NCBI GenBank assembly: GCA_904063045.1
Contig: CAJFCJ010000003.1
Coordinates: forward strand, 2,714,504-2,778,503
DNA length: 64,000 nucleotides
Source: Dimorphilus gyrociliatus
Taxonomy: Eukaryota; Animalia; Annelida
Direction of reading: 5' to 3'
In this document: positions 1-64,000 of the stretch, piece after piece
Numbering within the stretch: the first letter of the stretch is position 1
Layout: each line of letters begins with the position of its first letter
Notes under the pieces: model-generated
What the model saw: only the letters and a program-made list of their open reading frames with translations
What the model was told of the DNA's origin: nothing
Databases searched by the model: none
Made by a program: the position numbers and the translations under genes

Positions 1-1748
1 TTAATTAAAGTTTATATTTAATTACTTAGTTAATTAAAAACAGCTTTCATTTGGCACATTCTGTTTTTTCATTTTAATACAAAGCTGTATAATTAATTTT
101 GATTTCTTTCTATAGATTCTTTTACTATAATCAAAAGATGCTCTCACACCCAAAAATCCAATAAACATCTGCATAAATATAGCTCTAGAGGGGAAATACT
201 ATACAGTAAAAACTGAAACGATTATCGACTATAGATATTATAAATAACGAAATGGTATATATATTAAACTATCTTCAAGTTAAAATCACAGAGTAATCTT
301 AAGAATAAATTGGACCCGGTCTAACTTGTTAATAAATTACTAATTATCAGTAAAAGTTAATAAGAGGAGTTAATAGTCAATTAGTCAGCTAATTAAGGTT
401 AATTTATTCAACTGCCGTAATCTCATGGGAAGAGGGGAGAGGAGCAGCGGGTACATAGTGCAAGAAGGACGATATTTGTAGTAAAGTATTTTATTAACAC
501 ATTTTGACAAAAGTTGCAAAAGAGAGATAGAGTGGGAGAGAAAGAAACATTCGGAAATGGAAAGCAAAAGCGATCAATTCTAGTTAAAAGATGATTTATA
601 AGAAACGGCGTATGCAACTCGGTATTGTCATTAATTAATAGATTGCACTGAAATCATTGACGAACACTCGACGTATCGATAACATTTACGCTAGACGCCA
701 TCGATCATGACGAGAAACGCTGAGGGGGGGAGGGGGAATATTTTTACAACGTTCTCTCTTCTTCTATGCGTTTTTCCTTCGTTTTATGTCGTCTTTGCCT
801 ATTTTCTATTATTTTGTTTTTGCTTGGACCTTTTTATCATAGGCAAAACAACACCAAAGACAAACGCCTGGAGTAAATTATCAAAAGGCTAATATCGGGC
901 GTCTACCGACAACGCTTTTGAAGTTCTCTTAGAGAAGTTTATGAAGCGTAGGCGGTCGGTTAATTCTAATGTAATACGATTTGAGAAGAAAGTGAAATGT
1001 TTACATTTCGGCACCTGGAGGTTACCATAGAGTCTTTTCCAAAATGTTCTACTTCTAAAACAGTACGGTATACTTATAACTTATAATGCCAAAGTAGTTG
1101 AATAAAAAAAAACTCTGTCTAATCTCGTTTCTTTCTCTTCGCCTTATTGAGATCCGCTTCATACGCAAACAGTTTTTACCTGCGTTAATAGGTATACTTA
1201 ATATGCAAATTAACCGCAGGCTTTACCCATTAATATAAAGTGAACAAGAGATTTTTTTTGTTTTCTATATCATTCATTCAGTAAAAAATTTTCAAGTTTT
1301 GTTGTTGTTGTTTTTTTCCCCAATTATCATTTGACTTTCCCAAAAAGTGATAAAGTTATTCTTAACGTGACGAAATCATAGGGAAAAAAATTTCTTGAAT
1401 TCGCAAATTTTCTGTTCCGTTTGAAAAATTAGACGCCTTTATTTAATTATTAATACTGCACTTGACACTGCTAATATTTTATTGGGATTTTATAATGAAT
1501 TGTAATTAGAGTAGTTTGCTGTTACTTGACAAACACTTTCCTATTTTTCAATGTATATATAATGTGTATATTTTGATTATCTTTCTTTACAATACATATA
1601 TAAATATATACTAATAATATATACTATACGAAGTTTGTTTGATTATTTGAAAAATGAAATATAAAACCTTGTAATTGGCATTGATCGAGTACTAAAAAAA
1701 CTTCCAGTTGAAAGGTTATGACCCTTTTTCTATTCCTAGTGCTGTACA

Positions 1749-1751
<3 letters not shown>

Positions 1752-1788
<37 letters not shown>
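1752..1788. repeat. (TA)n microsatellite
   Basis: Direct read. Similar TA tracts at ~5570-5620, 11497-11540, 22352-22385, 23761-23805, 58894-58921, 61335-61378 and 63657-63686. Confidence 0.95.
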
Positions 1789-1791
<3 letters not shown>

Positions 1792-4700
1792 TTTAAATTA
1801 AGATAAAAGATATCTGTATGCCGATACAATATAAATGTATTCATTCTGAAATTAACCAAGTTAATTTACCTTGATAAATTGCTTATAATTCAATATTCCC
1901 TCTCACAATTTCTATTTCTATCTCTTTCCTCAGTCTTTCCAATACTCTATATTGCTTATTTTTATGGAAAATATTCTATAGAATGGTTGGTTTCTTTTAA
2001 AGAAAAATAAAGAATATGAAAAAAAAATAATGCTTTTGGCTAAATTATCAAAAATTGATAAGTGTCTTCTTCGTTTGCCTTTATAACCCCACGAATTAAT
2101 TCCATTAAATTCTCAATAGACTATTTGGACATTTCCTAAAGTAGGATATAATTTTAGAATTTACGTTTCAAGTGTTGAATTATTTATTATTTAAAGAAGA
2201 TTCAAAAGAATTAAAAAGGTTCCCATCTTTACTCTTTCTAACTGTCTCATAAATAAACTTTTTTATAGTTGTAGGGCGACGTCTAATGTCTATTGACAAT
2301 TAATATTTGTAATAAAAGGTTACGACGCCCAAATGTGTAAAAGAAAAAGTTGTAATAGTGCAAAAATTTGACGTTTCGTCATCTTTCTCATTTTTTTTAC
2401 TCACGACAAACAATAGAAAAGCGGGGAAACCGATTTATCAACAAGATGAAAAGCACGTCACTAGATGAATGAGAACGATATCTTGGAAAGAAGCTGCTGC
2501 CTGCAAGCCTTGCCTAAACCATCCTAACGAGGCTGATCGAGGCACGTGACAAACTAGCATACAAAGGAATAGCAAAATAGGATGGAAAGTGAGAGAAGTG
2601 TGGGATGAGAGGTTTAACGATTCAGGAAAAGAAATCTTACTTTATCAGAGTTTTAATAATCGGACGTGTGTTAAAGGGCGGACTGTTGGTGAATTAGGCA
2701 GCATTCTTTAGCTAACCGAATCTATTTGCCGCGGACGACAAAGCTTATAAATGTCAGGCGCTAATGAGTTGACGTCTTGATATTTAAAGTCATAAAAATA
2801 ACAGCAAAGCCCCAACTGCATCCAGAATATTTTATTCTCTCTCTCCCCCTTTCAACCTTATCCTTCAACCTAATCGTCTACTTTATAAACTACTAAAGAA
2901 AATTTTTCCTATGTTTCCTCTATATCTTGAGAAATTCAACCATAAAAAAATAAAATTTACATTCTCTTCTTCTCTCATTCCCCTCTATCTTGCCATCAAT
3001 TTAGTCCATTTTTTTATACTTTATCTTCTCATTCAATTTACTTCCGATTGATAATAAAAAAAAGAAGACTATAGTGGAAAATCAAAGAGATAAAGGAAAT
3101 TTGAAGAATAAGGAGTCAGGAACGGGCGAAGGGGTGAGATGTAGGAGCGTAAAATAAAAAAAGAATAACTGTAGTTTATAGGCTTACCGTAAAAAAAAAA
3201 GGAAAAAAAAAGGGGAATCCCTCTCCATCCTTTTCCAAACTAATACTGAAAGATTGCATAGTTACACACTGAAATCCGTTTTTGTCGGTTACTGTCGTAC
3301 AGTCTTATTATTAGTTGAACAAACTTGGATGGCACATTTCCAAAAAAAAGAAAATGGCCTATGCTTCTCAGTCAAGTGAGAAAATTTGATTCACAATTAC
3401 ATCATATTCAAAATAAAGAGGTCAAAGCAATCTTTAAAAAACTATCGATAATTCTCTTCCCCTTCCAAGCTTACTAATGAATACGATATATACTTACGTA
3501 GTATAATTGGACATAGATCGTAATTCTTTTTTTCTGCTTTTTTTTTTTAATAGATTGAGAATTTCGTCCCTTGGCTTTCTGGATTTCGAAACATTGAATA
3601 AGTAAATTCCTTCCCATCAATGGCATAAATTATGAGTTTTGTTGCTTTTAAGGTTTTAGGCCTACAACTGGTACAGGTATTTATATGAAATCGATAAGGG
3701 AATGAAAATTCGACCTACCCTCCCTTTCCCCAGTCGCGTGCTGTGGCAAGATTTATAAAGAGAAAAGTTGGGACCTAGGGGAATTTTGGTAGCGCTATTG
3801 GAGGACAAAAACTATTCTTTTCCCACCAACCACCTGACCGTGTCGACGGTGTTACTCTGTGACATTTTACTGAAATCTTAGTACACAATTGATTCTCTTT
3901 TAAGTAATTTTTCATATATGATAATAGTCTCCGTTCGATTTCATTACGAAAAAGATTTCTATAAAATTAAAGATGAAAAGGAACGTCAAAGAGTGAAGAA
4001 TGTAAAAGCAACTTCTATTTCTCAGATGATGATCATTTTTATATGAAAAAAATGACTGTAAATGATATGGAATATAAATGTATTTTGAAGAAATAGAAGA
4101 ATGTAGACTATAGCAGATTGAATTGAGGATAAAAGCGTTAACTCATATGTTAAATGCTTGAACAGTATTTAAAAAAAAATTAGATTCCAAAGCGAATACA
4201 ATGATATCAACTGATCATTATTTCTAGTAAACACAGCTGTATTTGTTAAGCTGTCTGAGTCTTTATAATTTAAACGGTTTTTTTCATCGCCCGTTTTAAT
4301 GAAAAAACAACAAAGTGATGATAAGTTAATATTTTTTTTTTAAAAAAAACAAAAAAAACAACAAAATCGGGTCTAACCGACTGACAATTTAAAATTAGTC
4401 ACGTAGAACAGTTAATAATAATTTCTTGGAGCTGTATGAAACGTGCGTAATAGGCCTAAAACAAGCGATAACTTTCCGGGTATGAGTGACCTTGTAGCAT
4501 AAGTAGTGGTACCTTGGGGCAAAGAGGGATTTTTAGATTTCTCTTCTGAAGCGTGAGACTCCCTGTTTGCCAAATATGGCAACGGTATCCCAATATTATA
4601 TATATATATACTGTATATATAATTTGTCGTTCCTAGCTGCTAAGAATTAACCTAAAGTAAAAGACAAGTTCAAATTTTATAAATCAGCTAAAGTTGGTTC

Positions 4701-5578
4701 TTTTGTATTTCTTTGCGTTAGGGGAATAGTTTATTTTAGTTAAAGAAGATATGAGAGAAAACTGCATCGGTGCAATATTTCACACTTTTCCACTTTGATA
4801 ATAATTAAGAAAGGCACATCCAATGGCTTGTGACAACTTGTACAATCATATTCTAATCAATTCCATATTTTGTTTATTTTCTCTTTGTTTAAAATAAGTG
4901 ATAAAAAGCATTTCTTTTCAATCTGAATCGATTGAAAAATAGTACTTTTAAAGTCATTTGTACTATTTTACCCCTGTATAAACCTTCTCAAGGGCTGTTT
5001 CTCATATAATCTAGTACGATTCAATTACTTAGGAGGCAATAGCGCTACCTGATTATCTATAATTAAAGGGTGAGGGTATATTACAACGGTTCTTCCTCAC
5101 CTTTCATCGTCTATCTATGAATTCTTAAGGAATTTAGATGAACAACCTTTTAGTTCCACCCTATTCAGTTCTCGGTTAAATTGGGCGAGAGAGAAGGATC
5201 TACTGAGAAAAATTATAGATTTGGAATACCTTCTAGGAAAGATTTGGGATTTAATTAACTATTATCTGTGGGTTATTTTTCGTAAGCGGGTCAAATAGTC
5301 AATAAATAAATAATGTACACATATGATTTATTCAGGCTTTAAAACAAACAACTTTTCCCTTTGGTACTTTTTTCATATAAAAACTTGCTGTTGGTTTGTA
5401 TGTTTTTTAAGTAAGGAGGTAGAGAGAGTAAAGAAACGTTTAAACGTATTATTTCCCCTTTTCATATAGCATTAAATAAAAGGAAAAGGTGGTAATTTAT
5501 GTTTTCATCCTTCAGGCCCAACAAATCTAACAATCTAAAGAAGATTCGATTGAGTACTTTATAAAAAATCTATATACA

Positions 5579-5609
<31 letters not shown>

Positions 5610-6579
5610 GCTATATATGTATAAATAGAGACATCTTCCCCGCCCTTCCCTCCTATTCTTCCATATATATTTGTTATAATTAATTTCATACAAGAAAACT
5701 GAATTATCTCCACTCTATAATAAAAAAAGAGTGTTCAATATTTTGTATTGAACATATAGATATATGTATATAGTATATATTTCTCTTTTGAAAAACAAAG
5801 AGAGATAGAGACAGAGAGACAGAGAGAGAAAAGAAGATTGTATTAATTTTATAATATCAAAAATCATAAGTAAATAATCAAGTTCTTTTTGATCTTCTTT
5901 AAACGGAATAATAAAATAAACTGTCAATTCTATTATTTCAGCCTGAGAGCTTCAAAATTACATTTTGTTCAGCCTTATTAAACATGTATAAGATTATTGC
6001 TTTTTAACAGTATTACTTTTCTATTTCCTTTTTTTTACTTAATATTTGTACTATTACTTTAATGAAGATTTTCCCAAAAGAATCTTCTAACTGTTTAAAA
6101 AAGTTCACTCAGCTTTATTAAAGGTAAAAGGAAATATTCACGCTGTTAAAATAGATATTGTATTAGATACTCGACTATCTAAATATGATACTATATATAT
6201 AAATATATATATATTTGTATATAATTTACTTATAAACTCTTTCATTAGATTGTAATACAGCCGAGAGAAAGAAACGTAAAAGAAATATTCGGGATATAAC
6301 GAGGCGCAGCTGTCGAACGGGAAATGAAGACAGTCACCAGAATTGAACGCCTTTCGGCCATAGTCTCAGCTTATATCGATTAGGGGATAGTATAAAAGGT
6401 TTTAAATGAAAAGAAGTATATTTTAACTTGTAACGAAGATAATGTTAATTAAATTTAATTGATTTTATTTTATTTCACTTTTCATAGTTTGCTTATTATT
6501 ATATGGACTTTGGATTACTTAATCTATATTTAAAAATTGGGTAGATGTATAATTATTCTATGGCAGAAGGGAAAAAATA

Positions 6580-6911
6580 TTCTGATCGACCTTCACCCTT
6601 CAACCATCCATCGATTGTTAGCTAACTCTATCACGCATTACTGGCGCGAAACGGCGCCAACGGCGAATTATTCCATCTCCAACCATTTTTTACCGAGTCC
6701 TAGCACGTCCAAAGAAAAGGAAAGGGACGTTCAATAACGGGAACGTCCGTCGAATATTGTATGAGTCTAATTTTTTCCGCTCGTTCTTTCAATCGTCAAT
6801 GACGTCACAGCGGTTTGTTGCTTTCTAATATACAATTCTTTAGATAGAAGTTAACATTTAACTCCTTCCTCTATTTCTATCATCCTTTCCCTTATTGTTT
6901 TATCAATCTAA

Positions 6912-6947
<36 letters not shown>

Positions 6948-6990
6948 CGCTGCTCAACAAAGTAAAACTCACGTCAGTACTTCAAAGTCG
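6580..6990. promoter_or_regulatory. CpG-richer promoter-like island with CRE
   Basis: Locally CG-rich; perfect TGACGTCA at 6800-6807; (CT)n tract 6914-6944; TCAGT initiator-like sequence near 6975. Confidence 0.35.
6914..6944. repeat. (CT)n microsatellite
   Basis: Direct read. Confidence 0.95.
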
Positions 6991-9900
6991 AGAATGTTGA
7001 AAGAAGAAAAAACTGCTACTAAAAATAGTTTAGGGATATAAAAGAACCGTCTACTTGTTAAAAACTTAATTGAAACAAAGCTAAGGAGGAAACGGGTGTT
7101 TATTTTCTCCAAGTCTGATAGATTTTCAAAGTTTTTTTCTATTAAAAGATAAAAGTAGGTAAAAAAAAATGTCAAAAAAAAACAAACTAAATGACAAACT
7201 AAAGCTTAAATTAAGCATATTTCCGTTTTTATAAATATTGTTACATAAACAATAGGAGTAAAAGCCTCTGCGCATTCTTTATATGTGGAGCAAATATCTT
7301 AAATTTTTTTATTTACATACTTATATACATGAATAAATACTTTATATAGATATTCGTAATACTTTTATATATTAATGAATACAATATATATTTTTCTATT
7401 AAGTATACTTTACTGATACCTATATTGAAGTGTTTTTTTTATATAAATATATGTATATAGGCCTAAAGATATTTTGTCTTTTACGGGATGTTTACTATAC
7501 CGAGGCGATCCCGCTTCCCGCTTCAACGAGTTTCACTTTAAGAGTTACTGGTTAAATGATACTGACTTTGCTGATTTTTTTATTTTTTGCTTTTTTTTGT
7601 ATAACGTCGAAAAGTAACAATTTGGTTCTATGCTACACTTCTTGACGTTTTTTTACATCGTGCTCTGCATTTTAAGATAAAGTTAACTAGACGTCCGTTA
7701 CGCCAATTGAAAACTACATGGTATTGCAGAAGTTTCTTTATGTTTGGAATAGAATAACTTAAAACAACAATAAATTCGAAAATATCTTTAAAATATCTAC
7801 AATTCTATAATAATCCATTCCTAGAATAGAAATGCACTATGGTTTTCACTTACAATTTTCACATATAGTATATACTTTGAGTTGAGCATAAATACGGCGT
7901 CACTTTTCTCAGTTTTCCGTTTTGTGGAAATTAATTTCAGAGATTATTTTCCTTATTAAGAGGGAAATTTTTCCATCGATTTAGCGTTACAACCGACTGT
8001 ATGCCTTTCCAATTTAAGTAAATTAAGTACTGAAGCTTTACACTTACGCATGGCGACGTAGTAAAAGGGTGATGCTTCAGGCTATGTTTGCAAGAGCTGT
8101 TGTTCTACATAAAATATACTAGACAATTTACACTAAATACATCAGCTTTTTTTTACCTTCTAGCTATGTCAATCATACCTATTATTTATAGAGTTAATTA
8201 TGTCTTTCAAGATATAAATATTTCGCTGAGGTTATCTCATCTATTCAAAAGTTTAATGTCTATTGTTGATGTCAAAAATTTTCTATCTCCTCCTTCTCCT
8301 CCGCCTCTTCATCTTCTTCCTATCCCATGTGTCCAACAAACTCTCTCTAATTATTTTCTATATACATTAACATATACATAAATACCATACACAAGTTACT
8401 GTATGTGCTTATCTAAAGAAAAATGGTTTTAAACAAATATCGCTTCCTCTTTCTCTCTTTATTATTACATTATAACAATGATTTATTCACTTAGTATACT
8501 TGTAGGAAATGTCAGAGATTTAATTAGCAATATTAAGTTTATTAAGCCAAGATAAAAAAAGAGGGAAAAAACTTGCCTCATTTATTTTTAATAAAAAAAA
8601 CTATTCTAAATAACTTTCTTCTCTATTAATTATTTAATTTGTATATTTTTAAATGTTAATTTACATATTTTATTCAAAGATAACAAAGAAAATCCAAGTT
8701 TCATTCTCTTTGTCTTCGACTTTCTTATTAAACATACTTTTGACTAGTTAATCTTATCAAATAATAAGCGTAAGGTGATTAACTTTTATAATTCTCTTAC
8801 TTACTTTCTCTATCTGTCTATCTTTTCCCTTCTCTTTCTTTCTTTCTATTTCTACCTTAAAAGTATAGGAAATAATCCAAACATTGTATGTGAAAAGAGA
8901 ATGCGAAAGATTTTGAGGCGTAAAGTTAAAAAGGGATAATATGGTGTTAAAGGTAAAAGAGGGAAGGGTTTTGTGTTTGAAATCAGCGCTAATGTATAAT
9001 GCTTTTAAAAGTGGCAGGGAGATAAAGCAATGGTTATATATAGTTCGACGGTAATACTGAAAGATAGATACGTAATTTCTTTAAGAGTATAAATAAAAAG
9101 TTTTTATAAAAGCGCCATATCAGAGGAAATTATTTAGGCTGATCAATTAAAAAATATACAAGGGCATAGGAAGAAAATTTACATGGTAATCATACGTTCT
9201 TTCCTCCAAGAGATTTACTGTCTTTACATATACATACAAGGAATAAACGTTGACCGTTTTAGGCAATTACCTCTGCGACACAGCAGCAAGTATCATCTAC
9301 ATGGGCCTATAGCTAAGGGATGAATAATAAATAACCAGGATTGGACACTAATAGTACAACAAGCGTCATTGGAGACTGCTCCTAAAGAGAGACGTCTAGC
9401 GTTCTTGTAATGAGCTAATCAAACTCGCCATATAATACGACCTGGAATAATTATCTGGCGTCGAAAATTGCGATTAACAACCGCAATTTCACGAAGACCT
9501 ATACCAGCCTTGCCTTTGACAAACTTTTGCATAAAAATAGACTAAATACCATAGAAAAACCAAATTTATAATACAGAAACGCCAAATTAATATAACTCAA
9601 ATTAATATAAGAATGGTATATAGAATGTATGTATAAGAGAGTAATCACGCAAACGAAATAGGTAAAACAAATACGTAAAACCGTCGCAAACATTACTACG
9701 AAAACAAAAAATGATGTCATAACACTCACCCAACTAAATTCTTATCTTTTCAGCTTCTTCTTCCTGAAAAATTCCTTTTCTCCTATTCCAGCGAGCCTGT
9801 TATAATTTAATGCTTGAATTATAAAGTATATAAATAATAAGATTATTAGAAGTATACTGTATTTTGCTAAGGGGAAAGGGGTAAAACAATCGCAATGATT

Positions 9901-11495
9901 CGTCTTAAATGACAAACAGGTGTTTAGTTGCAACGAATCGTTATAAAGTATCTAACTTCAATAGGATTTATCGAAAAATAAGACATTTATGATTACTTAC
10001 TAACCTATCTAACATTCCTTTCCAATGGTCCTTGCGTTAACCAATCCAAAAGTATTCTTAAACTCGCCAAACTGGCTCTGAAAGTCTTAATTCTTTGATT
10101 CTTTTGCACTAAGCTCGTGTTAGCTTATACCTTTAGCTAAGCACTTGCTTACTACATCTACTAGACATAACATAATAAACAAAAAAAATTCGATACAAGT
10201 ACAAGAGTCAAATATTATATCAAGAGAAGCAGAGACCTTGAACCATATATACATATATATATATATATATATTAATTGCTTTACACTTGTAGATTATATA
10301 ATATACACACATTATACAAATATGTATGTAGGTACCTATGGATTTCAAAGAGAAATACTCAGCATATGTTTTACTTTATTTAAATAGATAAAATAAATAT
10401 ATAAAATATGTAATTAAATAATAACCCTAAGGACAACCGCAAACCATATCGAATAACGATTAGAGGAGTAACTTATACATCCTATCCTGCAATTTGTAAA
10501 GGAATACCTTATTAACACTTCGAACAGCGTATGATCACAAGTCTATTATTAAATACTGAAATTATATGTTCCATTTCATAAATACCTCATGTAAATCAAA
10601 CAGACAATAGATTGATTACGCAATAAAAACTGCACTGGAGGAAAATATAGATATGTATTCTTGTGTATAGAATATACAGTATACACTATATATATATGTA
10701 GTATATACATTAAATGGTACTTCATTTATGCTTAGCCATTAATTTTTTTCCAACAGATCCCTCCTTTACTTTACTTTATATGAGAGATAAACTTGACAAA
10801 CAGCTATGAAAAGCTTCACTTCTATGGTTCTTTGTGCTCAAATCGTGCTGTCCACAGTTGTATTAATAGCATTTACTACAACTCCCCTTGTACCTCCTTC
10901 ATCTCCCTCCCCTCCCAACCCCTCAAATTATGGGAAAGTTAATTAATTTCTTATGAAACTAGCAGTTTTTACAGAATACAGAGAAAAAATCAAATGTTAA
11001 ATAGGCGAAAACCGGCAATTAACCCATTTGTCAAGATGGTTAAGATTTTTCCTGCTACGTTAATTTTTAATATAAAACAACTCAAGAATGACGTGGCCCA
11101 AATTTTCTAGCTAATTTTAAATATTAATATTTCGCCTAAGACGATTAATTTATATAATGTCTTGAAAAAATTTATCTAGGTCAAAATGTTTGTCGTGTAT
11201 TCAAATTATTCCAAGTAACTTAGCTATGTACCTTGAATTTAGTTTTTTTCACTCATGGGTATAATTCACAGCTCGACTAATTGACGCATTTATCTCTTCC
11301 CATGTAACCTGCAGATTTATTTCCTAGTTTTATTCTGTCTATTATCCACTTAATTTGGCAAGAGATACAGATTTATTACTTTTCTATTTTGATTTCCTAC
11401 CTTTCTTGCTTTTTTTGGCTAATCTAATTAATGGAAGAAATAAACAAGGATTTTATATAAAGAAATTACAGACTGCTTCTGTCTAAATGCAGTTC

Positions 11496-11529
<34 letters not shown>

Positions 11530-11819
11530 ATGTATGTATAGAAATTTCTCTGCTTGTTTTCTCTTTTTGTTGAATACTACATTGGTTTAATTAACATCAG
11601 GCGTTAAAAACTATATTTAAACTATCTACAGACCGAATATATGCAACTTTTAATCTACAATGACGTCGATAAATATAAATATAAGAAAAACTAATTTACA
11701 ATTGTAAAATTGTTATAAATAATAATCGGAAAAACAAAATCACAACATGTAAATTGTTTGTCAGATTGCGGAATTACAATAGAAATGGTTTTTCCATGTA
11801 TTCCATAATTGACATGCTC

Positions 11820-12180
11820 TAAGAACTCACCTTCTCGAATCGAGGGTCAAAGTTCAAGCGTTAGTGTCCCACGTGGGGTGGTCCTCAATTACACAAATCG
11901 CTAGAGGTTTAAGGAGAATATCGATAATAATCCATTTATAGTTAATCCAAAGTTTTTTTTAGCTTGTCGTGAAACTTACTGTTGAAACACTGATGAAATA
12001 CAAAAAAAAGAGACGCTTTATTGCAACGTTCTTTTAAGGACGACGGAACGCAGTCGTACTGAGCAAAAGCACCGTTTATCAACTCGCCGTCTGGCGGCAT
12101 TCATTGGCTCAATGCTCAAGACACGTGACTCGATTATTTGAGCCTATAGCTGAGGGATTGGTTGAGAAGAGGGTGTCAAA
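11820..12180 (-). promoter_or_regulatory. Putative promoter/enhancer module
   Basis: DR1 GGGTCA-A-AGTTCA (11844-11856); palindrome CCCACGTGGG (11868-11877); TAATCC x2 (11928, 11943); minus-strand CCAAT boxes (~12103, ~12157); CACGTGAC (12122); minus-strand donor AAG|gtgagt near 11831. Motif matches only. Confidence 0.4.
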
Positions 12181-13192
12181 TACTAGGGTATATTTGCCTT
12201 AGAATCTTTTTGACACGATGCTTTAAATAAAGTTACTATTGTCAAATAGATCTTGAAAGAATACCAATAGACATAAAAAGGAACCAAATAAAACCAACCA
12301 AGTATTTAATCTTAATGGTAATTTACCAAGATACTATAAATAAATATCATAAATATTCCAATTACGCTTATTTTATTACCCAAGCGTGTAAGTTAGGCAA
12401 TACGTATTAAGCATATAGCATCAATTCATGAAAATTCTAATGAAAACACTTTCAAAGAATCAGTAATTCGTATTTAAACTTTATGTAGCTATATTGTAAA
12501 TTTATCTATATATAAAATCCTTGATATACTGTATACATCGATTGATTCATTCTTGTTATACACTTTGTTTAGCTACACACAGATACATAGACATACTATG
12601 CACACCGTAAACAAGTGAAAAGTATGGAAAATACAATAAGATATAAAATCAAGGAATGTTAGATTAAGTTGAGAAGTTTTCGATGGTTGAGAAACTTATG
12701 TAATATCTACATATATATACTTGTATAACAAATATATTCAATGAATGGTATGAATACTACAGTGAATATTGTTGGATATTGTATAATTGATAGGGGAATT
12801 CTTGATGTTATAGATCATATATACAAATTTAGGTGAAAAGGTTAGATAACTTTCATAACTTGGAGTGTCTATGGAAATTTCGAGATGCTTACCATTGTAT
12901 ATATATTAATATATAGATTTATATGTATTCTTTTAACATCTAGAATATATTTTTTAATACAATTATTGCAAACATTTTATCTTTTTACTCATTTCTACAG
13001 CATAACTTTTAACTAATCATTACATTTTAATTAGCATCTACACCAATCAACAGTGAAAAAATAAAAATAAATACTTTGCAACTTTTCCGACTAGACACGA
13101 AAAAAATAATTAAAGAGAGAACTCATACTTTTCTCCTATTTAGCGAAGGATAGCTCCAACTATGATTTTACCCTAAACTGATTATTTTTCTT

Positions 13193-16100
13193 CTAGTATT
13201 CTCTCTTTCGACTTTTATCAATAAAATATTCGATAATTTTTTCCTTTCTCTTCTCCTCTTCAGCCATGCTTATATCCAGAACTAGTTTTTTCGGTTTTCT
13301 TAAGAAGCAATTGGCGAATAGTTGGGCTATTGAGAAAAAAAAGAGAAAAAAAATTAAAGATTGATCTTAATCTTCTGTTATAAATATTATAATTAATGTT
13401 CCTTAGAATGCTAAAGACGTGTAGCAAATATAAGAGCAATACATATAGATATAGATAGAAAGAGAATGAAAGGATGGACGAATGATAAAAAGGAAAAGGC
13501 ATATCGATCGATTTTCCTCACACACTGTGGATATTGTCGTTTATTTTCAACAGTAAAGTGGTTAAAAAAATTAATGGCAATTGTATCTGTAATAATTGCT
13601 TCTATTTCTCTAAGGAGAAGTTAAATTATTAATCTATGTATAGAGAATAAATAAATAAATAAATATCAAGCTTAGTTTATCTATATGACTTGCTTACTAA
13701 ACATTTTTTATATGTCAGTATAATTATTTATAAACGTGATATTAATATTGACAAAAGAATAAAAGAAAAGTTAAATAATCTTCCTCCTTTAGTCACACTC
13801 ACAAATAGAATAAAAGAAATAGGAATTAGCTTGGGTGACCAGCTAAAGAAAACTGTTTGAAACATCTAATAAAAGACTGTTAACGAATTATTTCGTCGGC
13901 TCCTTCGAGAATTTTCTCGTATTATCGTTATTAAATTTATTATAACCGAAGAAAAAAGGAAACTGTTGGAAGTAAACTGCTTGTCCCCTTAATCGGACGC
14001 CATATTGTTGAAAGAGAGTAAGAAGAGGAAATTCTTATTAAGTATTCCTATATTATTCCTTGAGGGATTTCTATTATTTTCGTGTGATAATTTTCCGTAT
14101 TACCGTGTACTACATGATTCAAATGATTTCTCGTTCAACGTTATAAAATAAGTAGAAAGCAACAAATTTTTCACGCCAAATCCCTAACTGGAATATATAG
14201 CTATACCCTAATCCTAAAAGAAACTGTTAAATAAAATATAATGATTAATATAACTATTACACTAGAAATATAAGCAAATTAATTAACTTTTTTTTTACTT
14301 TTTCCCTTTTTCCCTAACTTTATCAACATCCTCATTCATAATTCCTTATTATTATATAATATATGTATATATATACACTACATCTATACTACGCTACGGG
14401 GCCAGATATACCTTTGATAATACAAGGAGAAAATATGAAAGAATTTTTAATAAACTTACATAGTTCTTTAACAGTTGCACTATTCTTTTCAACCACCAAT
14501 GCTAGGAATTTGATAAGATATTGAAAAGTTGATTTGTTCGGTTCCCTCATATTGCTGATAACTTGTTTGAGTAGAGTAAATTGTTGATAACCTTGTATGA
14601 AATTACCGTAGCAGGATTCATCGATGATTGGATTGGGTAAGGATTCAAGGAAAACGAATAACATCGAAGATATTGCTTGAGGATCTTCCGTCTTGATATA
14701 ATCTATCAAAAAACAAACTTAATTTATGTTGATATATATTATTTATATATGTGCATAGATACTGTAGACTTTACACACAGCTATTAGGATGACATAGCAC
14801 ATGTTTTACAATATATTAAAATAGTATGCAGTACACATAACCAAAAGACTTTTATTCTTAAGTGTTACTAGAATCGTATATCCAGCCTTTAATGTATATA
14901 CTAATATATATATATATATATCTTGGTCTTCCTCCTCAATCTTTTCACGGAACCATACGAGATGGAATTGAAGTATTTAAAATAAATTTTGTATGTGAAA
15001 ACCATTGGGAATTTTAGCTTAGTCAGTTTACTTTTGTAAAGTAGCCGTTTATGAATATTTAGTAGGAATTCTAAAAACAGTTTTATAATATAAGAATGTG
15101 AACTTTATTAGTTAGAGATCATAAAAGTACCTTGTAAAGTGAATATGGAAAGAATATTAAATCACATGGTACCAGTTTTTACTCATTAATAGTTTATGAT
15201 CAATAGAAAGATTTATGGGAGCTGTAGAAAGTTACAACTTGTATACTTTAAGAATCTTATAAAAACATACCGCTATATAAACTTTTTTGTAATCTTCTCT
15301 GGAAAAGAGTCTTGTTAAAGGACCACTCTCAGTTATAAGTTCACATCGATTTAGGTTAAATTTAAAAAATCAATAAAGCAGGAAAACATGACAGGTCAAT
15401 GTCAAAGCTAATATTTCAATAAAAGTCCTATAGTTTAGACATTCCCTGAGTGCTAATTAGGTACAAGAAACGCTTTTTTTCCTTCATATTTTGAGTAATA
15501 TACTATATTGAAGAACATTCTTTCTTTTTCGTTTTTGGAGATGAAAAGAAATTACATTCTTTTCTCCTTTTTGTCAAAAGTTGTCTTATTAAAGAGACTT
15601 TTAATTACCCTCCAATTTATTACTCGTTCGCTAGAACTTAATAAGAAAAAGTTTTCTTTTTAACAGAAAAGAGCTCGATTTAATATCAAATCCGTATAAC
15701 TGATAATTAAAGCTAGCGCCTTTTCAATTAAATTTCTGGATTGGCGTCTAATGCTAGATACCATAGCATCGAAAAGAGATGGGACGTAGGCTGCTGATAC
15801 TTTTCAGCCAACATTAATAGACGCTTGACGCTTTTAGATCATTAACTTAAGCGGCCATCAGTGTTCTGGGCTTATTTCAGATTATACTCCCTGTTTATAT
15901 TGTCAATATTCCAAGTATTATTATACAATTATTTATAAAATTGCTCTCACAAAATATATGTTAAAATAAGACATAAAGACATAAATTACTATTTTATCTA
16001 CATTATTCTATCACAAAAAACGGGATATTCATTAGTTTACAGATAAAATCAGTTAATTAATTTTTCAATGATTATTACTAAACAGATGATAAATTTAAAA

Positions 16101-19100
16101 TATTGCTGCTATAGATTTGTTTGTTTGGCGGAAACTCTTTAAACTCTTATCTAGATCATCTCTTCGATTAATATAATCATATTTTACGGTCCTATAGCGA
16201 AAAATTTTCTCTTACCTAATAAGGGCTTATCGCATGTATCAATCGCCAAGCGAACATCCTGCATTCTTTTAGACGATGGTTCCTTTGGAAAGAGTCCCTG
16301 TTTAGAATACAAACATATAAAGATGTAGAAATATAAAATTATCAATGAAAAATTGATATAACTAATAATAGTAAATAACTATTAATCTTCGTTTCTTATT
16401 TATAATATCATACAAAAATATATTATAACAACTAGATTTATTCTATTTCCTCAATTCTCTACACTTCGAAACATCAGTATCAAATTCAACATTCATAAAA
16501 CGTCTAAAACCTCATGCTCTACTAAACTAGACAAGAAATCTAAAAAGGGCATTGGTATATAGCTATTATCTCATTAGTTTTTGAAGAAGGTTCAGTATTG
16601 CAAAGATATTTTTATTTTTGACTTCTCGACCCAAAGTATGTAAAGAATATTTTGCCAATAGTCATAAAATCTGAACCCCAATTGCCAAGTTTGGGCGATG
16701 AAGAGTCGAAATATGTTGGCTGCAAATGGGGACAATTAGCATATTCTCCCTCCCTCCCCCCAGCTCTGATGATAAAATTGCAGAATAAGTACACGAGTAT
16801 AATAAAAGTTGTTTAGGTTACAATTAAAGGTCAGCGTATATTAACAATTTTCCCAAATAGAAGAGAATATCACCATCAAGTGATTTTTTGATTAGGGAAC
16901 GATAATAAAATAAAAAAACGACTTTTACAATTTAATGTATACAGAAACATAAATAGTTTCCAAAAATGTATAGGACTAGTTGAGTGCTCAATGAAATTGT
17001 TCTTTCTTTGTTAATCATGTGCTACTATAAAGGAAAAATGTTTTTTCCATATATAGTGATCTAAATAAAAAATAATTTAAGGCTTCCCAGAAAAGAGGAA
17101 CAAAATTATAACGCTCTTCCATAATTGAATAAAAATATATATGAAATAGGAAAAGAACGAAAAGCGCGGAAGTAGATATAATTAATTTAATGATTATTAC
17201 TCCCAGGAAGGGAAGGTCAGAAGAAAAAATATTAAAGATAAATTGAAGAAGGAGGACCAAAGAAAATGGATGATAAAAAAAAGTAGGTCATGGATAATAA
17301 ATAAAAATTTTCTTTATATAAAATAAAAACAGAAAAAGTAAATTATGCAAATTAAAAGATAAGTAAATAGATAACATCGGAATATTTCTTTTTATGATAT
17401 CCAAAGGCATCAATAAAAGAAGGTTAAAACAAGATTTCTTCTAGTGAAATTTAAAATAAAAAATTAAAATAAAAAAAAAGATGGAGGTTAAAAAGAGGAA
17501 GAGGTGTTAGCATCCCATTAACGCAATCTCATCAAGCCCCATTCGATTTCGGCACTTTATTGCGTGGAGGCTCTAACGTAATTTCGCGTCCTCGCCTAAA
17601 CTATAAACTAGCCAGATATATACAACGATCGATTTACCTCATCCAACTGGTAACGGTCGAAAAAAGTAGAAAAAAAAATAGAGAAAATATCTAAAAAACA
17701 CCAGTTGAAAATGAAAAAAAGAACTGTGAAAGAAGATGACAGAGAGTAAATGTTATTTTACGAGGTTAGAATTCAACAAAGCAAAGAGATTGTTAGATAA
17801 AGGGACTCTTTACAAGAAATAGAAGATCAAACAGTAATGAAATAAAAGACTGTTTGAAGAAGAAAATGAAAACCGCAAATGAGTACAAAGTTTAAAAACT
17901 CACTTTCTGAGATAAGCATTTCGTTAAAGTGTCCACCATTAAGAAGATCTCCTTAGGAACGGGTATGATGAGCTGCTCGCTTTTCTGTTTGTAATATGTA
18001 CAACTTGAAAAAAAAGAGGACAAAAGGGTTAAGGGCAAATCGGCTTAGATAATCATCGGAGTATAAAGTGCAGTATTAATGAGCCAATAAAGGATAATAC
18101 AATATACTCCACTGAACAAACTAGTTAACTGTAATATTTAAGAGAGAGATTTTTATGCCTATTTGTATTATAATAAACAGTAATCAAAACAGGAGAATTT
18201 TACAGTAGTTTCTTATCATCTACTACCAGTTGTAAGCATTTATCATAAATTATTATCTATATAATAAACTATGCAATTTCTCTATATATTTTATATATCG
18301 TATAAATTTATATATATATTATATATCGATAAAATGTAAAAACTATCTCTTTGTTATAATTAAAAGAATATAGATTGAAATTACAAATAAAACTAATACC
18401 AACCAATTCTTTTAGCCTTTCACTCTCCAAAGCAACTGCTCTAAAATTCATTCTGCATAAAATGTCTAAGCTAAGACCAAATGCGGAAGGTGTTAATTCG
18501 CCTTTGACAGTTATGAACTTGTCAGATCCTTTGACCAAATCCAAAATTAATACCTCCTCCATATAAAACTTTCCATATTTTTCATAAAATTGCGTCATAT
18601 GATTATATCCGACATTTACAGATATTTCAATCTCTGTTTTCCGTCCTATTTTTTTTCATTTTATAGATAATAGTACATGGAAAAAGGATAAAATACTCTG
18701 AGTTGTTTAATTAATTACCTTTGGGAACATCTCCTGTTTTTGGATGGATACTGATCCAATCAGGACAACACTTTTTGCTTTCAAGATGATCTTTAAACTT
18801 ATAACTGAACGTTGATTGTCCGTCGTTGTGCAATGTTAAAGTTTCTTTGTACTCCTCTCCGACAACGAGAGTTGAAAAATCAATCTAGAAAAATGTATAA
18901 ACGGAAATATAAAGCTTTACTATTTTTAGTAGGTTTTTCGAGAATATCTTTAGATCTCTGATAATAAAGGGATCAATCTATTTATTGACTATTATACCAG
19001 TTTCATTGCAATTTATTTTTTATTTTAACTTATTACAGGAAGAAATCCGATCCTTTTTATCGAAATAATATAATTTGATAAGGACGATTGAATAATATCC

Positions 19101-22100
19101 TTTGACTTATAAAATCCATTGAAAATAGTTAATATAATAGTTTTGTGATCAACCTCTTATAGTTAAATTCCTTCATCGAAAATAGTCATAAGAGAATTTT
19201 TTTAATTGTTTTTTAGTTTTGATCCAGTATCAAAGGCACAGTGTAACCTTTATACATTGAAGTAAAAAGATATAAATATTACCTCTTGGCAGCTTAAAAT
19301 GCATTTTGGAAGCATTTCATTCTCTCTAAGATCTAATGTACTTTGAACATCTTTGTAAACTCTCTTATATGCCTTCTCGTCAATTTCGCTCACCTATAAG
19401 TGGGTCAAAAGAAGCTTCGATTAAAAATATATTAATGTAGGATTATTGAAGAGTGTTCCTTACTTCAGTTGAGGCTAAACAGGATACCGGCTTATGATCA
19501 CTCAACTTCAGGGCAGGATGGCTATTATAAGATAGAATATGCGTATTTATTTCTGCTATAGACTTGTATAATACTCTATCGCAGTAAGCTGGAATCCGAT
19601 TCTTTTCGCTTTTAAAAATATTTACGAATTAATAACTGTTAAATCTTTTGGTAAATTTTCACCTTGAGTCAAATCTATCAGTTCCGGGATCATATTTATA
19701 AGTTGGTGCAAAGCAAATTTCAGCTTCGTGAAAATCAGCAAATGCATTCCTTGCCTTTCTTTGTATGTATAGCTTTAAAGTTTAGAGGAAGAGAAAAAGG
19801 AAAAAGGGAGAAACAATTGAATTAAGCTTATCTCTATACGTTTATCTTTTCGTATTCTAGTCAAACCTGATCAGATTTCCTCAGTGTATCATATACATTT
19901 TCAGCATCAATATCAACCAACTCAACAACGTACTCGTAGCTCTCATTTATGCGATAATTTAAATCGCCCAGCCAAAATAATGTGCTAAAAATAAATGCAT
20001 AACAATTTCGTTAAAATTTTAAAGGAAACAAAAAGAAACAAGAAGAAGTGTCAAGAAAATTCTAGTCAGATTTGCTCTTAAGCTTCATTTATTTTATCTA
20101 GAAACTTGAATATTTAACTTTTCATTATATCAAACCTTGAATATTATTAATAATTCAATTTCTATTAATATAGGATATAATAATATATTTTTATTACACA
20201 ATATTCTAGAATTTAATGTCCCAGCGAAAATTCTGAGGTCCTATGGGTTTTTCTTTAAAATTGGAAACTTACTTGTAACTATCGATCAAAAGCGTTTCTG
20301 GATATTGCGAATCTTTAGTTGGCGGCAGTTCTAAACGTTTATAGATATATTGGAACTGTTTATTCCTTTCCTCAAAATATTCCTGATGAGCAGCCAAATG
20401 GCAATTAACAAAACATATACTCGTCTCATAGACTTTGCATCCAACTGCAACACCACCTTTATTTCCCTAAAAAAAAATAAAACACATTTATAGCCATTGT
20501 TAATTAGAGTATTAAGTAATTGACTATATTACCAATATTCCAGCTATACCAGTGGCGTAACTATGTTGTCTAACATCAGTTATTTTAGACATAAGTTTTT
20601 TATTTGCGTAAACTATTAGTAATATTCCAACAAGTTTTATTGATGAGACCATTTCAAATTTGATATTTTTTGTAACACGATTATTTTTGAAGAAATCTTC
20701 TATGTATTTCTTCCATTTACCTTCCTTTAATGGATCGTTTACGATATGAGCTGTAACATTTAAATTCAATTCTTGGAATCTGTAACAATAAATAAGATTG
20801 ATTAGTACAAATAGTTATTTCTTTTTTTCCTACATTATCAATTCTAGACATATCTTGTATGTAGAAAAGAAAAAAACATCTATATATTTTTTCTCGTGTC
20901 TCTCTCATATAAACAAACTGTATGGCAATCAGAGATCAGTGATCTTTAATCATACTTATTTTTACTGTAGGCCGATTATTCGCTTGATCTGTACAGGGTA
21001 AATCTTACCGGCCAATTTTTTGGATAATATCTTTCTCTTTTAATAATAATTTGCATATTATATTCTTTAAGGAGAAGGGGAGCTAAACGAGGAAACTTCT
21101 CTCAATAAATAAAAATACTAAGTTTCGCTTCTATTTCTTCTTTGACATTTGTTCAAATAGATTTAATAAAAGTTGTTATATTCATTGTTTTTTAAGTTGG
21201 ACGATATTCGCGAGTTTTTATAAATAAATTGTAAAAAGGAAAATAATCAAACCCAATAGCGTAAATATCAGCAGCTTCGTCCAGATGTAGCCAAGCATCA
21301 AGGGGATAAGTCTCTTCGTTCGGCAATTGACCGTTAACATTCCAAGTACCACAAAATACCCTAAAATCATTGGAATAAAAGAATCTTAAGAAATGGGTAA
21401 GAAAGGGAAACAAATTAAATACCTAATCCCGGATTTTGTAGTATATTCAGATTGTCTTTCTTTTATTAACGTTCTCTTTATTTTTTCTCTAACATCTCTT
21501 TCAGTAGAGTCAGTATCGCTGTTAAAGATATATATTCAAGTTACACATATATATATAAATAATACATACGAATGTATCATTGTAATAAGTAATATATGTC
21601 ATTTCATTAAAAATTAAATGAATAATACCCATAGAAAAACGAAGTCATATTATTCCGTATAGCTGATTTCTAGTAACACAATTAATTTACCAGCGAATAT
21701 TGCATGTTCTAAATTACACTTAGACGGAAATGACACAACTATATTGAAAAAATAGGCTTATAAATATATAATATCTACAAAAAGTGTAGGCCAAATTATT
21801 TTTTGAATTGGTAGTATCTGGTTGTAGAAAATATATATCCATACTATAGTATGTACTATGTAAGGCGTATTCAGAGTCATACGTGGCTAAAATACTTCAG
21901 GCCTTCAGTGTTCAAGGATATTTATTAACAAAAACATATATCTATGTCGTTCTCTACAGAGTGTCATCAACAACAATACAAAGAGAATTAAATATAATAA
22001 AGGAATCAACATCAAATAACAGAGAAGTATTTTACTGAAGATTTCTTATCAAATAATCTGTTAGTTCATCAAGGAATATACAAAAAAGATTTTTATCGTC

Positions 22101-22348
22101 ATTCTGTTACACGCTTAATGGATGAAGACAAAAAAGTTTGTAAATATATTCAAAACCGAGCTAAAGACAAAAGATAGAATAACCTATTATTTTGATGCTT
22201 TTAAGAATATTTCTTAAAGGAAAACTATTGATTTGCTTTGTGATAAAATAATTAGATCTATTTATTGTAGATTATTATAATTTCCAATAGCATGCCCTAT
22301 ATTTTAGCTTAAACTCACTAAGCTGCAAAGACAGATGTTGCTATTTGT

Positions 22349-22387
<39 letters not shown>

Positions 22388-23757
22388 GGTATTTGCTGCA
22401 TTTGCATGTATGATTAATTCAAATCGCTCTCTTTCTCTCAGTCTCCTTTACTCATACATGTACACATAAATATGATTACTTATAGACTCTTGTAAAATTT
22501 GTTACTCACCCAAAATGATCCATTTTAAACTTATCGTCATCTAACAGAGCGCTCTCTGCATGAATAAATATATAAAAATTGTAATTAAGCATAATAGAGT
22601 ATCAAAAAAAAAATCAATTATTATAGCACATAAAGAAGAATCGAATACTGAATAATATTTGAGAAATATTAATATATAGTAAGATCTTTGACTAACCATC
22701 ACCACCGTCACAATTAGGCCAAGCATCTTCAGTGCAAAGCTTTTCGGTTGCCTCAGCTAAAGCAAAATTGAAAATAAGCATGAAAATAGAATTGTAATTA
22801 AGGAAAATAGAAATATTAAGCGATGTTTTCAGAGAACAATAAAATTATTGACATGAAAGTGACACATCAACCGGAAAATTCCTTATGAAAATGATCATCA
22901 TGAATGTATAAAAGAGTTAATATCTTACTTGCAACTTCGAATTTATCCATTGGAAATATATTAATATAGCTATTCGTTATCCATTTACACTGTGCCTCTG
23001 AAATGTAGAGTAACAAAGAGAAATACTATCTATTCTACAACTCTTTTAATATTGTTAATACTGATCGTTTAGTTCTATTAGGCTTACTATTTTGAAATTC
23101 TCTTGCTTTTTTCAAATGATTGAAGAATGAATCGCTTAATGACTTTGGAATTTCCAGTATGCATTTATCATCGGAATTTGATAATTGGACGGAAACGTAA
23201 TCTTTCGGAGGTGACTTATTACCCATCCCTTGTAACAGTTTCTTTGTTGACCTCTTGTCAGCAGTATGCTCTGTAATACAGTATAGTTAATAGACGACAC
23301 ATTTTAGAGTATTTAGACCATGCATACTTACGAATATTTAGTGTAAATTGATCGTTTATTGCTATGGTATCGTCTAAATTTAAATTTGGTTCTTTTGGTG
23401 GCCTATTGCAGTCTTTATACAGAAATATTCTACAAGGAAGAGATATTGTTTTGTCTATAATCAATTCAAGAGCTTTCTTTAATAAAATAACCACAATAAT
23501 TAAATAAGCTAGATAATAGTTAATATTAATGACAGGATATATATTAATTATATATTATTAAGAAATTTATATCATACCCATATTCAAAATTGTTACCAGT
23601 TGTTGTTGGAAATCCGTTATAATCTTCAGAAACTGTATGCTTAACTAAAGCAACAACTTTTGTGGTCTTTTCTAATTCATTTATCATCATAACTGGACAT
23701 CGAATAGCCTGTAATAAATGGAATTAATATAATATATTGGCTTCAAATATTTTATCA

Positions 23758-23809
<52 letters not shown>

Positions 23810-23912
23810 TAATTAATTAACTAACCAAATCGCATAAGTCACCATCCTTGAGCAATTTTTGAACAGCAGAACTATCTCTTGCTTGAGTTGGAACATAAAA
23901 ACTAGATGCCAT
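13193..23912 (-). CDS. OCRL: Inositol polyphosphate 5-phosphatase OCRL/INPP5B orthologue (PH - 5-phosphatase - ASH - RhoGAP-like), multi-exon
   Basis: Spliced by eye. Start [15 protein letters not shown] at 23912; PH exons 23.0-23.7 kb. Phosphatase motifs: [12 protein letters not shown] (21.3 kb), [19 protein letters not shown] (19.95 kb), [36 protein letters not shown]/RhoGAP exons: [13 protein letters not shown] (18.45 kb), [12 protein letters not shown] (17.95 kb), [16 protein letters not shown] (16.25 kb), [13 protein letters not shown] (14702-14460). Terminal exon 13326-13193 ([12 protein letters not shown]...KREY*) is joined in the correct phase. Confidence 0.93.
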
Positions 23913-24903
23913 TTTTATGCTGATCACTTAAAATTGTAAAAGATATGTAAATATTTTTCCTCTTCTTCTGCTATATGCGTGTTTTTAGATAATTGTTTAA
24001 AGATCCTTTAATTTAATATAACCAATGTCTGCCAATTGTCATTCATAATCTAGTACGATTTTTTTTCTATTATGATTTTTATTTGAAATAAAAATTAACA
24101 AATTATTCAAGTATTTTTTTCCTTTTATTTAAATATATTTATTAAAACTTACTAAATGATTATTTTTGTTAAAGCTTTTTAAGAGAAAGAATTATCATGG
24201 AATGTTCAACAGAGTTGAGCGATAATATAATGCTTTGTGGATTAAACTGGTTCTCTTTTTACCGAAATTAATATTACTATCGGTTCTAAGCGACGTCTAT
24301 CGTGAGAAAGCGTCTAATATATAAAAAAAACTATAGTAATACATCCAGAACAAAAAAATCAATACTTAGACGTGTTTTATTTAGACAAGAAGTTGAACAC
24401 AACAAAACTTTTACTGTCACATGTAAACAAGGCATTAATGAATTGGATTCACAATTGTTTCAACATTTATTTAAACGCTTAAAAAACTGTGCATATTTTC
24501 ACTGTAGAATCAATTCTTTTTCTGCTTTTATTCATATAAAACATACAAAAGTATTGTTTATCGTTTTGATAACCAAAACTTGAACATTGTTTTCAACAAG
24601 TAAATACTTTGAATTTTTTCATACATATATATATATATATATATATGAAGGCACTGACAACATACTCAGAATAGATTTATCAATTAATAAATTATATAAA
24701 AATGTTTGAAAATAAACCTTCAATATCACTTTAGTTTTTGGTTTTTTCTTTAAAGTAAAAAGGAAAACAGAAAGGAAAAGACTTTTGGTAAAAAAAAAGT
24801 GTACCAAACCGAGACAAAAAGGAATAAAATAGGAAAAAGTAAAGACAGAATTTAAAGATACATTTTGCTCTTCTTTGTTTACCTAATTAGTATAAAATAA
24901 ACT

Positions 24904-27900
24904 TTATGAATTGTTTGCTATTTTAGAACCACATAAGATGACTTTATCAGCTGGTACATTAGCTTTTGTAAATAAGTCTAAAACGTTGATCCCTGGAAAG
25001 ATTGACCATAATAAATAGACATAGGCTTTACCCAAACTTTTCATTTTTCTTCCATTTAAGACAACATCAGCAAATATATCATCCGTATCCCAAGAAAGAT
25101 TATTACTTATTTTCTTCGACTTTCTTATTACGTACAATGATTCTAAACAGTTGGATTTATTGAAATCTTTCTTAACGCAAAAACGCATCGTATAGTGTGT
25201 GTTAGGAGAAGGTCTCATACTACAGACACCGAATATATCATCTTCATAACTCAAAGGAGATTCTAAGTCTTTTCTAATCATTTCAGAAATAGCATCTTGT
25301 TTATCGGATTGTTTTGGATAGAGGTTTATAGCATTTGGACGTCCTGTGGCTATTCTAATTTTGAAATATGGCATTCTTTTCAAACGAACAACAGCTTTCT
25401 GACAGCTCTCTAGCACATTGTAAACGATATTCTCAGTCTGCTTCGCTGGTGGTGTTTCTTCTGTGTCATTTTCAAATTTTTTTTCATTATTTTCCTTTTC
25501 TCCATCAACCTTCTCATTAGTTAAAATTTCTTTCTTAAGAGCTATTTGGGACGAATTTTGGACACTATATAATTTACCCTTACTTTTTTTTCTCTTGGTC
25601 TTGTTGCTATCATTATCATAAGTTGTCTTTAATTTTTTCCTATTAGAATTCTTCTTTTTACTTTTATCTACCTTAATAAAAACAGATGGATTTATAGCTT
25701 CATCCCAATTTTTGACAAAACTTTGAGATCTTTTACCTTTTCTCTTTTGATTTTTAAACTTATTCTTTTGATTAACCTCACTATCTGGCCTATTCTCACT
25801 AGAAATATCACTATTATTTATATGACTAAAACTACTTTTCTCAAACCTGATCTGATCTGTTTCTGACTTTTCTGGTGTTGTCGTCAAATGTAGCACATCA
25901 GAAGATTCTTCTGAACTTAATGGGCAAGCTTCTTCTTTAGAAGAATTTGGCTGTAACAAATTTTGCTCACTATTAAACAATTCGGGACCATTACTATCTA
26001 CAATTTCTTCGTAAATGACAATATCATCATAAACATGATCATGACAGTAATCCATCGGTATTTCTAAAGTAAATTTTTGAGTTTCGAAGTCATTTTCTTG
26101 TTCCTGAGAGACTATAGCTTGTTCAGAATCTTCTTCTGTTATACCGATCGATCTATCAACCAATACTGGATTTTCAACCTCTGTCATTTCAACAATATTG
26201 TCATTTTCGTCTTCAGAGTTTCTAGAATCTGATTTTTCTTTCGGCTCTGCTGTGCTGGCACTTTCAGGAACTGGAGATGTAGAAGAGCTCTGAGAACAAC
26301 TACTTGTATGACTTTTACTCTTCCTTCTACTCGTAGAAGTAGAAATAGGTTGACTTAGAGGAGTTGAAGTATTTAAAGGATATTCTTCGGAAAATGATCT
26401 CAATGGCATGAGAATATCGCTCTTAGTGAAATGTGGACGACATAACTCGACAGATCTACACCTGGTTCTTTTGCATGGTCGTTTGACAACAGTTTTCGGT
26501 GGAAAATTAAAGCGTGTTTGAATATTTTTAACGATAATATTAGTTTCTGATTCTTCTGAATCTCCTGAGTTCTGAAATAGAGAATTATCAATCTCCTGAC
26601 TAGTAAACAAGGAAGCATCATCGTTAACTCTTGTGCTTTGTTGAATTTGAGATGAATGCGTATCTTTATCAGATTCAATAACTATAGTATCTTCTGATTG
26701 TTGCACATCAGGTTTCAACCTCCCTACTTCATATTTAAATTCTACTTCATAATCTTGAATTTTTTCTTCAGCTATTATATCAGTATGAATATTCTCCTCG
26801 AAGGATTCGCTATTGTCGACATATCCTAGATCTGAATCCTTTGTTACATTTGTTACCTGCCAATTGTCATTAGTATTTAAACATGGTTGATCGTTTTTAG
26901 TCCTTTTGAATAGAAATTTTAAATCATTTGCTGAATTACAACTGCTTGTCCTTGTTCTCTGCGAGAAACAGCAAATTATAGGTAAATAACTCTGTATACA
27001 AATAACAATAGATTAGAATACAAACGGTATTTTCGTCATTCTGCTCTGTAGATTTTGTTCCAGTTCTTTCTTGAGACTGCTGTAAAAGTAAAAGTAAAAG
27101 TACGAATATATTAGTATACATACATATATGTAAACATATTCTGTAAATACGTATATAAGTTTTACCCGTCGTGTTTGTTGTTTCTTTTCATAACGTTTAA
27201 TAAGGTCAGTCAAGTGTATTACATTTAAAAGCGGTTCCCATGTATCGTCTTCCTTCCCATAGCCAGCCCACCTAATTAAATACTGAATTTCTCCCTACGC
27301 AATCAAAAGAATGAATTATTTCATGAACAACATATAGCCTACGACTTTTATCAGTGTATTTTTATAACTTGCTCTAGATAATATTTCTGTCTATTACTGT
27401 ACACTTGCTTTTAATTTAATAGACCCAACAACAATAAGCCAAACAATTAAAGAACAGATATATCTATATTTTAAAAGTCATCCATTATAAATTCAAAGGA
27501 ACAACACTTTTTTATTTATAATATAGAATTTAATATGTTAATAAATTACAGGTTTTGAATGCTATATATCCCTATAAAACATGAACTATCCGCCGCTAAT
27601 TTCTTTTATTATTCATATATTAGCTATAATTTTTAGCCGAGGAAAAGTAATAGACTATCTTTCTTTCTGAGAGGGTGCTGCTATTCTACATACTTTTAAA
27701 CGCTTTAAATAGTATGTAAAAGATAATTAATAGTTCATTAATTATACCTTTATCATCCGTCTGCCAACAATTTTTTGAACAGCATACAAACCGACTGGCT
27801 GCTCTTCTGCATCTTGAATATCTGTATCTGACTCCTCCGACCTGGGCGATAATAAAGTATTTAGCTAATGAACAGCAAATATAATATGCCAATAACAATT

Positions 27901-28009
27901 TTAGGACAATAAAGTAATTTTAACAATGTGTAACTACTGGCTTCCATCCTGTAAATATGCTGTTAAGCAGGATCAGTTTCTTAAAATTGACGATAGTATT
28001 GCGTCTCAT
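24904..28009 (-). CDS. Chromodomain protein (~780-800 aa): N-terminal chromodomain, long acidic/Ser-rich disordered region with basic NLS-like clusters, unrecognised ~170-aa C-terminal domain
   Basis: Exons 27864-27748 (..LYAVQKIVGRRMIK) and 27294-27166 (GEIQYLIRWAGYGKEDDTWEPLLNV..LIKRYE) form a canonical chromodomain, both phase 0. A short exon near 27.03-27.08 kb is followed by a large terminal exon ~26960-24904 that contains the 604-aa ORF. The start codon at 28009 is tentative. Confidence 0.82.
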
Positions 28010-28469
28010 TGAATGATTGTATATTCTTCACGACAAAATATTAGTTACAAATATAAAAATAAGATTGAATAAGTTGAACGTTACATTTGAACTCACATAA
28101 CGCTAAAAAACAAACATGAAACAAGCAACTTCTCCTTTGTGCAGTGATGAATTACTCTGGAAATGTAACGTACATAAATGTAGACTGGGTGTTACTAAAT
28201 AGAGTAAAGAGTGGAGCGGGTATTGCTATACGTAAATAAACTAGCGTGTTATAAATGCTCAATAAACAGTGTGTAAAGCCGTTTTAGAATGAAGTAAAGC
28301 ATTGATAAGATTATTATTATTTCTTTCAACTAATATATCCATTCATAGGTGAATATATATTAAAAGTTAAGATATGTAAAGAAACTTTTAATTAAAAGCA
28401 AATATTTGTGAACGCATATAAATTAATAAATAAGATGATTGATCTTCCTTCACTAATTAAACGCAATAA

Positions 28470-28503
28470 GGGAGAGAGAGAGAGAGCGCGCGAGAGAGAG
28501 AGA
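28470..28503. repeat. (GA)n microsatellite interrupted by GCGCGC
   Basis: gagagagagagagagcgcgcgagagagagag read directly. Confidence 0.9.
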
Positions 28504-28939
28504 AATCTAGTAAAATACGTTAATTTTTATAAAAATTCAATTAATTAATATTCTTGATGAAAATTTAAATAAATTCTAAGCTATTAGACTCTTTTTTTCT
28601 TTATTTATATTAATAATCGTGATATGTTAATTATTTTCAATTGCCTTTCTCAAATTCAGTTCACAATATATATATATATATACATAATGTATATGCATAT
28701 ATGTATATAAGATGTCGTGTAATTCAGTAATGCTCTCCTGTTTTCTTTTTTACTATGAAAAGAGAAAATCAATAAGACTTTTTTTTTCTGTTTTTTATTT
28801 CCTTTTTTTTACATTTTAGAATTTCTTCCATTTTGTTTTTAAAAAAAAACAGAAGTTTAATAAAATCTAAGTTATTTCTAAGAGAGAGGAACCTGTTATG
28901 AATATTATAAGGTGTATTTTCATGTTTTTTTTTTTAACT

Positions 28940-30952
28940 TTATTTTCTTCTTAATGAGTTCATAGGAGTAGATGACGATGTACCTGGTATACTAAGACTT
29001 CTAGGTAATGCCTTAGGTGTGTCTCTTATTGAGAAATAAGTTCTTGGAATTCCACCTCCGGTTGCCATTTTACTTCCATTTCCAGTTTCGAAATTTCTTA
29101 ATTGACAATTAGGACATACATTTTTATAGTTCTGACTACTCTCTTTCTTAATTTTATCTTTTTCAATCTTATTTAAATGCTCTTGTTTAGTCTTTTTACA
29201 ACAGAGGCAAATACAATTTAATAGAATTAAAAGAACAAGTAGTATCGTATTTAGTATTAACCAAATAAAGAGTCCCTTGAATAATTCGGAACTATTAATA
29301 ATATCAAGGAAACCTAAGGAAAGAAGAAGAAATGTAAATTTTTATCCATCAATTATTTAAAGTACATATTCTTTATTACCTCCACCTTGGAATATTTTCA
29401 TTATTTTACCTAGTGGATTGCTGGGTGGCCTCATTTTCTTGCAAGTTGGTAAATCAATTTTCTTGTTTCCTTTACAAATAATTACTTACATTTATATTAC
29501 TATACAAGTATATAATATATCTCATAACTACTACTAAATTTTTTATAGTAACCTGATTTAAAAGTAAAACCAATATAAAATCGATATGGAAAGTTGATCT
29601 TATTGAATTTAATTCCAGTTTTTTTTTTCAACTCCTTTTCTTCAGCAACGTATACATCGGAACCCTTTCCAGTCTTATACGCAATAAGACCTTGAACATT
29701 TTTATTATAATAGCTAATAATATCCCCTCTCTGTAGCTTAATTTGTTGTTGTTTGCATAAAGTTACCTTTGATGTTAATGTTTTGTTTCGGAATAAATTA
29801 CAATAATTAATTCCTGTATTCTTATTTTATTTAAAACAGTGAAAAAAACCTTTTTTTCTCCTTTTTTTGTAGAAGAAACGGTAACGTTACCAATGATTTG
29901 TAAAAGCCCACCAGTAATTGTACTTTGATTGGGGCGTTTTCTCAAAAAGAATATATCTACAGAACCTCCATTAGCAAACCCAATCCATATTTGTGTAACA
30001 ACAGCATTGTGATAAACTGTTAAATCTTTTATAAGAAATATCTTGTTTGCTCCAGAAGATATAAAATTATCTAATGATGACGCTTTATATCCCAGAGAAG
30101 TTCCATATATAGGATTATCTGTTGACGAAGGAAATATCTCTAAATCAGCTTCTGTAGTTAACTCTGAATGAAAAAAGAATATAAAAGCTATATTACTATA
30201 GACTGTAATGCATAAGGCAAACTCTTAACTTGTCTCATAGAATGCCTCGATAGAAAAATCCAAATTCAACGGAGAACTTGAAAATTCTAATGTCATACCA
30301 ACTTTTGTATCAAAACCTTGCTGTAACGTCTACAATTCAAGATAATTAATGTCATTTGAACGAAATATGTATATTTATGTCTTTACTGGCGTGGTAAGTG
30401 GATAAGTTATAGCTGATTCTCCAGTTTTTATAATTCTATATGCTAAACAATCTTTATCCTGTTCATTATAAAATCCTAATATATCAACAGAGAGGAGTTT
30501 AACAGGCACTTCTGGAACAATCTGCGTATAATAATCTATACTAGATTATCGTTTTTTTTATAGAAGAAATGAACTGTATATTTTACAAACATCTACTATT
30601 GCTGGAAAACTTTCGACAGTTTCACTTTTCTGCCAAATTAATGTCATTTGTCGTCGCCCATCGGAATGAGATGTTACCAATCGCCAAATTTGGAATCTAA
30701 TTCTTCCAGCAGCAACGAATTTAGCTCTTATCTTTGTAAGTGTACCACCCGTAAAAGTTCTATCAGAAAGCATGAAAATTCCTCTAGAATTTGAACTTCG
30801 TCCAGCATCCGTTTCCAATTGTCTTCCCAAGCGCAATTCCATTGCTAAATATATCATAATTTTAAATAAACCTACATATTTTTCATGATAAATAATTAAC
30901 TATTACCGTAATTAATAATAAACAAATTAAGAAGTATTATATAGAATCTCAT
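28940..30952 (-). CDS. Uncharacterised type I membrane protein: signal peptide, two tandem homologous beta-rich extracellular domains, TM helix, Cys-rich juxtamembrane segment, ~90-aa cytoplasmic tail
   Basis: Exon 1 MRFYIILLNLFIINY(A) at 30952, 62-nt intron, then exons in consistent phase. Repeat 1: GIFMLSDRTFTGGTLTKIRAKFVAAGRIRFQIWR..VKLLSVDILGFYNEQDKDCLAYR. Repeat 2: KIFLIKDLTVYHNAVVTQIWIGFANGGSVDIFFLR..IKLQRGDIISYYNKNVQGLIAYK. TM: LFIWLILNTILLVLLILLNCICLCCKK. Stop at 28940. Confidence 0.8.
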
Positions 30953-31761
30953 GGTTCTGATAACTTCGTTAAACGCATTTAAACTGAAAAACTTTTAAAC
31001 TAGAACTTTTAACTAATCATTAGTAAATACTGTAAAACGATATAATTACAATATAAAGCTACCACGTAATAGCTAAAAAGTTCAATATAATTAAGTGTCT
31101 TAATATATTAAAATTATTAGAATAGTAAAGTTTTGCATCTCATATTAGTTTTCATTATCTGCTACATAAAAAATTTGGATATAGGCCACAGGACATGCAA
31201 ATTATTAGGTAATTGTAGTAAACACATTCCCTAATATCACTAAAAATTAGAAAACCTTTAAATAATTAATTAATTGTAACGAAACAATATGAAAAATTAG
31301 TTAAAAGTAGATAATTACATTCTAATACGATTGAAAAATTATAGAATTTATTTTCTTTAAAAAAAACAGAAACTGAATATAGGTATTTTAGTAATTTTTT
31401 GCGAAACTATAAGTTCATATTCTAGAACACTTTTTTATTTCATGATTCATAAGTTTCTATATTGTGAAATCATCATATTAGTAAGAAAAAATCAATACTA
31501 ATTACATTTTACTTTAGATTATATAAATAAGGCACTTCACAATCAGTTTACTTCATATCGATTACGTAAAAAAATGAAAGAACACGTAATTACATTTGCT
31601 ATTTTACATTATCTATGGCCTAAATGTTAAAAAAATGTTAAGTAATCGATTAAAAAAACCTATCATCGTGAAAAATATTTCAAGTTATTTCGGGAAACCG
31701 AAAGTGTTAGCTACTATATAAAGCAATAATTTAGATAGATCTTATTTTATTGAAATACAAC

Positions 31762-32413
31762 ATGGGAGGATGGCTCAGTAGATTTTATGATGAAGAAGAA
31801 GAGGTTCCTCAGCCTCAACAGATCCAAAGATCAAGAACTATCCCTTATAGTGACGCTTCAGCTGCTATATCCACTCCGATACAATTTTCGTTAGGTAGAG
31901 AAAGTTTCCATGCCGCTGTTGAACCTCATAAAGAATATGCGCATTTCGCAATTGAAGATGTGTATACTTGGAGAGATAATACTTCGCATAGAATTTCGCC
32001 CCTTCATATTCGATACTCACAGGATGCAATATTTTATAAATTTCAAGCGAAAGATCATAGAGCCATGAAAGAGATAGCTACAGTTGCCGAGGATTTAATA
32101 ACGGGATATATAAAAGTTTCAGATTTTCCCAAAATTAAAGTTATCTTGTTTGAAGGAAATTTACATAGTCTAGACAATAGAAGATTGTGGGTTTTCAAAC
32201 AATATCAAAAATACAAACAAGACTTAGAAATCGATGTAAGATTTTTTTTATTAATTGTATTTTGCTATTATTTTATTTTAGCCTTTTCTTATAAATTATC
32301 TATTTATACAGGTGATATTCTGTACTAAAGTTCTTCCTCATCAATACAAAAAGTTCACTACAAGGAATTCTGGACGTTCTATTAACGTTGTGAAAAGCAT
32401 AAATCATGAATGA
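31762..32413 (+). CDS. ParB/Sulfiredoxin-fold-like protein (DNRRL motif), paralog 1, 191 aa, 2 exons
   Basis: ATG in caacATGG context; exon 1 31762-32235, intron 32236-32311, exon 2 32312-32413. Motifs ISPLHIRYSQDAI..FPKIKV..HSLDNRRLWVFKQY..KFTTRNSGRSI. The gene model is firm; the fold call comes from motif recall only. Confidence 0.75.
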
Positions 32414-32737
32414 AGATGCATGAAGTCAGTTTGGAAACCAAAGAGGCTGATTATCCTAATTTCTTTTTAGAAATATATAACATTTCTTAATAGTTCTTTC
32501 AATGATTCAATAAACTTTAAATGAATAAAACGGCTCAAATACACATTTTACTTTACTTTCAAATCTTTTCAAAGTTATTTAAGAATAACAGCTTTTGCTT
32601 TACTACGAAATATTGATTAATAATGGCCTATAGAGAAATAAGCCTATCATTCTTGTTTCGTTTCTCAAAAATGAAAATTTTAGAAAACATTATGAAAGTA
32701 GAGATTTTAGCAGTGACTTTCCTTTCTTGTCTCAGCA

Positions 32738-33595
32738 ATGGGGGGACAGCTATGTTGCTATAAAAGTAGAAAGGATGAAAGGAGTAACAATTTCAATCAT
32801 CAGAGTGATAACCATAATGTGCTTGATAGACCAGCTCCAATACTACATAATCAAGTAAGAAGATCACAACAGCCTGTCATCAGAAAGTTGTACCAAGAAG
32901 ATTCACCTCTTGAAACACCTAATTTCGATAATGCGAGAGTATCGAATGACACAAGCAGAAGTTGTCACGTTGATAATTCGTACTTAAATTATTCACCTGG
33001 AATTTTTCTGCCAAAAATACATCAAAATGCAAGAACTACCTCCCAATACACTACTAGAAACTGGAAAATAGTATATTCGGATATAAAGGTTATCGCAGAT
33101 GAGAGTGACGGTAGCAATTTAGACTCTCCGGGAGAATTTTCTATCGAACAAATTAAAAATTGGAGGTATAATAATCTATATGATATTTCTCCAGCCCATC
33201 TCCGATTTTGTCAGGATACAATATTTTACAAATTTCAAGCAAAGTCCCATACAGATATGAAAACAATTAAGTCGGTTCTTGAGAGTTTATTAAATGGTGA
33301 ATGTAAAATTTCGGATTTCCCCCCAATTCAAGTGGTTTTAAAAGAAAACTTGCTATATACACTCGATAATAGGAGATTATGGCTTTTTAAGCAATATCAG
33401 AAACAGCATAAAGATATCATGATAAAGGTATTTTTTATGTTAGTTTAAACGTTAATTAGCTATATCATTAATACATATACTGTATAGGTTGAATACCTTG
33501 AACTAACCTCTAAACATCAACTCAAATTTACGACGAAAAATAAAGGATCGTCAATCAAAATTGAAAGAAAACCCAAACACAGCCGTAGACAATAG
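32738..33595 (+). CDS. ParB/Sulfiredoxin-fold-like protein (DNRRL motif), paralog 2, 265 aa, 2 exons
   Basis: Exon 1 32738-33427, intron 33428-33487, exon 2 33488-33595. Motifs ISPAHLRFCQDTI..FPPIQV..YTLDNRRLWLFKQY..KFTTKNKGSSI. Same phase-0 intron position as paralog 1. Confidence 0.75.
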
Positions 33596-33837
33596 AATAA
33601 ACTTCAGCTATTAAGTGTTTCTCCATTAGATTTTTTTAAAGATCTAAATTTATATTTGTTAAAGTACAACTAATTGAAATTACTGAAAGAATACAGTGAT
33701 TATAAATGAATACATAAGTGTATCTTTTTTCATAAAACTATCCTTATAATTGCTTTGAATATATTGAAAATAACAGCAGTAATATTTAAAATAAAGAAGA
33801 GACAAAGGTAACAATTTTTATTTTGACTAATCACTTT

Positions 33838-36800
33838 CTAAATTGTGCATTTATCGACTCCAGCACCGTCTAAAGCTTCCTTTGATAAATTTAACGTATT
33901 AAATACACCAGGTTCAACGGCAATTCGAACTTGATATAAGCATCCATTTAATCCAGTTTTAAACAACTGCTTAGTAGATAAGCTAACCCTTTCTCTGTCT
34001 CCTCCTATATAGTTTATAGAATATTTTTAATTGAAAATATTTATGATCAATATTTTATTATAATTTACCAAAGATGACTGGCGAATTATCAGCAAAATTG
34101 ATACTTTCCCCTGAATAAACACCTTGGAATCTTGTTGTTCGCCCTGAAGTCTCAGTCAATTCAAGTGATATAGCTTGACTATATCTTTAACGAATATATA
34201 GTATACAGTACAATTATATATACTTAATAAAAGTATATGTTCTACTTACTTAGAGACTGTAATTTGAATAAACCGTCCGATTTCAATACTAATATTAGTA
34301 GAAATAGAAGCGGCACCATTGTTTAGTTTAGATCTACAAAATTTAATAAAAGTTATCTTCAATTGTGTTTACAATCGATCAGTATATTTAACTGACCGAA
34401 ATATTATCTTTCTCTCCTTTATTCCTAAAGCTATATATTCTTTATCAATTCTACCTCTCCACATTATCAATTGATCTTCTCTACTATTTGTCTTAAATAT
34501 TATTTCAACAGCGGAATGAGTTGTCCTGAAAGTAGCCAATTCTTAGTTTACCTTTAAATAGACTAAGGGTCTGTTAATTTTTAAAATTTGTCTTACCCAA
34601 ATATATTATTCTTATATGCTAGAAATCCATAACCATTCATTGAAATAATATTAGATGCAGACATTGCTGTATATGTGTTGAAAGCTACAGTTTTCAGTGT
34701 ATTTGTGTAAAGTATACAAACCCAATTCGCATTTTTCACCAGTAAATCCAAGGGGACATCTACACCATGGCTTTGAATTTATGGTTATACAAACTCCTTT
34801 ATTTGAACAAGGTTTTGAGCAATCTGAATTTAGGCAAAGACTCCCTAATCGTCCAACTGGACATACGCATTCATAGCCATTCTCAAATTTTAAACACTGG
34901 GCAGAAGAATGGCATAGGTTCTCATCACAGCCTTTTGTAGGGCAATTCGTTACACCACGTCCTTTCCTGACAGCTTGGCGATTATCATTCAGTTTAATGT
35001 TTCTAAAGCATCCATTAAATCCTTAATAAAGTACAAGTATTCTAAATATAAAAATATGTCCTAGATATTGATCTAACATTTACCCTTTCCAGCGCTATCT
35101 TTTTCTAATTCCGGGAAACTGTGTAATTTTGGTACTCCTCCAAAGAATACAGGAAATTTAGGTGTAAATAATGATATATCGAATCTATAAATAGTATTCT
35201 GCAAATTCAGCACTGATAATAATAGATAATAGAACAAACCTTTTCTTTAAATCTATATATCCTCTAACGATAGCTGTTATGCTAGTATTATCGAACAAAA
35301 TATTAATATATAACCAAGAATTTAAGCGAATATTTTGAATATCGGTCGACCAAACTTGATTTTCATTGAATAACTTTAAACTAAGTAAATCTGCCCTCAA
35401 TAAACCAACTAAAAATAGTTATTTTTACATAATAAATTTAGCATCTTTTGATTAAATAAAAAATACTAACCAAAGTAATTTTTACTTGTACCAAAAAACA
35501 AAAGAATTCCATTCGCCTGTTCAGGTTTTATCTCGAATGATATTTCTGTTTTAATATTGATTATAACATTTTCAATTTCAATATATCCTCCCCCTGAAAG
35601 TCTTGGTGTGTCTATTGTTGTTCTTGTACTGCAATCGCTTCCGATAAAACCAATATTGCATATACATTCACTTTGTGTTTTACCATTGAATTGGCAAGTA
35701 CCACTGACACAATTGATATTACAAGGACGATTCGAACAGGTGTTTATTGATTGAGAAGTAATAAATTTTGATTCATCCAACGATGCCCAATTGTTTTCAA
35801 GACTAACCTAAAAAAATTTGATGATATGTTAAATAGAGAATCAACAATTAATAATAATTAATCAAAAAGAAAATAGTAATTACATATATATTACTAATGC
35901 AGCCTTCTAAACCATTAATTAACGGCAAACTCTTTAAAATTTGATGATCATAGGCCTGATAACCGCCTATATAACATTCTAATTTTTTGGCCAAGAGCGT
36001 TTCTAGTCCCGGAGTTTGACCTTGTACTTCGATAAGATCATTTAAGTATATAATTAAAAGTTTTTTCTCCTTAACAACTTTTAATTTTAGAAAAGTATTT
36101 AATGGTAAAAGATTCCTTCCCTGTAAATTTATTGGACCAGGACCTATTTAAATGAAAGAAATCAAAGTTAGGAGATTGTAAAGATTTAATTAATCACAAT
36201 TAATTATATAATACTTATATTATTATTATCTATGTCATATCTCAAGATTAATGATACTAATCTATTAAACTATTAAAAATAAAAATATTGACAATACCTA
36301 AGTTCATTGACGCTATTAGGTATCGATTACTAACACCAAACACCAAATAACTCTTTTCTAAATCTCCTGCAAGTGCGATAAGGCCAGATGACGATGATAT
36401 TTGAAAATCCATTTCCATAGCAAAATTGTTAACATTATCGTTCGTAATGGAAAAGCTCATAAAACTATTTCCAGTAAGAGATGGATTAAAATTTGACGTT
36501 GCCACTGATAAATAATAATAATAATAATGCATTCCAAACGTTTTACTTTTAAACTATGATATATACCTGTTGAGCAATTTTTTCCAATGTACGTTGAAGG
36601 ACATACGCAAAGATAAGCACCACCTGATCCAGGTTTACAAGAACCTCTTAAACAAGGTGAATTATCGCATATGGATTTTTCACAAAAAACTCCGCTATAA
36701 CCATCTTTACAATTGCATCTAAACGACGTTGGGGACAAGTTCACACACACTCCATTGTTCTGACAATTTACATTATCGCATGCTCTTATGAGAATAGAGC

Positions 36801-39800
36801 AAGTAAAGCCAGTGTAATCCGATGGACAAATACATCTATCCAAAGGCTAAATATATTAATATATTTCAATAAAAATCGCAAACGTACTTAAGTCCACTAT
36901 TATTATTTTGGCATGTTGAGCCATTCTCACAAGGATTATTCTCACCGCAATAATCTTTTAGTTGACATTCATTACCATAATAAAAATTTGAACAAAGGCA
37001 AGTATATTGTGTCCCGGCCAAGTTGTTAGGTAATGGTAAACACGTTCCCAAATTTTTACAAGGTTTATGACCACAACGATCCACTTCTGCACAATTTGTT
37101 CCCTTAAACCCAATTGCACATGCGCATCTGTATATAAATATGCAAATATAATTATATTAGTATATATTAAAGATATTATGTAAATTAAATTGAAAGTACA
37201 AGTAGAAATTAAATATCTACTTAAAAGAATTAACACCATCTATGCATGTTCCACCATTTTTACACTTTTCCCCTTGAAGGCATTCATTTATCTCTAATTC
37301 ACAAAGTTTTCCAGTAAAGCCTATACAAAAGACATTTTTTCGGGTTTTTATTAAACAAAGAAATTTTAATTAACCAACCTTTCATACAATTACAACTATA
37401 ACTTGTCACAGTTTCCAGGCAAGTAGCGTTATTTTTACATGGAGTTGAATAGCAAGCGGGAAGTGAATTTTCACATTGACTACCCGTAAATCCTGGTTTA
37501 CAGATGCAATAAGAAGAATCGTCTATTCTTCTTTTGCAAACTCCATTATTTTTACATCTCGTACTAGCTATATATTTTTTAAGTATTATAACAATTTTCC
37601 CTAAAGAGAATTATATATTCTATTTATTTACCGAAACATGGATCAACATTTTGGCAATTTCTTCCCAGAAAACCAGGAGGACAGTTGCAACTATAGTTTC
37701 CCGCATCATTTGAATTTACAATACATTCACCACCATTGCATGGATTCACAGGGGAGCATGGATTAGGTTTAGTAATTTGACATTTATCGCCCTATTTTAT
37801 ATCAGTTGAGTTATAATTTGATTGTTTCTTTCGTAAATTCTTACCGTAAATCCAGATTTACAATCACAAAAAACCTGATTTCTCAATAACCAACAAGTTC
37901 CACCATTGAAACAGGTTTGAGGTTTACACAAATCCCTTTTAATTTGACAAAATAAACCTTCAAAGTCGTTCGAGCATGAGCAGAATACGCCAATTGAATC
38001 TGAATAACAAGTACCCCCATTTTGACAAATTGACGGAGAACATGTTTTTATCTCCTCGGCGCAGAAATCCCCAGCATAAGGTGGTTGACAAGCGCAAAAA
38101 ATCCTGTTTCCATTAACCAAGCATCTTCCGCCATTTCTACATGGTTGTGAATTGCATAAAGATGGATTTGTTTCACAACGCTGACCTTCAAAAGGTTTTG
38201 GGCAATTGCATGTAAAACTATCAACTCCAACCTGAATACATGTCCCAGAATTGTAACAGGGATTAGGATTACACGAGGAAATCAACTTTTCGCATCTCTT
38301 CCCTTCAAAATATTCCGAACAGTTGCACCTATGTAAGATTCCTTCTAGAAGATAACACTACGACAATGAATAGAAAAAAAAAGTAACCCACTTAAAATCA
38401 TTATCTCCAATATTTTCACAAAATCGAGGATTATTGAGGCAAGGTTTTGCATCACACGGTGGCTGTTTATCAGAGCACGTTAATCCTATTAATTGATGGA
38501 AAACATTTACTGTTTACTATAAAATACTATTAAATAGAAGAAAATTTATACCCTTAAATCCAATGTTACATTGGCATTGAGAATTCTGACAATTTCCATT
38601 GAAACACGTATCTTTATCGCAAACTAATGGAGTACTGCAATTTTTACCAGTAAATTTAGGTTTACATGAACAAGAATAATCAGCACCATTTGCTAGATTA
38701 ATACATTCACCAAATTTACAAGGTTTGGTTAAACAGGAATATTTTTTATCACAAAGTAATCCAGTAAAGTTTGATGGACAAGAACAAGTAAATGAATTAC
38801 CAATATTTCTGCAAGTAGCTCCATTCTTACAAGGTGAACTACCGCAAGGTATTGGAATTTGACAAAATTGACCTCCCCAAAGTTGAGTACAATTACATCT
38901 ATTAAAGGTTTATATTTATGTGAAGGTAGTTAAAAATTATTAAATTGAATATATAAAACTTACGAAAATGACGATTCATGATTTATGCATTTGCCACCAT
39001 TTTTACAGGGTGTGCTTGAACAGTAGTTATATTGAGAACAATCTTTACCAATAAACGCTGATGTACATTGACAACTATAATCCAAATCTTTTTTTTGGCA
39101 TTTTCCACCATTTTTACATGGTTTTAATAAACATCTATTGATATCGCTGCATCTTTGTCCAACGTAGGGCGGTGTGCAATTACACTATTATTGGGTATAA
39201 AAAAAATAAAACGAAGGTATACTTAGTTTTTAGCTACGCATAATTTTATCTACATGTACTCCAGATAATGCAATAATCCCTGTTATCACCATCTGTTACA
39301 CTTATGGCACGTGAAGAGAAAAAAAGCTTGGATCAAACATAGGACTGATAAGGTCGAAGACTTGAGTATAAGTATGATAAATTGTGCTGACAAACTTGCT
39401 TTTAATTAGTTTAGGTCAAACTAACGTCTTGAAAGGAATGTTAGAATGGAAAACGAATGGAATATTAATAAATCATACGCTTTCATTCAAGATTCTGATT
39501 ATACGTCGGGACGTCGTTATTTTTTCACTTTTTTTAGTCAATTTGGTCCTCGTTCAGTATCAACTATAGTCATTGAATTATTCTTTTTATTCTTTATCAA
39601 ATTCTTAGGATTTTCATTAAATATCTTTCATTTTGTCGTTCTTTGGAAGCATAGAAAGCCTGCTTCGGTAAGCATAATTCTGGAAATGAATCTCTGCTTT
39701 TCAAGCTTTCTTGGTTGTGTTCCGTTAATCTTAATTTCTATTACAAGAATATATAAAAGATGGATTTTTCATCAATTCTTTTGTAGTTTTTTAGTATTTG

Positions 39801-42800
39801 GGATTTTCCTTTGCTATTGCTTTACTGCTTGGATTTTAACTGCGATTGTAGTTGATCGTTCAAGGTTTGTAAGAAGAAAAATGGGTGGACGTTTACCATT
39901 AAGTTTTAAGTGGTCGAAGAGAATGGTTTCTATAATCTGGATAATGGGTGTTGTTGGAACATCTCCAATGGGAATATTTTTTAGGAACAAATCAGTTCTG
40001 ATCAACGAAAGAGAGTTAACAATTTGCACTTTAATATGGCCAAAAACTGCAATAGGTGTCAGTTTATTAATAGTAATAGTTACTGTAACCGTTACCATGT
40101 TACTTCCTCTAGTAATAATCATCTATAGCTATGCAAGAATTATCAACGTACTAAAGAAATTAAGGAAGAGAAATCGAGAAGTTCTTACTGATTTTCAGCA
40201 AGCCCAACATATGAAAGAAAAGATTATGGCTAAACTATTATTAGCTATGATATTGAGCTTCTTTTTAACTTGGATACCAATATTTTCATTATTTTTTGTT
40301 CTGCTTTACGATTCTATTACTCAGAAATTATTAGCAACTTCAGTATTGATGGTTGTTACTACTTTAATAGCCCTATCTAATTCCATATCAATACCATTAA
40401 TTTATGGAAGTTTAACTGGAAAATTCAAATTAAAAAGATTGACTGAAGCAGTCCAGTTTATACATTCTAAAATAAGGAATATACGAAAAGATGGTAGAAA
40501 GATAAGCAATGTTATAAGTAGTTCCTCTCAGAGTTGAATAATCAATAGAAATATAAATATGAACTTACCCTAAAAGAACTTGAGCCGAGAGGTTCGCATA
40601 CTCCAGAATTAAAGCATGGATTATTTTGGCAAATTCTTGCAATTCCACAATCCTTTCCAACGAATTCTGATAGGCAGTTGCACTCGTAATCGTCAGAACC
40701 TTTAGGTCTTTTATGAATAGAAGATACGTGTTTTAAAAGTATATATATATATATATATATACGAAAATTATGAATAAAAAATAAATTTCAACCTGCATGT
40801 TCCTCCATTTTTACACGGCTGAACAACGCACGGTATATAACTTGAGCAATCCTTACCAGAGTAACCCTTAAGACATTCACAAGCATAGTCGTTTTGTCCA
40901 ACATTTAAGCATTTTCCATTATTTTTACAAGGTGACGAACTACACTTTAATGTTATTTCGCATTGTCGACCGGAAACATTAGGTTTACATTGACAGATGT
41001 AAAATGGTTCTTTGGAGGATTCAATACAAAATCCATCATTCTTACACGGTGTAGAAGAACAGTATAAAAATTTTTCACAATTGACACCTTCAATTTTGAA
41101 ACATTTTCTTTGTATTATGTAATACTCAAGTGTACGTAACTACCTGTATAATTTGAATGGCATTTACATTCAAAATCGTCACCTTTTGAGGTGCATGTAC
41201 CTCCATTAGAGCAAGGGTTACCGGCACATGAAAGGAATTTTTCACACCTTGAGCCAGTGTAATTTGTGGGACAAGTACAAAAGAATTTATTGTCTTTTAC
41301 TGAACAACTTCCTCTCAAACAAGGCAAACTTAGGCATGGGTCGTAATCTTCGCAACGATTTCCTTTATAGTTTTGGGGACATTTACAACTAGAAAACGGA
41401 AATAACTATTTAATTACTTCGAAATAAAATCATGCATGTCTGTTACCTATATTTTGAATCCTCCTTTACACATTTTCCATTGTTCAAGCATGGTTTCAAG
41501 GAGCAAGAATCAAATAAATCGCAATAAGTTCCGTAATAATTAGATTTACATTTACATTCGAAATTTTTACCATTAGCAATACAGTCTCCATTACTACAGG
41601 GGGAACTAGCACAGGGTTCTGCAGCTTCACAATTTCGTCCTTAAAAAACATATCATTCCAATTCAATATTAATCATTCATTTTGGATGATTAATACCTTG
41701 AAAATTTATTGGACATGTACACAAGTAATCGTTAGCTATTTGATTACAAATTCCTCTATTTTTACATGGATTGGGAGCACATGGATCAATTCTTCTTTCG
41801 CAAACATTTCCTTTTAAAAATCAATTAATCAATTAGTAAGTATATTTTTTTAACTGAATATATAGTTCTTATTTAAACAGAATATATATATATATATAAA
41901 CTATATTGGATTATAGTTATAGTAGTAATGTGTATCAATTTTTCAACCTGTAAATCCATGGTTACAATAGCATTGAAATTCATTGGGTTTCAAATTAGGG
42001 TTGCAAAATGGAACTCCCAATTTACAGCATAAACCACCATTCTTACAAGGAGAAGATGAACATGGATCTATCTCTATTTCACATTGAGATCCAGTAAAAT
42101 GTTCAGAACATTGACATTCAAATTTTCCAGGTAAATTTAGACAAGTTCCTCCTAAAATTTTAATACGTCGTTAAATAAAAAATGTTTTTCATTCTATTGT
42201 CAGTGTCATACCATTCTTGCATGGTTTCACAGCGCATTCGTCTGAATCAATTTGACATAATGAACCAGAAAATCCAGGTAAACAGAGACAAAAATGACGA
42301 TTTCCAGTAATACTAGGTGGAAAGCAGATGCCATAATTCCGGCAAGGGTCATCTGCAGGAGAGGCGATAGAGTATAGTAAGAATTTATGGTAAATTATCC
42401 ACATCAAATAGTTAGTATTATAATGATCTACTTGATAGCATACAGTATATATAGTATGTATTCAACTTATGAATGTACAGTCCCTCCCTTTAGTCCCATC
42501 TTTTCTTAAAGTACATCATTCCCTCCTTCTATCTCCCTATTACTATTCCAAGAATTTGTAAATATATTCAGCCTTTCTAAAAAAATCTACAATATGGCAT
42601 TTTTGTGTTCGTTGATAAAGTATGACTATTAATGACTATTACCTTGAACACAGAATTGATTCCTTTCACACCTTTGTCCAGCATATTGTTTAGGGCAATT
42701 ACATTTAAAAGTTTCTTTCTCTTCGACGCAGGAACCTCTGAGACAAGGATTCGATTCACAAGCTGTTAATTTTGATTCACACCTTAAACCTACAAATAGA

Positions 42801-44102
42801 AGAGATTTCTTTCACCCTATATATATATATATTTGTATAAAGAATTAAAACACCTTTAAAACCCGGTTTGCAATTGCAAGTATAACTACCGATCTGGTTA
42901 ATGCAAGTTCCACTATTAAGGCAGGGATTACTAGTACACTCATTTATGTCATTTTCGCACTGACGACCATAATAACCGTTTGAACAGGAGCACTTATAAG
43001 TTCTTCCAGAAGTATTATCAGTATTCTTTATGAAATAAAAATGACGATCATGTCAAAAATATCAATTATTATTTTCTTTTATATATAACAAAATTTACCT
43101 TCTGAAAAACTTACTTGACAATTTGCTCCGTTTAAACACGGTTTAGAATCACATGGTTTTAAGCCAGTTTCGCATTTTTTCCCACCAAAACCCGGTCTAC
43201 ATGAACAATGGAATGTGCCCCTTAATGGTGTACAAACTCCGTTCAAACATGGATTAGGATTACAAGACGATGGGTCAACTGTTGGTCTTATAGTAGGCCT
43301 AATACTTGTTTGCTGTGTTTTTAGTTAAAACCATACGAAAAATTTATATTAAAAAATCAGATTAAATACAAAGCTAAATAAAACTAATTAACTAATTACC
43401 TGATTAATTACTGTTTGAGTGAAAGACTCAGACGTCAAATCATTCTGAACAGTTGTGAAAGTATTCGTTAATTTAGTTGTTTTATCAGGTACAACAGATG
43501 TAAAATTAAATGGATCCTCCTGTTTAATATCACAAAGTTCGCCTCTCCAAGAAGGTGGACATTTGCATCTATAATAGGCGACTCTAATGTGCTGAGTGTA
43601 TTTGAAAGGAACGCAAGTTCCACCGTTCTTGCAATTGTGATTCACACAAGGATCTCCTATAATAGAAAATAATTTAAATTAATATAATAAGATAAGAATT
43701 AAAAATATTTTTTACTTACCTCCTCTACACGTTGCCGCGCTTTCATCGGCTCCTGTTTTACAATCTTTAGATCCATCACATAACCAAATTCCTAGAATAC
43801 AATCACTCGGATTGGTTGGATTTCCGCAAAATACTTGATAAATTGGCGGAACACTAGGACAGTTTTGTGGTAAAGGTTCTGCATTAAAAAAAAACTTAAA
43901 TAAATATTTTTAATAGATTTCTCTGAAAATAAGTTATATATAAAATATTAATTTATATGGTTGCCTTAGCAACAGAATTCCTATTTTTTTTCTTAATTAA
44001 AATATTCTTTTAATCTAAATTTTTTTAAATTACAACGAACTCACGAATATCGGCTGAAATAATGCTAATAATGCAAAACACAAAACTAATCAGAAGAAGC
44101 AT
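33838..44102 (-). CDS. Large secreted LDLa - EGF(n) - LamG protein, eyes shut/spacemaker (EYS)-like
   Basis: Signal peptide [17 protein letters not shown] (44102). LDLa exon ~43880-43720 ([20 protein letters not shown]). About 35 consecutive EGF repeats counted by eye from 43.65 to 36.57 kb, then LamG-EGF-LamG-EGF-EGF-LamG. Ends ..[20 protein letters not shown] at 33838 with no TM segment. Confidence 0.85.
39446..40537 (+). CDS. Intronless class A GPCR, FFAR4/GPR120 (long-chain fatty acid receptor)-like, nested antisense in an intron of the EYS-like gene
   Basis: 363-aa single ORF with seven hydrophobic segments. [10 protein letters not shown] resembles FFAR4 RTRFPFFSDV; [10 protein letters not shown] resembles EISICTLIWP; SFFLTWIPI resembles SFFIMWSPI. 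DRS sits at the DRY position. Comparison made against the human FFAR4 sequence from memory. Confidence 0.85.
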   Translation: MENEWNINKSYAFIQDSDYTSGRRYFFTFFSQFGPRSVSTIVIELFFLFFIKFLGFSLNIFHFVVLWKHRKPASVSIILEMNLCFSSFLGCVPLILISITRIYKRWIFHQFFCSFLVFGIFLCYCFTAWILTAIVVDRSRFVRRKMGGRLPLSFKWSKRMVSIIWIMGVVGTSPMGIFFRNKSVLINERELTICTLIWPKTAIGVSLLIVIVTVTVTMLLPLVIIIYSYARIINVLKKLRKRNREVLTDFQQAQHMKEKIMAKLLLAMILSFFLTWIPIFSLFFVLLYDSITQKLLATSVLMVVTTLIALSNSISIPLIYGSLTGKFKLKRLTEAVQFIHSKIRNIRKDGRKISNVISSSSQS

Positions 44103-44450
44103 ATCTTTTGGAATGTCTACTTTTTATTCAATAGCCATAATGCCAATTTATAGCAGATAGTACACGGTTAGATGACATAGATAAATAAACACTTCGTGAC
44201 AATGAGTGCACCTTTGAAGATCATGAATAAGTGTTATTGAATTTGTTTACAAAAGACGTTGGCGCCCGAAAAATGATATGTCCGGTTTCCTAATCCTACT
44301 ACATTTTTTGCTCGAAAGTTTACTCCTTCTGCATGGGGGGGCCATATTTTTAGGGACACTGAACATGTTTGGAGTTGTATTTGAATTCTATCAGCCTATA
44401 TTCGATTTTGCAAATTGTTTCCCCAAATTTCTTATATTATAAATTGAGTG
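44103..44450. promoter_or_regulatory. Divergent promoter region EYS-like/CZIB
   Basis: About 350 bp between head-to-head start codons. Confidence 0.55.
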
Positions 44451-45390
44451 ATGGGGGTAAGAAATTCACAGGGTTAATTATGATTCTGTAGAGTTTATTT
44501 AAATATTTAAAATTGCTAATCATTCCTCTAGAATTACTATTTACTTTAATGTAGCATTCAAGTTTTAATAGTCGATAATACCATAAGTAGCTTTGCTCTT
44601 TTGCTACGTTACAGAAAATTTCTCTCGAACTAAAAGCCAGATTGGAAAATGTAACTAACTTTAAAGCGGATGGAGAAGATTTTAGATGGTATTTGAAGGT
44701 ATGAAATAAACTATATCAATTATTAATTACTACAATCTGAAGGTTTTGAATCTATAAACCAGCTGAAATGTTTGAATTGCGGTGAAGAAACGCCAGATTT
44801 CGTCTATCTAACATTAACGGTAATATTAACCATGAAAGAGACTTTCTGAATTTAACTCTGTTTCCGCTTTTTAGGAAAATCAGCCTTTGAAAGGCGGAAG
44901 AGGTCATGCCAGCTTAGTCCTAAAGTGTAAATTGTGCAATAGAGAGAACTCTATCGGTAGGATGCTTAAGCTTTCAAGATATTTTTCTAATTATTCTTAT
45001 TTTATAGATATAATAAAGGATAGTATTAAAGAATATCTGGTTGAAGATTTTCCAAAATTCAAGCCATTTGTAACTTTTGATTGCAGAGGAGTTGAACCTT
45101 CCGCTTTCTCTCCTCGAGTTAGTTTTAATGTTGAAAAAGTTCATATCTAATTTATATAAAACCTTCAATATTTCATTTTAGACTGGCTTTAAAGCAAATG
45201 GAACCGGTGACAGACAATGTGAATTCGAAGACATTGATTTAAAAGAAGAGGTTGACTAAAATGAAATCTCTCAGTACTCTATTCCATAACATTTTGTATA
45301 TCTTTACAGGAATGGTGCGACTACGATGAAAAAAACAAACAAGAAGTTGGAATTTACGAACTAGAGTACCACTTTAAAGCAACCAAATAA
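44451..45390 (+). CDS. CZIB: CXXC motif-containing zinc-binding protein (C1orf123/DUF866 family)
   Basis: ATGGGG|gtaag at 44451, then KISLELKARLENVTNFKADGEDFRWYLK|LKCLNCGE..|..KGGRGHASLVLKCKLCNRENSI|..FDCRGVEP..|..EWCDYDEK..VGIYELEYHF. TAA at 45388-45390. Confidence 0.93.
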
Positions 45391-45511
45391 AACAGCAATC
45401 ATTTCTTTGAATATACTGTACATTGAAAAACTTGTGTATTAAGAATAAATACTGAGTTTTTAAAAATTTAAAACCCAAGATAATAAGTTGACTAAGTTTA
45501 TATCCAAAAGT

Positions 45512-46251
45512 TTAATATTGAAAACTTCTATGTGTTTTTATCTCATCTAAAATTGCTTGAATGTCATCATCTTCGAAACGGGACTCAAGACTGAAAAGAA
45601 GGATTTATAAATATATTGAACAAATTAAATTTAGGTCTCTCTTTTTTCAACCTTGGAATGAGCGACTTTGCCTCATCAGCCGTTTCAGGACATAAATTTG
45701 CCAAAGCTGCTAACTCGAATCTATGTAATTTCTTAGACATCAGCATCCTGTTAAAAATAAACTATTAAGAATATAAGCCACTTTTTTTGTATATACTTGC
45801 GTTCGAATAGCTGTAATTGTTTCCCTGTTTTTATACTTGCTAAACCTTTGACAGTAACTTAAAGTTTTCATAAACACTTCGGATAATTCAGTGTCATCAT
45901 CATTAGCCTCATTTTGTTGTTTTCTTTATTAAATTTAAAGCACATTAATATCTATAAGATTTTTAGCTAAAAAAATTTTATCTTACCGGTGTTCTAACAG
46001 CATTAACACTTCAGATGTGAGTAAAGTTTCGGCATTATCAAATTCTGCAGTGAACGAAATAAAAGAACGGTTTTAAATTTTGCTATTGCACACTATATAT
46101 ATACTTTTAGTAAAAATGGGCAAAACACAATATAATAAAATTTATTATTAAAATTTAAATATTTTGAATAAAACGATTAACCTTTCGGAAAAGTCAAATC
46201 CGATGCGTCTTCTTCTTGTTGATCAGATTGCTGGTTTGTGTTGGTCGCCAT
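45512..46251 (-). CDS. POLR2D: DNA-directed RNA polymerase II subunit RPB4
   Basis: Spliced: ..[11 protein letters not shown]|[20 protein letters not shown]|..ETITAIR|..[27 protein letters not shown]|[26 protein letters not shown]. Confidence 0.95.
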
Positions 46252-46358
46252 TTTAGTGGAACCGGATGTAGAGGCAATGCCGCTACTTCAAAATAAAAAT
46301 GGTGACTACCGCATAGTAAATCTTGTTTATACTTGCCTGTTGTATGTGATTTCGCAAT
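46252..46358. promoter_or_regulatory. Bidirectional promoter POLR2D/TK2
   Basis: Only 107 bp separate the two divergent ATGs. Confidence 0.7.
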
Positions 46359-47377
46359 ATGTTCAGTAGGATAACTACAATATTTTCACGTCACTTCTTC
46401 AGTCGCCAGGCTTCACGCAGGAGTGCGTGTGAATTTCCATTTAGTGGTAAATATTTTTCTTAACTAAGTCAGTACTGGAATAACAAATTTTTAATTTTAG
46501 AATCGATGTCTGGAGATTTATTAAAAAAACTATCGAAGTCAAATAAAAATGGAAATTTTACTGTAATCTAATTTAATGTTTTGAAATGCCTGTATAGTAT
46601 TAATATAGAGAAAAATTTTACAGGTTGCTGTAGAAGGCAACATAGCTTCCGGGAAAACGTGCCTACTAAATCACTTTGAAAAGTTTTCAAACGTAGAAGT
46701 ATTGACCGAACCGGTTAAAAAATGGAGAAATATCAAAGGGAAAAATGCTTTAGCTTTAATGTATGAAAACCCATCAAGATGGAGTATGACTTTACAAACT
46801 TACGTTCAATTAACAATGCTTCAGCAGCATTCAAAAGCACATGAGAAACAAGTTAAATTAATGGAAAGATCTATTTTTAGCGCAAAATATTGTTTTGTTG
46901 AAAATCTTTATCGAACGTAAATAGAAATAATTAATACCAATTTTTTATTGGTCATAATAGTAAATTATTCGAACTTATTCAGACAACGAATGGAGGAGAT
47001 TGATTATCTTGTTTTAACTGAATGGTTCGATTGGATTGTCGAAAATGGAAGCTGTGATTTAGATCTCATTGGTAAGTTTAGTCAGCAAATTTCTTGTCAA
47101 ATATCTAATTTATCAATGAATCGTACTTTCAGTATATTTACGAACCAAACCCGAAGTTCTATACGAAAGAATTAGAGAAAGAGGAAGAAATGAAGAGCAG
47201 ATTATTCCTCTCGAATATCTACAATCATTACATGAACTGCATGAAGATTGGCTTGTACATAAAGTGAAATTTAACTGTGAAACTCCAGTACTTATTCTTG
47301 ATGCCAATGCTAGTCTTGACGAAATGATATATTCCTACGAAGAGAATAAGAAGACAATCCTATGCGGAGTAGCGTAA
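46359..47377 (+). CDS. TK2: Deoxynucleoside kinase, thymidine kinase 2 / dNK family, with putative mitochondrial presequence
   Basis: P-loop [10 protein letters not shown]; EPVKKWRN; [13 protein letters not shown]; [33 protein letters not shown]. The Arg/Ser-rich N-terminus [21 protein letters not shown] depends on a non-ideal gtgcgt donor. Confidence 0.88.
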
Positions 47378-47558
47378 ATAAGCCTATGTTTACTATTCGG
47401 GTAAGGTAACAAGATTCGAAAACAGAGTCTAATTAGTCATTAAACATTCGAAACTGAAAGTTGAAAAGTTACACTTGTTATTTTTGTTGTAAAACTTATT
47501 GTATTATTCTATAAAGAAAAATATAAAAATTATGAAAAGTAGTCATAACACGTTGATA

Positions 47559-49140
47559 TTATTTAACTACTTTGGATAAATTAGCTGAAATTTTCTCTAA
47601 AACAGAATTTATATAGTTTTCATCATTTAAATTCTTTAATTTACCCTCTTCTACGCCCATATCAAAAGATGGTCCATATTCTGTGAAGTATTCATGCTCA
47701 GGTATATCTTCTGGTAGTTCAGTATCGCAAACTGCAGCAGTTACAGCTGTCCAGCACTTTGCTGCATTTATTTCGTCGTAACCTCCCCCTCCAAGCATTA
47801 TTATTGGAACATCTGATTGTTATAATCTCGATTAATAAAACTTTAATTCTACTGATGCAAAAATATTTACCCAAATCATTCAGCTTTTTAGCCACATGTA
47901 CGAAAGCACCATCAGTTAGGTTAAAGGCTGCAGTCGGATCTCTTGATAAACCATCTACGCCACATTGTAGAACTATAGCATCAGCACTAAATACGTTTGA
48001 AACTTCCTTTAAGACCCTAAAACAAATAATAATACAAAATTAAGTGGCACCTTGTATAAGTGCGAACCTATCAAATACATAACAAAACATTGTATCGTTG
48101 ATACCACTCTTCAACGGAACGTTAACGTTACATCCAGTTCCTGAGGCTATACCAATTTCTTCTACTGAACCAGTTCCCGGATAAAATCCACGAGAGTAAT
48201 TGTGAAAAGATACAGTCATAATATTCTTTGAATGTTCAAAAGCTTCTTGAACACCATCACCGTGATGAGCATCAACATCAATATAGAGAATTTTCTTGAA
48301 TTTCTTCCTTTTTAGATTATTATTGAAAGAAAAATTCAAAAAATTATGTTGACATATTTTAAAATATGAATTTATTTCCTACCTTAAATGTAATATTCCA
48401 ATAACAATATCGTTTACATAACAATATCCGGAAGCTCTTCCTCTATGAGCATGGTGCCATCCACCATTCCAATTAATAACCGTTCTACAAACCCCCATTA
48501 TAAGAGCCTGAACAGCCGTTAAAGTACCACCAGCAACGCTTGTGACATAATCGAACAGTCCGTCAAATATTTCGCAATCGTATCGAAGATCAAATTCAGC
48601 GGCTTTCTCTTCAAAAGACTCGTTAAACTCTGCAACGTTGGCAGTAGCTTCCAAAAACTCAACATAGTCAGACGAATGAAATAGTTTTAGGTGATTTGTA
48701 GTGGCTTTTCTTGGTGATATTATGCTAAAATATTATAGAAAATAAGAAACTTTATTTACTAAAAAACTACTAATGTTATAAATTTCCAATTATTTACATA
48801 CGTTGCATTAGTCAATAGTCCACACGACTTAATTAATTCATGTGTTAATGCTGCCTAAAAATCAAATTTAACTATAAAGTAATATTGTTTTGCATATGCA
48901 TGAGTGATACTTTACCCTATTACCAATTTTTGGCATAGTACATTTTTCTATATAGTCCGGGCTATAAACATAGCCGATATTTGGCTTTCTCGTAATGATA
49001 ACGCAGGAACTCTCTCCATGAACTTCTAACTTTCCGCCAACAGACGCCATTGTCAGCTGTGGTTGGCTGGTTACTTGGTCAGAGTTGACATTATATTCGA
49101 ATTTACTAGTGACATCTGCCTTATTGTATTGAGTCACCAT
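47559..49140 (-). CDS. HDAC8: Class I histone deacetylase 8
   Basis: YVYSPDY; RYDC; NWNGGWHHAH; YCYVND; YIDVDAHHGDGVQEAF; GFYPGTG; QCGVDGLSRDP; GGGGY; IPEHEYFTEYGP. These follow the HDAC8-specific pattern. The start may be 49140 or the downstream in-frame MASVGG. Confidence 0.92.
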
Positions 49141-49242
49141 TAAATAGTATGGTTTGTGGAAATAGGTTGCAACATATATATTTTGTATGTAATGAATAAA
49201 ATCTTTCAGAACTACAAGCTATAAGAGATTTAAATTAACTTA
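49141..49242. promoter_or_regulatory. Bidirectional promoter HDAC8/SLC36-like
   Basis: About 100 bp between the divergent ATGs (about 190 bp if HDAC8 starts at MASVGG). Confidence 0.6.
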
Positions 49243-50911
49243 ATGATGGAAGATCAGAGCGAGACACAAGACAAGGCTATTATAGATGAAGTTGGGGAGA
49301 GGTATTACTTTAATTAACTAATTCAATAATTGTATAGCTGTACTGTCATATGTCTAGAGAATTATCATGGTATCATTATATTGGAGATTTAGCTAATATT
49401 ACGAAAGCATTCATAGGAACAAACTATCTTGCAGTAGCTTTTGGTTTTTCACAAGCTGGACTTATTCCTGGAATTTGTGGCCTTATACTTATTGCAGTCT
49501 TAACAGATCACGGATGTCAGCTGATGGTTCGATGTAAGCATAGGATAATTCGTTTTATTTGTGCACTATATCCGAATGTTCTGGAAGAAGACTGCACAAA
49601 AGTTAGAATTAAATTAGAAAGAACTGTTGGATATGGTGACCTTGCTCATCATGTTCTTGGAGAAATGGGCTATCATGTTGTTCAAGCCTCTGTGTTCATA
49701 ACTCAGTATCTAACGTGTGTCCAATATTTTATATTCTTAGGAAATTCGATTCATAAAATGTTTCCAGTCGATCATCATTCTAATTCAACAATCAATCATA
49801 CGCTACCCACGGCAGAACCTATTTCAACCGCACCAAATTTGAAATTGCTAATACTAATCCCCTTGCCAATAATTTTGCTGCTGATTCTTATACAAAGAAT
49901 ACGACTTCTATCACCTTTTAGCGCAATAGCTAGCTCTTTATTAGTGATTGGAGCATTGGGAGTTTTTGTATACGTGTGTAAAGGTTTCCACATCACATCT
50001 AATTTTGATTATGCGAAATTGTATACTCTACCAATATTTTTTGGACAATTAACAAATTCCTACGAAGGAATAGGATGTGTTTTACCTATTGAATCGAGCA
50101 TGGATGGTAACAGATATTTATTCCCAACATTTTTACGAGTAGCTATAGCATTCGTTTGGGTGATACTTGTTTCTTTTGGTATTCTTGGTTATTTACGTTA
50201 TGGAAATACTGTAAATCAATTGATTATTTTATCTTTGGAAAATATATCTGTAGTTACTTCTATACTCATTAACGTAACTTTAATGACAAGTGTGATATTT
50301 ACCTTTCCCCTCCAAGCATTCCCAGTTTGGCAAATAGCCGAATGTTATATCTTTTCAGGACACTGTAGACCGAAAAAATCTATTCTTTGTGGGTGAGAAT
50401 TATTTTTCTAAACCGAAAAGATAAAAATAGAATATTGTTTGTTTAGATAACAAATTTATCTAACTAATTGAAGCTTCTATTAATTTTTGTATCTGTTTTT
50501 AGGCACGTAAAAACCGCTCTAAGTGTTTCTAGAAGTGAGTCAGAGTCGCTACTGAATGACGTATCACATCAAAGTAGTTATGGAACAACTCAAACTTTAG
50601 AAGACTTAGTGGAAGAAGAAAAAATACCTCTATGGAAAAAGAATGTACTTCGTACTATTCTACTTTTTACTCAGGTTGGATTAGCAATTCTCTTAAAAGA
50701 TGCTTTTGCATACGTCAGCGCTTTTACTGGAGCTATTGGATCCTCTTTACTGTCGTATATTTTACCGTGTACAATTCATCTTAAAGCTCGTTGGGTCGAA
50801 TTAAAAAAGATAATCATATTTAAAGATTTCTTAATATTAATCTTTGCAACAGTCGCAAGTACACTTACCATTGTACTACTGATATATGAAATTGTTAAAG
50901 GTCCTCTGTGA
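49243..50911 (+). CDS. Amino acid transporter, Aa_trans/AAAP superfamily (SLC36/PAT-like), 3 exons
   Basis: ANITKAFIGTNYL..GFSQAG, YGDLA, YFIFLG, FFGQLTNSYEGIGCVLPIESSM, FGILGYLRYG, FTFPLQAFP and GAIGSSLLSYILP, with about 11 hydrophobic segments. Confidence 0.9.
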
Positions 50912-51283
50912 GGATATCAAATTTAGTTCAAACATCCTAAGTCTCAGTTATGTATACGTTAAAATTTCTGTGACTTTCCTACAGCTTCATATTCTATTTT
51001 CAGTATAAAATACAGCAATTTATCCTTAAATATTTATTGTTTTCAACCACTTAAGATTAACAACACCATTGCTAAATGTTTTATCATTTTTTAGAAATAT
51101 CTAATTATTTTAGTCTACATCCAAATACTCTGATTTACAGTTGTATTTTTTATTTTTATGCTTTAATATTTTGAGACAACTTCTTAATACATTGTTAAGT
51201 AAAGTATCAATTATTAGTATTGTTACTATTAAATGCAAACATTTCGAATAATTACTTATAATGTACACAAAATATTTGATAGC

Positions 51284-52982
51284 TTATAGATGGGTTTCAT
51301 CTATTATTACTGGATTATCATACCACAATTGTTGACAAATGAAACCTTTGTTTAATCTTTCTGCAGTAACTAGACTTGGATATTTAATATTCTTTATAGA
51401 TTTTCCAATTATTCTCGGTAATAGAGCCAATACTGTTGATAATAGCACGCAAAACCAATGAACGGAATTTCGGAAACTATAAACTGTCACTCCAACTGGG
51501 TTAGCTGGTGGACTACAAACTACACAAATAGAATTCAGCGATATGTTTGTTAAGATGTAAACAGCAAAACTAAGTAAAACTGAACCAATGAGGGGGAGAT
51601 TCTGTATGAATAGATTGTTATGTAAAAACATTATAAAGAGGACATTAGCTTATAGAGATTACTTACTAAACTCTTTGCTTCTATACAAATATGTAAAAGG
51701 GAAATTATAACCGAACTAGCAAGACAAGTCGCTCCAAATTCCCATTGACCAATATCACTTCCCCTGAAAGCCTGGAGGTGCAAAAAATAATTAAAAACAA
51801 TCATATTTAATTAGCTATATAGAAAACGTACGAAAAAAGGTATAAAGAATTGTACAAGGCTTTGCCAAATAGCATCAAAAATATTAATCCAATAGGAAGA
51901 GAATGGACGATATAACTAATATTTAATAAAAATATTTTTCAAAATTTTCATATAAGACCAAACTGAAGAATAATAATTACTTTACGCTCTGATCCTTGTT
52001 TGTAAAGTTCTGGCTTTTTCATTAATTTATCAGCAGAAATATCTTGATCGAATATTCCAAGAATAATTGGAGGTAAAGAAGTATAAAGCAATTGATAAAA
52101 CATTAAATTTAGATCATCTAAAAAAGTTATAGCTGAAAAACCATTAAAAAATTGAAACCATAGTAGAAGGAAGATAAAGACCTGAATGTAAATTTTAACG
52201 TATATAATTATTTGCATTTAATATCGTTAATGTAAAACTTACAGCATTTTTATACCACATATATAAGGCAACAGTGACTAGACGTTGATAACACCAATGA
52301 CCATGAACTAACAAGAGACGCTTTAAACCTTGAAAATTCGGTAGAGTAAAATCTGACGCCATAGCGGCTGAGTTTCCCTCGCTTTGTTTACTCCCATATA
52401 TTCCTATACCAATAGACGCTTCCCTAATCATAGAAACGTCGTTTGCCCCATCACCAATTGCTAAACATAATCTTTTCTGTGCTTTTTGAAGCTTTTCAAC
52501 AACCTTACTCTTTTGAGAAGGTGTTACTCGGCAACATAATACTGAAGAGCAATTATTTGATATTTTCAAAAAATGTTTTATAGCGTCAGGATGTAAAATA
52601 AATTCTAAGCATTGACTTTCTAAAACTAAAACTCTTGTCATTGACAGATCTTGCCTCAATAATGAAATTGTTTCAACAAGAGATTCTGCTTTCAATATAG
52701 TCACGTAATCATTCTTTTTTATTAGTCCACAACTTTGACCAACATTTATTGCCGTTTCTTGTTTATCACCAGTGAGCATCCATATTTTTAAACCAGCATT
52801 TCTCAGCGATTCTATTGCATCCGGAACTCCTTCTTGTAATCTATCCTCAATGCCAGTAGCACCTAGAAGCACTAGATTCGATTCAATTCGACAAGCTGAT
52901 TCATACAACAGCCTAATAGCAAGAGAAAAAAAGAGAGATATTTTGCTATCATTTTTGGTTTAATGCTAATAAAATAATAATA

Positions 52983-53019
<37 letters not shown>

Positions 53020-55630
53020 GCACTTGTTTTACTTACTTGTCCTGCTCGGATTGACTATTTTCGGCCAATAAATGACCTTGTAACCAGTTTTCATATTCTG
53101 AATCATCAATAATGCGATAAGCCATACATAAAGTTCGTAAACCATAAGTAGCTGAATATAAAGACAAGTGTTGCCTTGTTTTTAGTAAAATTTCTATATC
53201 TAAAAGAAATAATTAAACAAACGTTATTATTCGTTTTCTGAAATTATAAATATTATTCAACATTATCAAAAATAAAAACTGACTATTATCCTCATTCAGA
53301 TTTGTCAGTATAGTAGAATCAGCACCCTTGCAATATAGTATTATTTCGTTTGTAATAGGATGGCGAACGATTATTGACATTCTTTTTCTGGTTGAATCAA
53401 AGTGTAAAACATGTAAAATAGGTATTTGCAGTTTTTCTTCATCATCTATGTTGAACAAGATATTTTAATAGGGAAAAATGCTCTGTCTATATATTCTAGA
53501 GGTGAATACTTACCTCCAAATGTAATGTAAACGTTGTTGAGCTGTCTATCAACTAATTTGCAGTTCTTTTCAAAAGCAGCTTCAACTAAGCATAACTCAT
53601 CGGTACTTTCAGCCTCAAATTTTGATATAATTTCATTGTTTTCCTGTAATTAAAACATTATGACAAAGGATAATGGCGTACGTAATATATATTAAGCTTA
53701 ATTAATAAAGTACGTACATTCTTTTTTCGGCTGACAAACACAGTATTGCAAATTGTTAGTAAAAGAAAAAAGTGACCCATTTGATGGTTTAATGCATTTT
53801 GTTGAGATGTTACATTAATCATTTCTGAAATACTTTGCGATGGTTTATCATGAAGAGTTATTGCTTCTAATTCTATCTGCTTGACAATAAATATGCATTA
53901 TACTTTTGGATTATGCCATATTAGATTAAACTTTTTAATATATCACCTGATCGTTGCTGTCGCTATTGCATTTAACAGAATTCGCTGTTTTCTTATTATC
54001 TAATTTAAATTTGTAGTCTTATTAAAATCGTTAAAAATATAGAGATCCAATGTTGAATTATTGATGAATAGTCTACCTTGTTTGTGAATATAATCGATTC
54101 CTGCAATACTAAATCTCTTAAATACCATTGAATTCTCCGTTAGAGTCCCAGTCTTATCAGTAAAGATATGCTCTACTTGTCCTAAATCTTCGGTTATGTT
54201 TAATGCCCTACAAATGCACCCTCTACCCTCACTATCCTTCAATTCTTTGTCCATTTGAATGAAAATGACTTGAATTATCTTTATAAAATCAATTGTTACG
54301 TAAAGGGATAACGGTATCATAACCTGTTTGACAAATACTATTTAAATAAATCTATTTTTGCAAATAGCAGACACTAGCCTGAAAGAGAATAATATATGTC
54401 CAAAATAGCAATAGTGACCTTTGCTTTGGCGTTTTGTCATCATCAAAAGCTATAAAGGGTACATCTGATGTGTTCCTATAAGATTCAAGCCAAAGTCCAT
54501 TACCTAGTAAGATAACCGAAATTAGTAAAAGACTCTTACAAATATAGTGACTACCTAAAGAACATCCAAAGCACATTAAAAATAGTAAAACACAGCACCA
54601 GAGAACATCATAGTTTATGCGAATTTCTAAAGCGCTTCTCTTGTATCTAGAAAGGTTTGTAAAAACCTATTTAATCAAGATAACTTTACTAATTGTGAGA
54701 AAAATACAACCTTGGACCTTGAGCATTGAGCATCATTTTTGTCTCGTGACCAGTGTAAACAACTATTCCATCAACGTAGTTAACATTTCTTACTGTAGAA
54801 CCCCTAAGAAGAAGATTATCCTTCGATATTCTTACTTTTATATCAGGGTTCTTTAATTCTGTAAAATATTCTCTGTAGAGGTAATAAGAAAGTTATTTGT
54901 ATATAATCCTATTATACGAAAATATTATATACATTGTTCCTCTGAAGGAATGTAAATCTTTATTTGGTCTATCGCAAGCAATTTTAGCTTTAAACTTTGA
55001 CCATTCACAATTGCTAACTTCTTTACAAACAAATCGCTGTTTTAAATTAAATTCGCCGTCTAAAGAAGCAGTATCGACGTAAGATACACCTTGAGCATCT
55101 GAAGATTTAACGAGTAAAATATCTGCAGGAATTGATTCATTCTCTTCAACTCGAATTATATCACCAACTTTAATATTTTTCCATTTGTCATCACAAAATT
55201 TCGCTAATAATCTAAAATTTAGACAAATTAATAAATGAATATTGTAAAGAGTATGGAAATTTTACTGATCGTAAATTTGACATCTTCTGTTATTGACTTT
55301 CTTGTCATTCTTATATCTCTTATAGTCCTCATAACCGTCTTTCAGAGCAGTGACACTTAGAACAAACAAAAGAGGTAACATGGCAATTTCTTTTCCAAAG
55401 GCATTAATCTGTGGTATCCAATTTAAAATGACTATTGTAAGGAAGTAAATGTTAGCAAATCTTTTAAATTGCTCGAATAGATTCTTTGGTAAAAATGTCA
55501 ATATAGAATATTTTGTTGTTTTTATTTTATTCGATTTTCTTAAATTTTGACTTTTTCCGTCGTTTATAGTAACTATATGATTCGAGTTTTGTTGACATTT
55601 TCCGTTGATAGTACAACATTTATTTCCCAT
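51284..55630 (-). CDS. ATP10: P4-type ATPase phospholipid flippase, class V (ATP10A/B/D-like)
   Basis: [22 protein letters not shown]; [23 protein letters not shown]; ILFQ|[10 protein letters not shown]; [12 protein letters not shown] (phosphorylation site); FDSTRKRMS; [15 protein letters not shown]; WMLTGDK; [11 protein letters not shown]; [11 protein letters not shown]. Start taken as MGNKCC at 55630. Confidence 0.92.
52971..53019. repeat. (TAA)n microsatellite inside an ATP10-like intron
   Basis: Direct read. Confidence 0.93.
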
Positions 55631-56174
55631 CGGCCACGACAAGAAAGAATAAGTTGAAAAATAATCCTAGAAGAATAGTATTTGATCTTAATCCAATAGA
55701 TGTCGCCGGATCCTATATTTATAAACTGGTACTTGTATCTTTCGCATGTTGTTTTAATTATCAATTTTTATATTGACGAACAGGCAACCATATTACTTTG
55801 TTAGCCTTTGACTAAAGCATTCACCTAGTAAACAAGAAAACATCTAACTACAAAGTAACACTCTTGTTTCAATGATAAATTTTATTTACGTTCTAAAAAA
55901 ACTTTCAATATAAGAATCTATAAACATTTAATTACTTATGTTTACACTTGTACAAACAAGCAAACAAACAAAATAAGTGACTGATCTTTGACTTGTGCAA
56001 CCTTAGTAAAATATACCATAATATAATTAGCAAGAACAAACATAGTAATGTATATTTGTATAAAAATCATTATATCTCTGGATTATACAACCATAGAAAA
56101 AGTAATGAGTCAGTTAATCAAATTACATTACGTGGTCTACGCTCTAAAGGATTGTTTACAGCGTAATGCAATTA

Positions 56175-57969
56175 TCAATTAACTCTACCTTGATAGTGTT
56201 CTAATGCTTCTATAAAAGTCTTTTTCCTCTCTTCGGATTGGAATGGTGTTTTGGACATAGCCACGTTTACATCAATTCTTTCGTATTTCCTCCTATCAAT
56301 TCTCTTAAAAAATATTGACTCTTTCAATTCGCTTTCCATTAAGATATTAAGTTTTTGCCTTTTTGGTAAACGTAGAGAATTAACATTCTGCTTAAATGGA
56401 GCTTTAATACTTTTTCTTGCTACGACAATTGTCAAGTGTTCTAATGATTTTACTGCAGTTTTTAATTCTAAATATTGATAGAATTCTTCAGGAAATTTAA
56501 CAGAACTATCCGAAATATACCAAAGAAGGGATGCTATCCAACGACTAAAGGCAGAAAACTGTTTTTAGCTTTATATTTTTAATTATATTTTAATCTACTG
56601 ACCTAGATTTGAGAGTGCCATCCAATTCCCATGGAAAATTTTTCGTATAAGTAAAGCCATATTCCATAAAGATTGTTAAAACTTGAGCAATGATGTCGGA
56701 AAGAGATGGTGTAAACCCAAATAGAACAACTAATGTTGATAATTGCATACACAATTTGCACAGTTTCATTCCTGCCTCCTGAATAGATAAACCATATGCG
56801 TCTCTACAACGTATAATAGCCAAAAAAGTTGAAATATAATAAGTTCTAGATAGGCAGTCTTCATAAGTAACTTCTAAATTCTTTAACCATTGATCATAAA
56901 CGCAATCTATAGTTTTTCTTTTTGAAAAATACTTAAAGAGACAGGGAACTTTATAGAGATTCCTTAAATCTAGAGAAATAGGAGATTTATATCTGAGGCC
57001 ATTAGACTGCTCATTTCCTGAGAGGAAGGTATCTATCAGTGGTAAAATACCAGGTAACTTTTCACAGATATACTCAATAATTTCTATGGGTTTTTCTATC
57101 AATACACACCAATGCACAGGTTCATTAAAAATTTCTACCAAATCCGGAAAACGATTAATCAAATGCATAAACATTGATACGTTTCCAGCCTTGTAGCTTG
57201 ATTTAAGTAATATATCTTCTCTGAACTCTTCTTTCAAGTTTCCATCACATAATTCTAAAGCTTTGTTAAATACTTCGAATGTTAATCCACTTTCCACCAT
57301 AATAACTAAGAGTCTAATACGATATTGCGGATTCTGATTTAGAATCTCTTCAAAATTATGCAAGAGAAAGTTAAATGTTTCGAATCGGTCTTCTCTATCC
57401 ACTGTCAAAATATTGGCAAGACTTTGAACTAACAATGGTATTTTACTATAATTTCTTAAACACAGCAGGCATCTATAATCGTTCACCTTTCGCTCAAATG
57501 ATACGTAGACGGAAATTGGAGTAAAAAATTTTCCTAACCAATAATCTTTATCCAAGAAGAGATATAGCTTGCACAAAAGTTTAATACATTTATGATAGCC
57601 CTTATCTAGTAGTTTCTTTAGTAAAGGTATCATAATTTCTTCGTGAAAATATTTTGAACATTCAAATCTATTGTAGGGCGCCAAAACATCGGGAAATTGC
57701 AATCTGTCTAGGTTACTCTCGGTCGGGAATCCGCATCTCTTACTGGGTTTAATATTCAAGAGATCTTGACCCAAATTTTTCATAGTTTTGCTTTTCTTAT
57801 TAAATGTAAATAATACTTCTTTTAAATAGTTACCATTCTTATACTTTTCGTCCAAGAGAGCAACAAACAAACCATTTTTTGGGTCGAGGACATCCCAAAG
57901 AGGTAGTCCATCAATAATTTTCAATAATGCAGAGTAACAAGAATCCGATAAAGTCAGTATCCTATCCAT
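56175..57969 (-). CDS. Uncharacterised SOCS-box protein, paralog 1 (~578 aa, 2 exons)
   Basis: The 459-aa ORF joins the 86-aa ORF through a 58-nt intron 56602-56545 (AG|gtcagt..ttttctgcctttag). The joined length is 1737 nt, in frame. SOCS-box-like segment VKSLEHLTIVVARKSI..NVNSLRLPKRQKLNIL. Confidence 0.72.
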
Positions 57970-58136
57970 AACTCAGTATGCAAACTCGCCTTTTTGCATA
58001 AAACAAGTAAACAAATTCGACAACTAATATAATGCTAAGTCTTCTCTTTCTTATATGTTTACAACTCCGCCTGTCACGCAATTCTGGCACTTTGACACGT
58101 TTCCTCAAACTTTTAAAGTTTCTTTTATCTTAGATC

Positions 58137-58148
58137 AGTCACGTGACT
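58137..58148. promoter_or_regulatory. Palindromic E-box (CLEAR/USF-type) upstream of SOCS-box paralog 1
   Basis: AGTCACGTGACT is a perfect 12-bp palindrome about 170 bp upstream of the ATG at 57969. Confidence 0.45.
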
Positions 58149-58893
58149 TGTCAATACTGTCAAAAATAGATGGTAATTAAAGTAGGCAATACAAAAATAA
58201 AACTTGAAGACAAGAGCATCAAATGTTAAATTTTAAGAAATATTTACATATAGATTTTAGTCAATTAAAATTATAGTGTGAATTTTATACTATAAATACA
58301 GTACAGATATATTGAACATAACAGATGTTAAAGCTTACGATTATAGGGAAATTGTAACCATTAATAAATAAAAAAAAATACTGTTTATATTACATAATAT
58401 ACGGCTAAATATAAAATATGAACATTTGTTTTGTTTTTGTTTTATTTAAAAAAAAAGGGAATAATTTATGATTATTATTTCATCTTCTATTCATTTGTAT
58501 AAAATTAAAAAACCAGATATATTAATTATTATTCTACTTTCTAAGCAATTCTATTATACGTTTTAATTCTATTTTTGTTAATTTGTAATATTCTCATTCA
58601 TACTCAGAGTACAATAGTTAGATGATGAGTTTGATTTGTTTGCTAATTAAATAATGTCAATTAGGAGTAGACACACTCCCCCCCCCCCTAAGAATTAAAC
58701 TAGAAAAACAAATTGAGAAAAGAAGAACTTTGTGTTTATTTGTCAGAGAGGAGCATTAATAGTTCAGTTTGTATAAGCATGTAAAAACTGTTTTTATAAG
58801 AATATAAGAAAGAAATTTAACATGGTCAGACAAATGAGTTAATGCAAAACAATAATACTTTTCCTAACATTCATAAATGAACGCTATACTGAA

Positions 58894-58926
<33 letters not shown>

Positions 58927-59199
58927 ATATAGAAATTTTATCTTTTTGTTTTGTTTTAACAGATGTATATAACAGATGTGTTCAAAAAAGTTTTCGTCTC
59001 ACAATATTCTCTGTAATAAGTGTTTGTTACTTTTTCAATTTACAGTCTATACTTATTTGATTTGCGAACGGATAGTTTTAATAGATTTTTCATATAAAGA
59101 ATGGAAAAAAAGCACATATTTTTAGTGAGATATACATCTCTTTGATTTAATTTTAGTAACTCTAAGCTATATAAATAGTCGGCGACGATGAAGGTTGAC

Positions 59200-60972
59200 T
59201 TATAGATAAGGAGTTCCGTCGGACTGATGCATACACTTGTCGGCGCAAGTCGTATAGTGTTTGGCATCAAATATCGCATTGGATGTTTGATAGCATAAAG
59301 TTACATCATCTAAGTAGACACTTTCGAATTCTTTCAAATCGAATCTTTTGTATAGATTAGCCTTGTTCAATTCATCTGTCAAAAGGATTCCTTGTTTTAG
59401 AGTTAAAGGTATTGGTAAAGTGTCTACATTTTTCTTGAAAGGTGGAAGCATATGGTTTCTTATAACAATTGTACTTAGTTGCTGCAGAGGTCTCATACGA
59501 TTATAGGACAATTCCGGGTCAATATAACCACAAACCATGCGGAGAAGGATTAGTACGTGGTATCCATCAACAAAAATAGGTGAATCTGTAGTAATGCCTC
59601 TGTTTTTTCTAAGCAATCTCTCTATTGTTCCATTAGACGATATTCCAAAGATGATGGGCGGCAAAAGACCATTATAATTATAGCCATACTCAATTAAAAT
59701 GGGAAGAATTCTTAAAGCCAAATTTCTACATAGCCTAAATTTATGATGATCGTTGAAAGTGGTACAAACTTGACGCAGGAACCAATAACAAAATAAGTCG
59801 GCTGGCTTCCTAATTGGCAAACCATATAGATCCATTGTTTTTATAATATTATAGAAAGTGTAAAAGTAGCATTTACTTTCCATGTTATTTTCGAATTGGT
59901 GTTCTAAATTTTTTTGCCAAATATTAAATAATCTATAGAGAGTATTTCTTTTTGAGAAATAATCAACAAAAAGCTTAACTTTTAATAGATTTTGCATATC
60001 TTTAGTTAATATAGACGTCGATCGGATATAATGTGACGTTTTCCCTGATAAATATTTATCTACCCATACAAGCATATCCGGTATCTTATTTATAAGATAA
60101 TTAATGATTTCTTGTGGTTTTTCGATAAGCCATTCCCAGAAATTAGAATCTTTAAACATGCTTATTAGATCAGGCTTAATGGAGATAAGATAAAGAAAAA
60201 TCTTTGCATTTCCATTAACATAGCTAGATATGATAAGGTGACGAACTATTGAATGTCTCTTAGCTTCATCTTTAGGAAAATTGACTACGCTTAGAAAGTC
60301 TTCAAGTTGAATTCCGTGTTGAGTGCAGGCCTTTAGAACAGTCAATGGTGGACCTTCTCCTTCTTGCGGTGGTCTATAAAATCTAACTAATAGAAATTTG
60401 AAAATTTCAAATCTTTTCTCATCTTTTAATCTTAACAGGACACCAAACATTCTGTTTAATATAGAGCTTTTACTTATCGAGCAGTTTGATCTCAAAATAT
60501 GATCAAAGACATATACTCTCTTTTTAATTAAGGAGTATACTAGTGTAGAAACAATCATCTTTGATCTCCATTGATATTTATTGTTGAGCTGAAGCTTTAA
60601 TAGGAATTTGTTAATTGAGTTTGGCCAATTTCTATCAACCAAACCACGGATAATTGGCCACCATATAGAATTCCTAAAGAAATTCAAGCATCTAAACTTA
60701 TTCTTTGGAAAAGTTTTAATTTTATGAAAGTGTAAACGCTCCTCTTCATTACCAAGTATATCTCCATAACATGCCATTAAAAATGCTGGTTTGCCAGAAG
60801 TATCCATTCTGTCCAAAACCAAATCAAAGTATTTTGACGTTTTGTACTTCTCACTCAAAAAGTGCACCAGAAGTCCATTTGACGGCTCTATAGCAAGCCA
60901 GAAGTCAATCTGATGTATAGTTTTGAAAAAACGGTCCGTTGATTGCTGTATAAGTGACATCGGGCATGTCAT
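59200..60972 (-). CDS. Uncharacterised SOCS-box protein, paralog 2 (590 aa, single exon)
   Basis: Single ORF, colinear with paralog 1 (e.g. PSNGLLVHFLSEKYK vs PKNGLFVALLDEKYK; WLIEKPQEII vs VLIEKPIEII). SOCS-box-like segment MRPLQQLSTIVIRNHM..NVDTLPIPLTLKQGIL. Confidence 0.78.
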   Translation of the reverse strand: MTCPMSLIQQSTDRFFKTIHQIDFWLAIEPSNGLLVHFLSEKYKTSKYFDLVLDRMDTSGKPAFLMACYGDILGNEEERLHFHKIKTFPKNKFRCLNFFRNSIWWPIIRGLVDRNWPNSINKFLLKLQLNNKYQWRSKMIVSTLVYSLIKKRVYVFDHILRSNCSISKSSILNRMFGVLLRLKDEKRFEIFKFLLVRFYRPPQEGEGPPLTVLKACTQHGIQLEDFLSVVNFPKDEAKRHSIVRHLIISSYVNGNAKIFLYLISIKPDLISMFKDSNFWEWLIEKPQEIINYLINKIPDMLVWVDKYLSGKTSHYIRSTSILTKDMQNLLKVKLFVDYFSKRNTLYRLFNIWQKNLEHQFENNMESKCYFYTFYNIIKTMDLYGLPIRKPADLFCYWFLRQVCTTFNDHHKFRLCRNLALRILPILIEYGYNYNGLLPPIIFGISSNGTIERLLRKNRGITTDSPIFVDGYHVLILLRMVCGYIDPELSYNRMRPLQQLSTIVIRNHMLPPFKKNVDTLPIPLTLKQGILLTDELNKANLYKRFDLKEFESVYLDDVTLCYQTSNAIFDAKHYTTCADKCMHQSDGTPYL

Positions 60973-61272
60973 TTCGCGTTTTCAACCGCTAATAATTTAG
61001 TTTAAAAGTGAAAACTGGTATAGGCAACGGTTAGGGGAGCATGGAACGAATATATCTAATAGTATAGCACCCTTTATTATTATTAAAAATTTCAATATTT
61101 GATTAGAGATATGGCTTTTTTATTTATTTCTCTATTATTTTCTTTATTAATTATAAAAATAATATGGACAAAAAAAACAATTTTTACTAAAAGAAAACAA
61201 TAAAGTGTTAATCTCCACCCCCGTTGTTTCAAAAATATTACTATCTCCCACTAATAGAGTAGTTATCTACTA

Positions 61273-61284
61273 TTTCCCGCCAAA
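61273..61284. promoter_or_regulatory. E2F-type site upstream of SOCS-box paralog 2
   Basis: TTTCCCGCCAAA about 300 bp upstream of the ATG at 60972; TTTCGCG also lies next to that ATG. Confidence 0.4.
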
Positions 61285-61327
61285 ATGTTTAATAAACAAT
61301 AGAAAGGGTCATAACGAGTTTTCTCTT

Positions 61328-61381
<54 letters not shown>

Positions 61382-63133
61382 TCTATAAATAAACGATTGT
61401 TTACAAAAATCGAAAATATATAAGAACGTTACATAATGAGCTATTGTTTATTTCTTTCCATAAAATAACATATATTTATTATATATAGATAGAAAGTGTA
61501 AAAGTGCCAAAATTATAACTAGAAATGTAACATATTTGAATCTAATTAACATATTTTGTAATAAATGTAACTGATAAACAAAGTATAAACACCAAAAGAA
61601 AAATAGCTTGATAATCTAATTGTTACGTTATGTATAAAATACATTCTTCCATTTAATCAGTTTTGTTTATTTTTCGTCCTAATTTTCAGACAGAACTCAT
61701 ATTTGAATAGTTGTAATATTTTAGCCTATTATTTTAGATGATAAACATTGTAAAAGAATCAGAAAGTATCTTTTTTTAGTACACAATTTTTTTATCATTT
61801 AAAAAGAAATCATTAGTTGAAAATTGATTAATTCTTTTCTAAATAGTTATTTTCCGTTGAAATTCATCGATTTTCTTAAAAAGAATCTGCTAAAAATTTA
61901 AAATGCGTTATTTAATATTTGTTTTTATATTGGGAAACTCTAAAAGATTTATATATTGATATCGTTGATTGGACGTATTACAAGTTTTGTAATAAACGCG
62001 TTGATTGGTTGTTGAGTTGATGAAATATGTAAAGTCTACACTCATACATAGTAATAAGGTACTCGCCACGGATGCGATAAACTGACTTCCTTTTTATATG
62101 CTGATAAGATTGATTGTGTTATTAATAATAATTTGTCGGTTTTACATCGGTGAAATAATTGATTTATATCAGAACTTTTCAACCTTCATTGTTTAAAGGT
62201 AACTATTTCGATTTTATAAAAGATCGGTAAGAAAACGATAAAGGAAACAGTTGTTAACGTATAAGATCACTTGTGGACTTATATTATCGCCCACATATTT
62301 CTTAATTATTTATTGTAAATAAATTATTATTATATTAAATATTTAACGCATCTTATTAAATAACAGGAACGTATTTTGATTTTTAAACAGATATAATGAG
62401 GGGTGATTATTTCATACAAGTTAGAATTAAGTTTTCCTTTTTTATAATTATTTCAAAAGTTCTTTCCTAGCTTTTTATTATAGAATAGTACATAATTCAA
62501 TATAAACTTAATCTTCTCATGATTATTCACCTCATTAAATAGTTTGAAGTCATAATTTTCTAATTTATACAAATATATAAAGAATACATTTGTAAACAAA
62601 CGCTGTTACAATATAATTTTCTCTATTCTCTCGCTGAATTTTCCATTAATTTTTTACAATTAATTGAAGAAATGACCTTGTAAGCGTCACTCTTCAATAT
62701 AATAGGCTTATAATACTTCCTTCATGTACTATTAATAGAAAATATTGGCAAGCGAGTTTTGTATGAAAGAACTGAAAAGAGTGAATAAAGAAAATCTATA
62801 TGGTCGACTAGTTTCTTTATTCAGTCACTCCTCCCCTATTTTTTTTTTTGACATATTGATAAAAAAAAAGAGAAAGCAAAAACCACCATGATTTTGGAAT
62901 TAAAATTGTAACTCTTTCCAATATGTTTCTATCCATATTTAAATATTAAGCTGTCTTCACCCAGCCATTAAACCGATTTAGATGCTTCTCTTTAAAAAAA
63001 CAGAATCATAAAGCTATGTTTTCTTTATTAACATTTCTTCATTACTAATATAATATATTCGAACTGTCTATGTTTACATATTTATCTCTTTTTTTTTTAA
63101 AAAAAAAGAATTATATCCGCTAACGTTAAACAG

Positions 63134-63537
63134 ATGGCAAGCATGAGCGGAACTAACGACGCAGCTGATCAGAATTTTGATTATATGTTTAAATTGCTAA
63201 TTATTGGCAATTCTAGCGTTGGAAAGACGTCATTTCTATTTAGATATGCTGATGATAAATTTACACAAGCATTTGTCTCAACTGTTGGAATTGACTTTAA
63301 AGTTAAAACGATATTTAGGCAAGATAAAAGAGTAAAATTGCAGATATGGGATACTGCTGGACAAGAAAGGTTAACTAGACATTACAGCTTCTATTTTAAG
63401 AATTTTATTACAGTAGAAATTTTTTATTACTTAAACAGATATAGAACAATTACAACAGCATATTATAGAGGTGCTATGGGCTTTCTCTTAATGTATGACG
63501 TCACAAACGAGGAAAGTTTCAATGCTGTCCAAGACTG
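63134..63537 (+). CDS. RAB3: Ras-related small GTPase Rab3 (5' part; the gene continues beyond the window)
   Basis: [52 protein letters not shown]|[26 protein letters not shown]|. Introns start at 63370 and 63538. Confidence 0.96.
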
Positions 63538-63651
63538 GTACGTTTTTAACACTTAATCATTTTCAATAGATAAATATTTTTTATTGAGTACAAAATATAG
63601 TCTGGCATTTATACATGTTCAACATTAAAAATATGCTGTATATATATACAG

Positions 63652-63688
<37 letters not shown>

Positions 63689-63924
63689 CATGATTAATCC
63701 AACACCATATAAGTAATTTTTCCTTCCTTCTTAAAGAAACACTCGAAGATTATAATAGTAATTCTATATGATTTATATCACTTAGTAACGAATGAAAGAA
63801 AGTCACATTGAGAATAGAATATATAACAATAATAATAAAATACCAAATTTAATTATATTATTTCAATTAATTGGCTTTCTTATTACTATTTAATGCTGCA
63901 ATACTTTCCTTTTTTTTTCGTATT

Positions 63925-63938
63925 CCATCTCTCTCTCC

Positions 63939-63990
<52 letters not shown>
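63925..63990. repeat. (CT)n microsatellite in RAB3 intron
   Basis: Direct read. Confidence 0.93.
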
Positions 63991-63992
<2 letters not shown>

Positions 63993-64000
63993 TTCTCTTT

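Follow-up and report, generated by a model that had tools for sequence, protein, structure and literature searches.

Which protein family is encoded by two adjacent, same-strand genes of the annelid Dimorphilus gyrociliatus that share a C-terminal domain with the string DNRRL, and what might this domain do? The genes, here called A and B, lie on contig CAJFCJ010000003.1, within a stretch of 64,000 nucleotides that was analysed as a whole (the window). The preliminary description of this DNA had proposed an animal family with a ParB/Srx-like fold that is not sulfiredoxin (Srx), is related to bacterial toxin domains, and had so far gone undescribed.

The gene models rest on the sequence, its open reading frames and the RNA contigs of one public run, which behaves as a transcriptome and contains 82% of the words sampled from the region. 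The features are as follows.

31717..32543, forward strand: gene A transcript, a 774-base RNA contig joining 31717-32235 to 32312-32543, with a 5' UTR, two exons and a 3' UTR
31762..32235, forward strand: gene A exon 1, 158 codons, with the MGGWLS start, an unconserved linker and the larger part of the ParBL1 domain, which begins near 31939
31762, forward strand: gene A start codon ATG, from the listing of open reading frames
31762..31782, forward strand: gene A N-terminus MGGWLSR, which fits the N-myristoylation pattern at Gly2
32173..32187, forward strand: DNRRL of gene A, which aligns (weakly) with the Box II GxxR of ParB
32236..32311, forward strand: gene A intron, 76 bases, GT..AG, phase 0, with the RNA joint 32235->32312
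32312..32413, forward strand: gene A exon 2, 33 codons and a stop, encoding the final strand-helix-strand of the domain with KFTT.N.G.SI
32738..33427, forward strand: gene B exon 1, 230 codons, with the MGGQLCC start, a long unconserved linker and the ParBL1 domain from about 33131
32738..32758, forward strand: gene B N-terminus MGGQLCC, with the myristoylation pattern and two Cys residues (possible palmitoylation)
33365..33379, forward strand: DNRRL of gene B, read from the sequence
33428..33487, forward strand: gene B intron, 60 bases, GT..AG, phase 0, with the RNA joint 33427->33488
33488..33595, forward strand: gene B exon 2, 35 codons and a stop, with KFTTKNKGSSI, followed by a 3' UTR to at least 33710

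A and B are two native, separately transcribed two-exon genes. The RNA units are distinct, covering 31717-32543 for gene A and 32747-33710 for gene B (a contig joining 32747-33429 to 33488-33710), and the RNA contigs have no coverage between the genes, from 32553 to 32714. The splice joints and this uncovered gap reveal that the phase-0 introns are truly spliced and that the transcripts are separate. The word depth at the joints is 1456 for gene A and 338 for gene B, although depth in RNA contigs is a poor measure. The 3' UTR of gene A carries AATAAA at about 32517. The ATG of gene B is a predicted start, because its RNA contig begins at 32747, 9 bases 3' of this codon, and a pyrimidine tract followed by CAG directly precedes it at 32735, so that the 5' boundary of gene B is provisional. 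The surroundings consist of AT-rich animal DNA, and the neighbouring genes encode EGF/laminin-G and GPCR proteins. A scan for sigma-70 promoters and terminators, which is not relevant to animal DNA, stayed at chance level.

The first exons of A and B align by BLASTP in their C-terminal part only (54/98 identities, 55%, E 3e-38), with no alignment of the N-terminal parts, and both second exons carry KFTT.N.G.SI (BLASTP E 1e-5). The intron occupies the identical position within the domain in the two genes. Thus the coordinates, the DNRRL string, the unrelated N-termini and the shared C-terminal domain given in the preliminary description agree with the sequence, the reading frames and the BLASTP comparison, and its claim of native genes spliced at the same phase-0 intron is upheld by the RNA contigs.

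The public gene model of this locus, DgyrCDS2554 (401 aa, P0001), splices gene A exon 1 to the middle of gene B exon 1. This A–B joint is absent from all of the RNA contigs, although contigs can miss rare forms. DgyrCDS2554 is therefore most likely a fusion artefact that wrongly merges genes A and B, and the present locus corrects it. Gene A was analysed exon by exon, and the only joined sequence used was that of P0001 residues 275-401, which corresponds to the domain of gene B and spans its exon 1–exon 2 junction.

Structural modelling addressed the nature of the shared domain. An AF2 model based on an alignment of 125 domains reached a pLDDT of 94.3 and a pTM of 0.86, while an earlier run on three sequences with exon 1 alone (pLDDT 51.8) was discarded. 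All 50 matches listed by Foldseek against the PDB have the ParB/Srx fold (best E-value 5.8e-4, TM 0.36-0.48), and they include Srx, ParB with CDP or CTP, Noc, Atu1540, SerK, SbnI, PadC and KorB. In an independent VIA-align scan against 48,161 representative chains, only 16 chains scored a Z of at least 2, and the top 10 all belong to this fold: Atu1540 (2hwj, Z 7.8), Arabidopsis Srx (7.3), human Srx (6.0), SerK (5.9), PadC (5.9), KorB (5.5), SbnI (5.2), pNOB8 ParB (4.9), Spo0J (3.5) and Osa (3.4). Despite moderate structural scores (Z below 8), both lists are exclusive to the ParB/Srx fold, and we therefore regard this fold as established for the modelled C-terminal domain of about 120 residues, as the preliminary description had suggested.

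In the AF2 model, DNRR caps the helix that follows a beta-hairpin, a place that is presumably equivalent to that of GxxR in ParB and GCHR in Srx. A sequence-only hhalign comparison with 25 actinobacterial ParB N-domains stayed below significance (probability 0.3%); the best, likewise non-significant alignment places D-N-R-R on the G-E-R-R of Box II and pairs the RYSQDS loop with the region of Box I. The equivalences of DNRR with GxxR and of SQ with Box I are based on this weak alignment together with the order of secondary structures. No acid resembling that of the Box III motif ENLQR was identified in the domain.

Since Srx is among the best structural matches, A and B could be divergent sulfiredoxins that repair over-oxidised peroxiredoxin, and a six-frame search of the genome with PF02195 found no classical Srx, although exon splitting can hide one. 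However, the position of FGGCHR is occupied by an invariant N and not by a Cys, the domain portion encoded by gene A exon 1 lacks Cys altogether, PF02195 is silent on the domain, and the closest kin are toxins. The missing catalytic Cys of the FG/SGCHR motif contradicts a sulfiredoxin identity, which we consider highly improbable, in agreement with the earlier view that these genes do not encode Srx.

The distribution of the domain was explored with a profile of three domains, which was run against 1.84 billion representatives and recovered 810 relatives at E<=1e-3. The named animal members come from the bivalves Tegillarca, Mya, Mactra, Mytilus and Ruditapes, from Octopus, from the tunicates Styela and Clavelina, and from the ctenophore Bolinopsis; the other named eukaryotes are Rhizophagus fungi, liverworts (Marchantia) and a dinoflagellate (Amphidinium). 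The family is greatly expanded in bivalves, where many proteins carry the domain twice or three times. One bivalve protein fuses it to an HSP70-12A-like ATPase and another protein carries it with six WW domains. A Pfam scan of 10 long family members found no partner domains. The domain itself is represented by no Pfam model, and PF02195 gives no hit on it even at E<=10. Scans of the exons with Pfam, NCBIfam and PADLOC returned nothing meaningful, and the PDB chains searched by sequence and profile gave no match. Of two word searches, one recovered no relatives and the other only the genes' own public model, and a feature-based Atlas search returned mollusc clusters alone, all of them below threshold.

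The D. gyrociliatus genome (78 Mb) encodes a third paralog on another contig, paralog C, with the same intron position and an N-terminal TM helix. In this protein, DNKLL replaces DNRRL, so that RR has become KL, and the conserved Q is an N. A fourth, weaker copy has NNSTL in place of DNRRL. As judged from these substitutions, the TM-anchored paralog C, with its Q and RR lost, is probably a non-catalytic relative.

Bacterial proteins match the family profile at E 1e-17 to 1e-25. They comprise short Streptomyces and Microbulbifer proteins, fragments named as filamentous hemagglutinin, and proteins in which PT-HINT (PF07591) or PT-TG (PF14449) lies immediately N-terminal to the domain. In P0078 and P0129, an RHS core is capped C-terminally by the domain. 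A locus of Streptomyces niger encodes an RHS-type protein with a truncated, degenerate copy, and a small ORF follows this gene at the place expected for an immunity gene; beside A and B, no immunity gene was recognised. A search of the ESM Atlas by shape returned PT-HINT, RHS, MafB and PT-VENN clusters at TM 0.68-0.78 (0.69 for the MafB cluster), in addition to mollusc and cnidarian clusters. The kinship with bacterial toxin domains bearing an RFSQ...DNRR signature, which the preliminary description had anticipated, is thus supported by both profile and structure matches.

The family consensus reads L.PSEIRYSQDSI...F...IGETLDDL..G....DIP.I.V....G.W.T.DNRRLWVF...KFTT.N.G.SV.VRG.PGG. Across the 125 domains, the N (N73) and the L of DNRRL never vary, and its D, R74 and R75 are conserved in at least 90%. 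R18, S/T20, Q21, D22, S23, D72, N73, R74, R75 and L76 are conserved in the bacterial clade described below and in the remaining sequences alike, as are K105-F-T-T, N110, G112, S114 and R118. Position 20 is T in 71% and S in 26% of the bacterial clade, compared with S in 59% and T in 33% of the rest, and is S in gene A and C in gene B. Position 23 is S in 74-88%; at this site gene A encodes A and gene B encodes T. A and B nevertheless retain nearly all of the residues whose conservation across bacterial toxins and animal proteins reaches at least 90%, among them Q21, N73, R74 and R75.

These features lead to a family that was named by computational analysis. Zhang, de Souza, Anantharaman, Iyer and Aravind described Tox-ParBL1 in 2012 (Biol Direct 7:18, PMC3482391) as a predicted ParB fold with a conserved N-terminal S/T that classical ParB lacks and an [NT][RT][RT] motif, mostly RR; it is associated with HINT, FilH, RHS and MafB, its type is NGK_2271, a MafB of Neisseria, and its hosts include metazoans, fungi, plants, ciliates and kinetoplastids. 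The domain of A and B adopts the ParB/Srx-type alpha+beta fold according to AF2, Foldseek and VIA-align. Both genes carry the motif as DNRRL, aligning weakly with the GERR of ParB. The N-terminal Ser/Thr lies at position 20 of the family, and the domain occurs as a C-terminal polymorphic-toxin warhead (behind PT-HINT, PT-TG and FHA, at RHS tips, and in the MafB, RHS and PT-VENN clusters). Because the same conserved residues are found at the C-terminal tips of polymorphic toxins, the domain fits Tox-ParBL1 and homology to the bacterial warheads. The family is therefore already known computationally, with metazoans among its published hosts, and is not newly discovered; the proposal of an undescribed animal family does not hold. 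In the literature searched, apart from unrelated uses, the name appears only in the naming paper (PMC3482391). Recent surveys of the ParB fold used PF02195 (PMC12704722; bioRxiv 10.64898/2026.05.05.722872), and they miss the family because this model does not detect it. What is new here are the N-myristoylation signals, the TM paralog with a degenerate motif, the syntenic tandem pair, and a bacterial clade that stands apart from the labelled eukaryotes.

This last point emerged from an unrooted FastTree phylogeny of 255 domains, in which most tips are unlabelled. The 13 sequences labelled as bacterial all group in a single clade of 73 (support 0.966) that contains no labelled eukaryotes; Rhizophagus is sister to this clade and the labelled animals lie elsewhere in the tree. 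A and B group with four other proteins (support 0.945 for this clade of six), and within the group A pairs with P0004 and not with B. On the contig that encodes the relative P0008 (L031), a neighbouring gene matches window positions 28965-30846 at about 70% DNA identity, and P0008 is followed by a second gene, which starts with MGQLFSCC. This synteny shows that the tandem pair predates the split from the related species. The sequence of P0008 continues through an intron located where gene A has its own, and three other relatives end just past this point, which fits the same intron.

The existence of bacterial homologues raises the question of whether the genes are contaminants from bacteria or were acquired very recently by horizontal transfer. 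The spliced GT..AG introns at a conserved position and the animal context, with its EGF/laminin-G and GPCR neighbours, speak against this origin, as do the syntenic pair on L031 and the separate clade of labelled bacterial sequences. Contamination and recent transfer, to which we attach a negligible probability, are excluded by these observations, and the introns and synteny alone refute them. Being unrooted and mostly unlabelled, the tree bears on recent transfer and not on the direction of any old one.

With regard to function, the starts of A, B and their relatives fit G-{EDRKHPFYW}-x2-[STAGCN]-{P}, the PROSITE N-myristoylation pattern PS00008; this match is one of sequence, and the gene B start lies outside its RNA contig. 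The relatives P0005, P0006, P0008 and P0021 start with MGQ or MGG and have S or C at position 6, and an MG..(S/C) start is present in five of the six members of the A/B clade. Other family members, like paralog C, have N-terminal TM helices instead. The lipid-anchor signals in the A/B clade and the TM helices elsewhere suggest that the domain has repeatedly been tethered to membranes, facing the cytosol, and A and B are probably membrane-anchored through lipidation of Gly2.

In every characterised member of the ParB/Srx fold, the Box I loop and the Box II helix cap together make up the surface that holds an NTP; examples are sulfiredoxin, the ParB CTPase, SerK and SbnI, which are phosphotransferases dependent on ATP, and the ATPase toxin ToxB (PMC12704722; bioRxiv 10.64898/2026.05.05.722872). 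Given this use of NTP, and given that the family conserves residues at the two NTP-binding places of the fold, we propose that A and B are NTP enzymes. Each protein would consist of a lipid-anchor signal (Gly2, plus the Cys pair in B), a disordered linker and the C-terminal Tox-ParBL1 domain. The DNRR helix cap would hold the NTP phosphates, the R-[ST]-Q-D loop would take the place of ParB Box I, and the enzyme, working on the cytosolic side of a membrane, would hydrolyse the NTP or use it to phosphorylate a substrate, while paralog C would be an inactive relative. We lean, with some reserve, towards this reading of A and B as membrane-tethered NTP-binding hydrolases or phosphotransferases of the Tox-ParBL1 family. 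Its extension to eukaryotic Tox-ParBL1 as a whole is more tentative: these proteins could be NTPases or phosphotransferases with a ParB fold and a lipid or TM anchor that act on the cytosolic side of membranes, a so far overlooked class that would correspond to the bacterial CTP/ATP switches and in which degenerate paralogs would be regulatory.

Another possibility would be that A and B are cytotoxic or nucleic-acid-degrading effectors, kept for immune defence or cell killing and restrained or localised by the anchor and the degenerate paralogs. The homology to toxin warheads, whose conserved residues are kept, is consistent with such a role, as is the nuclease activity predicted for the Tox-ParBL1 toxins (PMC3482391). 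The bivalve expansion points in the same direction, with its two or three tandem domains and the fusion to an HSP70-12A-like ATPase, a family that is itself expanded in bivalves (PMC10939072, PMC11268181). However, A and B have no signal peptide, no nuclease-type metal site was recognised in them, and the tandem pair is syntenic in a relative. Their word depth in the one RNA run is high, with no sign of induction, although depth is a poor measure, and ToxB, the only ParB-fold toxin tested, is an ATPase and not a nuclease. We consider an effector role unlikely. Less probable still is a non-catalytic binding role, in which the domain of A and B would serve as a pseudoenzyme or adaptor and hold a partner at membranes. 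Paralog C and the fourth copy tolerate the loss of the motif, and no family member has a known activity, but A and B keep a near-complete conserved site, as is usual where a site is catalytic or binds a ligand.

Sulfiredoxin is usually cited as the main eukaryotic representative of the ParB/Srx fold (PMC12704722), which is currently studied as a nucleotide switch. The present locus represents a second eukaryotic branch of this fold, one that is expressed, probably membrane-anchored, and has kept the site of the toxin warheads. Its small, soluble and well-modelled domain lends itself to uncovering what Tox-ParBL1 does biochemically, in animal proteins as well as in bacterial toxins. If the proposed enzymatic function is true, finding the substrate of a eukaryotic Tox-ParBL1 would also reveal how the bacterial warhead kills.

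Among the known systems of this fold, Srx resembles A and B as a single domain of similar size (Z 6.0-7.3), with its motif at the start of the helix behind the hairpin. The motif itself differs, as FGGCHR with the catalytic Cys stands against LDNRRL, and the A/B family adds a C-terminal strand-helix-strand (KFTT.N.G.S) and the membrane-anchor signal, and escapes PF02195. The CTPase clamps ParB, Noc and KorB share the core fold, and the RR of DNRR falls on the RR of GERR, albeit in a non-significant alignment. Unlike the clamps, A and B have no HTH, dimerisation domain or ParA-binding motif, neither Box I nor Box III can be recognised in them, and the proteins end about 45 residues past DNRRL with no further domain. 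Atu1540 (PDB 2hwj), an uncharacterised Agrobacterium protein, is the top structural match, with 107 aligned residues that include the C-terminal extension, despite an identity of 11% and a longer chain.

In ToxB (CdiA; bioRxiv 10.64898/2026.05.05.722872), too, a ParB-fold domain forms the warhead at the C-terminal end of a contact-dependent toxin, and this warhead binds and hydrolyses ATP rather than cutting DNA. ToxB was found with PF02195, which misses the A/B family, and therefore belongs to the classical Tox-ParB branch. The closest counterparts are the Tox-ParBL1 toxins themselves. A and B differ from them as stand-alone, predicted cytosolic proteins with a lipid-anchor signal in place of a secretion or delivery module, and as genes that contain introns and are, judging from one RNA run, constitutively transcribed. 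The toxins and A/B have in common the ParB fold, the S/T, the N-R-R motif and the C-terminal KFTT.N.G.S block, and the published eukaryotic hosts match the relatives found here in Mytilus, Octopus, Styela, Bolinopsis, Rhizophagus, Marchantia and Amphidinium.

In the public protein model DgyrCDS2554 (401 aa), the first exon of gene A runs directly into the middle of the first exon of gene B; exon 2 of gene A and the first 22 codons of gene B are left out. Contrary to this model, the RNA contigs carry two separate spliced transcripts at window positions 31762-33595. At the 5′ end of gene B (window 32720-32747), an acceptor-like pyrimidine tract with CAG ends at 32735, 3 bases upstream of the ATG, and the RNA contig begins only at 32747, past a run of six G. 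The gene may start with a short UTR, an upstream exon or a spliced leader. The neighbours of the pair are two genes:

35466-38285, minus strand: EGF/laminin-G-type multi-exon gene
39446-40537, plus strand: GPCR

No functional connection of either gene with genes A and B is evident.

The surroundings of the pair were also found in a related species:

L031:1-5351, Logan contig of SRR23372228: syntenic locus

There, a neighbouring gene matches window 28965-30846 (about 70% DNA identity). After it come the gene of the family protein P0008, which begins MGQKFSC..., and another whose product begins MGQLFSCC, so the tandem pair is conserved at this locus.

Within the Dimorphilus genome, two further family members were located:

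L003:1043-1930, contig C7, about 687746-688633: third paralog
L037:1420-1734, contig C19: fourth, weak member (E 0.0016)

The third paralog has a transmembrane helix at its N-terminus and reads DNKLL where genes A and B have DNRRL, while its intron lies after the domain core, at the same position as in the pair; P0003, another family protein, is its orthologue-like relative. The fourth copy reads PSSIHF...LLYTLNNSTL, and has therefore lost the motif. A six-frame search of the whole genome with the Pfam model PF02195 revealed no classical sulfiredoxin or ParB domain, although exon splitting could hide one.

In bivalves (P0089, P0121, P0002 and P0010), the domain occurs in other architectures. 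There is an N-terminal fusion to an HSP70-12A-like ATPase in Mactra and, in another protein, a C-terminal fusion to six WW domains; two or three tandem copies also occur in one chain. On the bacterial side, the domain was found in part at the end of an RHS-type protein:

L004:4383-5455, Streptomyces niger NZ_JOFQ01000023.1: RHS-type protein tip

Of the domain, this tip carries just the second half, in which the motif reads DNRM, and a 104-codon ORF directly follows the RHS-type gene, where an immunity gene would stand.

Follow-up and report, generated by a model that had tools for sequence, protein, structure and literature searches.

A probable, divergent member of the FFAR4 receptor family in the annelid Dimorphilus gyrociliatus

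An open reading frame (ORF) in the 64,000-nucleotide stretch of Dimorphilus gyrociliatus DNA analysed here (the window) probably codes for a divergent and fast-evolving receptor of the FFAR4 (GPR120) family, which has kept the aromatic lid over the ligand pocket and the E1.35-R2.64 clamp, and which would bind a lipid ligand and couple downstream in an atypical manner. The ORF is intact, begins with an ATG and forms a single coding exon of 363 codons plus a stop; an in-frame stop codon lies 12 codons upstream of its start (Table 1). Its product matches the Pfam 7tm_1 profile over residues 59-320 (E = 8e-29) and the AF2 model (pLDDT 89, pTM 0.85), in which the N-terminal hairpin is confident, has seven helices plus helix 8, i.e., the rhodopsin-type fold. 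The gene sits in an intron of a host gene on the opposite strand, between two of its EGF-repeat exons.

Table 1. Positions in the window of the receptor gene, its motifs and the flanking host-gene exons
Feature	Positions	Strand	Description	Evidence
Coding sequence	39446..40537	+	Complete; probable divergent FFAR4-family class A GPCR	ORF, Pfam, PDB match, ML tree, dN/dS
NINKSY	39461..39478	+	N-terminal N-x-S sequon; also in nearest clade and oyster FFAR4-like	Alignment; BLASTP vs P0181
FTFFS	39524..39538	+	F27-T-F29-F30-S31; counterpart of human F25-P-F27-F28-S29, aromatic lid over ligand pocket	
E44	39575..39577	+	E1.35, position of the human R2.64 partner; family-conserved	
S87	39704..39706	+	Position 2.50; class A sodium-site Asp lost; G/A in nearest clade	
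RIYKRW	39746..39763	+	R101 = R2.64 (human R99); W106 = ECL1 Trp (human W104)	
DRS	39854..39862	+	Replaces DRY; human FFAR4 ERM; most protostome relatives D/E-R-Y	
ICTLIWP	40022..40042	+	ECL2; identical to human 193-199; disulfide Cys and W198 (DHA contact in human)	
SFFLTWIPI	40256..40282	+	TM6; F6.44, W6.48, P6.50, I6.51; generic class A toggle region	
IPLIY	40391..40405	+	Replaces NPxxY; N7.49 to Ile (I316)	
EGF-repeat exon	38963..39184	-	Host gene	
EGF-repeat exon	40771..41139	-	Same host gene, other flank of the GPCR gene	

The relatives of the ORF product were collected by an exhaustive representative search, a word-index protein search having given a single relative, P0001, which is an orthologue with 77% identity. 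At the locus of P0001 the GPCR gene is likewise found in a host-gene intron; the Logan contig that carries it contains the host-gene introns and so looks genomic. The dN/dS ratio between the ORF and P0001 is 0.11, with a near-saturated dS of 1.4; this low ratio indicates, at the level of sequence comparison, a working gene under purifying selection, and a pseudogene reading was rejected because of it. The genome of this annelid is compact, and the ORF is the sole FFAR4-family gene that was found in it; the search for a second FFAR4-like gene led next to loci that resemble GPR83, Kiss1R and SSTR.

By sequence, by profile and by predicted fold, the best match to the ORF product among receptors of solved structure is FFAR4 of human and other vertebrates (PDB 8ID3, 8H4L, 8T3Q and others), with a lead of 14-24 bits. 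Among solved structures, human FFAR4 is the best sequence match (69.4 bits), followed by AT1R (55.3 bits); a profile of the eight-row non-chordate clade that contains the ORF product scores 169 bits with FFAR4 and 149 with NPY2R; and in a Foldseek search with the AF2 model the top four matches are all FFAR4. An HMM of the FFAR4-like family built with the ORF left out gave 245.8 bits, against 182.7 for an HMM of the outgroup, a margin of 63 bits. In the reciprocal direction, which had been proposed as a check, the ORF is the best match in its own genome both for guinea-pig FFAR4, by a modest margin of 8.6 bits (68.6 against 60.0 bits), and for P0005 (123 against 108 bits), and the runner-up GPCRs are of peptide-receptor types. 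Receptors of the NPY, NPFF, CCK, tachykinin and somatostatin group, with the same class A architecture and ECL2 hairpin, come next in every search.

The overall identity to human FFAR4 is low, about 23-27%, with nearly the same length (363 vs 361 residues), and what is shared is concentrated in a few characters: the F-x-F-F-S lid, E1.35, R2.64, the ECL1 Trp, ICTLIWP, and F6.44, W6.48, P6.50, I6.51 and L6.59. All of the motifs quoted in the original prediction (FTFFS, RIYKRW, DRS, ICTLIWP, SFFLTWIPI and IPLIY) are present in the ORF product. Whether they are distinctive of the family was examined by counting four of them in 57 FFAR4-like rows and 64 peptide-receptor-like outgroup rows, and three of the regions proved to be so: the N-terminal F.[FY][FYWH][SGTN] was found in 41/57 FFAR4-like and in none of the 64 outgroup rows, [TV]R....W in 40/57 and 2/64, and C[TS]L.WP in 28/57 and 1/64. 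TM6, which the original prediction had listed as distinctive, did not, as its F..W.P is generic (9/57 and 8/64). As judged from these counts, the lid, R....W and C[TS]L.WP motifs exceed chance or generic GPCR features. Moreover, Arg is found at 2.64 in 54 of 56 family rows and Glu at 1.35 in 48 of 56, whereas in the 64 outgroups both fall outside the five most frequent residues of their columns. The ORF product combines the E44-R101 pair, with W106 five residues after the Arg, with the lid before TM1 and C-T-L-x-W-P in ECL2.

The conservation of the Arg at the same spacing, as originally proposed, was confirmed. R101 and W106 stand opposite human R99 and W104 both in the HMMER alignment and in multiple alignments, each is at least 90% conserved in 58 aligned rows, and the position of the Arg is the same whether counted from N2.45 (plus 19 residues) or from the ECL1 Trp (minus 5). 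The HMMER pairwise alignment placed a two-residue insertion in TM2 before the Arg, with F at 2.50 in place of Asp; multiple alignments show no indel and a Ser at 2.50, and the gap is an artefact that arises because the TM2 proline is shifted.

In a careful maximum likelihood (ML) tree, 24 named peptide-receptor outgroups separate at 100/100, and the ORF product lies across this branch from the NPY/NPFF/CCK-type clade. Together with P0001 it nests in the eight-row clade (88/93), within a 46-row protostome clade whose members include proteins named "free fatty acid receptor 4" or "-like" in RefSeq: those of Lingula (XP_013397220), Tubulanus (XP_074641161), Argonauta (GAB1607746), the oysters Crassostrea and Saccostrea, and the scallop Pecten. 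These share with the ORF product N-x-S-Y followed by FT[FY]FS[EQ]F, TR....W, CTL.WP and a single coding exon, at identities of 25-31% and E values down to 1e-34. The amidated-peptide receptors, by contrast, lack the N-terminal aromatic lid, and the ORF product is without their Q3.32 (I120, against Q in 31 of the 64 outgroups) and D2.50. In this tree, a check that had been proposed, the ORF product is thus placed inside the FFAR4 family and apart from the peptide receptors. However, it stands on a very long stem (2.0 substitutions per site vs about 0.8 in named protostome relatives), and when a placement outside the remaining 56 rows of the family was put to an AU test, it was not rejected (p = 0.27, dlnL 7.0). 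Named members of the family occur in a brachiopod, a nemertean, molluscs, a centipede and amphioxus, and the family is clearly older than the vertebrates, in keeping with the original prediction as far as the receptor itself is concerned.

That prediction had cast Arg99 of human FFAR4 as the residue that binds the fatty-acid carboxylate, a view that is now outdated. According to cryo-EM work (PMC10780892), R99(2.64) makes no contact with the carboxylate of the agonist; its bonds are with D30, E43(1.35) and F304(7.36), and it steadies the lid of aromatic residues F25, F27 and F28. Since R99 holds the lid, the conserved Arg argues for a conserved lid and not for a conserved carboxylate site, and we infer that R101 is a structural clamp for the lid rather than a carboxylate anchor. 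One of the bonding partners, D30, is a Gln in the ORF product.

The pocket beneath the lid differs from the human one. Among the 14 residues listed as DHA/TUG-891 contacts (PMC10780892), five are identical in the ORF product (N-terminal F27, W198, W6.48, I6.51 and L6.59) and the remainder are changed, mostly to aliphatic residues. Human F3.29, W5.38, F5.42, F5.47, F7.35 and F7.36 are replaced by V, I, T, M, M and V, respectively, and F2.53 by Gly, so that the aromatic-rich deep pocket of the human receptor is not found; still, most of the substituted positions are occupied by hydrophobic residues (V117, I120, F121, I209, M218, F283, L286, M302 and V303). The contact aromatics F3.29, W5.38, F5.42 and F7.36 are poorly kept outside chordates in general. 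Because other protostome members also keep them poorly, an aromatic deep pocket defines the vertebrate receptor and not the family.

The canonical class A microswitches are altered as well: relative to human FFAR4, D2.50 is replaced by Ser (S87), N7.49 by Ile and ERM by DRS, and W6.48, P6.50, R3.50, Y5.58 and Y7.53 are kept. The loss of D2.50 extends to the nearest clade, whereas, compared with the other protostome FFAR4-like proteins, the Tyr of DRY and N7.49, the latter replaced by Ile, are lost only in the ORF product and P0001. What sets the bilaterian FFAR4-like family apart from peptide receptors is kept in the ORF product: the F-x-F-F lid at the N-terminus, the pair E1.35 and R2.64, the Trp of ECL1 and C-T-L-x-W-P in ECL2. 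We favour a model in which a hydrophobic ligand, either a fatty acid of long chain or some other lipid, would lie beneath the lid in an almost wholly apolar pocket and move the W6.48/F6.44 switch. With D2.50 and N7.49 gone and DRS in the place of DRY, coupling to downstream partners is probably atypical.

The same losses could be read as the marks of a decaying or non-functional relic, with D2.50, N7.49 and the DRY Tyr all missing, but this is extremely improbable: the reading frame is unbroken in both species, whose proteins are 77% identical, and dN/dS is 0.11 at a dS of 1.4, S87, DRS and I316 are themselves kept between the two, the AF2 model is confident, and human FFAR4 itself has ERM in place of DRY. 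Nor does it seem at all likely that the ORF product belongs to an orphan class A lineage just outside the FFAR4 family, with its motifs ancestral or convergent. The AU result would accommodate such a lineage, as would the long branch and an earlier quick tree of 122 rows in which the ORF product was sister to a 51-row family clade. However, E1.35, R2.64, the lid and CTLxWP are rare or absent in the sampled outgroups, the NINKSY sequon and the loss of D2.50 are shared with the nearest clade, and the family HMM is preferred by 63 bits; moreover, a sister position needs lineage loss in all other sampled animals.

A true family member could also have no part in fatty-acid sensing, if the protostome branch binds an amidated peptide or another lipid mediator and fatty-acid sensing is a chordate innovation. 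This is consistent with the residue at 3.32, which is Gln or Glu in 31 of the 49 protostome-side rows, Gln in about half of the peptide-receptor outgroups, and Met, Leu or Ile in chordate FFAR4; with the poor conservation of the human DHA-contact aromatics outside chordates; and with the nearest other families all being peptide receptors. We nevertheless regard it as unlikely for this receptor, in which 3.32 is an Ile, unlike the Q/E of many other protostome FFAR4-like proteins, and the pocket is nearly all apolar. The lid apparatus that shields the hydrophobic pocket in human FFAR4 is kept family-wide, and a published title ties oyster FFAR4 to nutritional control. Thus, of the readings considered, a divergent FFAR4-family receptor with a lipid ligand remains the one we hold to be probable.

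A bolder idea, which we put forward tentatively and think rather improbable, is that the bilaterian FFAR4-like family is defined by its lid-clamp module (F-x-F-F, E1.35, R2.64 and CTLxWP) and not by a fatty-acid pocket, most protostome members having kept the Q/E3.32 typical of amidated-peptide receptors. A hydrophobic residue at 3.32 and lipid sensing would then have been gained independently by chordates and by a small number of protostome lineages, that of this worm among them. If so, the Dimorphilus protein, from which the sodium-site residues D2.50 and N7.49 are missing as well, would amount to an independent natural experiment in making a lipid sensor out of a receptor of peptide type.

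FFAR4 had been presented as a receptor discussed mostly in vertebrates, but an invertebrate member is not a novel point: RefSeq already names many invertebrate FFAR4 or FFAR4-like proteins, and a 2020 paper on oyster FFAR4 exists (Li et al., 2020, ACS Omega 5:21355; as cited in PMC12995623). Beyond that citation, a literature search for invertebrate FFAR4 found nothing among the papers it covered, and no ligand report for a protostome FFAR4-like receptor came up in a search that took in the citation, and not the content, of the oyster paper. The ORF adds an annelid member to a receptor family already extended to invertebrates by the databases and the oyster paper, a real but ordinary addition. 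The placing of the conserved Arg in a family-wide lid clamp, and not in a carboxylate site, changes which mutants are informative, and the differences between the pockets of protostome FFAR4-like receptors and that of human FFAR4 bear on how old the sensing of fatty acids is in this family.

The open reading frame (ORF) under study lies in AT-rich DNA (G+C about 30%; window G000:C3:2714504-2778503 of the 77.9-Mb assembly, the published Dimorphilus gyrociliatus genome being 73.8 Mb; PMC7854359) and matches Pfam 7tm_1 over residues 59-320 (E 8e-29). When compared with solved structures, its first match is human FFAR4 (69.4 bits, E 3.6e-18) and AT1R is the second receptor (55.3 bits); with a profile of the ORF and its seven nearest non-chordate relatives, FFAR4 is still at the top (169 bits, against 149 for NPY2R). 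A confident AlphaFold2 model built from the 58-row family alignment (pLDDT 89, pTM 0.85) has a structured N-terminal hairpin and an ECL2 hairpin, and the four best Foldseek matches of the predicted fold in the PDB are FFAR4 complexes (TM-score 0.86-0.89 by target). An exhaustive representative protein search returned 965 relatives, of which the top 50 or so have the N-terminus and the ECL2 motif in common. The Lingula anatina relative is named "free fatty acid receptor 4" in its source, and those of Tubulanus polymorphus, Argonauta hians, Branchiostoma lanceolatum, Lethenteron, Saccostrea, Crassostrea gigas and Pecten maximus "free fatty acid receptor 4-like"; the family members from Dreissena and the centipede Strigamia are unnamed.

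All the motifs quoted in the original prediction are found in the ORF at the expected coordinates, but not all are distinctive of FFAR4, as had been claimed. Motifs were counted in 57 FFAR4-like and 64 peptide-receptor-like rows from one common search. The N-terminal F.[FY][FYWH][SGTN] (41/57 against 0/64), [TV]R....W (40/57 against 2/64) and the ECL2 motif C[TS]L.WP (28/57 against 1/64) are thus diagnostic of the family, whereas the TM6 motif F..W.P (9/57 against 8/64) is generic. Column-wise comparison separates family from outgroups more sharply: of the 56 family rows, 54 have Arg at position 2.64 and 48 have Glu at position 1.35, and neither ranks with the five most frequent residues of its column in the 64 outgroups.

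In a maximum-likelihood tree of 82 rows (IQ-TREE, LG+C20), 58 FFAR4-like rows, the ORF among them, are split at 100/100 from 24 outgroups that include rows named as Kiss1R, somatostatin, SIFamide, RYamide/NPY and GPR83 types. Vertebrate FFAR4 and amphioxus group together (99/92). The ORF shares a stem 2.0 substitutions per site long with P0001, its 77%-identical orthologue on a Logan contig of run SRR23372231 (locus L004); the pair belongs to an eight-row clade (88/93) that is nested in a 46-row protostome clade (88/93). A first, quick tree had placed this pair as sister to the FFAR4-like family, which in these unrooted trees means on the branch joining family and outgroups, and a topology with the pair outside the other 56 rows survived an AU test (dlnL 7.0, p 0.27). 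However, the ORF scores 245.8 bits with a family HMM from which the pair was left out and 182.7 bits with the outgroup HMM; the pair shares the NINKSY N-terminal sequon and the loss of D2.50 with its subclade; and, were the pair sister to the family, its lineage would have to have been lost everywhere else. These three independent lines favour a place for the pair inside the family, and the assignment to the FFAR4 family holds.

The FFAR4-like superclade also holds a five-row clade (100/99) of P0035, P0051 (Owenia fusiformis), P0148, P0037 (Sinanodonta woodiana) and P0057, the two source-named rows being one annelid and one bivalve. R2.64 is kept, E1.35 and the CxLxWP region mostly so, with Thr at 7.36 and Ser at 6.55; it seems to be a group of uncharacterised paralogues, and the Dimorphilus genome yielded no member of it.

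Reciprocal searches of the Dimorphilus genome return the ORF first, both with guinea-pig FFAR4 (68.6 bits; next locus 60.0) and with P0005, from the nearest clade (123 bits; next locus 108). The runner-up loci are closest to GPR83-, Kiss1R- and somatostatin-receptor-like proteins, and no second FFAR4-like gene was detected in the genome. In Dreissena polymorpha, P0010 and P0155-P0160 are FFAR4-like genes or gene fragments that lie on one chromosome under a run of consecutive locus tags (DPMN_067032 to DPMN_067042), which suggests local tandem expansion of the family. The ORF sits inside an intron, about 1.6 kb long, of a large multi-EGF gene on the other strand, and in the related species P0001 has the same place in the host gene (host exons L004:1607-1828 and 3445-3741). 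Between the two receptor genes, dN/dS is 0.11 with dS about 1.4, and the odd residues S87, DRS and I316 are kept.

Coordinates, in the window, of the receptor gene and its host
Feature	Position	Strand	Remark
363-aa ORF, ATG start	39446-40537	+	in-frame stop 12 codons upstream
I120 (position 3.32) codon	39803-39805	+	
Multi-EGF host gene	34654-43909	-	EGF domains by Pfam in sampled exons
Host exons on either side of the receptor gene	38963-39184, 40771-41139	-	
LDL-receptor class A domain of host gene	43715-43909	-	Pfam

The Arg highlighted in the original prediction is indeed conserved (R101), but its reading as carboxylate binder has been superseded by structures. In cryo-EM work on human FFAR4, R99 is reported not to touch the agonist carboxylate; it bonds D30, E43(1.35) and F304(7.36) and stabilises an aromatic network (F25, F27, F28, F115, F303) that forms the lid of the hydrophobic pocket, the agonist carboxyl group reportedly making no specific interaction with the receptor (Zhang et al., PMC10780892). 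A role as carboxylate anchor in the ORF receptor therefore does not follow. In the light of this lid role, three of the four motifs of the original prediction, the N-terminal F.FFS, R....W and ECL2, form one module, which is kept in the ORF (F27, F29, F30, E44, R101, W106, W198) and throughout the FFAR4-like family.

The pocket itself has diverged: of 14 residues given as DHA contacts in PMC10780892, the ORF retains only 5, the changes from human to ORF being F to G at 2.53, F to V at 3.29, M to I at 3.32, T to F at 3.33, W to I at 5.38, F to T at 5.42, I to F at 6.55, I to L at 6.58 and F to M at 7.35. Two more pocket residues of that paper differ: F5.47 of the activation triad is Met and the R99 partner F7.36 is Val. 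The pocket is still apolar, which would suit a lipid better than a peptide. Position 3.32 is Gln or Glu in 31 of 49 protostome-side rows (Gln in 31 of 64 peptide-receptor outgroups), Met, Leu or Ile in chordate FFAR4, Ile in the ORF and hydrophobic in some mollusc-type members too, a hint that members of the family may bind different classes of ligand. Changes at the microswitches (D2.50 to S, N7.49 to I, DRY to DRS) suggest altered activation or coupling. Gly, Ala or Ser takes the place of the sodium-site Asp in the nearest clade, in roughly half the brachiopod/nemertean-type rows and in a six-row clade without a name; chordate, mollusc-type and arthropod-type members retain the Asp.

With named protostome and amphioxus members, the FFAR4-type family is clearly older than vertebrates; that fatty-acid sensing itself predates vertebrates, as the original prediction proposed, does not follow from these data. 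The original prediction called FFAR4 a receptor usually discussed for vertebrates; invertebrate FFAR4-like proteins are already named in RefSeq, and an oyster FFAR4 is, by its title, the subject of an earlier paper (Li et al., 2020, ACS Omega 5:21355, as cited in PMC12995623). The C. gigas FFAR4-like protein P0181 is 25% identical to the ORF (E 1e-32), with the N-terminal, TR....W and CTL.WP motifs in common. The Dimorphilus genome paper sorted GPCRs by Drosophila orthology (PMC7854359), and a study of fatty-acid taste found no fly GPR40 or GPR120 homologue by BLAST (PMC5747521), which may explain why the gene had gone unremarked. The ORF is a new, divergent member of an already known family, a modest addition to a receptor family known from invertebrates.
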